Assembly: GCF_048403405.1 (NCBI RefSeq) | Contig: NZ_CP183129.1 | Strand: one strand, 5' to 3' | From: Escherichia coli | GTDB taxonomy: Bacteria; Pseudomonadota; Gammaproteobacteria; Enterobacterales; Enterobacteriaceae | Length of the DNA stretch: 64,000 bases | Shown: positions 1 through 64,000 of the stretch, in pieces | Layout of the letters: every line of letters begins with the position of its first letter | How positions within the stretch are numbered: the first letter of the stretch is position 1 | Notes under the pieces: generated by a model | Told to the model about the DNA's origin: nothing | Databases searched by the model: none | What the model saw: the letters and a program-made list of their open reading frames with translations, nothing else | Made by a program: the position numbers and the translations under genes

Positions 1-21912: not shown

Positions 21913-23949
21913 ATGGATACGCCACGCCCACAGTTATTAGATTTTCAATTTCATCAGAATAACGACAGTCTTACCCTACGTTTTCAGGGCCGTCTTATTT
22001 TAACCCATAGTAAAGATAATCCTTGTTTATGGATTGGTTCAGGTATTGCGGATATCGATATGTTCCGCGGCAATTTCAGCATTAAAGATAAATTGCAGGA
22101 GAAGATTGCGCTCACCGACGCTACCGTCAGCCAGTCACCGGATGGCTGGTTAATCCATTTCAGCCGTGGTTCTGACATTAGCGCCACGCTGCGTATCTCT
22201 GCCGACGAACAGGGCCGTTTATTGCTGGAACTACAAAACGACAACCTTAACCACAACCGTATCTGGCTGCGCCTTGCCGCTCAACCAGAGGACCATATCT
22301 ACGGCTGCGGTGAACAATTCTCCTACTTTGATCTGCGCGGCAAACCGTTCCCGCTATGGACCAGTGAACAAGGCGTTGGTCGCAACAAGCAAACCTATGT
22401 CACCTGGCAGGCCGACTGCAAAGAGAACGCGGGCGGCGACTATTACTGGACTTTCTTCCCACAGCCTACGTTTGTCAGCACGCAGAAGTATTACTGCCAT
22501 GTTGATAACAGTTGCTACATGAACTTCGACTTTAGCGCCCCGGAATACCATGAACTGGCGCTGTGGGAAGACAAAGCAACGCTGCGTTTTGAATGTGCTG
22601 ATACATACATCTCCCTGCTGGAAAAATTAACTGCCCTGCTGGGACGCCAGCCAGAACTGCCCGACTGGATTTATGACGGGGTAACGCTCGGCATTCAGGG
22701 CGGGACGGAAGTGTGTCAGAAGAAACTGGACACCATGCGTAACGCGGGTGTGAAGGTTAACGGCATCTGGGCGCAGGACTGGTCCGGGATCCGTATGACC
22801 TCTTTTGGCAAACGCGTAATGTGGAACTGGAAGTGGAACAGCGAAAACTATCCGCAACTGGACTCACGTATTAAGCAGTGGAACAAAGAGGGCGTGCAGT
22901 TCCTGGCCTATATCAACCCGTATGTAGCCAGCGATAAAGATCTCTGCGAAGAGGCGGCAAAGCGCGGTTATCTGGCAAAAGATGCCTCTGGCGGCGACTA
23001 TCTGGTGGAGTTTGGCGAGTTCTATGGCGGCGTTGTCGATCTCACCAATCCAGAAGCCTACGCCTGGTTCAAGGAAGTGATCAAAAAGAACATGATTGAA
23101 CTTGGCTGCGGCGGCTGGATGGCTGACTTCGGCGAGTATCTGCCCACCGACACGTACCTGCATAACGGCGTCAGCGCGGAGATTATGCATAACGCCTGGC
23201 CTGCGCTGTGGGCGAAATGTAACTACGAAGCCCTTGAAGAAACGGGCAAGCTCGGCGAGATCCTTTTCTTTATGCGCGCCGGTTCTACCGGTAGCCAGAA
23301 ATACTCCACCATGATGTGGGCGGGTGACCAGAACGTCGACTGGAGTCTGGACGATGGCCTGGCGTCGGTTGTCCCGGCGGCGCTGTCGCTGGCAATGACC
23401 GGACATGGCCTGCATCACAGCGACATTGGCGGTTACACAACCCTGTTTGAGATGAAGCGCAGCAAAGAGCTGCTACTGCGCTGGTGTGATTTCAGCGCCT
23501 TCACGCCGATGATGCGCACCCACGAAGGCAACCGTCCGGGCGACAACTGGCAGTTTGACGGCGACGCGGAAACTATCGCCCATTTTGCCCGTATGACCAC
23601 CGTCTTCACCACCCTGAAACCTTACCTGAAAGAGGCCGTCGCGCTGAATGCGAAGTCCGGTCTGCCGGTCATGCGCCCGCTGTTCCTGCATTACGAAGAC
23701 GATGCGCACACTTACACCCTGAAATATCAGTACCTGTTAGGTCGCGACATTCTGGTCGCTCCGGTGCATGAAGAAGGCCGTAGCGACTGGACGCTCTATC
23801 TGCCGGAGGATAACTGGGTCCATGCCTGGACGGGTGAAGCATTCCGGGGCGGGGAAGTGACCGTTAATGCGCCCATCGGCAAGCCGCCGGTCTTTTATCG
23901 CGCCGATAGCGAATGGGCGGCACTGTTCGCGTCGTTAAAAAGCATCTAA
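21913..23949 (+). CDS. yihQ: Sulfoquinovosidase, glycoside hydrolase family 31
   Basis: 678-aa ORF with GH31-like sequence (WxDxxE region, catalytic Asp context). Confidence 0.85.
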   Translation: MDTPRPQLLDFQFHQNNDSLTLRFQGRLILTHSKDNPCLWIGSGIADIDMFRGNFSIKDKLQEKIALTDATVSQSPDGWLIHFSRGSDISATLRISADEQGRLLLELQNDNLNHNRIWLRLAAQPEDHIYGCGEQFSYFDLRGKPFPLWTSEQGVGRNKQTYVTWQADCKENAGGDYYWTFFPQPTFVSTQKYYCHVDNSCYMNFDFSAPEYHELALWEDKATLRFECADTYISLLEKLTALLGRQPELPDWIYDGVTLGIQGGTEVCQKKLDTMRNAGVKVNGIWAQDWSGIRMTSFGKRVMWNWKWNSENYPQLDSRIKQWNKEGVQFLAYINPYVASDKDLCEEAAKRGYLAKDASGGDYLVEFGEFYGGVVDLTNPEAYAWFKEVIKKNMIELGCGGWMADFGEYLPTDTYLHNGVSAEIMHNAWPALWAKCNYEALEETGKLGEILFFMRAGSTGSQKYSTMMWAGDQNVDWSLDDGLASVVPAALSLAMTGHGLHHSDIGGYTTLFEMKRSKELLLRWCDFSAFTPMMRTHEGNRPGDNWQFDGDAETIAHFARMTTVFTTLKPYLKEAVALNAKSGLPVMRPLFLHYEDDAHTYTLKYQYLLGRDILVAPVHEEGRSDWTLYLPEDNWVHAWTGEAFRGGEVTVNAPIGKPPVFYRADSEWAALFASLKSI

Positions 23950-23994
23950 TCACATCCGCCCGTGGGGAAACTCATGGGCAAAGGGAGAACATCG

Positions 23995-25380
23995 ATGAGT
24001 CACATCACAACGGAAGATCCAGCAACTTTACGCCTGCCCTTTAAAGAGAAACTCTCTTACGGTATCGGCGATCTGGCCTCTAACATCCTGCTGGATATTG
24101 GTACGCTTTATCTTTTGAAGTTTTATACCGACGTTCTGGGGCTGCCCGGCACCTATGGCGGCATTATCTTTTTGATCTCGAAATTCTTTACCGCCTTTAC
24201 CGATATGGGAACCGGCATCATGTTGGATTCCCGACGCAAGATCGGTCCAAAAGGTAAATTCCGTCCTTTTATTCTGTATGCGTCATTCCCGGTTACCTTA
24301 CTGGCGATCGCCAACTTTATCGGTACGCCGTTCGATGTCACCGGTAAAACGGTGATGGCAACTATCCTGTTTATGCTTTATGGACTGTTTTTCAGCATGA
24401 TGAACTGTTCCTACGGCGCAATGGTGCCTGCCATCACCAAAAACCCCAACGAGCGCGCCTCACTGGCGGCATGGCGTCAGGGCGGCGCTACGCTGGGCCT
24501 GCTGCTGTGTACGGTGGGATTCGTACCAGTGATGAATCTTATCGAGGGGAATCAGAAACTTGGCTATATCTTCGCCGCCACGCTGTTTTCACTGTTCGGC
24601 CTGCTGTTTATGTGGATCTGCTACTCGGGCGTGAAAGAGCGTTATGTCGAAACCCAACCTGCTAATCCGGCGCAAAAGCCTGGCCTGTTGCAATCTTTCC
24701 GCGCAATTGCCGGTAACCGCCCGCTGTTCATTCTGTGTATTGCTAACCTCTGCACCTTAGGGGCGTTTAACGTCAAGCTCGCCATTCAGGTTTATTACAC
24801 CCAGTACGTGCTTAACGATCCCATCCTGTTGTCATATATGGGATTTTTCAGCATGGGCTGTATTTTCATCGGCGTGTTCCTGATGCCCGGCGCAGTCAGA
24901 CGTTTTGGTAAGAAGAAGGTCTATATCGGCGGCCTGCTGATTTGGGTGCTTGGCGATCTGCTCAACTATTTCTTTGGCGGCGGTTCGGTCAGCTTCGTGG
25001 CGTTCTCCTGCCTGGCATTCTTCGGCTCAGCGTTTGTTAACAGCCTGAACTGGGCGCTGGTTTCCGACACCGTGGAATATGGCGAATGGCGCACCGGCGT
25101 GCGTTCGGAAGGGACGGTCTACACCGGTTTCACCTTCTTTCGCAAAGTTTCTCAGGCGCTGGCTGGTTTCTTCCCCGGCTGGATGCTGACGCAAATCGGC
25201 TATGTGCCGAACGTCGCACAGGCTGACCACACTATTGAAGGGTTGCGCCAGCTGATCTTCATCTACCCAAGCGCACTGGCAGTAGTCACCATTGTGGCGA
25301 TGGGTTGCTTCTACAGTCTGAACGAGAAGATGTACGTCCGCATTGTTGAAGAGATAGAAGCCCGTAAACGCACGGCGTAA
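23995..25380 (+). CDS. yihP: GPH-family sugar:cation symporter
   Basis: ORF 23962-25380; multi-TM; start among Met 1/5/12 uncertain; paralogous to adjacent yihO. Confidence 0.75.
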   Translation: MSHITTEDPATLRLPFKEKLSYGIGDLASNILLDIGTLYLLKFYTDVLGLPGTYGGIIFLISKFFTAFTDMGTGIMLDSRRKIGPKGKFRPFILYASFPVTLLAIANFIGTPFDVTGKTVMATILFMLYGLFFSMMNCSYGAMVPAITKNPNERASLAAWRQGGATLGLLLCTVGFVPVMNLIEGNQKLGYIFAATLFSLFGLLFMWICYSGVKERYVETQPANPAQKPGLLQSFRAIAGNRPLFILCIANLCTLGAFNVKLAIQVYYTQYVLNDPILLSYMGFFSMGCIFIGVFLMPGAVRRFGKKKVYIGGLLIWVLGDLLNYFFGGGSVSFVAFSCLAFFGSAFVNSLNWALVSDTVEYGEWRTGVRSEGTVYTGFTFFRKVSQALAGFFPGWMLTQIGYVPNVAQADHTIEGLRQLIFIYPSALAVVTIVAMGCFYSLNEKMYVRIVEEIEARKRTA

Positions 25381-25422
25381 TTATAATAAACAACGCCCTG
25401 CGGGGCGTTATAAGGAGTGATT

Positions 25423-26826
25423 ATGTCTGACCATAATCCACTGACATTAAGACTGAATCTGCGGGAAAAAATCGCCTATGGTATGGGCGACGTCGGTTCG
25501 AATTTAATGCTCTGCATCGGTACTCTGTATCTCCTCAAATTTTATACCGATGAATTAGGGATGCCTGCTTACTATGGCGGGATTATCTTTCTGGTGGCGA
25601 AGTTTTTTACCGCGTTTACCGATATGCTCACCGGATTTTTACTCGATTCGCGGAAAAATATTGGGCCTAAAGGAAAGTTCAGGCCGTTTATTTTATACGC
25701 AGCGGTTCCGGCGGCGTTAATTGCAACGCTCCAGTTTATCGCCACCACTTTTAGTTTGCCGGTTAAAACGACGATTGCCACCGCACTGTTTATGATGTTT
25801 GGGCTTTCATACAGTCTGATGAACTGCTCGTATGGCGCGATGATCCCGGCCATTACCAAAAACCCGAATGAGCGCGCGCAGCTCGCGGCTTACCGCCAGG
25901 GTGGTGCAACCATAGGGCTATTGATTTGTACCGTGGCGTTTATTCCGTTGCAGTCGCTTTTTTCTGACTCCACCGTCGGTTATGCCTGCGCGGCACTGAT
26001 GTTCTCCATTGGTGGCTTTATTTTTATGATGCTGTGCTACAGAGGCGTCAAAGAGCATTATGTGGACACAGCGCCAACCGGACATAAAGCCAATATTCTC
26101 AAATCTTTTTGCGCAATATTTCGAAATCCGCCATTGCTGGTTTTATGCATTGCTAACCTGTGTACTCTGGCGGCATTTAATATCAAACTGGCGATTCAGG
26201 TCTATTACACCCAGTATGTGCTGAATGATATTAATTTATTATCGTGGATGGGATTTTTCAGTATGGGATGTATCCTCGTCGGCGTATTACTGGTGCCATT
26301 AACTGTAAAATGTTTTGGTAAAAAACAGGTTTATTTAGCTGGCATGGTGCTATGGGCGGTTGGTGATATCCTGAATTATTTCTGGGGAAGTAACTCTTTC
26401 ACTTTCGTCATGTTCTCTTGTGTCGCCTTTTTTGGCACGGCCTTTGTGAACAGCCTGAACTGGGCACTGGTGCCAGATACCGTAGATTACGGTGAATGGA
26501 AAACCGGTATTCGTGCCGAAGGTTCTGTTTATACCGGTTATACCTTCTTTCGTAAAATTTCTGCCGCACTTGCTGGCTTCTTGCCAGGCATTATGCTGAC
26601 GCAAATCGGTTATGTTCCCAACATCGCGCAAAGTGATGCGACATTACAGGGTTTGCGTCAGCTCATTTTTATCTGGCCTTGTGCACTGGCAATTATTGCT
26701 GCATTGACGATGGGATTCTTTTACACACTCAATGAAAAACGGTTTGCATTGATTATTGAGGAAATCAACCAACGCAAAAATAAAGAGATGGCGACAGAAG
26801 AAAAAACGGCTTCCGTAACGTTATAA
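25423..26826 (+). CDS. yihO: GPH-family sulfoquinovose transporter
   Basis: ORF 25417-26826; strongly similar to yihP translation. Confidence 0.8.
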   Translation: MSDHNPLTLRLNLREKIAYGMGDVGSNLMLCIGTLYLLKFYTDELGMPAYYGGIIFLVAKFFTAFTDMLTGFLLDSRKNIGPKGKFRPFILYAAVPAALIATLQFIATTFSLPVKTTIATALFMMFGLSYSLMNCSYGAMIPAITKNPNERAQLAAYRQGGATIGLLICTVAFIPLQSLFSDSTVGYACAALMFSIGGFIFMMLCYRGVKEHYVDTAPTGHKANILKSFCAIFRNPPLLVLCIANLCTLAAFNIKLAIQVYYTQYVLNDINLLSWMGFFSMGCILVGVLLVPLTVKCFGKKQVYLAGMVLWAVGDILNYFWGSNSFTFVMFSCVAFFGTAFVNSLNWALVPDTVDYGEWKTGIRAEGSVYTGYTFFRKISAALAGFLPGIMLTQIGYVPNIAQSDATLQGLRQLIFIWPCALAIIAALTMGFFYTLNEKRFALIIEEINQRKNKEMATEEKTASVTL

Positions 26827-26892
26827 ATGTCAATAGCCGCTATTTCCATCCTGGTGGGTGGCGGCCTCCCTACGTTTAAAAATGGACTTATT

Positions 26893-27585
26893 ATGAAAAA
26901 GATTAATGCAATAATTCTATTATCCTCTCTGACCTCTGCCTCGGTATTTGCTGGCGCATACGTCGAAAACAGGGAGGCATATAATCTCGCCTCCGATCAG
27001 GGCGAAGTTATGCTACGCGTGGGTTATAACTTCGATATAGGCGCGGGTATTATGTTAACCAATACCTATACCTTTCAGCGAGAAGATGAACTCAAACATG
27101 GCTATAATGAAATTGAAGGCTGGTACCCGTTATTTAAACCAACCGATAAATTAACCATCCAGCCCGGTGGCTTAATTAATGATAAGAGTATCGGTTCGGG
27201 TGGTGCTGTTTATCTGGATGTTAACTACAAATTTACTCCGTGGTTTAACCTGACAGTGCGTAATCGCTATAACCATAATAACTATAGTTCAACAGATTTG
27301 AGCGGGGAACTGGATAATAATGACACCTATGAAATTGGCACCTACTGGAATTTTAAAATCACCGATAAATTTTCCTATACATTTGAGCCACATTATTTCA
27401 TACGCGTAAATGACTTTAATAGCAGCAATGGAAAAGATCATCACTGGGAAATCACTAATACCTTCCGTTATCGCATTAATGAACACTGGCTGCCTTATTT
27501 CGAATTACGTTGGTTAGATCGTAATGTCGAACCGTACCACCGCGAGCAAAACCAGATTCGTATCGGGACGAAGTATTTCTTCTGA
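26893..27585 (+). CDS. ompL: Outer membrane porin L
   Basis: Start at MKKINAIILLSSLTSASVFA signal peptide within ORF 26827-27585; ends with aromatic C-terminal residue typical of beta-barrel OMPs. Confidence 0.8.
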   Translation: MKKINAIILLSSLTSASVFAGAYVENREAYNLASDQGEVMLRVGYNFDIGAGIMLTNTYTFQREDELKHGYNEIEGWYPLFKPTDKLTIQPGGLINDKSIGSGGAVYLDVNYKFTPWFNLTVRNRYNHNNYSSTDLSGELDNNDTYEIGTYWNFKITDKFSYTFEPHYFIRVNDFNSSNGKDHHWEITNTFRYRINEHWLPYFELRWLDRNVEPYHREQNQIRIGTKYFF

Positions 27586-27593
27586 TGTGAAAC

Positions 27594-27670
<77 letters not shown>

Positions 27671-27675
27671 ACTAA

Positions 27676-28941
27676 TTAAGCTTCAGCCGCCAGCATCTCT
27701 TTCTTACGTTGGCTAATACGCTTAACCAGCATTACGGAAACCACCGCACCACAGAATGCGAAGCAGGCCATAATGCCAAACACGATTTTGTAGCCAATAA
27801 TCCCCGGATTTAAATCCAGAATGTAGCCATACAGACTGAAGCAGAACATCGCCGGGGCGTAACCAATAAAGCTACCCAACGCCATCGCCGCGCCTGTTTT
27901 ATTTTCAGCAATTTTTGCTTCGCCGATAGGTGCAAAAAATACGGCTCGCTGTGTAAAGACTATCGCGCCAAAGCCCAGCGTACATGCCATCCCTAGATAT
28001 ACCGGCATACTTTCGTGCGGCAGCATAATCAACAGTACGAGCGCAGCGGTACTGATGATAAAGGTGTAGCATAGATATTTACTCGGCGATTTCAGGATCT
28101 TATCTGAAATCATGCCACCAATCGGTCCACCAATCATTTTCAGACAGTATTGGTTAATGATGCCGTAAGCCCCCACCAGCGCAACGGGCAATAGATAGAT
28201 GTTTTTCAGGAATGGAATGAAGAATGTCAGGCCACAGTAAACCGCGTAAACGAAGAAGACGTTGAAAGCGATAAGCCAGATAGTTTTGTCTTTCAGCACC
28301 GAGGTCATACTGGTGTTTTTCGATGCTCCGTCTTCTTTTTTCACCTCAACGGACGGTGCCTCTTCTTTGTCATTCAGAACAAAGAAAATGATAATGCCTA
28401 CGACAATCACAATAAGGGAATAGAACCAGATGCCTGCTTTAAAACCCAATAAGCCACTGCCAAACCAGGTAAATACTGCCAACGCAGAAAATGCCACCAC
28501 AGTATCGACAATGCCACGCCCTGTTTCGAAGAAGCCAAACAACCGACCTTGTTGTTCGCTATTGCCCAATCGACTTACCGACTTGAGCAAGACCGGCCAG
28601 TTCATCATGTCGCAAGTAACGCCAAATAGCGCCCAGACAAAGAGGATGCCCCAATACCCCGGCATTGTCGTCAAATAAACACCCAGTAATCCTGTCGCAA
28701 TGAGTGAGAATGACATGGTGTATCTGCGCGGTAGTTTATCGGCAAAATAAATAGACAGAAAAAAGCCCACTGTCGTGACAAATGAGTTTACCGACATAGC
28801 ATTACCAATTTGACCATTGGTCAAATGGAAATATTCCTGCATCGGGATATAAAACGCATCTTTCAGCGACGGTAATTTATAAATTGTACCGCCACACAAT
28901 GTTAATAGACTAAATAACGCCCATTTCTTTTTCGTGAGCAT
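27676..28941 (-). CDS. yihN: MFS-family transporter
   Basis: 421-aa multi-TM ORF. Confidence 0.8.
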   Translation of the reverse strand: MLTKKKWALFSLLTLCGGTIYKLPSLKDAFYIPMQEYFHLTNGQIGNAMSVNSFVTTVGFFLSIYFADKLPRRYTMSFSLIATGLLGVYLTTMPGYWGILFVWALFGVTCDMMNWPVLLKSVSRLGNSEQQGRLFGFFETGRGIVDTVVAFSALAVFTWFGSGLLGFKAGIWFYSLIVIVVGIIIFFVLNDKEEAPSVEVKKEDGASKNTSMTSVLKDKTIWLIAFNVFFVYAVYCGLTFFIPFLKNIYLLPVALVGAYGIINQYCLKMIGGPIGGMISDKILKSPSKYLCYTFIISTAALVLLIMLPHESMPVYLGMACTLGFGAIVFTQRAVFFAPIGEAKIAENKTGAAMALGSFIGYAPAMFCFSLYGYILDLNPGIIGYKIVFGIMACFAFCGAVVSVMLVKRISQRKKEMLAAEA

Positions 28942-29042
28942 AACATCCCCTAAGCGATTTTTAAAATCACTGTTTTAAAGGCAATAAGATACCGACCATT
29001 CATATGGAATGGTTTTATTAACTGCGTATGAGTTAAAACTTA

Positions 29043-30023
29043 TTAGTGGTTCAGAAGATGGTTTGCCTCTTGTTTGATTTGTTGTAGTACGTTACGCACA
29101 TGATTTATCTGATTAATTGCATCTTCTTTTTCTTTACGTAACCGCGCATCCAGTAAATGATTTTCTGGCAATGGTGTTTCACTCATCTGGCGATAAGGGA
29201 TCCACGGATTATCATCTTCGTCTTCAAAGCGGAACGCCGGCGCATAGTAATCAACCTCTTCTTCCAGGCCATATGCCGTCACCTGCGGCTCATCATCACC
29301 CAGGCAGATAAGGTGCGTTAATAACGCTTTGAACGGCATATCACCCTGACCTGAAATACAGGCTTTATGACCCAGGCCACCCTCTTCTTTAACGATCAAG
29401 GCATCTTTGATATGGACCTGGGTAATATGCGGTGCCATCGTTTTTAAAGCGTCGATGGGATGCTCATTTGCATTGATCATGTTCGCAAAATCAAACAGTA
29501 AGGAAAGAGATTCCATCTTACTTTCTTTGACCAGCGACACCAGCTCATGGCTTTTTAAATCTTCATGCTGTTCGATCGTAAAAGTCAGGCCGCTGTCCTG
29601 ATACGTTTCCCGTACATAGGCAATGTCGTTAGCGATGATCGATAATACGTCGCGCAAATTACCTTCATAACGTGGATAAAAACGTACGGACGATGCCCCA
29701 GTTTTCAACGCAATGGCGACGGCTTCGTCAATAGATGCCTTATCTGAAGCGCTGGTTTCAATATGAATATCAAGGTTCAGACGGCGGGCTTTATCCCCAA
29801 AGGCAGAGAGTTCTTTATCGTCCATATTACCAAGAGAAAAACGCTCGCCATCCAGAACATGGATTTTGACGCCACGTAGATTATTTTCACTTGCGATATC
29901 AAGTAAATCAGCAGGCAACACTCTTTCCAGCCGCATATTTAAATGAAAGGCATAAGCATGTAAATAAAGAGGAAGAGTGTCGACACGTTGTAGAATCTTT
30001 CTTGCGTTATTTATTGTCACCAT
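29043..30023 (-). CDS. yihM: Sugar-phosphate isomerase/epimerase (TIM-barrel xylose-isomerase-like) family protein
   Basis: 326-aa ORF in expected position. Confidence 0.75.
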   Translation of the reverse strand: MVTINNARKILQRVDTLPLYLHAYAFHLNMRLERVLPADLLDIASENNLRGVKIHVLDGERFSLGNMDDKELSAFGDKARRLNLDIHIETSASDKASIDEAVAIALKTGASSVRFYPRYEGNLRDVLSIIANDIAYVRETYQDSGLTFTIEQHEDLKSHELVSLVKESKMESLSLLFDFANMINANEHPIDALKTMAPHITQVHIKDALIVKEEGGLGHKACISGQGDMPFKALLTHLICLGDDEPQVTAYGLEEEVDYYAPAFRFEDEDDNPWIPYRQMSETPLPENHLLDARLRKEKEDAINQINHVRNVLQQIKQEANHLLNH

Positions 30024-30030
30024 AAAACAC

Positions 30031-30741
30031 CTACAGATTAATGATGAGGTCTACGGCCTCAAATCGCCAATATTCAATATCTATCTGGACAATATTGCCT
30101 TGCTGGTCGGCGCGATGCTTTTCAATTAAGATCGCTGGCATACCCGCAGAACCGCCAAGATACTTGCTGATATCGCCCGGCATTCTGACGGGTTTGAAAA
30201 TCAATTTTTTTACTACCGTCTCTTTTTGGTAGCACTTTTCCCAGACTGCAGAAAATGAGTGGTTTTCAAGTTGTTCAATAAAACCCGGAGCAACTTCAGG
30301 ATTAATATATGTTTCGTGATAGAAAACTTTATGTCCTTCCAGCGCCCCCCAGCCGGTGATGCGATAGAGTTCAGTTGATGGTGTCACTGCAATCAGTGGC
30401 GCGAGCGTCTCGGGAATATCGCTGGTACGGTTTTTCTCGGTAAACCCCCAGGAAGGCTCTCGTCCTTGCTCAATTGCGGCCCGCTGAAAGCTCGCTGACA
30501 GCTCCGGACTGTAATTAAATCGCGGCTGGGTCACGAACCACCCCTTACGATCCTTACGGAAGATTTTGGATTCTGCCTCGAGGTTCAACAACGCCTGGCG
30601 CAGCGTCATACGTTTAATGCCCAGCAGTTCTCCCAGCTCTCTTTCTGAAGGGAGTTTTCCACCCGGCGTGGTGATGCCATCTTTCAACCACCGATCCAGT
30701 TTCTCTTTTGCATTTTCTACGGTGGATTGATTCTCCGCCAT
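30031..30741 (-). CDS. yihL: GntR-family transcriptional regulator
   Basis: 236-aa ORF with N-terminal GntR HTH (LPSERELGELLGIKRMTLRQAL). Confidence 0.8.
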   Translation of the reverse strand: MAENQSTVENAKEKLDRWLKDGITTPGGKLPSERELGELLGIKRMTLRQALLNLEAESKIFRKDRKGWFVTQPRFNYSPELSASFQRAAIEQGREPSWGFTEKNRTSDIPETLAPLIAVTPSTELYRITGWGALEGHKVFYHETYINPEVAPGFIEQLENHSFSAVWEKCYQKETVVKKLIFKPVRMPGDISKYLGGSAGMPAILIEKHRADQQGNIVQIDIEYWRFEAVDLIINL

Positions 30742-30904
30742 TGTTTAATCCTTTTGGTTTAAACCAGATGAAGCATCTTACGCTTACGCCAAAAAAGAAA
30801 GCAATTAACGGTGTATGACTTTGCAGATAATTGTGACAAAGCTCTCTATTGACGTAATCACAGACTTATAAGGGAGATACTCGCATTGGTGTGCGCTCAC
30901 GACA

Positions 30905-30945
30905 GGTAAAAAAAAACCTGCCAGCGATGGCAGGTTTTTTATGAC
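30905..30945. terminator. Bidirectional rho-independent terminator downstream of typA
   Basis: Hairpin cctgccagcgatggcagg flanked by A-run and T-run. Confidence 0.7.
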
Positions 30946-30957
30946 TGAAAAGCGAAA

Positions 30958-32781
30958 TTAATCGTCTTTCGGTGCGCGGTTGGCACGGCGACGATCGTTT
31001 TCCGTCAGGTGACGTTTACGAATACGGATAGAGGTCGGAGTCACTTCTACCAGTTCGTCATCATCGATGAACTCCAGAGCTTGTTCCAGAGTCATGCGGA
31101 TAGGCGGAACCAGAACAACGGCTTCGTCAGTACCGGAAGCACGCATGTTGGTCAGTTTCTTACCGGTCAGGCAGTTTACAGTCAGGTCGTTAGAGCGGCT
31201 ATGAATACCGATAATCTGACCTTCGTAAACTTCTGCACCGTGACCGAGGAACAGCTTACCGCGATCCTGCAGACCGAACAACGCGAACGCTACCGCTTTA
31301 CCCTGACCGTTAGAGATCAGTACGCCGTTCTGACGCTGACCCACTTCACCCGGACGTACGTCGTCGTAGTGGCTGAAGGTGGAGTACAGCAGACCCGTAC
31401 CGGAAGTCATGGTCATGAACTCAGAACGGAAGCCAATCAGACCACGGCTTGGGATCACGTAGTCGAGACGTACGCGGCCTTTACCGTCTGGATTCATGTT
31501 TTTCAGGTCGCCTTTACGTTCGCCCAGCGCCTGCATCACAGAACCCTGATGCTGTTCTTCAACGTCCAGCGTCACGTTTTCATACGGCTCTTGTTTACGA
31601 CCGTCGATTTCACGGAAGATTACTTTCGGACGGGATACCGCCAGTTCGAAACCTTCACGACGCATGTTTTCGATCAGAACAGACAGGTGCAGTTCGCCAC
31701 GACCAGAAACGCGGAACGCATCGGCGTCTTCGGTTTCTTCTACGCGCAGCGCAACGTTGTGTACCAGTTCTTTGTTCAGACGATCCAGGATCTGACGAGA
31801 CGTTACGAACTTACCTTCTTTACCGCAGAACGGCGAGGTGTTAACGCAGAAGAACATAGAAACGGTCGGCTCATCAACGGAGAGTGCCGGCAGCGCTTCA
31901 ACGTTTTGCGTGTCGCAAACGGTGTCAGAAATGTTCAGTTCGCCCAGGCCCGTGATCGCCACGATATCGCCAGCTTCCGCCAGATCGGTTTCGATACGTT
32001 CCAGACCGAGGTGGCCCAGCACTTTACCGACTTTCGCGTTGCGGGTTTTGCCTTCGCTATCGATGATAGTAACCTGCTGGTTCGGCTTCACTTTACCGCG
32101 CTTGATGCGGCCAATGCCGATAACGCCAACATAGCTGTTGTAATCGAGCTGAGAAATCTGCATCTGGAACGGACCGTCAAGGTCAACGTCCGGCGCAGGA
32201 ACGTGGTCAACAATCGCCTGATACAGCGGGGTCATGTCTTCCGCCATATCTTCGTGGTCCAGACCCGCGATACCGTTCAGCGCAGAAGCGTAAACGATCG
32301 GGAAGTCCAGCTGCTCGTCGGTCGCGTCGAGGTTAACGAACAGATCGAATACCTGATCCACAACCCAATCAGGACGCGCGCCAGGGCGGTCAACTTTGTT
32401 GATAACAACAATCGGCTTCAGGCCGTAAGCAAACGCTTTTTTGGTTACGAAGCGCGTTTGCGGCATCGGGCCGTCAAATGCGTCAACCACCAGCAGCACT
32501 GAGTCTACCATGGACATTACACGTTCAACTTCACCACCGAAGTCGGCGTGCCCCGGGGTATCAACGATGTTGATACGGTAATCATTCCATTTGATAGCGG
32601 TGTTTTTCGCGAGGATGGTAATCCCACGCTCTTTCTCCAAATCGTTGGAGTCCATCACGCGCTCTTGGGTTTCGGCACGAGAGTCGAACGTACCGGATTG
32701 TTGGAGCAGCTTGTCTACCAGGGTGGTTTTACCATGGTCTACGTGCGCGATGATGGCGATATTACGCAATTTTTCGATCAC
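30958..32781 (-). CDS. typA: Ribosome-associated translational GTPase TypA/BipA
   Basis: 607-aa ORF, N-terminal G-domain AHVDHGKTT. Confidence 0.9.
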
Positions 32782-32929
32782 AACTTTGCCTCAGGCATTA
32801 GAAATAGCGCGTTATTGTACACGGATTAATCGCACTACAAAACAGGATCACAAACATCCTCCGCAAACAAGTATTGCAGAGTCCCTTTGTGATCGCTTTC
32901 ACGGAGCATAAAAAGGGTTATCCAAAGGT

Positions 32930-33025
32930 CATTGCACCAATATGGTGCTTAATGTTTCCATTGAAGCACTATATTGGTGCAACATTCACATCGTGGTGCA
33001 GCCCTTTTGCACGATGGTGCGCATG
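32930..33025. promoter_or_regulatory. NtrC (NRI) enhancer binding sites upstream of glnA
   Basis: Repeated TGCACCA-N-TGGTGCA-like dyads (tgcaccaatatggtgct, gcactatattggtgca, others). Confidence 0.7.
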
Positions 33026-33053
33026 ATAACGCCTTTTAGGGGCAATTTAAAAG

Positions 33054-33071
33054 TTGGCACAGATTTCGCTT
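33054..33071 (+). promoter_or_regulatory. glnAp2 sigma-54 promoter (TGGCAC-N5-TCGCT)
   Basis: -24 GG / -12 GC spacing read directly, about 85 bp upstream of glnA start. Confidence 0.75.
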
Positions 33072-33153
33072 TATCTTTTTTACGGCGACACGGCCAAAAT
33101 AATTGCAGATTTCGTTACCACGACGACCATGACCAATCCAGGAGAGTTAAAGT

Positions 33154-34563
33154 ATGTCCGCTGAACACGTACTGACGATGCTGAACGAGCACGAAGTGAA
33201 GTTTGTTGATTTGCGCTTCACCGATACCAAAGGTAAAGAACAGCACGTCACTATCCCTGCTCATCAGGTGAATGCTGAATTCTTCGAAGAAGGCAAAATG
33301 TTTGACGGCTCCTCGATTGGCGGCTGGAAAGGCATTAACGAATCCGACATGGTGCTGATGCCAGACGCATCCACCGCAGTGATTGATCCGTTCTTCGCCG
33401 ATTCTACCCTGATTATCCGTTGCGACATCCTTGAACCTGGTACCCTGCAAGGCTATGACCGTGACCCGCGCTCCATCGCGAAGCGCGCTGAAGATTACCT
33501 GCGTTCCACTGGCATTGCCGACACCGTACTGTTCGGGCCAGAACCTGAATTCTTCCTGTTCGATGACATCCGTTTCGGATCTTCTATCTCCGGTTCCCAC
33601 GTTGCTATCGACGATATCGAAGGCGCATGGAACTCCTCCACCCAATATGAAGGTGGTAACAAAGGTCACCGTCCGGCAGTGAAAGGCGGTTACTTCCCGG
33701 TTCCGCCGGTAGACTCTGCTCAGGATATTCGTTCTGAAATGTGTCTGGTGATGGAACAGATGGGTCTGGTGGTTGAAGCCCATCACCACGAAGTAGCGAC
33801 TGCTGGTCAGAACGAAGTGGCTACCCGCTTCAATACCATGACCAAAAAAGCTGACGAAATTCAGATCTACAAATATGTTGTGCACAACGTAGCGCACCGC
33901 TTCGGTAAAACCGCGACCTTTATGCCAAAACCGATGTTCGGTGATAACGGCTCCGGTATGCACTGCCACATGTCGCTGTCTAAAAACGGCGTCAACCTGT
34001 TCGCAGGCGACAAATACGCAGGTCTGTCTGAGCAGGCGCTGTACTATATTGGCGGCGTAATCAAACACGCGAAAGCGATTAATGCCCTGGCAAACCCGAC
34101 CACCAACTCTTACAAGCGTCTGGTCCCGGGCTACGAAGCACCGGTAATGCTGGCTTACTCTGCACGCAACCGTTCTGCGTCTATCCGTATTCCGGTGGTT
34201 TCTTCTCCGAAAGCACGTCGTATCGAAGTACGTTTCCCGGATCCGGCGGCTAACCCGTACCTGTGCTTTGCTGCCCTGCTGATGGCCGGTCTTGATGGTA
34301 TCAAGAACAAGATCCATCCGGGCGAAGCCATGGACAAAAACCTGTATGACCTGCCGCCGGAAGAAGCGAAAGAGATCCCACAGGTTGCTGGTTCTCTGGA
34401 AGAAGCACTGAACGAACTGGATCTGGACCGCGAGTTCCTGAAAGCCGGTGGCGTGTTCACTGATGAAGCGATCGATGCGTACATCGCTCTGCGTCGCGAA
34501 GAAGATGACCGCGTGCGTATGACTCCGCATCCGGTAGAGTTTGAGCTGTACTACAGCGTCTAA
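33154..34563 (+). CDS. glnA: Glutamine synthetase
   Basis: 469-aa [27 protein letters not shown]... Confidence 0.95.
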
Positions 34564-34624
34564 TAGTTGAAGTTGTACTACCCGGCGCAACAACGCCGGG
34601 ATTTAGTTGCCGTGGAAACTTTCA

Positions 34625-34651
34625 GCCCATCTCTGCATGGGCTTTTTTCTC
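34625..34651 (+). terminator. Rho-independent terminator after glnA
   Basis: Hairpin gcccatctctgcatgggc followed by TTTTTT. Confidence 0.65.
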
Positions 34652-34694
34652 CGTCAATTCTCTGATGCTTCGCGCTTTTTATCCGTAAAAAGCT

Positions 34695-34720
34695 ATAATG
34701 CACTAAAATGGTGCAACCTG
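34695..34720 (+). promoter_or_regulatory. NtrC site overlapping glnL promoter
   Basis: gcactaaaatggtgca dyad just upstream of glnL. Confidence 0.5.
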
Positions 34721-34736
34721 TTCAGGAGACTGCTTT

Positions 34737-35786
34737 ATGGCAACAGGCACGCAGCCCGATGCTGGGCAGATCCTCAACTCGCTGATTAACAGTATTTTGT
34801 TAATCGATGACAACCTGGCGATCCATTACGCCAACCCCGCCGCGCAACAACTGCTCGCCCAAAGCTCCCGCAAATTGTTTGGTACGCCGTTACCGGAACT
34901 GTTGAGCTACTTCTCATTAAATATCGAGCTGATGCAAGAAAGTCTGGAGGCGGGGCAAGGCTTTACCGATAACGAAGTGACGCTGGTCATCGACGGGCGC
35001 TCGCATATCCTTTCTGTGACGGCCCAGCGTATGCCGGACGGCATGATCCTGCTGGAGATGGCTCCGATGGATAACCAGCGCCGCTTAAGTCAGGAACAGC
35101 TACAGCACGCCCAGCAGGTTGCTGCCCGTGATTTAGTGCGCGGCCTGGCACATGAGATTAAAAATCCGCTTGGCGGTTTACGTGGCGCGGCGCAGCTGCT
35201 CAGCAAAGCATTACCTGACCCGTCACTACTCGAATATACCAAAGTGATTATCGAACAGGCGGACCGGCTGCGAAATCTGGTCGACCGTCTGTTGGGACCG
35301 CAACTGCCCGGTACGCGCGTTACCGAAAGTATTCATAAAGTGGCTGAACGCGTGGTGACGCTGGTGTCGATGGAACTGCCGGACAACGTGCGGTTGATTC
35401 GTGATTACGACCCCAGCCTGCCGGAACTGGCGCACGACCCGGATCAAATTGAGCAAGTGCTCCTGAATATTGTGCGCAATGCGCTACAGGCGCTGGGGCC
35501 AGAGGGTGGTGAAATCATTCTGCGTACCCGCACAGCTTTCCAACTGACCTTACACGGCGAGCGTTATCGGCTGGCGGCGCGAATTGATGTGGAAGATAAC
35601 GGGCCAGGTATTCCGCCTCATTTGCAGGATACACTGTTTTACCCGATGGTCAGCGGCCGCGAAGGTGGCACCGGGCTTGGCTTATCCATCGCCCGTAATT
35701 TGATTGATCAGCATTCAGGCAAAATTGAATTTACCAGTTGGCCAGGTCATACCGAGTTCTCGGTTTACCTGCCTATCAGGAAATAA
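34737..35786 (+). CDS. glnL: Nitrogen regulation sensor histidine kinase NtrB
   Basis: 349-aa ORF with H-box HEIKNPL. Confidence 0.9.
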
Positions 35787-35797
35787 AGGTGACGTTT

Positions 35798-37207
35798 ATG
35801 CAACGAGGGATAGTCTGGGTAGTCGATGACGATAGTTCCATCCGTTGGGTGCTTGAACGTGCGCTCGCTGGAGCGGGTTTAACCTGTACAACATTTGAGA
35901 ACGGCGCGGAGGTACTGGAGGCGCTGGCGAGCAAAACGCCGGATGTGCTGCTTTCAGATATCCGTATGCCGGGAATGGACGGGCTGGCGCTGCTCAAGCA
36001 GATTAAACAGCGCCATCCGATGCTTCCGGTCATCATTATGACCGCACATTCCGATCTGGATGCTGCCGTCAGCGCCTATCAACAAGGGGCATTTGATTAT
36101 CTGCCCAAACCGTTTGATATCGACGAAGCCGTGGCGCTGGTTGAGCGCGCCATCAGTCATTACCAAGAACAGCAGCAGCCGCGTAATGTTCAGCTTAACG
36201 GCCCAACGACCGATATCATCGGCGAAGCGCCAGCCATGCAGGACGTGTTCCGTATTATCGGTCGGCTTTCGCGTTCTTCTATTAGCGTGCTGATTAACGG
36301 CGAATCCGGCACCGGTAAAGAGCTGGTCGCTCATGCCCTGCATCGCCACAGTCCGCGAGCCAAAGCGCCGTTTATCGCGCTGAATATGGCGGCTATCCCG
36401 AAGGATTTGATCGAATCAGAACTGTTTGGTCACGAGAAAGGCGCGTTTACTGGCGCGAACACCATTCGTCAGGGGCGTTTTGAACAGGCCGATGGCGGCA
36501 CGTTATTTCTCGACGAAATTGGTGATATGCCGCTGGATGTGCAGACGCGTTTGCTGCGCGTGCTGGCAGACGGTCAGTTTTATCGCGTTGGCGGCTATGC
36601 GCCGGTGAAAGTGGATGTGCGGATTATCGCTGCCACTCACCAGAATCTTGAACAGCGGGTGCAGGAAGGTAAGTTCCGTGAGGATCTGTTCCACCGCCTG
36701 AACGTCATCCGCGTTCATCTGCCACCACTGCGTGAGCGTCGGGAAGATATTCCCCGCCTGGCACGCCATTTTTTACAGGTTGCCGCGCGCGAACTGGGCG
36801 TAGAAGCGAAGTTACTGCATCCGGAAACCGAAGCCGCGCTGACGCGTCTGGCGTGGCCAGGCAACGTGCGCCAGCTGGAAAACACCTGCCGCTGGCTAAC
36901 GGTAATGGCTGCCGGACAGGAAGTGTTGATTCAGGATTTGCCTGGCGAACTGTTTGAATCAACGGTTGCGGAGAGTACTTCGCAAATGCAACCGGACAGT
37001 TGGGCGACGCTGTTAGCGCAGTGGGCAGACAGGGCGCTGCGTTCCGGTCATCAAAATCTGCTTTCCGAAGCGCAGCCTGAGCTGGAGCGGACGTTACTGA
37101 CCACCGCGCTGCGACATACGCAGGGGCATAAACAGGAAGCGGCGCGGCTACTCGGCTGGGGGCGTAACACTCTGACGCGGAAGTTAAAAGAGCTGGGGAT
37201 GGAGTGA
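35798..37207 (+). CDS. glnG: Nitrogen regulation response regulator NtrC (sigma-54 activator)
   Basis: Start at [12 protein letters not shown]; receiver domain, AAA+ [14 protein letters not shown] motif, C-terminal HTH; 469 aa. Confidence 0.9.
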
Positions 37208-37318
37208 TTCACGGCTTGTGTGTAAAGATTGATTATTGAGCGCAAATTGCTGGTATTTTGCGCTTTACTGTTCCGATAAGTTCAGTATGATCTTGCCCGG
37301 AAAACGGGGAGAGTCATT

Positions 37319-37429
37319 ATGCTGGAATCAATAATTAATCTGGTATCGAGTGGCGCAGTTGACAGCCACACACCGCAAACTGCCGTTGCTGCCGTGCTGT
37401 GTGCCGCGATGATTGGGCTGTTTAGCTGA
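37319..37429 (+). CDS. yshB: Small membrane protein YshB (36 aa)
   Basis: Short ORF MLESIINLVSSGAVDSHTPQTAVAAVLCAAMIGLFS preceded by GGGGAGAG SD; below the ORF-track size cutoff. Confidence 0.6.
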   Translation: MLESIINLVSSGAVDSHTPQTAVAAVLCAAMIGLFS

Positions 37430-37439
37430 GTTTCAGATT

Positions 37440-37560
37440 GCTGATGAAGTGCTCTTTGTTCATGCCGGATGCGGCGTGAACGCCTTATCCGGTCTACAAA
37501 AGCAATATTTTCAACAGGTTTTGTAGGCCTGATAAGCGTAGCGCATCAGGCAATCTTGTT
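37440..37560. repeat. REP element cluster
   Basis: gccggatgcggcgtgaacgccttatccggtctac and related palindromic units. Confidence 0.7.
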
Positions 37561-37618
37561 CTCAGCACATTGATGGCGCTTTCGTTTTCTACTTTGTAAA
37601 CGAAGCGCCATTCACTAT

Positions 37619-38992
37619 TTAAATCACCCGTGAGAACTGCTGCATCCGCGCTTTCTGGCGCAGATAGGTATCAAAGCACATGCAAATGTTGCGGATCAGC
37701 AAGCGACCTTTCGCCGTCACCTGAATCCCCTTCTCATCCACATCCACCAGCCCATCTTTTGCTAACGGGGCGAGCAGCTTGAGATCTTCGGCAAAGTAAT
37801 CAGCGAAGTGCAAATCCCACTGTTGCTCAATGGGAGCGTAATCCAGACGGAAGTTGCAGATGAGCGACTTAATCACATCGCGGCGAATACAGTCATCACG
37901 CGTTAGCGCAATACCACGCCACAGCGCATTGCCTTGTTCATCCACTTGCTGATAGTACTGCTTCAACTCTTTCTGGTTCTGCGCGTAGCAGTCGCCAATC
38001 ATGCTGATGGCGGAAACGCCCATCCCCAGCAGATCGGTATCGCCCTGAGTGGTGTAGCCCTGGAAGTTACGATGCAGCACGCCTTCACGCTGGGCCACCG
38101 CCAGTTCGTCATCAGGACGGGCAAAGTGATCCATACCGATAAACTGATAGCCCGATTGCGTCAGGAAGGCGATGGTTTCCTGCAGGATATCGAGTTTTTG
38201 CTGCGGACTCGGCAAGTCAGCATCTTTGATTTTGCGCTGAGCAGCAAAAATGGTCGGCAGATGCGCATAGTTAAAGACGCTCAGACGATCGGGGTTCAGC
38301 TCCGCCACGCGTTTCAGGGTAAAAGCGAAACTCTCCGGCGTTTGTTTCGGCAGGCCGTAAATCAGGTCGATGTTGGTGGAGGTAAAACCAATCTCACGCG
38401 CATGGTTAAGCAGTGCAAAGATGAACTCTTCATCCTGCTCGCGGTTAACCAGACGTTGCACTTCTTTGTTGAAGTCCTGCACGCCCATGCTCAGGCGATT
38501 AAAGCCCTCGGCGCGTAAATGATCGAGTACATCCAGTTCGATTTCGCGCGGATCGACTTCGATCGAAATCTCCGCATCGGCATTGAACTGGAAGTTTTCG
38601 CGCAGCAGCTTCATCAGACGGCTGATTTGCGCTTTGTTCAGATACGTCGGCGTACCACCGCCCCAGTGCAGCTGGCTCACCTTGCGCCCGGCAAAAAGCG
38701 GTGCACGATGGACGATTTCTTGCTCCAGCGCGTCCAGATACTGATCGGCCTTGTGCTGCTGGCGAGTAACAATCTTATTGCAACCGCAGAAGTAACAAAG
38801 CTTATGGCAGAACGGAATATGTACGTAGAGAGATAATGGACGCTCAGGATAGCGCGCCACGGCTTGTAAAAACGCCTGTTCGCCGAAGTCTTCTGAAAAC
38901 TCCAGCGCGGTCGGGTACGAGGTGTATCGTGGCCCGGAATAGTTATATTTCTGGATCAGGGCCAGATCCCAGTCGATTTGCTGTACAGACAT
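37619..38992 (-). CDS. hemN: Oxygen-independent coproporphyrinogen III oxidase (radical SAM)
   Basis: ORF 37619-38998; CxxxCxxC radical SAM motif (CHKLCYFCGC). Confidence 0.9.
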   Translation of the reverse strand: MSVQQIDWDLALIQKYNYSGPRYTSYPTALEFSEDFGEQAFLQAVARYPERPLSLYVHIPFCHKLCYFCGCNKIVTRQQHKADQYLDALEQEIVHRAPLFAGRKVSQLHWGGGTPTYLNKAQISRLMKLLRENFQFNADAEISIEVDPREIELDVLDHLRAEGFNRLSMGVQDFNKEVQRLVNREQDEEFIFALLNHAREIGFTSTNIDLIYGLPKQTPESFAFTLKRVAELNPDRLSVFNYAHLPTIFAAQRKIKDADLPSPQQKLDILQETIAFLTQSGYQFIGMDHFARPDDELAVAQREGVLHRNFQGYTTQGDTDLLGMGVSAISMIGDCYAQNQKELKQYYQQVDEQGNALWRGIALTRDDCIRRDVIKSLICNFRLDYAPIEQQWDLHFADYFAEDLKLLAPLAKDGLVDVDEKGIQVTAKGRLLIRNICMCFDTYLRQKARMQQFSRVI

Positions 38993-39180
38993 GCTCACTC
39001 CTTCCGATGGCGTCTCTGGCGGCTACGGCGTACCGGCGGATGCCCGTTTCGGGTCATCAGCCGGTTGCGCAGCCACTTTTGTCGCCGCGACAACCGCTGT
39101 AGTTTAACGAATAACCACACCAGATAACATATAACCGGAAGGGTTATCAGCAGAACGGGAAGGCCCACGGCGGCAATCCG

Positions 39181-39690
39181 TTAGTTGCCCCGCAGCAGAC
39201 GCATCATGTCTTCTTGCTTCTCGTCTTCTTCCTCTTCTTCGTCATCGTCATAAGAGAGGCCGAGCTTCTGCATCAACTCATCAATACGATCCAGCTTGGC
39301 ATCCACCCAGGATTGCTCTTCGGCGCTCAGGGTTTCGCCTGCTTCCAGACGTTCCAGCAGCGCATCCAGACGCTCATCCGTTTCCAGTAACTCCAACTCC
39401 GCCTGCGGTGAAAGCATAGGTTTCTCACTCTTCGGTTTGTGCTGTTTGGTGACTTTTTCAGTCACGCCCAATGGAATAGGGGTTTTACTGCCAATACGTG
39501 GATCTTTCGGTGCGTTCTGGCCTTTGCTGCCTGACGTGGTGTTACCGCCCGCTGCGCGGCTGCCCGGCGCATGACCACGACGTTTTTTCTGACGCTTACG
39601 GTCACGAGCTTCCTGATCCAGCTCCTCGCGTGTTTTTCGACGCGCTTTTGCAAGACCTTTGCTGCGTGAGTTTGAAGATGATGGTTTCAT
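39181..39690 (-). CDS. yihI: Der GTPase-activating protein YihI
   Basis: ORF 39181-39753; start at [12 protein letters not shown] giving 169 aa; highly basic N-terminus and acidic C-terminus. Confidence 0.85.
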
Positions 39691-39756
39691 AATGGTTCGT
39701 CTTTTAGCCGTTTTATTCAGTATAGATTTGCGGCGGAATCTAACAGAAAGCAAGCA

Positions 39757-40001
39757 AAGAAAAAAGGCGACAGATTACTCTGTCGCCTTTTTTCCTGACT
39801 CATAACCCTTAACGGGTCTTACAATCCTTGCAGGCCGCCAACACACCCTGTTTTTCCATTAGCCGGAACAATCCGTGTTGATTCCATTTCCGTTTAATTA
39901 CGTCTCCGGACGTTTGTCTTCCTGACAATCCTCTGTCTTCGCCTCCTGGCGCTCCTGACCCTCATCCTGAGTCATTGTTCCTGTTAGCGTCCTCGCTCTA
40001 T
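39757..40001 (-). ncRNA. csrC: CsrC small RNA (CsrA-sequestering)
   Basis: Reverse complement reads ATAGAGCGAGGACGCTAACAGGAACAATGACTCAGGATGAGGGTCAGGAGCGCCAGGAGG... with multiple GGA motifs and a terminal hairpin GGCGACAGA...TCTGTCGCC plus T-run; matches CsrC as I recall it. Confidence 0.85.
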
Positions 40002-40271
40002 GGGTGCTACTTTACGCCTTTGCTTTAAACAAACAATCAACCGCCATCAGTATTTGCACATTTTCAGAGTTTTATATAAAAGCAATTAACTGATTTATAT
40101 AGCTTATTTGACATGCATCGCAGAATTTTCTCTGCTATTTCGCATAAAGACTATCGGCAATGTCTCACAAAGCGTATGGCTTTTACTTACAACGCTCACG
40201 CCGAAAAATCCGCCTTTTATTATGGTTCAGGTATAATCGCCGCAAAGCTTTGACTGACGGAGACGACCGCT

Positions 40272-40904
40272 TTGACTAATTTGAATTATCAACAGACGCA
40301 TTTTGTGATGAGTGCGCCTGATATTCGCCACCTACCTTCCGATACCGGAATTGAAGTGGCTTTTGCAGGCCGTTCCAACGCAGGTAAATCCAGCGCGCTG
40401 AACACGCTGACTAACCAGAAAAGCCTGGCTCGTACCTCAAAAACCCCAGGGCGCACCCAGCTTATCAACCTGTTTGAAGTGGCTGACGGCAAGCGTCTGG
40501 TTGACCTGCCCGGCTATGGCTACGCGGAAGTCCCGGAAGAGATGAAGCGCAAATGGCAACGCGCGCTCGGCGAATACCTCGAAAAACGTCAGAGCCTGCA
40601 AGGTCTGGTGGTGCTAATGGATATTCGCCATCCGCTGAAAGATTTGGATCAACAGATGATTGAGTGGGCGGTAGACAGCAATATCGCCGTGCTGGTGCTG
40701 CTGACCAAAGCGGACAAACTGGCAAGCGGCGCACGTAAAGCGCAATTGAATATGGTGCGTGAAGCGGTGCTGGCGTTTAACGGTGATGTGCAGGTTGAAA
40801 CGTTCTCTTCACTGAAGAAACAAGGCGTGGACAAGCTGCGGCAGAAACTGGATACCTGGTTTAGCGAGATGCAGCCTGTAGAAGAAACGCAGGACGGCGA
40901 ATGA
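40272..40904 (+). CDS. engB: Ribosome biogenesis GTP-binding protein EngB (YihA)
   Basis: 210-aa ORF from TTG start; G1 motif GRSNAGKSS. Confidence 0.9.
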
Positions 40905-40924
40905 TTTTCTTGCCTTAATGCTTG

Positions 40925-41010
40925 TGCCGGATGTGGCGTATCCGGCCCGTAAATTCAATAGATTACGATTTTACCGTTGGCCTGATAAACATGGCGTATC
41001 AGGCATTACG
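40925..41010. repeat. REP elements
   Basis: gccggatgtggcgtatccggc / cctgataaacatggcgtatcaggc palindromic units. Confidence 0.65.
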
Positions 41011-41029
41011 GATCTTTTCTTTCGCCCAA

Positions 41030-41138
41030 TAAAAAACGCCCCAGTCATTACTGACTGGGGCGGCTAAAATATTCAGCCAAATCCGATTACGTGAAGTAAA
41101 AGGTCTGAAAGATAGAACATCTTACCTCTGTACCCTAC
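41030..41138 (-). ncRNA. spf: Spot 42 small RNA
   Basis: Reverse complement reads GTAGGGTACAGAGGTAAGATGTTCTATCTTTCAGACCTTTTACTTCACGTAATCGGATTTGGCTGAATATTTTAGCCGCCCCAGTCAGTAATGACTGGGGCGTTTTTTA, the Spot 42 sequence with its terminator. Confidence 0.9.
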
Positions 41139-41285
41139 GCGACTAACTTTACTCTTTTTTGTTCAGTTCAGAAAGCACTTTTTGTAATTTTTTTTCAGTT
41201 GTTGCATAGGAATTTCTAATAGCCATCACAAAACGTGACAGCTTATGTTGCTTACTTACGAAAAAAGGGCATGTTCAGGCGAATC

Positions 41286-44072
41286 TTAGTGCGCCTGATC
41301 CCAGTTTTCGCCACTCCCCACTTCCACCAGCAACGGCACATCCAGACGGGTACAGTTTTCCATCAGTTGATGAATCTGCTTCGCGACGGCATCGACATCA
41401 TCTTTATGAACTTCAAATACCAGTTCATCGTGTACCTGCATGATCATACGTACACGCGGTTGCTCAGCCTGTAGCCACGCATCAACGGCAATCATCGCCC
41501 GTTTGATAATGTCGGCGGCGGTTCCCTGCATTGGCGCGTTAATGGCTGCACGTTCAGCCGCTGCACGACGAGCACCATTGCTGGATTTGATATCCGGCAG
41601 ATACAGACGGCGTCCGTCCAGCGTTTCAACGTAGCCCTGCTCTTTCGCCTGAGCACGGGTGCGTTCCATATACTCCAGCACGCCAGGGTAGCGTTCGAAG
41701 TAAAGGTCCATGTACTTCTGCGCTTCTTTACGTGGAATGTTCAATTGCCGCGCCAGACCGAAAGCACTCATGCCATAAATCAGACCAAAGTTGATCGCTT
41801 TCGCGCTACGGCGTTGCTCGCTGGTGACGGTTTCCAGTGGCAAACCAAACACTTCTGCCGCCGTTGCCCGGTGGATATCTTTTCCTTCCGCGAATGCGGT
41901 CAGCAAGCCTTTGTCACGCGAGAGATGCGCCATAATGCGCAGTTCAATCTGCGAGTAGTCCGCTGAGACAATCACATAATCCTCTGGCGCAATAAACGCC
42001 TGGCGGATACGACGACCTTCTTCGTTACGCACCGGAATGTTTTGCAGGTTAGGATCGGTTGACGATAAACGTCCCGTTGCAGTTACTGCCTGGTGATAAG
42101 AGGTATGCACACGCCCGGTTTTCGGGTTGATCATCAGCGGCAGCTTGTCGGTGTAAGTCGACTTCAGCTTCGCCAGACCACGATACTCCAGAATCACTTT
42201 TGGCAACGGATAGTCCAGCGCCAGTTCTTCCAGTACCTCTTCCGACGTTGACGGCGCGCCACCCGGCGTTTTCTTCAGCGGTTTAATGCCCTGTTTTTCA
42301 AACAGAATGGTTTGTAACTGCTTGGTGGAAGAAAGGTTAAATTCCTCACCTGCAATTTCATGCGCTTTCTTTTCCAGCTCAGCCAGACGAAGGGTGAGCT
42401 CTTCAGAATGATTGTGCAGCACTTTCGGATCGATCTTCACACCGTTACGTTCAATGCGTGAAAGCACCGGCACCAGCGGCATTTCGATATTCTCGAAGAC
42501 GTTCAACGGCCCTTTGTGTTTTTGCAGATCCGGCCACATTTTCAGATGCAACTGCAAGGTGACATCTGCATCTTCGGCGGCGTAACGTCCGGCCTCTTCG
42601 AGGGCAATCTGGTTAAAGGTCAGTTGATTTTTGCCTTTACCAGCAATCTCTTCAAAAGTGATGGTTTTGTGCTTCAACCAACGTTCCGCGAGGCTGTCCA
42701 TATCGTGACGCCCGGCAACGCTATTGAGAATGTAGGACTCCAGCATGGTATCAAACGCAATCCCACGCAGCTCAATGCCGTAGTTCGCCAGAATACCGCG
42801 ATCGTATTTCAGGTTTTGCCCGACCTTCAGCGCCTTTTCATCTTCCAGCAGCGGTTTTAGCAACTCGAGTGCTCGCTCGCGAGAGATTTGATCGGGCGCA
42901 TCAAGATAATCATGAGCAACCGGAATATATGCCGCTACGCCTGGCTCGATAGCAAAAGAAAGCCCGACCAGGTTGGCAGAGATGTTATCGAGGCTGTCGG
43001 TTTCGGTATCAAATGCAAATACCGGCGCTTTTTCCAGCTTCGCAATCCACGCTTTCAGTGTTTCTTCATCAAGGATGGTGACGTAGTTGTCATAAGAAAT
43101 CACCGTTGCCGTCACTTCTGGTGCTTCGTCTGTAACACTGGTTTCCTGCGGCCTGGCTGCGGGTTTCGCCCCTTTAGCCTGTAACCATTTGCCCGCTTCG
43201 ACATCAGCAGTCCAGCGTTTGAACTCATACTTTTTGAACAGCCCCAACAACTCTTCCGCCGCCGGTTGCTGCACTTCCAGTTGTTCACAGGTCAGCTCCA
43301 GTTCAACGTCGGTTTTAATCGTCGCCAGCTGGTATGAGAGATAAGCAACCTCTTTGTTTTGCTCGAGCTTCGCTGCCATTGTTTTCGCGCCACGGAAGCT
43401 CAACCCAGCAATTTTTTCTGGTTCGGCATACAGCGTATCCAGTCCGCCAAGACCTTGCAGCAATGCCTGCGCGGTTTTTTCACCGACGCCCGGTACGCCA
43501 GGGATGTTATCAGAGGAGTCACCCATCAGCGCCAGGAAGTCGATGATCAGTTCTGGCGGCACGCCGTACTTATTCACCACCTCTTCCGGGCCGAGGATGG
43601 TATTCGTCATGGTATTGATAAGCGTAATATTTGGCGTCACCAGCTGCGCCATATCTTTATCGCCAGTGCTGATCAGCACCGGACGCCCGGCTTTTTCGGC
43701 TTCCCGCGCCAGAGTACCGATAACGTCGTCCGCTTCTACGCCAGAAACCGCCAGCAGCGGCAGTCCCATCGCTTTAACCATCGCGTGCAAGGGTTCGATT
43801 TGTGCACGCAGATCGTCCGGCATTGGCGGGCGATGTGATTTGTAATGTTCAAACAGTTCATCACGAAAGGTTTTTCCCTTGGCGTCAAAGACCACCGCTG
43901 CATGCGTCGGTTTATATTGCATGATCAGACTGCGCAGCATGTTGAGGACACCATACATCGCACCGGTCGGCTCGCCTGCGCTGTTAGTCAGCGGGGGAAA
44001 CGCGTGATATGCGCGATAAAGATAAGATGAACCATCTACAAGGATAAGTGGATTTTGGGGGATCTGAACCAT
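41286..44072 (-). CDS. polA: DNA polymerase I
   Basis: 928-aa ORF, 5'-3' exonuclease, 3'-5' exonuclease and polymerase domains in expected order. Confidence 0.95.
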
Positions 44073-44195
44073 AATGTCCGTGCCTGTTTATCAGATTATG
44101 GGTAAAGGATGCCACAGACAGGATGAAAACATGAGTTTTTCACCGCTTTTCGTGAAAATCTTTTGTAGATCTTCTGGATCGCTCGCAAATCGTCA

Positions 44196-44204
44196 TGTGG
44201 ATAA
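44196..44204. promoter_or_regulatory. DnaA box (TGTGGATAA) in polA upstream region
   Basis: Exact 9-mer consensus read in the polA-yihG intergenic region. Confidence 0.4.
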
Positions 44205-44435
44205 CTTTGTGCATAAATTATTTACATCGCTTTTAATTTATTATCATGCTTTTTACAGCATGATGTTTGTCTTTGTTTTTCATGAAGTTAAAAATAAGAC
44301 CATCCCTAATAATTGAGATAATGGGATTTTTTCTAATGTGGATAGATATGAATTATTTTTCTCCTTAAGGATCATCCGTTATTTGGGTCGTTTTCTGCTA
44401 AAATCTGCGCCTTGCGCTTCTTTAGCGCACTGTCT

Positions 44436-45368
44436 ATGGCTAACTTTTTGAATAAATTCATTATGACGAGAATACTCGCTGCGATAACCCTTTTGCTGAG
44501 TATCGTATTGACCATTTTGGTCACTATTTTTTGCTCCGTCCCGATCATCATTGCCGGGATTGTAAAACTATTGCTTCCTGTGTCAGTCATTTGGCGAAAG
44601 GTTTCGCGTTTTTGTGATTTTATGATGTATTGCTGGTGTGAAGGTCTGGCGGTATTACTGCATTTGAACCCACACCTGCAATGGGAAGTTCACGGGCTGG
44701 AAGGGTTAAGTAAGAAAAACTGGTATCTGCTTATTTGTAACCACCGTAGTTGGGCAGATATTGTCGTACTGTGCGTGCTGTTTCGTAAGCACATTCCGAT
44801 GAATAAATATTTCCTCAAGCAGCAGCTGGCCTGGGTGCCTTTTCTTGGCCTGGCATGCTGGGCGCTGGATATGCCGTTTATGAAGCGTTATTCCCGCGCT
44901 TATTTATTACGTCATCCGGAGAGACGTGGTAAAGATGTTGAAACTACTCGGCGTTCTTGTGAAAAGTTTCGCCTGCATCCCACCACCATTGTTAATTTCG
45001 TTGAAGGCTCCCGTTTCACGCAAGAAAAACATCAGCAAACGCACTCCACTTTTCAAAACTTGTTGCCACCAAAGGCGGCAGGCATTGCGATGGCGCTAAA
45101 TGTACTGGGTAAACAATTCGATAAACTGCTTAATGTTACGCTGTGTTATCCGGACAATAACCGTCAGCCGTTCTTCGATATGTTAAGCGGTAAACTGACG
45201 CGAATTGTCGTACATGTGGATTTACAGCCTATTGCCGATGAGTTACATGGCGACTACATCAATGACAAAAGCTTTAAGCGCCATTTTCAGCAATGGCTGA
45301 ACTCACTGTGGCAGGAAAAAGACCGACTTCTGACGTCGTTGATGTCATCACAGCGTCAGAATAAGTAA
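44436..45368 (+). CDS. yihG: PlsC-family acyltransferase
   Basis: ORF 44412-45368; start at MANFLNKF about 310 aa; acyltransferase NHRSWADI motif (HX4D). Confidence 0.8.
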
Positions 45369-45408
45369 GTTTTACTCGCCTCTGAATGAGCAGAGGCGAG
45401 TGAGTATT

Positions 45409-46839
45409 TTAATGAACAAAACGTCCGGCACGAGACATAAATTCTTCTTCGCTCATTTCCTGTCCGTTAAAAACAACTTTACCCGGTGTATAACGCAGTT
45501 GCAGCGAGGCGGTATTGTTGTCAATCGTGATTAACTGAAACATCTGACCTAATGTCATCATCCCGCTGATTTGTTTATCAGCCCGCTTTTGCGCTTTTTC
45601 AGCATCCATTCCTTCAGATAAATTAAGCTGTTTTGCGGTTTCTGTGACGACATTAAGCGGTAACTTCACATCAAAATTGAGCGATTTAATATCTTTGTTT
45701 GTGGATGATGAGGATTTGGCTGGGTCGGCAATACTGATATCCAGATTGGCATTTAGTTCGCCGAGTGCATTCTTCCATCTTACCGGTTGTTTAATGGTCG
45801 GCTCACTTTTTTGTAATAACGGTAAATACTCTTTGAACAATGCAGCATTCACTTCTTGCAGAGCAACTTCATCGTTTGCTAACTCAGGGTGTGCAGCAAG
45901 CTGCTTCTGCATCGCAATGTTATACTGGATGACAAATTGGCGCACCGCTGAGGGATCAATAGATTCAGCAATCAATGACCACTCACCACTACCGAGTTGC
46001 TGATTCCTTTTTGTTAACTTATCAAGTTCGTAGGTCAGATTGACATTGATATAATCTTTGTCTTTAACGCGATCCAACCTGGTTTTTGCAACGAAAGCAT
46101 CGATTTGGGCAACGTCTTCCCCGTGATTGATAATGTTAATCTGATTAAATTTCGACTCGCTTTCACCAACCGGAAATTTCTTTTCTTCTAATCGCGCCAG
46201 AGAATCAATGGTAAAACTTTTCGCCGTTACTTTGTTCATCGGTGATAATTGCAGAACAATATCTTCGACTTTGCCTTCAATATCCAGGTTAGACAATGAA
46301 CTACCATCACCATTAAAAGTAAACTGGCCCTCACCAAAAGAAAACTTTCCATACTCTGCAGGGGCAACATCTAATGTCGTAGAGAATGAGCCACCAAACG
46401 CGAATCGCAATGTCGCTTCCACGGGCGATTTATTTTTCGCGGCGATAAATAGCGGTTGTGTCAGTTCATTATTCACTAAGTTCACTTTTGCCGCTGCCAG
46501 TGCTGGGATGACATTACCATGCATTAACATTGTGATGGGCAACGGACCGTGCTCAACATCCACATCAAATACAACTTTCTGGCCTGGCTTGATATTGAGA
46601 TCGGGTGCACCGTTATCGAATGTCATTTGCATTTGAAAACGGGAATTAAAAAAGCCTTTGTCAAAATTTTGATAACTTAACGTCATATCGTAGGCATGTT
46701 CACCTTTCTTTTTAGCATCGTTAAAATCTTTAATAAATTTTTCGACACCAGGCTGAATTTGCGTACCTGTGTACCATGTGCCACCACCCCAGATTACGGC
46801 TAACGCAACAATAACACCTGTAGCTGACTTACGTATCAT
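45409..46839 (-). CDS. yihF: DUF945-family periplasmic/membrane protein
   Basis: ORF 45409-46881; likely start at MIRKSATGVIVALAVIWGGG (signal/TM). Confidence 0.75.
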   Translation of the reverse strand: MIRKSATGVIVALAVIWGGGTWYTGTQIQPGVEKFIKDFNDAKKKGEHAYDMTLSYQNFDKGFFNSRFQMQMTFDNGAPDLNIKPGQKVVFDVDVEHGPLPITMLMHGNVIPALAAAKVNLVNNELTQPLFIAAKNKSPVEATLRFAFGGSFSTTLDVAPAEYGKFSFGEGQFTFNGDGSSLSNLDIEGKVEDIVLQLSPMNKVTAKSFTIDSLARLEEKKFPVGESESKFNQINIINHGEDVAQIDAFVAKTRLDRVKDKDYINVNLTYELDKLTKRNQQLGSGEWSLIAESIDPSAVRQFVIQYNIAMQKQLAAHPELANDEVALQEVNAALFKEYLPLLQKSEPTIKQPVRWKNALGELNANLDISIADPAKSSSSTNKDIKSLNFDVKLPLNVVTETAKQLNLSEGMDAEKAQKRADKQISGMMTLGQMFQLITIDNNTASLQLRYTPGKVVFNGQEMSEEEFMSRAGRFVH

Positions 46840-46992
46840 ATAAATATTCCCTGATAAAACAGCAAAACTTTGAATATCCACTTATGCTGAAATAATGTCC
46901 AGCGGCAGGACGCATTATCAGAATGTATTTATATTTATTAAATAATAAAAAAGCCCGTGAATATTCACGGGCCTTATGTAATTCACAATGAA

Positions 46993-47619
46993 TTATTTTT
47001 TCTCGGACAGATATTTCACAGTATCAGCATACTGCTGAACAAAAACATCCATATTGCTGGTATCCATACCCTGCGGATTCAGCTGATATTTACCGTTAAC
47101 AAACATCGCCGGAACACCACGCAATTGCACGTCAGCTGCGGCTTTTTCCTGCTGAGCGACCAGAGATTTCACCACGAAGCTGTTCCACGCCGCGTCGTAC
47201 TCTTCACCTTTAATACCTGCGTTGATAAATACATCGCGGATATCAGATGCTGAACGAATGGTCTGGGTTTTCTGTACGCCTTCAAACAGCGGAACAGTGA
47301 CTTTGTCTTCCACGCCCAGTGCCATCGCCACTGCCCATGCCTGAGTCAAATCTTTGCCCAGGTCACCACCCATGAAGTTGACGTGATATTTAGTCATCTT
47401 CACGCCTTCTGGCAGTTTTTTCTTCACGTTATCAGAAATATGCAGAACTTCTTCAAACTGATAGCAGTGCGGGCAGAAGAAAGAGAAAAACTCCAGCACT
47501 TGCGGCGCGCCAGCTACCGGTTTTTCCAGGGTAGTATACTGTTTACCATCTTCATACTGCGCCGCCGATGCGCTAAACGCTAAAACTAAACCAGCCAGCG
47601 CCAGCCAAATCTTTTTCAT
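46993..47619 (-). CDS. dsbA: Periplasmic thiol:disulfide oxidoreductase DsbA
   Basis: 208-aa ORF with signal peptide and CPHC active site. Confidence 0.95.
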
Positions 47620-47635
47620 GATCTACTCTCTCCGA

Positions 47636-48622
47636 TTAATACATAGGTGTTAATTGCAAAGGGGGTTCTTGTAGAACTTTTGCCTGTTCTATAAAAGTCG
47701 CCGTCTGTCGCAGCCAGTAATCTTCCCCGGTTAACCACGGGAAATTTTTCGGGAACGCGGGATCAGCCCAACGCCGCATTAGCCAGGCAAGATAATAAAC
47801 CAAACGCATGGCGCGTAAAGGTTCAATCAGTCCGATTTCAGCGGTGTCGAACTCGCTAAATTCTTCATAAGCTTCAATAATAGTTTCCAGTTGCATCCGC
47901 TGCTCGGCTTTATCGCCATTGAGCAACATCCACAAATCCTGAACGGCTGGACCATTACGTGCATCATCCAGATCAACAAACATTGGACCATCGCGCCAGA
48001 GAATATTCCCAGCGTGGCAGTCTCCATGTAGCCGCAGAACGGTGAAATCTTCCCGCCAGTGTGCTGTAACGGCGGCGATCAGCTCATCTGTCGCTTTCAG
48101 AAATGCCGCTTTCAACCCGGAAGGTATCAGTGTAGCGTCCTCAAACAGCTTGCGAGGCTCAATGAGATATTCATTCAGACCGATGGTCGGGCGATGGATA
48201 AAAAGCTGTTTGCGCCCCGTCTGGTGCATACGCCCTAAATAACGCCCAACCGCTTCCATCTGATCGATATTATCAGCTTCGAACTGGCGACCACCGACGC
48301 TTGGAAAAACAGCGAAATAAAATCCCTGATGATTCAATAAAGTCTGACCGTTAAAGGCCACAGGTGCTGCGACCGGAACTTCATCATTTACCAACTGCAA
48401 CGCAAATTGATGTTCTTCGAGGATTTGATCGGGTGTCCAACGTTCAGGACGATAAAATTTGACGACAAAACGTCGACGATCTTCGTCCTGAAATTGATAG
48501 ACACGGTTTTCATAGCTGTTAAGCGGGGTAAGACCGGAATCCACCCGGATCCCTTGCTCAAATAGAGCATCCATGATGGTATCCGGATGTAGTGTCTGGA
48601 AAGTAAAAGCGCTGTTGTTCAT
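47636..48622 (-). CDS. srkA: Stress response Ser/Thr kinase SrkA (RdoA/YihE)
   Basis: 328-aa ORF; kinase-like HGDCHAGN motif; upstream of dsbA on same strand. Confidence 0.85.
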   Translation of the reverse strand: MNNSAFTFQTLHPDTIMDALFEQGIRVDSGLTPLNSYENRVYQFQDEDRRRFVVKFYRPERWTPDQILEEHQFALQLVNDEVPVAAPVAFNGQTLLNHQGFYFAVFPSVGGRQFEADNIDQMEAVGRYLGRMHQTGRKQLFIHRPTIGLNEYLIEPRKLFEDATLIPSGLKAAFLKATDELIAAVTAHWREDFTVLRLHGDCHAGNILWRDGPMFVDLDDARNGPAVQDLWMLLNGDKAEQRMQLETIIEAYEEFSEFDTAEIGLIEPLRAMRLVYYLAWLMRRWADPAFPKNFPWLTGEDYWLRQTATFIEQAKVLQEPPLQLTPMY

Positions 48623-48698
48623 CCCATCATCCGGAAAACATTACGAATGATGAAGGATATCATTTCACGATGATTTTGGTGGCGCCGCTTACAAGCTT

Positions 48699-48968
48699 TT
48701 ACTCTTTAATTACGCCGCGAGCGCGTAACAGCGCCGTTTTGAAGTCTTCTTCATAATCTTTCTGCAAACCCGGGATCACCGCATCTTTCGCGGAATCACG
48801 CATTTTCAGGTGATAGATCAGAATGTCATCCGTCAAATCCGCCAGTTCGCCGTCAAAACCTGACTCTTTCGCCAGTTTCTGCAAAAATTGCAGCAGGTTA
48901 AGGTCTGGCTCTTTTTGCCAGGCTGGCTGGAGGAGTTCAATAACTTCATTCAGACGTTTACATTTCAT
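48699..48968 (-). CDS. yihD: Small protein YihD
   Basis: ORF 48699-48998; probable start [14 protein letters not shown] about 89 aa. Confidence 0.75.
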
Positions 48969-49037
48969 AGTAATGCTCCTTACTCTTGAGACAGACACGT
49001 TAGCAGGGTCAATCCCACAATAAAAGAGGCGATATCG

Positions 49038-49622
49038 GTGAATCTGATGACGACGATAACAGGCGTTGTGCTGGCGGGCGGTAAAGCCAGACGAATGGGC
49101 GGCGTAGATAAAGGATTGCTGGAATTAAATGGCAAACCGCTGTGGCAACATGTCGCTGACGCGCTTATGACGCAGCTCTCTCACGTCGTGGTTAATGCTA
49201 ATCGTCATCAGGAAATCTATCAGGCAAGCGGTCTGAAAGTGATTGAAGATTCACTGGCGGATTACCCAGGCCCTCTGGCAGGAATGCTTTCAGTAATGCA
49301 GCAGGAAGCTGGTGAGTGGTTTTTGTTTTGTCCGTGCGATACGCCTTACATTCCCCCAGATTTAGCCGCCCGGCTTAATCATCAGCGCAAAGATGCGCCT
49401 GTCGTGTGGGTCCATGACGGTGAACGCGATCACCCGACTATTGCTCTGGTAAACCGCGCTATTGAGCCTTTATTACTGGAATATCTGCAAGCAGGAGAAC
49501 GCCGGGTAATGGCATTTATGCGTCTGGCTGGCGGTCATGCGGTTGATTTCAGCGATCATAAAGATGCATTTGTTAACGTGAATACGCCAGAGGAGCTTGC
49601 CCGATGGCAGGAAAAACGATGA
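49038..49622 (+). CDS. mobA: Molybdenum cofactor guanylyltransferase
   Basis: 194-aa ORF with [11 protein letters not shown] motif. Confidence 0.9.
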
Positions 49623-50131
49623 TACCGTTACTCGCCTTTGCCGCGTGGAGTGGTACCGGAAAAACTACGCTTTTGAAAAAACTGATCCCGGCATTATGCG
49701 CCAGAGGGATCCGTCCAGGGCTGATTAAGCATACGCACCATGATATGGATGTTGATAAGCCAGGCAAAGATAGCTATGAGCTGCGCAAGGCTGGCGCGGC
49801 ACAAACCATCGTTGCCAGCCAGCAACGATGGGCCTTGATGACGGAAACACCAGACGAAGAAGAGCTGGATCTACAGTTTCTCGCAAGTCGAATGGATACC
49901 TCAAAGCTGGATTTGATTCTGGTCGAAGGGTTTAAGCATGAAGAGATCGCAAAGATTGTGCTGTTTCGCGATAGAGCCGGACATCGACCTGAAGAATTAG
50001 TGATAGACAGGCATGTTATTGCTGTAGCCAGTGATGTGCCGCTTAATCTTGATGTCGCATTACTGGATATTAATGATGTTGAGGGGCTGGCTGATTTTGT
50101 GGTGGAGTGGATGCAAAAGCAGAACGGATAA
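49604..50131 (+). CDS. mobB: Molybdopterin-guanine dinucleotide biosynthesis adapter protein MobB
   Basis: 175-aa ORF with P-loop GTGKTT; overlaps mobA 3' end. Confidence 0.85.
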
Positions 50132-50189
50132 GCAAGAGTAGGCTGGATAAGACGCGCCAGCGTCGCATCCGGCATTTTTTTTGCACCAA

Positions 50190-50222
50190 CGCAAAAAGGC
50201 CATCCTGACGGATGGCCTTTCG
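50190..50222 (-). terminator. rrnA operon terminator (bidirectional hairpin GGCCATCC-GTCA-GGATGGCC)
   Basis: Perfect hairpin followed by T-run on the rRNA strand, immediately 3' of 5S rRNA. Confidence 0.75.
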
Positions 50223-50231
50223 CTTAATTTG

Positions 50232-50351
50232 ATGCCTGGCAGTTCCCTACTCTCGCATGGGGAGACCCCACACTACCATCGGCGCTACGGCGTTTCACTT
50301 CTGAGTTCGGCATGGGGTCAGGTGGGACCACCGCGCTAAGGCCGCCAGGCA
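50232..50351 (-). rRNA. rrfA: 5S ribosomal RNA
   Basis: Reverse complement matches E. coli 5S rRNA (UGCCUGGCGGCC...CUGCCAGGCAU) over 120 nt. Confidence 0.95.
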
Positions 50352-50445
50352 AATTCTGTTTTATTAACCCGCTTGTCGCCGGTTAATTTAATCTGTATCA
50401 GGCTGAAAATCTTCTCTCAATCCGCCAAAACAGCTTCGGCGTTGT

Positions 50446-53349
<2,904 letters not shown>

Positions 53350-53532
53350 TCACAACCCGAAGATGTTTCTTTCGATTCATCATCGTGTTGCGAAAATTTG
53401 AGAGACTCACGAACAACTTTCATTGTTCAGTGTTTCAATTTTCAGCTTGATCCAGATTTTTAAAGAGCAAAACTTCGCAGTGAACCTTTGCAGGTACACT
53501 CTGAAGTATTTTTTATTTAATCACTACAGAGA

Positions 53533-53608
53533 TGGTGGAGCTATGCGGGATCGAACCGCAGACCTCCTGCGTGCAAAGCAGGCGCTCTCCCAGCTGAGCT
53601 ATAGCCCC
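53533..53608 (-). tRNA. alaT: tRNA-Ala (UGC)
   Basis: Reverse complement GGGGCTATAGCTCAGCTGGGAGAGCGCCTGCTTTGCACGCAGGAGGTCTGCGGTTCGATCCCGCATAGCTCCACCA. Confidence 0.95.
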
Positions 53609-53650
53609 ATAACATGTAGTTAAAACCTCTTCAAATTTGCGGTGCAAATT

Positions 53651-53727
<77 letters not shown>

Positions 53728-53795
53728 GTAGAGGTTTTACTGCTCATTTTCATCAGACAATCTGTGTGAGCACTGCAAAGCACAGTTCTTTAAGG

Positions 53796-55337
<1,542 letters not shown>

Positions 55338-55461
55338 AAAAGTTTGATGCTCAAAGAATTAAACTTCGTAATGAATTACGTGTTCACTCTTGAGACTTGG
55401 TATTCATTTATCGTCTTGCGACGTTAAGAATCCGTATCTTCGAGTGCCCACACAGATTATC

Positions 55462-55481
55462 TGATAAATTGTTAAAGAGCA
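55462..55481 (-). promoter_or_regulatory. rrn leader boxA antitermination element (TGCTCTTTAACAATTTATCA)
   Basis: Exact boxA-type sequence on the rRNA strand between P2 and the 16S 5' end. Confidence 0.75.
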
Positions 55482-55518
55482 GTGCCGCTTCGCTTTTTCT
55501 CAGCGGCGCGGGGTGTGC

Positions 55519-55546
55519 ATAATACGCTTTCCCGCTACAGAGTCAA
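55519..55546 (-). promoter_or_regulatory. rrnA P2 promoter (-35 TTGACT, -10 TATTAT)
   Basis: Hexamers with about 16-bp spacing read on the minus strand. Confidence 0.75.
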
Positions 55547-55637
55547 GCATTTTTTTTGCTTTTCCCTGTTGAGATTCTCAGGAGAACCCCGCTGACCCGG
55601 CGGCGTGTTTGCCGTTGTTCCGTGTCAGTGGTGGCGC

Positions 55638-55665
55638 ATTATAGGGAGTTATTCCGGCCTGACAA
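55638..55665 (-). promoter_or_regulatory. rrnA P1 promoter (-35 TTGTCA, -10 TATAAT, GCGC discriminator)
   Basis: Classic rrn P1 architecture TTGTCAGGCCGGAATAACTCCCTATAATGCGCCACCACTG on the minus strand. Confidence 0.8.
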
Positions 55666-55714
55666 GAGGAAATTTAAAATAATTTTCTGACCGCGCATTT
55701 TTTATTCTTTATGC

Positions 55715-56260
55715 TTATTTCAGCGTCGGTTTGTCGGTTAAATGGGCGATTTCTCGGGCGAAATTCGCCACCTGCTCCCAATCGGTATAGACAACTTCTT
55801 TGCGCGTATCCGTTTCACCGCCTGACATCTTCATAATTAACTTGATCATAAAACGGTCATACCAGCGATAACGTGGGTAACGCAGCGCCCCGGCAATGAC
55901 CGCGCAGCGATCGGGACGCCATTGTGAACTCATCAGAAACTTCCGCGCGTAGCTGTTGGTCTGTGGAGTACGCTTCTCAGGTTTACGCGCCACCAGGTTT
56001 ACGGAGTAAAAGGCGCTCGGCATCGAATTCAGCCGCGTCGCATGCTTTTTGACAAATTCCTGGAACGCAGAGTGGTAGTGACCATAGCGAATAGAAGCAC
56101 CAATGACCACACGGTCGTAGTTTTCCCACTGTGGTTCTTCAATGCGGTGCACATTGGCGACATCCGCCTGGATCCCCAGTTCTTTCAGTTCCGAAGCCAG
56201 GTAGGAGGCAATCTCGCGCGTTTGTCCGTCCCTTGTTGAGAAAAGAATTAATGTTTTCAC
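55715..56260 (-). CDS. hemG: Protoporphyrinogen IX dehydrogenase (menaquinone), flavodoxin-like
   Basis: 181-aa [21 protein letters not shown]... flavodoxin fold signature. Confidence 0.9.
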
Positions 56261-56271
56261 GTATTACTCCA

Positions 56272-57723
56272 TCATTCACGCCAGAAAGTCGGGGTAAAGA
56301 GCACCAGCAATGTAAAGACCTCAAGACGACCAAACAGCATGTTGGCAATCAGGATCCATTTAGCCACCGGGTTCATACTGGTAAAGTTATCAGCAACCAC
56401 GCCAAGCCCTGGCCCCAGGTTATTCAATGTCGCAACAACTGAGGCAAAGGCAGAAAAGTCATCCACGCCCGTGGCGATAATCGCCAGCATACTGACAATA
56501 AACACCAATGCATAGGCGGAGAAAAATCCCCAAACGGCTTCGAGGATACGTTCCGGCAGTGCGCGATTCCCCAGCTTAATGCTATAGACGGCGTTCGGAT
56601 GCACCAGTCGTTTCAGCTCACGGTTCCCCTGCTTAAACAGCAGCAGGATGCGGATCACTTTCAGGCCACCGCCCGTTGACCCGGCACAACCGCCGATAAA
56701 AGCTGAACATAAGAGCAGTACCGGCAAAAAGAGCGGCCAGCGGGCAATGCTGTCAGTCGTAAACCCGGCGGTTGTCGCCATCGACACCACCTGGAAAAAC
56801 GCCTGGTTAATTGTCATCAGCGCCGAACTATAGACATTATGAAACCACAGCACGAGGGTACAAATAATCACCAGCGTAAACTGTACGCCGATAAACATGC
56901 GAAATTCCGGATCGCGCCAATAAACCTTCAGACTACGCCCACTTAACAGCGAAAAGTGCAGACCGTAGTTACATCCGGAGATCAACAGGAAGATAGCAAT
57001 GATAGTGTTAATTGTCGGGCTGTCGAAATAACCGATACTGGCATCATGTGTCGAGAAGCCGCCAATAGCGATAGTCGCAAAGCTATGGCCGATGGCATCA
57101 AAGGCATCCATTCCGGCAAACCACAACGCCAGCGCACAGGCGACGGTCAGCAAGACATAAATCAACCACAGGGTTTTCGCCGTTTCCGCAATTCGCGGGC
57201 GCATTTTGTTATCTTTCAGCGGGCCGGGCATTTCTGCGCGATAGAGCTGCATCCCACCCACGCCGAGGATAGGCAGTATCGCAACCGCCAACACGATGAT
57301 CCCCATCCCGCCAAACCATTGCAGCATCTGGCGATAAAAGAGGATGGCGTGAGGGAGCGAATCCAGCCCCACCAGCGTAGTGGCCCCCGTGGTGGTCAGG
57401 CCAGAGAAAGATTCAAAAAACGCATCGGTAATCGTGAGGTTCGGGCTTTCCGAGAAGATAAAAGGGAGCGCACCGACGCTACCCAGCACGGTCCAGAACA
57501 GCACCACTATCAGAAACCCCTCACGGGATTTCAGTTCGCCCTTCTCTTTGCGGTTCGGCCACCACAGCATAGAGCCAATGGCGAGGGCGACAAAAAAGGT
57601 CTGGGTAAAAGCGCGGCCCGCTCCATCCCGGTAGATGAGTGCTACCAGCCCAGGGATAATCATGGTCCCTGAAAATAAGATGACCAGTAGTCCAACGATT
57701 CGGGTAATGGCGCGAAAATGCAT
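56272..57723 (-). CDS. trkH: Trk system potassium uptake protein TrkH
   Basis: 483-aa polytopic membrane ORF. Confidence 0.9.
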   Translation of the reverse strand: MHFRAITRIVGLLVILFSGTMIIPGLVALIYRDGAGRAFTQTFFVALAIGSMLWWPNRKEKGELKSREGFLIVVLFWTVLGSVGALPFIFSESPNLTITDAFFESFSGLTTTGATTLVGLDSLPHAILFYRQMLQWFGGMGIIVLAVAILPILGVGGMQLYRAEMPGPLKDNKMRPRIAETAKTLWLIYVLLTVACALALWFAGMDAFDAIGHSFATIAIGGFSTHDASIGYFDSPTINTIIAIFLLISGCNYGLHFSLLSGRSLKVYWRDPEFRMFIGVQFTLVIICTLVLWFHNVYSSALMTINQAFFQVVSMATTAGFTTDSIARWPLFLPVLLLCSAFIGGCAGSTGGGLKVIRILLLFKQGNRELKRLVHPNAVYSIKLGNRALPERILEAVWGFFSAYALVFIVSMLAIIATGVDDFSAFASVVATLNNLGPGLGVVADNFTSMNPVAKWILIANMLFGRLEVFTLLVLFTPTFWRE

Positions 57724-57761
57724 CTCTGCCGCTTCCTTAGTTCTGCAAAACGAAGTGGGGA

Positions 57762-58376
57762 TTATTCTTCAATCGCTAACAATTGCAATGAACCACGGCT
57801 AAAATCCGCCAGCTTTGCGGAAAATTCAGCCACTTTCGCCGCCGGAAGCGCCACCCGCAGCAGAACGAATGCCTGATAATCACTGTTGATAATTTTGCCG
57901 TCACACTGCCCCAGCAACGCTTCAATGCCGGTTAACTGACTATATTCACATTGCAAAGTATATTCGGTTAATGGCGTCTTGCGTTGGGTCGTTAGCTGGC
58001 GCAGCGCCTGATTCACTCCGCCGCCATACGCTTTCACTAACCCACCGGTACCAAGCAATATGCCGCCGTAGTAGCGCACCACCACAGCGGTAATTTCCCC
58101 GACGCCGCTGCCCATTAGTTGGGCGAGCATCGGTTTACCGGCCGTTCCCGCCGGTTCCCCGTCGTCAGAGAAACCGAGCTGTTGAGAATCATCCGGCGCA
58201 CCCGCCACCCACGCCACGCAATGGTGGCGGGCATCGGGGTGTTCTGCCCGCACCGATTCAACAAACGCTTTCGCCGCCTCAACGCCATCGGTATGCGCCA
58301 ACATCGTTATGAAGCGGCTCTTTTTGATCTCTTCAACGACCGTGACTGGTGCCGCAGGAATTAACCAGCTTTCCAT
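57762..58376 (-). CDS. yigZ: IMPACT-family protein YigZ
   Basis: About 204-aa ORF immediately downstream of pepQ with overlapping start/stop. Confidence 0.8.
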   Translation of the reverse strand: MESWLIPAAPVTVVEEIKKSRFITMLAHTDGVEAAKAFVESVRAEHPDARHHCVAWVAGAPDDSQQLGFSDDGEPAGTAGKPMLAQLMGSGVGEITAVVVRYYGGILLGTGGLVKAYGGGVNQALRQLTTQRKTPLTEYTLQCEYSQLTGIEALLGQCDGKIINSDYQAFVLLRVALPAAKVAEFSAKLADFSRGSLQLLAIEE

Positions 58377-59707
58377 CACGCCAGTTTCAGATCCCGGGTC
58401 ATGTTTTCCACGTTGTTTTCGTGGATCACCACGTTGTCTTCGATACGAATGCCGCCGAACGGTTTCAGTGCTTCAATTTTCTGCCAGTTAAAGTGTTTAC
58501 TGAACTGCCCTTCACGCCACGGTGCCAGTAGCGATTCGATGAAGTAGATACCCGGCTCGATGGTTAACACCATGCCCGGCTGGAGAATACGGGTGCAGCG
58601 CAGGTACGGATATTTTGCCGGTGCCGCGAGGTGTGTACCGCTATCATCCTGCATAAAACCGGCGACGTCATGCACCTGCAGGCCCAGCGGATGACCGATA
58701 CCGTGCGGCATAAACGGTCCGGTGAGATCGTTTTCGACCATCGCTTCTTCACTCATATCGGTGATAATTTGATGTTTACGCAGCAATTTGGCGATGCGCT
58801 GATGGAACTGGATGTGGTAATCCACATAGCTGACGCCAGCTTTCATGGTGGCGATCAGCGCAAGTTGTTCATCATTTACGTCGTTCACCAGCTGTGCGTA
58901 GTCGTTGTCGCTTTTTGCCGACCAGGTACGGGTCAGGTCAGCCGCATAGCCGTTATATTCGGCCCCGGCATCCAGCAGGAAGCTGCGCATCTCTTCCGGT
59001 GCCTGGTGGTCCAGTTTGGTGTAATGCAGCACCGCAGCGTGTTCGTTAAGCGCCACAATGTTGCTGTAAGGTACGTCGGTATCACGATGACCGGTCGCGG
59101 TCAGATAGGCAATATTGATATCAAACTCGCTCATGCCAGAACGGAACGCTTCTTCTGCCGCGCGATGACCGTTGACCGCCATTTTCTGCGCTTCACGCAT
59201 ACAGGCCAGTTCGTACTCGGTTTTGAAGGAGCGGTAGTAATGCAGGTAGTCGATCACCCCTTTCGGGTTGATATTGCTGGCCTCAATACCCAGTTGCAGC
59301 GCACGCTCCGGCACCGGACCGATATAACCGATATTCCCGCGCGCAGCAGGCAGCAGGCTACCAATGCCATCGGCTTTCGGCAGCGCGATCACTTCTACAT
59401 CTTCAGTCCAGAAGGAGGTCGGCAGCGGTTCGACGTTGTGCCAGTAATCAACCGGCAGATAAAACCACAGTTTCGGCTTGTTCACGCCATCCACCAACAG
59501 CCAGCAGTTTGGCACCTGAGTTACCGGCACCCACGCTTTGAATTGCGGATTCACTTTAAACGGATAGGGATGATCGTCGAGAAAAACGTTGAACAGTTCG
59601 CCGGAGTGAATAAGTAACGCATCCAGCTTGAAGCGCGCCAGCGCATCGCGAGTCCGTTCTTGTAAGGTAGCTATATGATTTTTATAGAGTGAGGCCAGTG
59701 ATTCCAT
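58376..59707 (-). CDS. pepQ: Xaa-Pro dipeptidase (prolidase)
   Basis: 443-aa ORF, M24 metallopeptidase motifs ([13 protein letters not shown]). Confidence 0.9.
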
Positions 59708-59854
59708 TTTTTACCCTTCTGTTTTTTTGACCTTAAGTCTCCGCATCTTAGCACATCGTTCATCCAGAGCGTGATTTCTGCCGAGCGTGATCAGATCGGC
59801 ATTTCTTTAATCTTTTATTTGCATATTTTTAACACAAAATACACACTTCGATGC

Positions 59855-59873
59855 ATCTGGTACGACCAGATCA
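59855..59873. promoter_or_regulatory. FadR operator in fadBA promoter (ATCTGGTACGACCAGAT)
   Basis: Palindromic CTGGT-N3-ACCAG core matching the FadR consensus, about 25 bp upstream of fadB start. Confidence 0.7.
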
Positions 59874-59896
59874 CCTTGCGGATTCAGGAGACTGAC

Positions 59897-62086
59897 ATGC
59901 TTTACAAAGGCGACACCCTGTACCTTGACTGGCTGGAAGATGGCATTGCCGAACTGGTATTTGATGCCCCAGGTTCAGTTAATAAACTCGACACTGCGAC
60001 CGTCGCCAGCCTCGGCGAGGCCATCGGCGTGCTGGAACAGCAATCAGATCTAAAAGGGCTGCTGCTACGTTCGAACAAATCAGCCTTTATCGTCGGTGCT
60101 GATATCACCGAATTTTTGTCCCTGTTCCTCGTTCCTGAAGAACAGTTAAGTCAGTGGCTGCACTTTGCCAATAGCGTGTTTAATCGCCTGGAAGATCTCC
60201 CGGTGCCGACCATTGCTGCCGTCAACGGCTATGCGCTGGGCGGTGGCTGCGAATGCGTGCTGGCGACCGATTATCGTCTGGCGACGCCGGATCTGCGCAT
60301 CGGTCTGCCGGAAACCAAACTGGGCATCATGCCGGGCTTTGGCGGTTCTGTACGTATGCCACGTATGCTGGGCGCTGACAGTGCGCTGGAAATCATTGCC
60401 GCCGGTAAAGATGTCGGCGCGGATCAGGCGCTGAAAATCGGTCTGGTGGATGGTGTAGTCAAAGCAGAAAAACTGGTTGAAGGGGCGATGGCGATTTTAC
60501 GCCAGGCCATTAACGGCGACCTCGACTGGAAAGCGAAACGTCAGCCGAAGCTGGAACCGCTAAAACTGAGCAAGATTGAAGCCACCATGAGCTTCACCAT
60601 CGCTAAAGGGATGGTCGCACAAACGGCGGGGAAACATTATCCGGCCCCCATCACCGCAGTAAAAACCATTGAAGCGGCGGCCCGTTTTGGTCGTGAAGAA
60701 GCATTAAATCTGGAAAACAAAAGCTTTGTCCCGCTGGCGCACACCAACGAAGCCCGCGCACTGGTCGGCATTTTCCTTAACGATCAATATGTAAAAGGCA
60801 AAGCGAAGAAACTCACCAAAGACGTTGAAACACCGAAACAGGCCGCTGTACTGGGCGCAGGCATCATGGGTGGCGGCATTGCTTACCAGTCTGCGTGGAA
60901 AGGTGTGCCGGTTATCATGAAAGATATCAACGACAAGTCGTTAACCCTCGGCATGACTGAAGCCGCGAAACTGCTGAACAAGCAGCTTGAGCGCGGCAAG
61001 ATCGATGGTCTGAAACTGGCTGGCGTGATCTCCACAATCCACCCAACGCTCGACTACGCCGGATTTGACCGCGTGGATGTTGTGGTAGAAGCGGTTGTCG
61101 AAAACCCGAAAGTGAAAAAAGCCGTGCTGGCAGAAACCGAGCAAAAAGTACGCCCGGATACCGTGCTGGCGTCTAACACTTCAACCATTCCTATCAGCGA
61201 GCTGGCCAACGCGCTGGAACGTCCGGAAAACTTCTGCGGAATGCACTTTTTTAACCCGGTACACCGGATGCCGTTGGTAGAAATTATTCGCGGCGAGAAA
61301 AGCTCCGACGAAACCATCGCGAAAGTCGTCGCCTGGGCGAGCAAGATGGGCAAAACGCCGATTGTGGTTAACGACTGCCCCGGATTCTTCGTTAACCGCG
61401 TGCTGTTCCCCTACTTCGCGGGTTTCAGCCAGCTGCTGCGCGACGGCGCGGATTTCCGCAAGATCGACAAAGTGATGGAAAAACAGTTTGGCTGGCCTAT
61501 GGGTCCGGCATATCTGCTGGACGTTGTGGGCATTGACACCGCGCATCATGCCCAGGCTGTCATGGCAGCAGGCTTCCCGCAGCGGATGCAGAAAGATTAC
61601 CGCGATGCCATCGACGCGCTGTTTGATGCCAACCGCTTTGGTCAGAAGAACGGCCTCGGTTTCTGGCGTTATAAAGAAGACAGCAAAGGTAAGCCGAAGA
61701 AAGAAGAAGACGCCGCTGTTGACGACCTGCTGGCAGAAGTGAGCCAGCCGAAGCGCGATTTCAGCGAAGAAGAGATTATCGCACGCATGATGATCCCGAT
61801 GGTCAACGAAGTGGTGCGCTGTCTGGAAGAAGGCATTATCGCCACTCCGGCAGAAGCGGATATGGCGCTGGTCTACGGCCTGGGCTTCCCTCCGTTCCAC
61901 GGTGGCGCGTTCCGCTGGCTGGACACCCTCGGTAGCGCAAAATACCTCGATATGGCACAGCAATATCAGCACCTCGGCCCGCTGTATGAAGTGCCGGAAG
62001 GTCTGCGTAATAAAGCGCGTCATAACGAACCGTACTATCCCCCGGTTGAGCCAGCCCGTCCGGTTGGCGACCTGAAAACGGCTTAA
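59897..62086 (+). CDS. fadB: Fatty acid oxidation complex alpha subunit (enoyl-CoA hydratase / 3-hydroxyacyl-CoA dehydrogenase)
   Basis: Start at [12 protein letters not shown] within ORF 59771-62086; 729 aa. Confidence 0.95.
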
Positions 62087-63259
<1,173 letters not shown>

Positions 63260-63264
63260 TCACT

Positions 63265-63365
63265 TGCCGAATGCGGCGTGAACGCCTTATCCGGTCTACC
63301 GATCCGGCACCAATGTAGGCCTGATAAGACGCGCCAGCGTCGCATCAGGCATCGTGCACCAATTG
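63265..63365. repeat. REP element cluster downstream of fadA
   Basis: gccgaatgcggcgtgaacgccttatccggtctac and cctgataagacgcgccagcgtcgcatcaggc units. Confidence 0.7.
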
Positions 63366-63449
63366 CCGGATGCGACATAGATCTAAATGCCACTGAATAA
63401 AGTTTTAGTTGCCGCTCTTCCCGCCTGTCAGGGGCGGGTTTTTTATATC

Positions 63450-64000
63450 TCAGATAAATGCAAACGCATCGCCAAACAGGCGATCTTCCCGTGCATTACG
63501 CTCACTGCAAAACAGGTCACGGGCAATTTTCGCCATCTCAAAACGTCCGGCAATATAGATATCATGCTCTGCCAGCGTACCGTGATCCTGCAATACCGCC
63601 GTTAACACGGTGCCAGTACGCCCACGCCAGCCCGCTTCCGGTTGTTCAACCACCGGCACCACTTGCAGACCAGGATGCTTAAGCGAAAGCGCCTCAAGCT
63701 CGGAGAGATCATAAAGATGCTGCTCTTCACGCCCGCCCCAGTAAATGGTGATATCACGGTTTGGGTTACGCGCCAGCGCCGTCAGCAAAATCGAGCGCGC
63801 ATAAGAGAACCCGGTGCCGCCCGCGATGAGAATCATTGGACGTTCTTCATCATCGCGCAGCCATGCCTCACCGTGCGGAATATCGACCACGATTTGATGA
63901 TCTTTAAGAATGCGGTCCATGACTGCTTTCGCGTAAAGGTTGATTTCAGAAGCGCCAATATGCAGCTCGATGAAACCTTTTTCATCCGGCGTCGAAGCCA
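63450..64000 (-). CDS. fre: NAD(P)H-flavin reductase, C-terminal part (5' end beyond window)
   Basis: Minus-strand frame open from window end to stop at 63450; ...[40 protein letters not shown]... matches Fre. Confidence 0.85.

Follow-up and report, generated by a model that had tools for sequence, protein, structure and literature searches.

The glnA 3′ untranslated region of an Escherichia coli chromosome matches the short, O157-type form of the known small RNA GlnZ (EsrF)

The glnA–glnL spacer and its chromosomal setting

The window, by which is meant the whole 64,000-nt stretch of Escherichia coli DNA that was analysed, has the chromosomal order typA–glnA–glnL–glnG, with typA upstream and on the other strand. 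The glutamine synthetase gene, glnA, occupies 33154–34563 on the + strand (469 aa; taken from the open reading frame list, and so labelled by RefSeq in strain 118UI) and is closed by a TAA stop codon at 34561–34563; its mRNA is the parent of the RNA dealt with here. The next gene, glnL, is at 34737–35786 (+; open reading frame list). The 173 bp spacer between the two, 34564–34736, is their entire intergenic region and is the interval that an earlier note had flagged as a possible source of a small RNA. A 401-bp query around it has matches in 5425 of 5426 complete E. coli genomes and is 100% identical in strain 118UI, where RefSeq lists typA, glnA, glnL, glnG, yshB and hemN and annotates no RNA gene between glnA and glnL. 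Two open reading frames that enter the spacer, one of 60 aa from a TTG start (34607–34789, +) and the other of 41 aa (34578–34703, −), span the terminator and the glnL start and were set aside as mechanical artefacts.

Upstream of glnA, TGGCAC-N5-TTCGCT at 33055–33070 (+), read directly from the sequence, is a glnAp2-like sigma-54 promoter that would drive glnA–GlnZ transcription in nitrogen limitation, the condition in which glnAp2 is known to act (PMC9731577). The strict sigma-54 pattern TGGCAC-N5-TTGCW gave 0 matches, and missed this promoter because its −12 element is TTCGCT. Pattern search also found, upstream of glnA, a pair of inverted repeats of the NtrC enhancer type, TGCACCAATATGGTGCT at 32933–32949 and AGCACTATATTGGTGCA at 32965–32981 (both +); the role of the high-affinity NtrC sites 1 and 2 has been described (PMC3870243). 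The candidate promoter and repeats fit the published control by NtrC and RpoN. [The same typA–glnA intergenic region, upstream of typA, has a full-length Rfam match on the − strand to the sRNA ES222 (RF02755), at 32863–32970; the match scores 133 bits (gathering score 62) and overlaps the NtrC enhancer site at 32933–32949.] Further Rfam matches at gathering threshold are ordinary for this chromosomal region. They are a SECIS_3 element at 4516–4574 (+), CsrC and Spot 42 at 39748–40001 (−) and 41030–41148 (−) respectively, names and positions being in matching order, and a complete rrn operon at 50234–55337 (−) comprising 16S, two tRNAs, a StyR-44 spacer match, 23S and 5S.

The final 88 bp of the flagged spacer, 34649–34736, are identical to K-12 in alignment and are the promoter, operator and Shine Dalgarno region of glnL, outside both the sRNA and the 3′UTR. 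TATAAT at 34694–34699 (+), read directly, is a candidate −10 element for the sigma-70 promoter glnLp, and abutting it is an NtrC operator, TGCACTAAAATGGTGCA, at 34699–34715 (+), a perfect 17-bp inverted repeat found by pattern search with 0 mismatches. The stretch 34724–34739 (+) holds the glnL Shine Dalgarno sequence AGGAG (34724–34728) and its ATG (34737–34739), from the sequence and the open reading frame list. It is known that glnLp is downstream of a terminator (PMC9731577) and that NtrC represses it (PMC9731577, PMC3870243); the arrangement of TATAAT, abutting palindrome and Shine Dalgarno sequence fits such an NtrC-repressed sigma-70 promoter, though a simple promoter scan does not call glnLp because of its poor −35. 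The earlier proposal that 34564–34736 could produce an sRNA stands for 34564–34648, which is GlnZ; 34649–34736 is the glnL promoter region.

An 85-nt RNA with two hairpins and the GlnZ seed

The stretch that begins right after the stop codon and closes with the U-tract, 34564–34648 (+), is 85 nt long and represents the full-length O157-type, or Class I, GlnZ sRNA, also named EsrF. Both of the hairpins that had been noticed past the glnA stop codon are present, at 34581–34600 and at 34624–34643 with a T-run at 34643–34648. Hairpin 1 (34581–34600, +; fold and terminator scan) is CCCGGCG-CAACAA-CGCCGGG, with 7 G-C pairs and a 6-nt loop, and in both minimum free energy (MFE) and centroid folds it is lengthened by pairing of 34575–34580 with 34604–34610. 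The second hairpin is a Rho-independent terminator and presumed Hfq-binding module (34624–34648, +), in which AGCCCAT pairs with ATGGGCT across a CTCTGC loop before a U6 tail; its stem-loop core is 34625–34642, with an outer A-T pair 34624/34643. This is the conserved terminator of GlnZ, AGCCCAUCU..AUGGGCU plus U-tail, and the K-12 and O111 types have it without any change. Between the two hairpins, at 34607–34618 (+), is TTGCCGTGGAAA, an exact match to the conserved GlnZ seed 5′-UUGCCGUGGAAA-3′ of Miyakoshi et al. (2022, eLife; PMC9731577), and exact search finds that seed only this once in the window.

In a 2.3-kb scan, 8 terminator-like sites were found against 2.4 ± 1.5 in shuffled sequence, with both hairpins the top sites on the + strand. 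Pairing probabilities of the arms are ~0.98–1.0 for both stems, and the seed has a mean unpaired probability of 0.61, with 34611–34616 at least 0.9 unpaired. The MFE of the 85-nt RNA is −28.3 kcal/mol, that of its shuffles −20.9 ± 3.3 (z = −2.27), and 5 of 200 shuffles equal the native stability. Thermodynamics on its own is just modestly above chance, and those 5 shuffles are what could be said for hairpins arising fortuitously in an intergenic spacer. Conservation is the strong and decisive evidence: 34540–34670 shows 100% conservation in many lineages of E. coli and the module is kept in other genera, by which the chance reading, given hardly any credence, is refuted.

The segment 34540–34670 is identical (131/131) to that of O157:H7 strain PV15-279 and equally to those of Nissle 1917, the type strain ATCC 11775, and O145 and O121 strains; with the allele shared this widely, the host strain may not be O157. 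Miyakoshi et al. distinguish three types of E. coli glnA 3′UTR, K-12 (197 nt), O157 (85 nt) and O111 (230 nt) (PMC9731577), and Walling et al. (2022) regard EsrF as Class I GlnZ, with its terminator directly downstream of the seed. EsrF was mapped by 5′/3′ RACE in O157:H7 EDL933 as 85 nt (Jia et al. 2021, mBio; PMC8092317), its 5′ end being the T that adjoins the glnA stop codon and its 3′ end within the Rho-independent terminator (PMC8092317). The sequence in the window has the same length, the same ends (34564 and 34648) and, at 34598–34606, the GGGAUUUAG motif of EsrF. No difference from O157-type GlnZ is detectable in seed, terminator, position after glnA or the U at position 41, and the RNA differs from EsrF solely in published interpretation, which later work contradicts. 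That the glnA 3′UTR gives rise to an sRNA, as the earlier note suspected, is supported by the exact seed, the 85-nt length and the 100% identity to O157:H7, and the alignment to published GlnZ which it called for places the region against annotated K-12 glnZ at seed and terminator. The glnA 3′UTR here is almost certainly the short GlnZ already published, and nothing at the locus is new: publications of 2021–2022 already cover the RNA with its seed and targets, as well as the three length variants found in E. coli.

The published interpretation of EsrF is of an independent primary transcript, with its own promoter within the 3′ end of glnA, that is repressed by NtrC, induced by high ammonium and acts mainly through GGGAUUUAG on flhB, where binding to the 5′UTR relieves Rho termination and raises motility and virulence. 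Jia et al. support it with RACE ends identical to 34564 and 34648, with abundance that is unchanged when the glnA promoter is deleted, and with TEX resistance (PMC8092317), as well as with motif-dependent REMSA with flhB and phenotypes in motility and colonisation (PMC8092317). The motif reported to bind the flhB 5′UTR is present in the window, at 34598–34606 (+; PMC8092317, and read in the sequence). However, the two later studies (Walling et al.; Miyakoshi et al.) find O157 GlnZ/EsrF to be induced by nitrogen limitation and not by excess, and find that GlnZ arises from glnA mRNA alone, with RNase E required. The proposed promoter was placed 10–35 bp upstream of the 5′ end, inside glnA (PMC8092317); no sigma-70-like promoter was found on the + strand upstream of 34564, which is weak evidence as the scan misses weak promoters and also glnLp. 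Within the motif, moreover, GGG (34598–34600) is the end of the 3′ arm of hairpin 1, with an unpaired probability of ~0, and AG (34605–34606) is paired, leaving only AUU (34601–34603) exposed (~1.0). The independent-transcript model is accordingly judged improbable, and derivation of GlnZ from glnA mRNA is preferred.

Length variants in E. coli and homologues in other genera

The MG1655 record annotates an ncRNA, glnZ (b4836), in the homologous place between glnA and glnL. This K-12 type, or Class III, GlnZ (b4836, 194 nt) shares with the RNA in the window its locus, seed (GUUGCCGUGGAAAC), terminator, glnLp region and validated targets. In a three-way alignment it lacks hairpin 1 and its seed is ~6 nt past the stop codon; a REP-derived long stem-loop is instead between seed and terminator. 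K-12 GlnZ serves as a substrate of RNase III; the short form in the window is without the long duplex. The O111-type GlnZ (230-nt 3′UTR) is in effect the O157 type plus an insertion: hairpin 1, seed and terminator are kept, and the same alignment shows ~145 extra nt between hairpin 1 and the seed. Two smaller differences are a C-to-U change that turns a G-C pair of hairpin 1 into G-U, and the loss of 1 nt after the seed (GGAAA-TTTC). Matches to the ~145-nt insertion with 80–90% identity are present in 285 further E. coli genomes, some with two places, which suggests that it is not unique sequence but a small element, repeated or mobile.

Among 5426 complete E. coli genomes, the K-12 form is present in 1571 and the O157 or O111 arrangement in 3851. 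The O111 insertion, at 95% identity or above, is in about 994, and the short form, a number derived by subtraction and not directly counted, is in ~2850 (~53%).

An exact-pattern scan of representative genomes with GCCGTGGAAA-N0-1-TTT-NN-GCCC gave at least 120 loci. Among the matches listed, 73 lie 10–232 nt after a stop codon that closes a GlnA C-terminus, in Citrobacter, Enterobacter, Klebsiella, Raoultella, Kluyvera, Serratia and Yersinia and also in Rahnella, Erwinia, Pantoea, Edwardsiella, Plesiomonas and others; the remaining matches listed are spread over unrelated phyla, as chance would give. The 3′ 45 nt, which comprise a U-rich run, GUUGCCGUGGAAACUUUCA, GCCCAUCUUCGGAUGGGC and the U-tail, are nearly invariant in the glnA-linked loci listed. 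In part this invariance is circular, for the seed and the terminator's 5′ arm were already prescribed by the pattern; no such circularity touches the linkage to glnA. The part upstream of the seed is absent in Pantoea, Mangrovibacter and Cedecea (UTRs of 50–64 nt), in Serratia, Enterobacter, Klebsiella and Kluyvera consists of a GC-rich stem-loop whose sequence is unrelated, and elsewhere has long insertions. ERIC/IRU repeat sequence is present in the long glnA 3′UTR insertions of Citrobacter werkmanii, Citrobacter sp. R56 and Enterobacter sp. Bisph1; in the C. werkmanii insertion the ERIC2 primer matches at 22/22 positions and the reverse complement of ERIC1R at 21/22. The variable part of GlnZ in these three is therefore a repeat-element insertion. 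The window's glnA 3′UTR has no ERIC element.

It could be held that the segment is a terminator or attenuator only, which separates glnA from glnLG and stabilises glnA mRNA, with no trans-acting RNA in this strain. The terminator itself is real, by fold and by scan, and the literature describes, upstream of glnLp, a terminator of moderate strength by which glnA mRNA is stabilised (PMC9731577). But such a role leaves unexplained why the 12 nt of the seed stay invariant in many genera where the flanks vary freely, and why three validated targets are specifically complementary to the RNA. Published experiments show target regulation by the identical sequence, and terminator and sRNA roles can coexist. 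A terminator-only role is considered very unlikely, and the segment is taken as the source of GlnZ.

Rfam 15 has no GlnZ family, as found with a permissive scan of 33000–36000 and a gathering-threshold scan of the whole window. The single match of the permissive scan is to Ysr49 (RF02766), at 34544–34648, with 34.1 bits (E = 4.4e-4), below the gathering score of 95; the glnA 3′UTR locus of Y. pestis NCTC5923 scores 159.7 bits with the same family. Ysr49 is the complete 124-nt glnA 3′UTR of Y. pestis, starting from the first base past the stop codon; it shares seed and terminator with the RNA in the window, and its upstream two thirds are unrelated in sequence. On this comparison Ysr49, which is among the 73 glnA-linked loci, is the Yersinia GlnZ ortholog under another name, and the RNA in the window is a Ysr49 homolog through seed and terminator and not a member by the Rfam cut-off. 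The text of the Walling et al. preprint mentions neither Yersinia nor Ysr. The general plan recurs in SroC (from gltI), CpxQ (from cpxP) and SdhX (from sucD), each with a 3′ terminator as Hfq-binding module, an upstream seed and RNase E release; their parental genes, seeds and regulons differ from those of GlnZ.

Release, target pairing and the place of hairpin 1

GlnZ of K-12 and Salmonella is made from glnA mRNA alone, needs RNase E and Hfq, and acts only once it is released from that mRNA. For the O157 form, GlnZ/EsrF, induction by low nitrogen and seed-mediated repression of glnP, sucA and aceE, this repression with support from compensatory mutations, are published (Miyakoshi et al., PMC9731577; Walling et al.). 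Expression, processing, Hfq dependence and physiological role in this strain are inferred from that literature on the identical sequence. By extension, NtrC~P would activate the sigma-54 promoter glnAp2 under nitrogen limitation, and glnA transcription would end at the intrinsic terminator at 34624–34648. RNase E, together with Hfq, would then free the 3′UTR near the stop codon, and the freed RNA would pair through the seed UUGCCGUGGAAA and its flanks (34601–34624) with the sucA and glnP leaders and, in E. coli, with that of aceE. By repressing 2-oxoglutarate dehydrogenase, the uptake of glutamine and pyruvate dehydrogenase, such pairing would keep carbon flow in balance with nitrogen supply.

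What the analysis itself establishes is sequence identity, seed, terminator, conservation and predicted target pairing. For the last of these, the 24 nt 34601–34624 were set against K-12 leaders with RNAduplex and compared with shuffled seeds. The sucA leader pairs at −52..−27 with −22.1 kcal/mol (0.8% of shuffled seeds do as well), that of glnP at −22..−11, just upstream of its Shine Dalgarno sequence, with −18.4 kcal/mol (4.2%), and that of aceE at −105..−91 with −20.8 kcal/mol (0%). All three predicted sites are at the published positions and are better than those of 95.8–100% of shuffled seeds. The aceE site includes the published C-99 position and engages U41 (34604), and a U41G mutation in GlnZ is known to weaken control of aceE. 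The sucA leader is identical base for base in 118UI and O157:H7 PV15-279, both of which carry the short GlnZ allele, and around the glnP site 5403 of 5426 genomes have an identity of at least 99%. [Over 101 nt that include the GlnZ site, the sucA leader is only 90–95% identical to K-12 in 1114 of 5425 E. coli genomes.]

Strict RN|WUU motifs, of the kind cut by RNase E, are found by motif scan at 34600|34601, 34601|34602, 34619|34620 and 34642|34643, the first two falling inside GGGAUUUAG and immediately 3′ of hairpin 1; the scan finds none at the stop codon, where the O157 5′ end was mapped. To judge from the motif positions, a cut at 34600–34602 would yield a species of ~48 nt that starts 6–7 nt upstream of the seed, and this could conceivably correspond to the 'processed species' on published O157 blots.

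The practical value of the finding is in annotation. The short allele appears to be in about half of complete E. coli genomes and is unannotated in the PGAP records examined. [The GlnZ region is unannotated in the non-K-12 PGAP/RefSeq genomes that were looked at, K-12-type matches also being given as 'none'; the curated MG1655 record alone lists glnZ.] As Rfam has no GlnZ family, the Yersinia form is named Ysr49 and PGAP leaves a gap, GlnZ can escape automated pipelines and blastn searches that use the K-12 sequence, and the authors of an EPEC RIL-seq study reported that GlnZ had been missed in that way.

Hairpin 1 belongs to the variable part of the RNA, other genera having there stem-loops of different sequence, or none. 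Comparison with UTRs from the nearest relatives, those of Kluyvera and Citrobacter gillenii, in an alignment where MAFFT misplaced the E. coli 5′ part, gave just 3 pairs with double changes and a covariation term of +0.28, which at best weakly supports a stem-loop of variable size at this place. We see hairpin 1 as a lineage-variable accessory stem-loop. There is some slight chance that it determines which species is active, the 85-nt RNA with the edge of its seed partly occluded or the ~48-nt product of a cut at 34600–34602, or else that it adds targets such as flhB. If so, the commonest GlnZ allele of E. coli would have a regulon or kinetics unlike those of the K-12 model.

What the first reader, a model, noticed from the sequence alone, without database searches (positions are those of the whole stretch)
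37319..37429. Short ORF for the 36-aa membrane protein YshB in the glnG-hemN spacer
An ATG-initiated 36-codon hydrophobic ORF with a GGGGAGAG ribosome-binding site lies just after glnG; it is below the size cutoff of the ORF track and would be missed by it.
Basis: partly seen in the sequence, partly recalled or inferred. Interest (0 to 1): 0.2.

Follow-up and report, generated by a model that had tools for sequence, protein, structure and literature searches.

The report
Known small membrane protein gene yshB

Summary
The ORF is at window 37319-37429 (+), exactly as described. It starts with ATG, has 36 codons and follows a GGGGAGAG Shine-Dalgarno sequence. Its product is identical over 36/36 residues to E. 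coli K-12 YshB (b4686), with one synonymous DNA difference. It scores 72.1 bits against NCBIfam NF033841 'small_YshB' (cutoff 34). The locus is single-copy in 5425 of 5426 complete E. coli genomes.

An ORF this long is not unusual by chance: 67% of shuffled spacers contain one. The evidence that it is a gene is comparative. I recovered 64 loci from Enterobacteriaceae, Erwinia/Izhakiella and Brenneria/Affinibrenneria. Of these, 63 hold an intact 35-40 codon frame; the other is cut by its contig end. In every locus where the neighbouring genes were on the fetched DNA, the frame lies after glnG and converges on hemN. pN/pS is 0.31 even in codons that my search pattern did not constrain. Only this frame stays open in all 49 ungapped 36-codon sequences. 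A promoter, TTTACT-16 nt-TATGAT, is nearly invariant.

Published work reports detection by top-down mass spectrometry, cleavage of tagged YshB by RseP, an own promoter, and a virulence role for the Salmonella ortholog. The molecular mechanism is still unknown. My inferred best guess is an amphipathic helix plus one transmembrane helix that binds a larger membrane partner.

Verdict: already known, low interest.

The parts
37319..37429 (+). yshB coding sequence, 36 codons plus TGA stop. Product: MLESIINLVSSGAVDSHTPQTAVAAVLCAAMIGLFS
   Evidence: ORF. Identical to K-12 b4686. NF033841 at 72.1 bits. Annotated yshB in RefSeq. Intact in 63 of 64 loci from other species, the exception being cut by its contig end. 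pN/pS 0.19-0.31.
37306..37313 (+). Shine-Dalgarno sequence GGGGAGAG, with the GGAG core 7 nt upstream of the ATG
   Evidence: Read directly from the sequence. A G-rich run (GGGGG, GGAGG or GGGAG) occupies the same position in all 62 aligned upstream regions.
37264..37291 (+). yshB promoter: -35 TTTACT (37264-37269), 16-nt spacer, -10 TATGAT (37286-37291). The inferred transcription start is near 37297-37300.
   Evidence: This is the only sigma-70-like site found on either strand of 36900-37900. That count is itself no more than chance (1 found, shuffle mean 0.9), so the support comes from conservation. CTTTAC and GTATGAT are invariant or at least 90% conserved at fixed spacing in 62 distinct sequences from about 15 genera. 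PMC9731577 states that yshB has its own promoter. The start site was not mapped here.
37225..37263 (+). Conserved block upstream of the -35 box. It contains a possible hairpin, GAGCGCAAA...TTTGCGCTT (37238-37265), that overlaps the -35.
   Evidence: 70-99% column conservation. The centroid fold shows a 9-bp stem, but its energy is no better than shuffles (z +0.48). Variation breaks the pairs without compensating changes, e.g. C-A in 12 of 62 and C-C in 8 of 62. An UP-element or protein-binding site is therefore more likely than a glnALG terminator. Its role is not established.
35798..37207 (+). glnG (ntrC), the upstream neighbour. The glnG-to-yshB spacing is nearly fixed across species.
   Evidence: Annotation transferred from strain 7/2 and K-12. 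tblastn shows glnG ending 105-120 nt before the yshB start in 56 of the 60 loci with a glnG match.
37619..38992 (-). hemN, the convergent downstream neighbour
   Evidence: hemN is convergent in all 60 loci where the fetched DNA reached it, at a gap of 33-611 nt.
37464..37551 (.). Pair of inverted REP elements (a BIME) in the yshB 3' region: REP 37464-37497 and inverted REP 37523-37551
   Evidence: The REP core recurs three times in the window at one mismatch or fewer, against 0 expected. Inverted repeat I1. Sub-threshold naRNA4 (REP-derived) Rfam hit. The region folds at -57.5 kcal/mol, z -6.0. It makes the full 411-nt spacer query match a median of 39 places per E. coli genome. K-12 carries one more REP here.
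37572..37613 (.). Stable hairpin between the REPs and the hemN stop. It is probably the shared 3'-end structure of the convergent yshB and hemN transcripts.
   Evidence: -20.5 kcal/mol with z -5.5 on the + strand, and -20.4 with z -3.8 on the - strand. Identical in K-12. In genera without REPs, a GC-rich hairpin sits directly after the yshB stop. There is no U tract, so terminator function is inferred, not shown.

Best explanation
This is yshB, an independently transcribed small-protein gene of E. coli and its relatives. Its own sigma-70-type promoter (TTTACT-16-TATGAT) would give a short leader carrying a strong Shine-Dalgarno sequence. Translation from ATG 37319 then yields a 36-residue protein with no lysine or arginine. 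The protein is predicted to have an N-terminal amphipathic helix (residues 2-13), a short break, and a C-terminal helix (residues 17-35). The second helix is uniformly hydrophobic after a nearly invariant polar cap, His-Thr-Pro-Gln-Thr, and would serve as a single membrane anchor. My committed mechanism is inferred, not shown. I propose that YshB acts like other enterobacterial proteins under 50 aa with one transmembrane helix (MgrB, MgtS, AcrZ, CydX). It would pack its conserved small-residue face (T18, A22, A25, A29) and its H17/T21/C28 stripe against a larger inner-membrane protein to modulate it. Its level would be set by promoter activity, reported as high in stationary phase, and by RseP intramembrane proteolysis. 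In Salmonella the ortholog, identical at 33 of 36 residues, is reported to promote intracellular replication and virulence. Shown here: identity, conservation, purifying selection, synteny and promoter conservation. Shown in the literature: protein detection, RseP cleavage of tagged forms, own promoter. Inferred: topology, partner binding and physiological role in E. coli.
For: Identity: 36/36 residues match K-12 b4686. NF033841 equivalog at 72.1 bits versus cutoff 34. The exact sequence is in public collections as YSHB_ECOLI. Population: single copy, at least 95% identical, in 5425 of 5426 complete E. coli genomes. Comparative: 63 of 64 loci carry an intact ML(E/D)(S/T)...HTPQTA...C...(S/N) frame of 35-40 codons, and the last is cut by its contig end. 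The start and stop positions, which the search pattern did not constrain, are conserved. Synonymous changes far outnumber nonsynonymous ones: E. albertii 6 versus 0, and S. enterica diarizonae 16.5 of 27.5 synonymous sites versus 2.5 of 77.5 nonsynonymous sites. Pooled pN/pS is 0.31 in the pattern-free codons. Variability by codon position is 0.13/0.05/0.30. The annotated frame is open in 49 of 49 sequences, against at most 14 of 49 for any other frame. Synteny glnG>yshB><hemN holds in every locus where the neighbours were on the fetched DNA. Promoter hexamers are invariant or nearly so. Structure: AlphaFold2 gives helices 2-13 and 17-35 at mean pLDDT 75. Helix 1 has a hydrophobic moment of 0.48, reached by 4 of 5000 shuffles; helix 2 has a moment of 0.06. 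Literature: top-down MS detects YshB (PMC12529367). [quoted passage not shown] Abundance was predicted at more than 11,000 copies per stationary-phase cell (PMC7549839). The Salmonella virulence role of Bomjan et al. 2019 is cited.
Against: No partner protein is known, and none can be inferred from sequence. The fully hydrophobic run (residues 21-35) is only 15 residues, and TMHMM did not call a transmembrane segment. The RseP study had to use TOPCONS, which predicted N-out/C-in. That is opposite to the usual N-in/C-out topology of RseP substrates. C-terminally His-tagged YshB could not be detected after plasmid expression (PMC7549839). All RseP data used N-terminally tagged constructs, not the native protein. 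The model has only moderate confidence (pLDDT 75, pTM 0.36) for a 36-residue peptide. The invariance of residues 17-22, 25, 28 and 29 among my 64 loci was partly imposed by the search pattern. The unbiased HMMER hits keep these residues in P0014 and P0015, but natural variants exist: HAPQT in E. marmotae and H17P in one E. coli cluster. The primary papers (Hemm 2008, Fontaine 2011, Bomjan 2019) were not held, so their content is second-hand.
Confidence: 0.95

Rival explanations
1. The conserved element is mainly a non-coding RNA, either a small regulatory RNA with its own promoter or a 3' product of the glnALG operon, and the ORF is incidental or secondary (a dual-function RNA).
For: The transcript would be short, and its promoter and leader are as conserved as the ORF. 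The corresponding locus downstream of ntrBC in Pseudomonas encodes the sRNA NrsZ (PMC9731577). From my own memory, the Salmonella study found YshB while screening sRNA candidates.
Against: Substitutions show three-base periodicity and a large synonymous excess. pN/pS is 0.19-0.31, and only one frame stays open in all sequences. No Rfam family matches the ORF region. The protein itself has been detected by mass spectrometry. An additional RNA-level role is not excluded by any of this.
Confidence: 0.03
2. It is a chance open reading frame in a spacer, annotated only by propagation of the K-12 call, and makes no functional protein.
For: An ATG ORF of at least 36 codons occurs in 67% of shuffles of this 411-nt spacer. 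There is no Pfam family. A plasmid-expressed His-tagged version was not detectable.
Against: The frame, start and stop are conserved across three families of Enterobacterales under purifying selection. The Shine-Dalgarno sequence and promoter are conserved. Detection by top-down MS is published.
Confidence: 0.01
3. It is a small hydrophobic toxin of a type I toxin-antitoxin pair (Hok, Ibs, Ldr or TisB-like), held in check by an antisense RNA.
For: Its size and hydrophobic C-terminal helix resemble such toxins. It was cleaved by RseP in the same screen as HokB and HokE.
Against: No sigma-70-like promoter was found on the antisense strand in 36900-37900. It is single-copy and universally syntenic rather than patchy or mobile. 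It lacks the basic residues typical of these toxins. It is reported at thousands of copies per cell, which is incompatible with a potent toxin.
Confidence: 0.01

Closest known systems
E. coli K-12 YshB (b4686; UniProt YSHB_ECOLI; NCBIfam NF033841 'YshB family small membrane protein')
   Same: The protein sequence is identical (36/36). The position is the same, between glnG and hemN, on the glnG strand. The promoter and Shine-Dalgarno sequence are also the same.
   Different: There is one synonymous base change at codon 30 (GCG versus GCA). The 3' flank also differs: K-12 has about 49 nt more, including an extra REP, and different sequence directly after the stop.
Salmonella enterica YshB (Bomjan, Zhang and Zhou 2019, J Bacteriol 201:e00314-19)
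   Same: It is an ortholog with 33 of 36 identical residues (V23L, M31L, I32V). The locus and promoter elements are the same, as seen in the subsp. arizonae and diarizonae loci.
   Different: The reported role in intracellular replication in macrophages and in mouse virulence is specific to Salmonella. No phenotype is known for E. coli. That paper was not available to read here; the role is as cited in PMC10470546 and PMC9731577.
Small single-pass regulatory membrane proteins of enterobacteria (MgrB-PhoQ, MgtS-MgtA, AcrZ-AcrB, CydX-CydAB)
   Same: These are also under 50 aa, with one predicted transmembrane helix and their own small gene, and were missed by classical annotation. MgrB and CydX were also RseP-cleavable in the same screen.
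   Different: There is no sequence similarity to them and no known partner for YshB. YshB lacks the flanking basic residues that usually fix topology. It also has an unusually polar, nearly invariant HTPQT cap on its helix. The resemblance is a working analogy, not a membership.

Membership tests
YshB family (NCBIfam NF033841, equivalog) | Full-length match to the family HMM above its curated cutoff | tested here: met
   72.1 bits versus cutoff 34, E 2.4e-20. Residues 1-36 align to profile positions 1-40 of 40.
YshB family (NCBIfam NF033841, equivalog) | Sequence identity to the founding member, E. coli K-12 b4686 | tested here: met
   36 of 36 residues identical, with one synonymous nucleotide difference.
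YshB family (NCBIfam NF033841, equivalog) | Length of 35-40 aa with the conserved core HTPQTA-x2-A-x2-CA and the N-terminal ML(E/D)(S/T) | tested here: met
   The alignment of 30 distinct family proteins has M1, H17-A22, A25, C28 and A29 invariant, and the window protein has all of them. The core's invariance among the pattern-retrieved loci is partly by construction, but the pattern-independent HMMER hits P0014 and P0015 also keep it.
YshB family (NCBIfam NF033841, equivalog) | Genomic position downstream of glnG on the same strand and convergent with hemN | tested here: met
   In the window the order is glnG 35798-37207 (+), yshB 37319-37429 (+), hemN 37619-38992 (-). The same order holds in every comparison locus where the neighbours were on the fetched DNA.
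YshB family (NCBIfam NF033841, equivalog) | The ORF is translated and the protein accumulates | not testable with these tools
   Literature for K-12 only: top-down MS detection (PMC12529367) and an abundance estimate cited in PMC7549839. Purifying selection is indirect support.
YshB family (NCBIfam NF033841, equivalog) | Membrane localisation | not testable with these tools
   The prediction gives a uniformly hydrophobic helix at 17-35. Cleavage of tagged YshB by the intramembrane protease RseP, in vivo and in vitro, implies membrane insertion of those constructs. Topology is not determined: TOPCONS predicts N-out/C-in, while RseP substrates are usually N-in/C-out.
Small regulatory transmembrane proteins (MgrB/MgtS/AcrZ/CydX type; functional class, not a homology family) | Direct binding to, and modulation of, a larger membrane protein | not tested
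   No partner is known. This is an inference from the size, the single helix and the conserved small-residue face.
Type I toxin-antitoxin toxins (Hok/Ldr/Ibs/TisB type) | A cis- or nearby-encoded antisense RNA, and toxicity on expression | tested here: inconclusive
   No promoter-like site was found on the antisense strand, but that scan is crude. The high reported copy number and strict single-copy synteny argue against this. Toxicity cannot be tested here.
Bacterial lipoprotein signal peptide | Lipobox [LVI][ASTVI][GAS]C preceded by a basic n-region | tested here: not met
   The residues before Cys28 are A-V-L, with Leu at position -1. The protein has no Lys or Arg.

The most novel reading that the evidence does not exclude
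The most novel reading not excluded concerns the nearly invariant residues His17, Thr21 and Cys28. They fall on one face of the predicted transmembrane helix (spacing i, i+4, i+11). Together with the gene's fixed position next to hemN throughout Enterobacterales, this could mean YshB is a cofactor-handling subunit (haem, porphyrin or metal) or an accessory subunit of an anaerobic or respiratory membrane complex. On that reading it would not be a generic stress peptide. A second possibility is that the yshB transcript also has an RNA-level regulatory role. Neither idea has direct support here.
Probability: 0.05. Interest if true: 0.5.

Novelty: already known. Interest (0 to 1): 0.08.

Why it matters
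As a scan result it matters little. The gene has been in the K-12 annotation as b4686 for years, attributed in the literature to Hemm et al. 2008. NCBI's pipeline already names it in essentially every E. coli genome. Two points are still useful. First, it confirms that a sequence-only reader can recover genuine genes of about 36 codons that a length-filtered ORF track drops. Second, the comparative data assembled here are a ready starting point for anyone seeking YshB's still-unknown molecular function. These data are the invariant promoter, the fixed glnG-to-yshB spacing, the HTPQT cap, the conserved Ala/Thr face and Cys28, the 4-residue loop insertion in Kosakonia, Siccibacter and Brenneria-type sequences, and the absence of any basic residue. 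The Salmonella ortholog has been linked to virulence.

Tried and rejected
I replaced them with a full HMMER scan of representatives and a degenerate DNA pattern scan of genome contigs.

2. The primary papers were not held under any id: Hemm 2008, Hemm 2010, Fontaine 2011 and Bomjan 2019. Their content is cited only through papers that quote them.

3. Chance test: the bare ORF is not statistically unusual, so I did not use ORF length as evidence.

4. I considered the hairpin at 37238-37265 as the glnALG intrinsic terminator. Its energy is no better than shuffles, and variation breaks pairs without compensation, so this reading is not adopted.

5. A 5'-leader hairpin, CCCG-GAAAA-CGGG, would partly cover the Shine-Dalgarno sequence. 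It is weak (z -0.96) and is not claimed.

6. Pfam gave no family. Rfam gave nothing over the ORF, only a sub-threshold REP-like naRNA4 hit downstream.

7. I rejected the lipoprotein, signal-peptide and leader-peptide readings. There is no lipobox and no basic n-region, and the downstream gene is convergent.

8. In some Citrobacter and Salmonella loci the frame is open further upstream, with an ATG 10-11 codons before the conserved start. That ATG overlaps the conserved -10 box and is absent in most genera, so it is not the start.

9. I did not run fold search. A two-helix, 36-residue model would give meaningless matches.

Full report
**Observation.**
The window holds an ATG-initiated ORF at 37319-37429 on the + strand. 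It has 36 codons plus TGA and translates to MLESIINLVSSGAVDSHTPQTAVAAVLCAAMIGLFS. GGGGAGAG lies at 37306-37313, with its GGAG core 7 nt from the ATG. No in-frame start codon lies further upstream after the preceding stop.

The ORF begins 111 nt after the glnG stop and ends 189 nt before the stop of the convergent hemN. Both neighbours were placed by transferring RefSeq annotation from a strain whose spacer is 100% identical. Window glnG is 35798-37207 (+) and hemN is 37619-38992 (-).

The protein has GRAVY +1.12. Its most hydrophobic stretch is residues 21-35, and it has no Lys or Arg.

**Is it more than chance?**
Not on ORF length alone. 67% of shuffles of the 411-nt spacer contain an ATG ORF of at least 36 codons. 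The case has to rest on comparison.

**Identity.**
- The translation equals K-12 YshB (b4686) at 36 of 36 residues.
- The DNA differs from K-12 within the CDS only by a synonymous GCG/GCA at codon 30.
- The protein scores 72.1 bits against NCBIfam equivalog model NF033841 'small_YshB', whose cutoff is 34. Pfam has no family for it.
- The exact sequence is in public collections under the names YSHB_ECOLI and 'YshB family small membrane protein', on at least 1000 contigs.
- The promoter-plus-ORF segment (178 nt) is present once, at 95% identity or more, in 5425 of 5426 complete E. coli genomes. It is annotated yshB in every sampled record.

**Conservation beyond E. coli.**
A HMMER scan of 1.84 billion representative proteins returned only 15 hits. 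One, P0012 (1691 aa), had no matched stretch. The other 14 are YshB-like, although several are mis-framed or truncated gene calls. This is a narrow family.

A degenerate DNA pattern for HTPQTA-xx-A(V/I/M)xCA returned 64 loci from species-representative genomes. I estimated the chance expectation at about 0.03 matches. The loci come from these groups:
- Escherichia, Salmonella, Citrobacter, Enterobacter and Klebsiella
- Kosakonia, Pluralibacter, Siccibacter, Leclercia, Phytobacter and Trabulsiella
- Erwinia and Izhakiella
- Brenneria and Affinibrenneria

In 63 of the 64 loci the match lies in an intact frame of 35, 36 or 40 codons. Each begins ML(E/D)(S/T) or MFET and ends in S, N or similar. 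The remaining locus is cut by its contig end. The start and stop were not part of the pattern, so their conservation is an independent test.

Synteny is complete wherever the fetched DNA reaches the neighbours:
- glnG ends 105-120 nt upstream in 56 of the 60 loci with a glnG match.
- hemN converges at a variable distance of 33-611 nt.

**Coding signature.**
- In the 49 distinct 36-codon sequences, variability by codon position is 0.13/0.05/0.30 in the codons that the pattern did not constrain.
- Pooled pN/pS is 0.31 in those codons and 0.19 overall.
- E. albertii differs from the window by 6 synonymous and 0 nonsynonymous changes.
- S. enterica subsp. diarizonae differs at 16.5 of 27.5 synonymous sites but only 2.5 of 77.5 nonsynonymous sites.
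- The annotated frame is open in 49 of 49 sequences. No other frame on either strand is open in more than 14 of 49.

This excludes a chance ORF. It also argues strongly against a purely non-coding element.

**Expression signals.**
The only sigma-70-like site on either strand of 36900-37900 is TTTACT (37264-37269), a 16-nt spacer, then TATGAT (37286-37291). That count is itself no more than chance (1 found, shuffle mean 0.9).

In an alignment of 62 distinct upstream regions, CTTTAC and GTATGAT are invariant or at least 90% conserved at constant spacing. A G-rich Shine-Dalgarno sequence is kept in place. [quoted passage not shown]

A further conserved block (37225-37263) lies upstream of the -35 box. 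Its potential hairpin does not fold better than shuffles and shows no compensatory changes. I therefore read it as a possible UP-element or factor-binding site rather than the glnALG terminator. This is unproven.

**3' region.**
Two inverted REP elements lie downstream at 37464-37497 and 37523-37551. A stable hairpin follows at 37572-37613. K-12 has one more REP and different sequence immediately after the stop. Genera without REPs have a GC-rich hairpin directly after the yshB stop. This suggests a shared 3' structure for the convergent yshB and hemN transcripts.

**What the protein looks like.**
With a 30-sequence alignment, AlphaFold2 gives two helices, residues 2-13 and 17-35, at mean pLDDT 75. 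Helix 1 is amphipathic, with a hydrophobic moment of 0.48 that only 4 of 5000 shuffles reach. Helix 2 is uniformly hydrophobic (moment 0.06) after the polar HTPQT cap.

The invariant or nearly invariant residues lie on restricted faces of helix 2. This follows from simple helical geometry and is my inference.
- H17, T21 and C28 form one stripe.
- T18, A22, A25 and A29 form a small-residue stripe suited to helix-helix packing.

Fourteen of the comparison loci, mainly Kosakonia, Siccibacter, Brenneria and Affinibrenneria, carry a 4-residue insertion in the inter-helix loop.

**What is published.**
- Tagged YshB is cleaved by the intramembrane protease RseP in all four assays, including with chromosomal RseP and with purified enzyme (PMC10470546). 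That paper's Table S1 lists the same sequence, with a TOPCONS-predicted transmembrane segment at D15-F35 and N-out/C-in topology.
- Top-down proteomics detects YshB, which has no tryptic sites (PMC12529367).
- It was predicted to reach more than 11,000 copies per stationary-phase cell, yet a plasmid-borne His-tagged form was not detectable (PMC7549839).
- The Salmonella ortholog, identical at 33 of 36 residues, is cited as promoting intracellular replication and virulence (Bomjan et al. 2019). I could not read that paper or the discovery papers.

**Mechanism.**
Identity, translation and membrane association are well supported. How YshB acts is unknown.

I commit to the following as most likely, at perhaps 40-50%. 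YshB is a single-pass small membrane protein with an interfacial amphipathic helix. It binds and modulates a larger inner-membrane protein through its conserved helix face. Its abundance is set by its own promoter and by RseP-dependent turnover. This makes it analogous to MgrB, MgtS, AcrZ and CydX, but not homologous to them.

The rivals are each at 3% or below:
- a purely RNA function
- a chance ORF
- a type I toxin

A lipoprotein or signal-peptide reading fails the lipobox test.

**Verdict.**
The gene is already known and routinely annotated. Novelty is nil and interest is low.

Noticed in passing
window 37430-37560, compared with L002 (K-12) 3420-3650: The yshB 3' flank is polymorphic within E. 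coli. The window has two inverted REP elements, while K-12 has about 49 nt more (a third REP) and unrelated sequence in the first ~20 nt after the stop codon. In the first E. coli search, 5249 of 5426 genomes had one place covering at least 80% of the 411-nt spacer, so other arrangements exist.
   Followed up: partly
window 37425-37441 and 37550-37566: A 17-nt inverted repeat (76% complementary) brackets the REP pair. The whole 37425-37560 segment folds into one long structure (-57.5 kcal/mol, z -6). It looks as if the REPs sit inside an older stem that starts at the yshB stop codon. Other genera have a simple GC-rich hairpin at that spot.
   Followed up: partly
window 37572-37613: A stable imperfect hairpin, ATGGCGCTTTCGTTT...AAACGAAGCGCCAT, lies just beyond the hemN stop. 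Its z-score is -5.5 on the + strand and -3.8 on the - strand, it has no U tract on either side, and it is identical in K-12. It is possibly a non-canonical bidirectional 3'-end structure.
   Followed up: partly
window 37225-37263: The block upstream of the yshB -35 box is 70-99% conserved across about 15 genera, as well conserved as the coding sequence. Its potential hairpin lacks covariation. This could be a regulator-binding site or an UP element, and no regulator of yshB is known to me.
   Followed up: partly
window 39748-40001 (- strand); L001 5602-5768: The CsrC sRNA (Rfam RF00084, 277.9 bits) lies between yihI and yihA. The RefSeq record of strain 7/2 annotates a 'frameshifted, internal stop' hypothetical-protein pseudogene inside it (window 39809-39975). 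This is probably an annotation artefact over a non-coding RNA.
   Followed up: partly
window 41030-41148 (-) and 32863-32970 (-): The Spot 42 sRNA (122.8 bits) and the Rfam family ES222 sRNA (133 bits) are both present above gathering score. ES222 lies upstream of the glnA region, and its relation to neighbouring genes was not examined.
   Followed up: no
E. coli genome collection: Two of the 5425 matches to the yshB segment lie on records labelled as plasmids, and one complete genome has no match at all. Neither was inspected. Mis-labelled replicons or a deletion are the obvious possibilities.
   Followed up: no
Loci L004, L008, L011, L026, L032, L034, L040, L041, L050, L051, L057, L058, L063, L064: These 14 loci, mainly Kosakonia, Siccibacter, Brenneria and Affinibrenneria (also Leclercia sp. 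UBA7405, two Enterobacter sp. records and one MAG), carry a 40-residue YshB. It has a 4-residue insertion (for example EAGA) in the loop between the two predicted helices. The Erwinia sp. OLFS4 and Izhakiella proteins are the most divergent (MFETIFHLLSQASQHTHTPQTAFVAILCAAMFSFFS) but keep HTPQTA and Cys. Natural variants HAPQT (E. marmotae) and H17P (a small E. coli cluster) exist.
   Followed up: partly

Follow-up and report, generated by a model that had tools for sequence, protein, structure and literature searches.

The window analysed here is a 64,000-nucleotide stretch of Escherichia coli DNA, in which the genes around the interval 39757-41138 are arranged as hemN-yihI-csrC-engB/yihA-spf-polA, the canonical order according to the RefSeq record of strain 4621 and to K-12. 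The order in K-12 MG1655 reads spf, spfP, yihA, csrC, yihI, hemN, and the window carries the same arrangement, reverse-complemented. The strain 4621 record, which was used to assign the neighbouring genes, agrees with the window at 100% identity across the queried 1.7 kb. We consider it practically certain that the interval holds csrC and spf, the canonical small RNA genes, which lie on the minus strand and are separated from each other by the divergently oriented, plus-strand gene engB/yihA. The genes of the locus are as follows:

39181..39690, minus strand: yihI, encoding the Der GTPase-activating protein, downstream of csrC (RefSeq record of strain 4621 and K-12)
39756..40001, minus strand: csrC, encoding the CsrC sRNA, 246 nt by the K-12 annotation (RF00084 match and K-12 b4457)
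40272..40904, plus strand: engB/yihA, encoding a ribosome-biogenesis GTPase of 210 aa with a TTG start (ORF list, RefSeq record of strain 4621, and K-12)
41028..41138, minus strand: spf, encoding Spot 42 RNA, 111 nt by the K-12 annotation (RF00021 match)
41286..44072, minus strand: polA, encoding DNA polymerase I of 928 aa, upstream of spf (ORF list and RefSeq)

The annotated yihI gene is separated from the CsrC 3' end by a 65-nt spacer that is 100% identical to that of K-12. The longest yihI ORF (39181-39753, minus strand) starts from a TTG at 39753, which would bring the coding region to within 4 nt of the 3' end of CsrC (39756/39757), and the annotated start is the ATG at 39690. Of 5426 complete E. 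coli genomes, 5425 contain a match to the 1.7-kb segment 39600-41300, and in several human isolates, among them GN02461, 4621, MS 69-1, and TUM1226, the match is 100% identical. Two of the approximately 5490 locus matches fall on records typed as plasmids. Both csrC and spf in this window are textbook E. coli genes in their normal place, and they are already known as such.

The two RNAs were identified with covariance models: Rfam 15 was run at permissive settings over 38500-42500, and the whole window was scanned separately at the gathering thresholds; the latter scan recovered the same CsrC and Spot_42 matches. The Rfam CsrC model (RF00084) aligned at 39748-40001 on the minus strand with a score of 277.9 bits, compared with a gathering score of 61 (E=7e-89); the match spans model positions 1-255 of 255 and is not truncated, and lower-scoring matches from the same clan (CL00106) were suppressed. 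The Spot_42 model (RF00021) aligned at 41030-41148 on the minus strand with 122.8 bits (gathering score, 80; E=2e-25), and this alignment too runs the full length of the model (positions 1-115 of 115). Set against the consensus of its family, CsrC has one 1-nt deletion and Spot 42 has a 4-nt insertion in a hairpin loop; large indels are absent from both.

The preliminary description of this DNA had placed CsrC between yihI and engB and Spot 42 between engB and polA, both on the minus strand, and had proposed an Rfam covariance-model search as the check. Both assignments were confirmed by that search, in which the two families scored far above their thresholds at full length, and by comparison with K-12: csrC is identical to b4457 at 245 of 246 positions (99.6%, window 40001..39756), and spf is identical to b3864 at all 111 positions (100%, window 41138..41028). 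The bounds that it gave were also accurate, as 41138 is the exact Spot 42 5' end and 39757 lies within 1 nt of the K-12-annotated CsrC 3' end. Its remark that the sRNAs are missing from the ORF track holds in essence: neither RNA is covered by an ORF of at least 40 aa, and among ORFs of that size only 39659..39805 and 40918..41067, both on the plus strand, clip the two terminators.

Several other Rfam families were hit in these scans. Thr_leader, mir-3926, SpF25, and BjrC68 matched the CsrC terminator, and NsiR1 matched the Spot 42 terminator, all of them far below their gathering scores; they were rejected as matches to a generic terminator hairpin. Elsewhere in the window, the minus strand carries a complete rRNA operon at 50234-55337 (16S, 53796-55337; 23S, 50446-53349; 5S, 50234-50349) with tRNAs at 53654-53727 and 53536-53608, also on the minus strand, and a StyR-44 match at 53357-53465, just upstream of the 23S gene. 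The ES222 sRNA model matched at 32863-32970 on the minus strand (133 bits, gathering score 62), and SECIS_3 matched at 4516-4574 on the plus strand (84.3 bits, gathering score 63). The SECIS_3 element would imply a selenoprotein gene at this place, probably a formate dehydrogenase.

The CsrC RNA has the composition and the predicted fold of its family. It contains 14 GGA triplets in 246 nt, compared with 7.6 ± 2.2 in composition-matched shuffled sequences, and its minimum free energy (MFE) is -87.4 kcal/mol (z -6.8), a stability reached by 0 of 200 shuffles. The GGAs at RNA positions 35, 56, 80, and 95 are located in small hairpin loops of the MFE fold, and several others are unpaired; in this predicted fold, the placement of GGAs in loops is the architecture expected of a CsrA sponge. 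CsrA is a global translational regulator, and CsrC titrates it under the control of UvrY (PMC4682653). Given the 99.6% identity to the characterised K-12 RNA, CsrC of this strain would bind and sequester CsrA and would be turned over via CsrD/RNase E. The elements that accompany csrC are listed below:

39757..39796, minus strand: strong intrinsic terminator of CsrC, with a GC-rich stem GGCGACAGA/UCUGUCGCC at 39766-39787
39858, minus strand: A144U, the sole CsrC difference from K-12 (U for A at RNA position 144, so that AAGGA becomes AUGGA)
40152..40169, minus strand: UvrY inverted repeat TGTGAGACATTGCCGATA, an exact match to the published E. coli csrC repeat (PMC4682653)
40186..40191, minus strand: TGTAAG half-site, which precedes the UvrY repeat by 16 bp, as in PMC4682653

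The gene shares with K-12 csrC (b4457; RF00084, clan CL00106 together with CsrB) the neighbours yihA and yihI, the terminator, the GGA set, and the UvrY repeat with its half-site, and it differs from K-12 csrC by one substitution, A144U, at the base before a GGA. CsrB, the paralogous CsrA sponge, is alike in mechanism (a GGA-rich decoy activated by UvrY) and belongs to the same Rfam clan, but its locus and sequence differ from those of csrC, and the match in the window is to the CsrC model specifically. The two also differ in that csrB requires IHF whereas csrC does not (PMC4682653).

The frequency of A144U was measured with 55-nt queries centred on the polymorphism, so that every 28-mer megablast seed includes it. 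U is carried by 2792 and A by 2630 of the 5426 complete E. coli genomes, so that the two alleles account for 5422 of them. The idea that the substitution at 39858 marks an unusual lineage was rejected, as the species is split approximately 51/48% between the alleles. A144U is a balanced dimorphism found throughout the species rather than a trait special to this strain; the corresponding column of the Rfam CsrC consensus is weakly conserved.

We then turned to the region upstream of csrC. The 18-nt predicted UvrY repeat is located at -168 to -151 from the K-12 csrC 5' end, and this predicted site comprises the published repeat and half-site verbatim, at the published spacing. PMC7591399, citing Pannuri 2016, states that cAMP-CRP represses E. 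coli csrC by competing with UvrY. A search for TGTGA-N6-TCACA upstream of csrC yielded weak matches only (7-8 of 10 positions); one of these overlies the UvrY repeat, an overlap in keeping with the competition reported between CRP and UvrY, but the match is too weak to call. A simple sigma-70 consensus scan of 39600-41350 found no promoter-like sites, with 2.4 expected by chance; therefore, the transcription starts of both csrC and spf were taken from the K-12 annotation.

Spot 42 is 109 nt long in the literature (41138..41030) and 111 nt in the K-12 annotation. Its MFE is -40.6 kcal/mol (z -5.1), and 0 of 200 shuffles were as stable. The MFE fold consists of a long 5' hairpin, a single-stranded linker at nt 49-60, a second hairpin, and a terminator hairpin followed by a U-tail; the only GGA of the RNA is located in the linker. 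Two elements lie within the gene:

41037..41062, minus strand: strong intrinsic terminator of Spot 42, CGCCCCAGUCA/UGACUGGGGCG followed by U6, with 11 pairs of which 8 are GC
41073..41120, minus strand: spfP, a 15-codon ORF in Spot 42 with the translation MFYLSDLLLHVIGFG

The spfP ORF is intact (MFYLSDLLLHVIGFG followed by a stop codon), and it is annotated as a CDS at matching coordinates in strain 4621 (WP_071892919.1) and in K-12 (b4837). His10, which PMC8916003 reports as critical for SpfP function, is present. This embedded ORF was not mentioned in the preliminary description, and Spot 42 is not purely non-coding. K-12 spf (b3864, RF00021) with spfP (b4837) likewise lies between polA and yihA; the three-hairpin fold and the terminator are shared, the 15-aa SpfP ORF is identical, and there is no difference within the gene.

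Previous work indicated that cAMP-CRP represses spf, that Spot 42 together with Hfq base-pairs with mRNAs for the use of secondary carbon sources, and that SpfP binds CRP and blocks the activation of operons such as galETKM, thereby reinforcing the Spot 42 feed-forward loop (PMC8916003). The only match to the CRP consensus upstream of spf is TGTGATGGCTATTAGA (41230..41215), a weak one that agrees at 8 of 10 half-site positions and is centred at -84.5. The spf promoter region is identical to that of K-12 at 146 of 147 positions, so regulation by cAMP-CRP is presumably the same. Likewise, the 100% identity to the characterised RNA suggests that Spot 42 of this strain would pair with galK and other catabolic mRNAs in an Hfq-dependent manner (PMC8916003, PMC5694010).

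When the whole locus was compared with K-12, the identity was 99.6-100% for the sRNA genes, 99.3% for their upstream regions, 97.5% for yihA, and 98.0% for yihI; by pairwise identity, the conservation of csrC and spf is no lower than that of the coding genes on either side. The polA-spf spacer contains a 1-nt indel, and the spf-yihA spacer contains four substitutions. The latter, at 96.7% identity, is among the most diverged segments, and it contains two perfect palindromes, GCCGGAT-n7-ATCCGGC (40926-40946) and GCCTGATA-n9-TATCAGGC (40980-41004), which resemble REP units; their REP-like 8-nt core is found approximately 29 times in the window, counting both strands, although it is so short that chance matches are expected. 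A 7-nt indel relative to K-12 was also seen in the yihI-hemN spacer (approximately 38999-39180). Taken together, these results establish what csrC and spf are in this window, where the two genes begin and end, the predicted folds and the motifs of their RNAs, and the gene order in which they lie.

Two other readings of the csrC interval were weighed against that of an ordinary sRNA gene with its own terminator. The interval could be taken for a decayed protein-coding gene rather than an RNA gene, because the PGAP annotation of strain 4621 places a pseudo-CDS there (window 39809-39975, minus strand; record locus 1710-1876), described as "hypothetical protein; frameshifted; internal stop", and a "hypothetical protein" feature appears under the csrC query in 10 of 10 genomes among the matches listed. 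Yet PGAP itself marks this pseudo-CDS as frameshifted with an internal stop, no ORF of at least 40 aa is present on either strand of 39806-40107, the interval fits a structured-RNA model with the score given above and has the GGA periodicity typical of CsrA sponges, and the K-12 curators annotate csrC as an ncRNA. We give a protein-coding origin virtually no credence, and the pseudo-CDS is probably a propagated annotation artefact; the strain 4621 PGAP record, the one record inspected in full, is without an ncRNA feature for either csrC or spf. The other reading concerns the 3' end of the sRNA gene. The preliminary description had noted a terminal hairpin with T-runs on both sides, and this was found as described: read on the plus strand, A6 (39760-39765) is followed by GGCGACAGA-TTAC-TCTGTCGCC (39766-39787) and T6 (39788-39793). 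The hairpin is followed by a T-run on either strand and looks like a terminator in both directions; because this symmetry is strong, the plus strand also matches positions 200-244 of the CsrC model, the terminator part, with 42.9 bits. It could be proposed from this that the hairpin functions as a terminator in both directions and also halts antisense transcription that runs through yihI on the plus strand. But no gene upstream of it is on the plus strand; hemN and yihI are minus-strand genes, and thus no known convergent transcript needs to be stopped at this hairpin. The terminator scan gave 18 pairs, 7 of them GC, around a loop of 4, and it is to this length that the A-tract merely extends the stem. 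Such extension of the stem by an A-tract is common in strong one-way terminators, and we read the A-tract of CsrC as a stem extension. Functional bidirectionality is not supported and appears unlikely; it would in any case add to the reading of csrC as a canonical sRNA gene without competing with it.

Having taken csrC and spf as two canonical sRNA genes, we considered whether their adjacency around engB reflects a physically coupled module built on direct base pairing between Spot 42 and CsrC, which might, for example, stabilise CsrC. There are reports that lend themselves to this view: overexpression of Spot 42 in Salmonella raises CsrC and not CsrB (PMC7591399), CsrA has a high affinity for Spot 42, which it binds at the pairing regions (PMC5694010), and both csrC and spf are repressed by cAMP-CRP (PMC7591399). 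Yet it was with a transcriptional csrC-lacZ fusion that the effect in Salmonella was observed (PMC7591399), which points to an indirect route, and the predicted duplexes between the two RNAs were no better than shuffled controls. The full-length Spot 42-CsrC duplex has an energy of -54.6 kcal/mol, compared with -55.7 ± 4.7 kcal/mol for dinucleotide shuffles, 166 of 300 of which were as good; for three accessible Spot 42 regions paired against CsrC, 128, 196, and 88 of 500 shuffles were as good. In addition, sRNAs act in trans, so the adjacency of csrC and spf is unnecessary. Direct pairing is disfavoured by these results, and we consider a module built on it extremely improbable. A looser proposal, built on the same three reports, would be that the two genes lie side by side as a compact "carbon-status RNA island", whose co-localisation aids co-regulation; if true, this could involve, for example, a shared chromatin domain bound by CRP and UvrY or a local hand-off between RNA and protein. 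As a variant of that proposal, A144U beside a GGA might tune CsrA occupancy between E. coli lineages. The island itself is, in our estimate, very improbable, and we retain the interpretation that csrC and spf are separate, canonical genes at their usual position.

In this strain, the molecular activities of CsrC and Spot 42 would be those described in the literature for identical or near-identical sequences. BarA-UvrY would activate csrC via the inverted repeat approximately 160 bp upstream, and CsrC would act as a protein-sponge RNA that keeps CsrA off mRNAs by means of its numerous GGA motifs, several of which sit in small hairpin loops. With glucose present, Spot 42 would silence galK and other genes that serve the use of secondary carbon sources by Hfq-dependent base pairing, and the 15-aa SpfP would bind CRP and so strengthen the same feed-forward loop. 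As a discovery, csrC and spf in this window matter little, since the characterisation of the two RNAs goes back decades and their placement is exactly that of K-12. The value of the finding lies in annotation quality: at csrC and spf, a reading of the raw sequence outdid the strain 4621 PGAP record. When this window is interpreted, 39756-40001 and 41028-41138 should be masked as RNA genes, and spfP should be counted as a real 15-codon gene.

Follow-up and report, generated by a model that had tools for sequence, protein, structure and literature searches.

The overlapping genes mobA and mobB

The window, by which we mean the whole stretch of 64,000 nucleotides of Escherichia coli DNA that was analysed, contains mobA and mobB as two overlapping genes on the same strand. 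The pair is bordered by dsbA, srkA and yihD at one end and by the 5S/23S rRNA genes at the other end. The features on which the description of the genes and their overlap is based are the following:

49038..49622, + strand: mobA coding sequence (molybdenum cofactor guanylyltransferase), 194 aa; from the list of open reading frames, TIGR02665 and RefSeq on identical sequence
49604..50131, + strand: mobB coding sequence, long form of the current reference annotation, 175 aa; from the list of open reading frames, PRK10751, 1NP6, RefSeq and tetracycline-inhibited ribosome profiling (TetRP)
49604..49622, + strand: 19-nt mobA/mobB overlap; from the sequence, the list of open reading frames and RefSeq, and given as -19 for K-12 by Huber et al. 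(2023, supplement)
49604..49606, + strand: ATG1, main mobB start, spanning MobA codons R189 (CGA, third base) and W190 (TGG, bases 1 and 2); from TetRP
49619..49622, + strand: ATGA, that is ATG2 over the mobA TGA stop; Met6 of MobB and start of the 170-aa short form, with a 4-nt overlap
49643..49666, + strand: Walker A / P-loop codons of MobB, AWSGTGKT, residues 14-21; close to the N-terminus, in agreement with family membership, and used as the alignment anchor

The assignment of the two genes in the preliminary description is correct, the reading of the sequence and the list of open reading frames being in agreement. MobA reaches 231.8 bits against NCBIfam TIGR02665 (cutoff 151.85) and MobB 342 bits against PRK10751 (cutoff 204), both as whole-protein scores, which places the proteins in these families; MobB also belongs to TIGR00176 (167.6 bits, cutoff 76.2), and it is by PRK10751 and TIGR00176 that it is identified as the molybdopterin-guanine dinucleotide biosynthesis adaptor protein. 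Its matches in the PDB are 1NP6 (E = 7e-113) and 1P9N (E = 4e-110), with one substitution each: residue 124, encoded at 49973-49975, is Arg in the window (FRDRAGH) and Gly in both solved structures (FRDGAGH), a strain polymorphism. Several E. coli chromosomes match the 1.4-kb region at 100% identity, and at least 80% of its length is covered in 5423 of the 5426 complete E. coli genomes. The mobA gene starts at GTG 49038 and stops at TGA 49620-49622; an in-frame ATG at 49047, three codons after the GTG (MNLM...; 49038-49049), represents a second small start ambiguity in the operon, for which RefSeq takes the GTG.

Both genes contain positions 49604-49622, as the preliminary description had stated. 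In one frame this segment spells the end of MobA, from the last base of codon 189 through residue 194 to the stop codon, and in the other MobB residues 1-6 with the first base of codon 7. ATG1 exists because MobA has Arg (CGA) followed by Trp (TGG) at that point. The alternative mobB start proposed in the same description is also present: ATG2 (49619-49621) lies in the same frame, five codons downstream of ATG1. No further ATG, GTG or TTG occurs in the mobB frame from the preceding in-frame stop as far as the P-loop. We estimate that an upstream in-frame ATG would occur by chance within 15 open codons in about 1 case in 5, so that its presence is unremarkable taken alone. The TIGR02665 profile ends at MobA residue 188, which leaves residues 189-194 outside the conserved core, and TIGR00176 begins at MobB residue 10; the doubly coded segment is thus located in the variable tails of both proteins.

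Downstream of mobB, one further element was noted:

50195..50220, strand unassigned: GC-rich, terminator-like hairpin, AAAGGCCATCC...GGATGGCCTTT; a match to a consensus pattern only, the neighbouring rrf being taken from annotation

This hairpin lies in the gap separating the mobB stop (50131) from the convergent 5S rRNA gene, and it could serve as a terminator for both.

Start signals and evidence from K-12

Each of the two start codons is preceded by a Shine-Dalgarno-like element:

49590..49595, + strand: Shine-Dalgarno GAGGAG for ATG1, 8-nt spacer, formed by MobA codons E185-E186; -8.3 kcal/mol
49609..49612, + strand: weaker SD-like AGGA for ATG2, 6-nt spacer; duplex energy -5.5 kcal/mol

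These energies come from a simple SD/anti-SD duplex calculation, and they were compared with those of every ATG trinucleotide of the window, 2144 in total over the two strands. An energy at the level of ATG1 is matched by 29 of these 2144 (1.35%) and one at the level of ATG2 by 9.8%, which makes the context of ATG1 the more start-like of the two; GAGGAG at the correct distance precedes 0.14% of the window ATGs. With two in-frame start codons, each having a ribosome-binding context, mobB is a candidate alternative-start gene. It was considered whether the GKT of the extension MAGKT might be a meaningful copy of the GKT in the P-loop; this idea was rejected, as relatives read MAKET, MAREA, MADKI or MAGET at this place.

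The two solved structures differ at their N-terminus, the chain of 1NP6 beginning with AGKTM, which is the long form minus Met, and that of 1P9N with MIPLL, as in the short form. Since the 170-aa protein of 1P9N is normally folded, the structure does not depend on the five additional residues. The UniProt entry P32125 reportedly carries the remark 'initiator methionine removed', drawn from the protein sequencing of Eaves et al. 1997, and the first residues of 1NP6 are consistent with such a removal.

The same junction is found in K-12 MG1655 (b3857-b3856, U00096.3/NC_000913.3), with the same genes, the same neighbours (dsbA-srkA-yihD, rrfA-rrlA) and the same 19-nt overlap. The junction sequence is identical to that of the window, including both ATGs and both SD elements, and strain polymorphisms occur only outside it, for example at MobB residue 124, where K-12 has the Gly of the PDB entries. 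The MG1655 RefSeq record places mobB (b3856/NP_418293.2) at 4040906..4041433 and mobA at 4041415..4041999, overlapping by 19 nt; PGAP annotates the long form on DNA identical to that of the window (WP_000907626.1), and the table of intergenic distances of Huber et al. (2023) has the K-12 mobA-mobB pair at -19. In the 2006 K-12 record U00096.2 mobB began at the downstream ATG; the 2014 record U00096.3 shifted the start 15 nt upstream (PMC4909307, supplement). The 19-nt overlap is therefore an already known and ordinary junction in standard reference annotation. The preliminary description had also suggested a comparison with the reference length of MobB; current references take the upstream start, and profiling agrees with them.

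The main initiation signal of mobB in K-12 is shown to be at ATG1 by the TetRP experiment of Nakahigashi et al. (2016), in which a new mobB ATG initiation site was reported at -15 relative to the earlier start (PMC4909307, Table S2 row 56); this call equals the 2014 annotation and was reached independently (PMC4909307). The depths in the three samples were 30.1/7.17/20.26 for the upstream ATG and 0/12.04/0 for the downstream ATG; they are low for this gene, and the downstream ATG is ahead in one of the three samples (12.04 vs 7.17) (PMC4909307). The site is listed without manual inspection by the authors ('6. nt', for not tested), and no N-terminal peptide of MobB was reported in that study for either form; dual N-terminal peptides were reported there for five other genes (PMC4909307). 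In our search for N-terminal evidence, mobB was absent from the supplements of TRAINSPOTTER, Fijalkowski 2024 and Giess 2017.

The junction across Enterobacterales

The junctions of 80 species-representative Enterobacterales genomes were compared after anchoring on the P-loop. Five states have been seen in the Enterobacteriaceae, namely ATG2 only, both ATGs, ATG1 only, GTG at the ATG1 position with ATG2, and a MobA-MobB fusion. Most Enterobacteriaceae have ATG2 only, in the form ATGATxCC (M-I-P-L-L) over the mobA TGA, among them Klebsiella, Raoultella, Kosakonia, Kluyvera, Pseudocitrobacter and Trabulsiella, and the ATG2/ATGA is the sole usable start in 40 of the 51 classified loci. This state is consistent with the survey of Huber et al. 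(2023), in which MobA@MobB (COG0746@COG1763) is listed across prokaryotes at -4, -4, -4 over 168 pairs. ATG1 appears where the codon before the conserved MobA Trp ends in A, as a by-product of the NNA-TGG pair. ATG1 is usable alongside ATG2 in every Escherichia species as well as Intestinirhabdus and two Citrobacter; the ATG1 of Citrobacter sp. wls619 (locus L011) is made unusable by an in-frame TAA that follows it, and Cedecea possesses an ATG1-like start only. In Hafnia, Serratia, Proteus, Providencia and Photorhabdus the start lies 3-4 residues ahead of the xPLL motif, so that short extensions of the N-terminus are widespread in the family. The mean SD energy at the ATG1 site is -7.1 kcal/mol in the 11 loci with a usable ATG1 and -1.8 kcal/mol in the 40 loci without (Mann-Whitney p = 1.4e-5), a correlation that is supportive but not phylogenetically independent, since seven of the 11 loci are from Escherichia. 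The fusion was found in the Enterobacteriaceae bacterium LSJC7 (L061, 883-2019), where mobA and mobB share one open frame of 378 codons; it would be a natural MobA-MobB fusion like those of the known bifunctional families, judging from a single draft assembly in which an assembly error is possible.

Salmonella illustrates the turnover of the two starts within one genus. In the representative of S. enterica subsp. diarizonae, the mobA stop is TAA, which turns ATG2 into ATA, and ATG1, with a GGAGGA SD, is the sole start. The resulting MAKETIIPLL protein has exact matches on at least 1000 contigs and its N-terminus is the same in S. bongori; this is not a sequencing error, given the number of contigs and the second species. 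Other Salmonella read MAKETMIPLL, with both starts present, and in subsp. arizonae, for which annotation gives the short form, GTG stands in place of ATG1 and ATG2 is present; public annotations of Salmonella MobB are of 179 or 174 aa. In the many Salmonella that have ATA instead of ATG2, ATG1 alone must suffice, and the set of states as a whole indicates that either start is dispensable while the other remains.

Within Escherichia, the junction is strongly conserved. Every sampled member of the genus keeps the two ATGs, their SD-like elements and the ATGA, and 4235 of 5425 E. coli genomes carry an exact copy of the 76-nt junction; the one sampled record of the 95-99% identity class differs only downstream of the overlap. 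Variation in the E. coli population was rejected as a test of constraint in two frames, the junction being essentially invariant and thus informative on conservation only. Among seven Escherichia sequences, the 15 nt between the ATGs contain only two variable sites, 49615 and 49618, which are third positions of mobB codons: MAGKTM is kept, and the MobA tail reads ERQ or EKQ in place of EKR. This pattern fits translation of the MobB extension, two sites being weak evidence.

The junction also contains direct GGAAAAAC repeats, at 49610-49617 and 49658-49665, which correspond to codons G3-K4-T5 of the extension and to G19-K20-T21 of the P-loop. In E. coli OkiPb01679 (L084, 1530-1560), the 48 nt between the GGAAAAAC repeats are lost, removing ATG2, the mobA stop and the P-loop; mobB has an additional frameshift in this strain and is flagged by RefSeq as a frameshifted pseudogene.

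Initiation at the junction and its possible coupling to mobA

The reading that we favour, and hold to be probable, is that of an ordinary E. coli mobAB junction in which mobB is translated mainly from ATG 49604 as a 175-aa product under the direction of its SD, with ATG2 as a possible minor start. Initiation at ATG1 would be directed by the GAGGAG inside mobA codons 185-186; with its SD located there, the last five codons of mobA and its stop are read a second time, in another frame, as the first five and a half codons of mobB. The mature N-terminus would be AGKTM... after removal of the initiator Met, and ATG 49619 would be kept in E. coli as Met6, with a possible minor role as a second start.

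A related proposal is that both ATGs are used at meaningful levels, giving a 174-aa AGKTM... protein through the SD of ATG1 and a 170-aa MIPLL... protein through reinitiation at the ATGA. We consider it somewhat unlikely. The TetRP signal of the downstream ATG in a single sample out of three, the retention of either or both starts by Salmonella lineages, the precedent of dual N-terminal peptides for five other genes (Nakahigashi) and the -4 spacing, the best for reinitiation, all speak for it, as does the conservation of both starts with their elements across the sampled Escherichia and in the 4235 identical E. coli junctions; yet ATG2 has a TetRP depth of zero in the other two samples, and, being also an internal Met and overlapping the mobA stop, it needs no start function to be conserved. 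An extension of this proposal joins two MobB proteoforms, one SD-driven from -19 and the other ATGA-coupled from -4, with start-codon turnover in the Enterobacteriaceae and a ratio of the two forms set by the frequency of mobA translation, and we regard this combination as unlikely. It could also be argued that ATG 49619 is the sole real start, giving 170 aa and a 4-nt ATGA overlap, and that the 19-nt overlap is an artefact of annotating the longest open reading frame. The prevalence of ATG2 as the sole usable start among the classified loci, the blocked ATG1 of Citrobacter sp. wls619 and the typical -4 of the 168 pairs of Huber et al. (2023) agree with such a view, together with the 2006 K-12 annotation, the crystallised 170-aa protein (1P9N) and a core profile, TIGR00176, that begins only at residue 10. 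Against it, the main TetRP signal and the stronger SD both belong to ATG1, the Salmonella and Cedecea lineages without ATG2 must start upstream, and curated as well as automatic reference annotations are now at ATG1, which makes it improbable that ATG2 is the only start in E. coli.

The preliminary description had taken the overlap to imply translational coupling of mobB to mobA. Such a coupling is no more than plausible. A ribosome ending at UGA 49620-22 would cover both starts; it may reinitiate at ATG2, or it might move back by about 16 nt and reinitiate at ATG1, and reinitiation of this kind would couple the synthesis of MobB to that of MobA. Efficient termination-reinitiation in E. coli has been demonstrated for a stop/start range of -8 to +6, with the highest efficiency at the -4 of the ATGA; for native E. 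coli pairs, among which positive distances only were examined, reinitiation drops by 40-80% at +14 nt. The TetRP-supported start at -19 falls outside this efficient range and only ATG2, at -4, falls within it. Reinitiation in the backward direction has been described for phage fr at -34. Two other models were tried and set aside. When 49560-49670 was folded, no RNA structure occluding the ribosome-binding site of mobB emerged (z = 0.40 against shuffled sequences), which leaves a model of coupling by unfolding of this segment unsupported, and an internal mobB promoter was dismissed after a scan, by consensus only, found no promoter-like site on the + strand inside mobA. No published experiment on the coupling of the mobA-mobB pair was found in the literature.

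In comparison with known systems, the -4 ATGA arrangement of MobA-MobB in other prokaryotes has the same gene order and the mobA TGA over the ATG of M-I-P-L-L, and it is present here at 49619-22. The E. coli start according to TetRP and the reference annotation differs from it in lying 15 nt further upstream with an SD of its own, so that the functional overlap is of 19 nt rather than 4. The coat-lysis pairs of phages fr (-34) and MS2 (-50) likewise have a downstream start well before the stop of the upstream gene, and any reinitiation at the mobB start would accordingly require backward movement of the ribosome, as in fr and MS2. In these phages termination-dependent initiation has been shown experimentally, with an inhibitory RNA structure in MS2, whereas the mobAB junction has no predicted structure and a strong SD. 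The bifunctional MobA/MobB fusions (NF011057, NF011056, NF011059) contain the same adjacent domains, and both proteins of the window match their profiles in part; in contrast to the fusions, the two genes of the window occupy different frames and are separated by a stop, and their scores are far under the cutoffs of the fusion families.

The relevance of this junction goes little beyond annotation hygiene: it is the origin of the five-residue N-terminal disagreement among structures and K-12 annotations. For the cloning, tagging or deletion of mobB, or the editing of the mobA 3' end, it should be considered that the last five mobA codons hold the mobB start, that the Shine-Dalgarno sequence of mobB consists of mobA codons 185-186, and that two single-base changes silent in mobA can separate ATG1 from ATG2. 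The comparative series constitutes a small example of an incidental NNA-TGG pair in an upstream gene being recruited as the new start of the downstream gene.

What the first reader, a model, noticed from the sequence alone, without database searches (positions are those of the whole stretch)
55462..55670. Canonical rrnA tandem promoters and boxA upstream of 16S
P1 (TTGTCA / TATAAT with GCGC discriminator), P2 (TTGACT / TATTAT) and boxA are all readable on the minus strand, confirming an intact, functional rRNA operon downstream of hemG rather than a fragment.
Basis: partly seen in the sequence, partly recalled or inferred. Interest (0 to 1): 0.1.

Follow-up and report, generated by a model that had tools for sequence, protein, structure and literature searches.

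The report
Standard E. coli rrnA promoter region
This is the well-known control region of the E. coli rrnA ribosomal RNA operon (two tandem promoters and an anti-termination signal), intact and in its usual place after hemG, so the finding is correct but ordinary.

Summary
On the minus strand: P1 (TTGTCA 55665-55660, 16-bp spacer, TATAAT 55643-55638, discriminator GCGCCACC, +1 A at 55629), P2 (TTGACT 55546-55541, 16-bp spacer, TATTAT 55524-55519) and boxA (TGCTCTTTAACAA 55481-55469).

The window is an E. coli chromosome segment, differing by 6 SNPs in 64 kb from strain 4621. The order fadBA-pepQ-yigZ-trkH-hemG-rrn-mobBA fixes the operon as rrnA. From 55800 to 55575, covering the Fis region, UP element, P1 core and early transcript, the sequence is 100% identical to K-12 rrnA. 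The UP element and P1 core also equal rrnB P1, the best-studied rRNA promoter.

16S, tRNA-Ile, tRNA-Ala, 23S and 5S are all full length. A second boxA lies before 23S and a terminator hairpin follows 5S.

Hexamer matches alone are not above chance. The evidence is identity with characterised promoters and invariance across diverse E. coli.

The only departures are natural polymorphisms between P1 and P2 and two private leader SNPs (-122, -73). None touches a functional motif. Already known; low interest.

The parts
55715..56260 (-). hemG (protoporphyrinogen oxidase), the upstream neighbour. Its last ~70 nt overlap the P1 upstream activating region.
   Evidence: 181-aa ORF. Annotated hemG at the same coordinates in the near-identical strain 4621 and in K-12.
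55733..55747 (-). Candidate Fis site centred at -111 from the P1 start (GCCCATTTAACCGAC), inside the hemG coding end.
   Evidence: Fis-consensus scan. The same scan and numbering recovered the three rrnB P1 sites at -71, -102 and -143, which I know from the literature, as a positive control. Binding was not tested.
55693..55707 (-). Candidate Fis site I centred at -71 (GAATAAAAAATGCGC).
   Evidence: Same position as rrnB P1 site I. Sequence identical to K-12 rrnA.
55667..55689 (-). UP element (-60 to -38; CAGAAAATTATTTTAAATTTCCT), the A/T-rich contact for the RNA polymerase alpha C-terminal domains.
   Evidence: Identical to K-12 rrnA, rrnB and rrnC (0 differences). Position -38 to -59 as stated in PMC4446441.
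55660..55665 (-). P1 -35 hexamer TTGTCA.
   Evidence: Invariant in 10 E. coli rrnA leaders.
55638..55643 (-). P1 -10 hexamer TATAAT. 16-bp spacer, no TGn extended -10.
   Evidence: Invariant in all seven K-12 operons.
55629..55637 (-). P1 discriminator GCGCCACC (C at the second base after the -10 hexamer) and the +1 A at 55629.
   Evidence: Sequence. The +1 is assigned by identity with rrnB P1. The numbering is validated by recovery of the rrnB Fis sites at -71, -102 and -143. Defining features are listed in PMC3113569.
55541..55546 (-). P2 -35 hexamer TTGACT.
   Evidence: Invariant in the seven K-12 operons and 10 E. coli rrnA leaders.
55519..55524 (-). P2 -10 hexamer TATTAT (16-bp spacer).
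   Evidence: Same as K-12 rrnA, B, C and G.
55510..55512 (-). Inferred P2 start (a C, 7-9 nt after the -10 hexamer), about 119 nt downstream of the P1 start.
   Evidence: Inference. The hexamer-to-hexamer offset is 119 bp. P1 and P2 are about 120 bp apart per PMC4696680. All three candidate bases are C.
55484..55507 (-). boxB-type hairpin GCCGCU-GAGAAAAAGCGA-AGCGGC.
   Evidence: 6-bp stem in the centroid fold. Order boxB-boxA-boxC just after P2 as described in PMC10250234.
55469..55481 (-). Leader boxA TGCTCTTTAACAA, the NusB/NusE(S10) loading site for the rrn antitermination complex.
   Evidence: Invariant in the seven K-12 operons and 10 E. coli rrnA leaders.
55447..55456 (-). boxC TCTGTGTGGG.
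   Evidence: Motif UCUGUGUGGG as defined in PMC10250234.
55426..55468 (-). Leader strand of the 16S leader-trailer helix (the RNase III substrate). Contains the private C-to-T change at 55459 (-122).
   Evidence: Co-fold with the trailer gives -57.4 kcal/mol, against -57.7 for K-12. U(-122) pairs with a trailer G as a wobble.
53749..53790 (-). Trailer strand of the 16S leader-trailer helix.
53796..55337 (-). 16S rRNA gene, full length.
   Evidence: Rfam RF00177, model 1-1533 of 1533, 1578 bits. 12 mismatches and 2 gap columns against K-12 rrsA, mostly in the known variable helices.
53651..53727 (-). tRNA-Ile (GAU).
53533..53608 (-). tRNA-Ala (UGC).
53457..53469 (-). Spacer boxA TGCTCTTTAAAAA upstream of 23S.
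   Evidence: Identical in K-12.
50446..53349 (-). 23S rRNA gene, full length.
   Evidence: Rfam RF02541, model 1-2925 of 2925.
50234..50349 (-). 5S rRNA gene.
   Evidence: Rfam RF00001, model 1-120 of 120.
50193..50217 (-). Intrinsic-terminator-like hairpin GGCCATCC-GTCA-GGATGGCC followed by TTTTT, between the convergent rrnA and mobB.
   Evidence: Sequence. The same palindrome was flagged by the terminator scan on the + strand, 50195-50220.

Best explanation
This is the regulatory region of the E. coli rrnA ribosomal RNA operon, working as in K-12.

P1 is a sigma-70 promoter that is intrinsically strong but forms short-lived open complexes. Strength comes from the UP element (contacted by the alpha C-terminal domains) and from Fis bound upstream, with site I at -71. 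Instability comes from the 16-bp spacer, the non-consensus -35, the lack of an extended -10, the GC-rich 8-nt discriminator and the C two bases after the -10 hexamer. That instability makes P1 sensitive to the initiating ATP concentration and to ppGpp/DksA.

P2 lies about 119 bp downstream and supplies basal transcription at slow growth and in stationary phase.

The nascent leader then presents boxB, boxA and boxC. boxA recruits NusB/NusE and, with NusA, NusG, SuhB and S4, converts RNA polymerase into the Rho-resistant rrn antitermination complex. boxC and its flanks pair with the 16S trailer to form the leader-trailer helix needed for 30S biogenesis and RNase III processing.

What is shown here: the sequence, positions, identity with the characterised K-12 elements and their conservation. 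What is inferred: every binding and activity step, taken from the literature on the identical K-12 sequences.
For: - Exact elements and coordinates.
- Chromosomal context: the window is collinear with E. coli strain 4621 with 6 SNPs in 64 kb. Gene order is fadA-fadB / pepQ-yigZ-trkH-hemG-16S-tRNAIle-tRNAAla-23S-5S / mobB-mobA, as at K-12 rrnA.
- Identity: 55800-55575 is identical to K-12 rrnA. The UP element and P1 core are also identical to K-12 rrnB and rrnC.
- Conservation: a hemG-linked copy covering at least 80% of the promoter region is present in 5381 of 5426 complete E. coli genomes. In ten diverse rrnA leaders the P1 core, P2 -35 and boxA are invariant.
- Promoter class: all features that PMC3113569 lists for iNTP-sensitive E. 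coli rRNA promoters are present (sequence).
- Fis: consensus sites at -71 and -111, found with numbering that recovers the known rrnB sites as a control.
- Leader: boxB-boxA-boxC order and the boxC motif match PMC10250234. The leader-trailer helix folds at -57.4 kcal/mol. A second boxA lies before 23S.
- Intactness: full-length rRNAs and both tRNAs.
Against: No transcript, 5'-end or binding data exist for this sequence, so function rests on identity with K-12.

Hexamer matches alone are no better than chance.

Fourteen alignment columns in 55574-55338 differ from K-12 rrnA. They include a different block and an A8 tract just upstream of the P2 -35, an A in the P2 spacer, and two private leader SNPs. 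An effect of these on P2 strength or processing was not tested. Most of these states occur in other K-12 operons or other E. coli rrnA leaders.
Confidence: 0.97

Rival explanations
1. The hexamers are chance matches, or the operon is a decayed or fragmentary rrn copy that is not a working rRNA operon.
For: Consensus-level promoter matches are as frequent in shuffled sequence as in the window. The operon differs from K-12 rrnA at about 1.3% of positions.
Against: - Identity with the characterised K-12 rrnA/rrnB P1 from the Fis region to +55.
- Invariance across E. coli.
- Full-length Rfam matches for 16S, 23S and 5S, and two intact tRNAs.
- The rRNA differences cluster in known variable helices (PMC4696680).
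Confidence: 0.01
2. The region works as an rrnA promoter and leader, but the lineage-specific changes give it measurably different regulation or processing from K-12 rrnA. The changes are the TCTCAA block and A8 tract upstream of the P2 -35, the A in the P2 spacer, U at -122 in the leader-trailer helix and U at -73.
For: The changes sit next to functional elements. The A-tract abuts the P2 -35, where an UP-like contact could form. Position -122 lies in the base of the leader-trailer helix. T at -122 and T at -73 are absent from all seven K-12 operons, from nine other E. coli rrnA leaders and from rrnB of the near-identical strain 4621.
Against: - No hexamer, discriminator, boxA or boxC base is changed.
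- The -122 change keeps the pair as G-U and the helix energy is unchanged.
- PMC10250234 reports that leader nucleotides upstream of -124 are dispensable and deletions between -128 and -114 cost activity only incrementally, so the base of the helix is its least critical part.
- The TCTCAA block and variable A-tract are common natural alleles (5 of 10 sampled rrnA leaders).
Confidence: 0.03

Closest known systems
E. coli K-12 rrnA P1-P2 promoter and leader (hemG-rrsA intergenic region)
   Same: Same locus and neighbours. Identical from 171 nt upstream of the P1 start to +55. The same P1 and P2 hexamers, 16-bp spacers and discriminators, and the same boxB, boxA and boxC.
   Different: 14 alignment columns differ in 55574-55338. 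These are a block between P1 and P2 (TCTCAA type instead of CTCCGG, and A8 instead of A5TA3), G-to-A in the P2 spacer, C-to-T at -122, A-to-T at -73 and G-to-A at -11.
E. coli rrnB P1, the reference rRNA promoter for UP element, Fis, iNTP and ppGpp/DksA studies
   Same: UP element, -35, spacer, -10, discriminator and +1 are identical (0 differences from -60 to +1). A Fis site I is at -71 in both.
   Different: Sequence upstream of about -62 is unrelated (hemG end versus murI end). The further Fis-consensus sites fall at -111 and -222 rather than -102 and -143.
Phage lambda nut sites (boxA/boxB N-antitermination signals)
   Same: A boxA sequence and a boxB hairpin on the nascent RNA recruit NusB/NusE and other Nus factors to modify RNA polymerase (PMC10250234).
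   Different: The order is boxB-boxA-boxC instead of boxA-boxB. No N protein is involved. SuhB and S4 take part, and the complex also assists rRNA folding.

Membership tests
E. coli rrn P1-type (iNTP- and ppGpp/DksA-sensitive) sigma-70 promoter | 16-bp spacer between the -35 and -10 hexamers | tested here: met
   The spacer is 16 bp at P1, and also at P2. Criterion from PMC3113569.
E. coli rrn P1-type (iNTP- and ppGpp/DksA-sensitive) sigma-70 promoter | Non-consensus -35 and no extended -10 (TGn) | tested here: met
   The -35 is TTGTCA (5 of 6). The three bases before TATAAT are CCC.
E. coli rrn P1-type (iNTP- and ppGpp/DksA-sensitive) sigma-70 promoter | G/C-rich discriminator with C two bases downstream of the -10 hexamer | tested here: met
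   The discriminator is GCGCCACC, 7 of 8 G/C, with C as its second base.
E. coli rrn P1-type (iNTP- and ppGpp/DksA-sensitive) sigma-70 promoter | A/T-rich UP element at about -40 to -60, with Fis sites upstream | tested here: met
   The UP element is identical to that of rrnB P1. Fis-consensus sites lie at -71 and -111. Actual binding was not tested.
E. coli rrn P1-type (iNTP- and ppGpp/DksA-sensitive) sigma-70 promoter | Short-lived open complex; activity responds to iNTP, ppGpp/DksA and growth rate | not testable with these tools
   Needs in vitro transcription or reporter assays. Inferred from sequence identity with rrnA/rrnB P1, studied in PMC4446441.
rrn antitermination leader (boxB-boxA-boxC) | boxA consensus on the sense strand just after P2, with a second copy before 23S | tested here: met
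   TGCTCTTTAACAA at 55481-55469 and TGCTCTTTAAAAA at 53469-53457. These are the only two matches in the window, against 0.18 expected.
rrn antitermination leader (boxB-boxA-boxC) | boxB hairpin 5' of boxA and boxC (UCUGUGUGGG) 3' of it, with boxC pairing to the 16S trailer | tested here: met
   Definitions from PMC10250234.
rrn antitermination leader (boxB-boxA-boxC) | Recruitment of NusB/NusE, NusA, NusG, SuhB and S4; resistance to Rho | not testable with these tools
   Biochemical property. Inferred from the invariant boxA.
rrnA operon (as opposed to the other six rrn operons) | Located between hemG and mobB, with tRNA-Ile and tRNA-Ala in the 16S-23S spacer and no distal tRNA | tested here: met
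   No tRNA was found between 5S and mobB.
rrnA operon (as opposed to the other six rrn operons) | Complete 16S, 23S and 5S genes | tested here: met
   Full-model Rfam matches.

The most novel reading that the evidence does not exclude
The rrnA-private leader changes of this lineage (U at -122 in the base of the leader-trailer helix, U at -73), together with the A8 tract abutting the P2 -35, tune P2 strength or 16S processing of this one operon. That would be an operon-specific regulatory allele.
Probability: 0.03. Interest if true: 0.15.

Novelty: already known. Interest (0 to 1): 0.04.

Why it matters
It matters only as annotation. It fixes the window as an E. coli chromosomal segment carrying a complete rrnA operon with its standard control region, and gives exact coordinates for every element. 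Nothing here changes what is known about rRNA transcription. The natural variation seen between P1 and P2 and in the leader is a small example of polymorphism and inter-operon exchange in rrn leaders.

Tried and rejected
- **Hexamer statistics as evidence.** Rejected: matches with at least 10 of 12 bases are no more frequent than in shuffles. I relied on homology instead.
- **The block between P1 and P2 as a K-12 rrnG-like gene-conversion patch specific to this strain.** It is closer to K-12 rrnG (6 differences against 10). But the TCTCAA type is a common rrnA allele in E. coli (5 of 10 sampled) and is also in rrnB of the near-identical strain 4621. It is a widespread allele, not a private event.
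- **A compensatory trailer change for the -122 C-to-T.** None was found. The pair is kept as G-U.
- **Reading Hirvonen et al. 2001 for the mapped rrnA Fis sites.** The paper is not held. The Fis sites are therefore consensus predictions, checked only against the rrnB control.
- **Side look at the 617-aa ORF at 10586-12439.** No Pfam, NCBIfam or PDB sequence match. Not pursued further because it lies outside the finding.

Full report
**Observation**

Reading the minus strand of 55200-56100 and locating exact strings gives the following elements.

| Element | Sequence | Coordinates |
|---|---|---|
| P1 -35 | TTGTCA | 55665-55660 |
| P1 -10 (16-bp spacer) | TATAAT | 55643-55638 |
| P1 discriminator | GCGCCACC | 55637-55630 |
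| P2 -35 | TTGACT | 55546-55541 |
| P2 -10 (16-bp spacer) | TATTAT | 55524-55519 |
| boxA | TGCTCTTTAACAA | 55481-55469 |

The consensus scanner independently reports the two promoters as the best two sites in 49500-56500, at 11 of 12 and 10 of 12 matches.

**Is it more than chance?**

Not on hexamers alone. The scanner finds 5 sites against 4.6 expected. My whole-window count of sites with at least 10 of 12 matches is 6, against 9.3 +/- 2.5 in shuffles. The real evidence is homology and context, set out below. boxA-type 13-mers occur exactly twice, both on the rrn sense strand, in the leader and before 23S, against 0.18 expected.

**Context**

- Rfam finds full-length 16S (55337-53796), 23S (53349-50446) and 5S (50349-50234) on the minus strand.
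- ARAGORN finds tRNA-Ile(GAU) and tRNA-Ala(UGC) in the spacer.
- The ORF ending at 55715 is hemG, preceded by trkH, yigZ and pepQ.
- The whole window is collinear with E. coli strain 4621 (NZ_CP103479.1 4958850-5022849), with 6 mismatches in 64,000 bases.
- The RefSeq annotation of that strain gives fadA-fadB / pepQ-yigZ-trkH-hemG-16S-tRNAIle-tRNAAla-23S-5S / mobB-mobA. This is the arrangement of rrnA in K-12 MG1655.

The operon is rrnA by position and by spacer type.

Against the seven K-12 leaders (alignment A1; per-region counts):

- The window is identical to K-12 rrnA from 55800 to 55575. That covers the hemG end, the Fis region, the UP element, the P1 core and the first 55 nt of the transcript.
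- The UP element and P1 core are also identical to rrnB and rrnC.
- boxA is invariant in all seven operons.
- The P2 -35 is invariant. The P2 -10 is the TATTAT type of rrnA, B, C and G.

A hemG-anchored query of the promoter region finds a copy covering at least 80% in 5381 of 5426 complete E. coli genomes, at identities from about 94% to 100%.

Ten rrnA leaders sampled across that range (alignment A2) show the following:

- The P1 -35, spacer, -10, discriminator and start, the P2 -35, boxA and boxC are all invariant.
- The only P2 -10 variant is TAATAT, in the O157:H7 strain, whose P2 and boxB segment is of the rrnD/E/H type.
- Variation is concentrated in about 25 nt just upstream of the P2 -35.

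Numbering from the P1 start (A at 55629, assigned by identity with rrnB P1), the same unit also contains these elements:

- **UP element.** PMC4446441 places it at -38 to -59.
- **Fis sites.** A Fis-consensus scan finds sites centred at -71 (55707-55693), -111 (55747-55733) and, further away, -222. With the same pattern and numbering, the scan recovers the rrnB P1 sites at -71, -102 and -143 that I know from the literature, which validates both. Because hemG ends at 55715 (-86), the upstream activating region overlaps the end of the hemG coding sequence.
- **boxB and boxC.** Downstream of P2 lie a boxB-type hairpin (55507-55484) and boxC TCTGTGTGGG (55456-55447). Order and motif match PMC10250234.
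- **Leader-trailer helix.** Leader 55468-55426 co-folds with the 16S trailer 53790-53749 into a long helix of -57.4 kcal/mol, against -57.7 for K-12.
- **Spacer boxA.** A second boxA (TGCTCTTTAAAAA, 53469-53457) precedes 23S, as in K-12.
- **Terminator.** A GC-rich hairpin followed by T5 (50217-50193) follows 5S, between the convergent rrnA and mobB.

**Mechanism**

P1 has every feature that PMC3113569 lists for iNTP-sensitive E. coli rRNA promoters: a 16-bp spacer, a non-consensus -35, no TGn, a G/C-rich discriminator and a C two bases after the -10 hexamer.

From the literature on the identical K-12 sequences (PMC4696680; PMC4446441):

- The UP element and Fis give P1 its high activity in fast growth.
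- The unstable open complex makes P1 responsive to initiating NTP and to ppGpp/DksA.
- P2 provides basal expression at slow growth and in stationary phase.

boxA on the nascent RNA recruits NusB/NusE and, with NusA, NusG, SuhB and S4, forms the rrn antitermination complex. The leader-trailer helix is essential for 30S formation.

The sequence-level statements are shown here. The binding and regulatory steps are inferred from identity with the studied sequences.

**Differences from K-12 rrnA**

Fourteen alignment columns differ, all in 55574-55338:

- A block between P1 and P2: GAATCTCAACAGGGAAAAGCAAAAAAAATGC against GAACTCCGGCAGAGAAAGCAAAAATAAATGC.
- G-to-A in the P2 spacer (55528), the state found in K-12 rrnC, D, E and H.
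- C-to-T at 55459 (-122).
- A-to-T at 55410 (-73).
- G-to-A at 55348 (-11), the state found in five K-12 operons.

The TCTCAA block is a common allele. It is present in 5 of 10 sampled rrnA leaders and in rrnB of strain 4621.

The T at -122 and the T at -73 are found in none of the seven K-12 operons, in none of the nine other rrnA leaders, and not in rrnB of strain 4621. They appear private to rrnA of this lineage. An identical 423-nt hemG-to-16S stretch occurs in four complete genomes.

U(-122) pairs with a trailer G as a wobble, and the helix energy is unchanged. PMC10250234 reports that nucleotides upstream of -124 are dispensable, and that deletions from -128 to -114 reduce activity only incrementally.

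Across the rest of the operon, differences from K-12 cluster in known variable helices: 16S positions 79-93 and 1002-1038, and 23S positions 540-551, 1209-1228, 1723-1733 and 1867-1872. This agrees with the inter-operon micro-heterogeneity described in PMC4696680.

**Verdict**

The feature is the textbook rrnA control region. It is already known and of low interest. The small residual novelty is the possibility that the lineage-private leader SNPs or the A-tract before P2 have a regulatory effect. I consider this unlikely.

Noticed in passing
window 10586-12439 (-): A continuous 617-aa ORF lies between yiiE and fabY. It has no Pfam, NCBIfam or PDB sequence match. It carries a C-x5-R motif (CKSAKDRT) that, from memory, resembles the catalytic loop of SopB/IpgD-type phosphoinositide phosphatases; this was not tested. 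RefSeq annotates the identical DNA of strain 4621 as a 'transposase' plus a partial hypothetical protein, which looks wrong. The segment is accessory: at least 80% of 9900-12800 is present in 1061 of 5426 complete E. coli genomes, including O157:H7.
   Followed up: partly
window 39748-40001 (-): A full-length CsrC sRNA lies here (Rfam, 278 bits). In the identical strain 4621, RefSeq places a 'hypothetical protein, frameshifted; internal stop' pseudo-CDS at 39809-39975 on top of it. That is probably an annotation artefact.
   Followed up: no
window 55553-55574 (-); loci L011-L018: The ~25 nt upstream of the rrnA P2 -35 are the polymorphic hot spot of the leader in E. coli. Two block types occur (TCTCAA versus C/TTCCGG), and the A-tract varies from 6 to 9 A. 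The window carries TCTCAA with A8.
   Followed up: yes
L018 (E. coli O157:H7 Z1825, rrnA leader), about 440-480: At the rrnA locus of this O157:H7 strain, the P2 -10, discriminator and boxB segment is of the rrnD/E/H type (TAATAT, CGCCACCTCGCGACAGTGAGCTG...). The P1 region is rrnA type. This is an apparent inter-operon gene-conversion mosaic.
   Followed up: partly
L019 about 32010 (rrnB leader of strain 4621): The leader boxA of rrnB in the near-identical strain reads TGCTCTTTAAAAA, the form normally seen in the 16S-23S spacer, instead of TGCTCTTTAACAA.
   Followed up: no
window 50100-50195 versus L001 6155-6292: K-12 carries about 139 bp between the rrfA terminator and mobB that the window lacks. 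The window has a single REP-like palindrome there.
   Followed up: no
window 55715-55780 (-): The P1 upstream activating region (the Fis-consensus site at -111 and beyond) lies inside the 3' end of the hemG coding sequence. The hemG stop is only 50 bp from the P1 -35, and no terminator-like site lies between them.
   Followed up: partly
window 2176-2818 (-): In the identical strain 4621, RefSeq marks a frameshifted, N-terminally truncated YiiG-family pseudogene here, between frvR and fdhD.
   Followed up: no
window 53357-53465 (-), 32863-32970 (-), 41030-41148 (-), 4516-4574 (+): Other Rfam matches in the window: StyR-44 (part of the 23S leader), ES222 sRNA between typA and glnA, Spot 42, and the SECIS element in the formate dehydrogenase alpha-subunit gene.
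   Followed up: no
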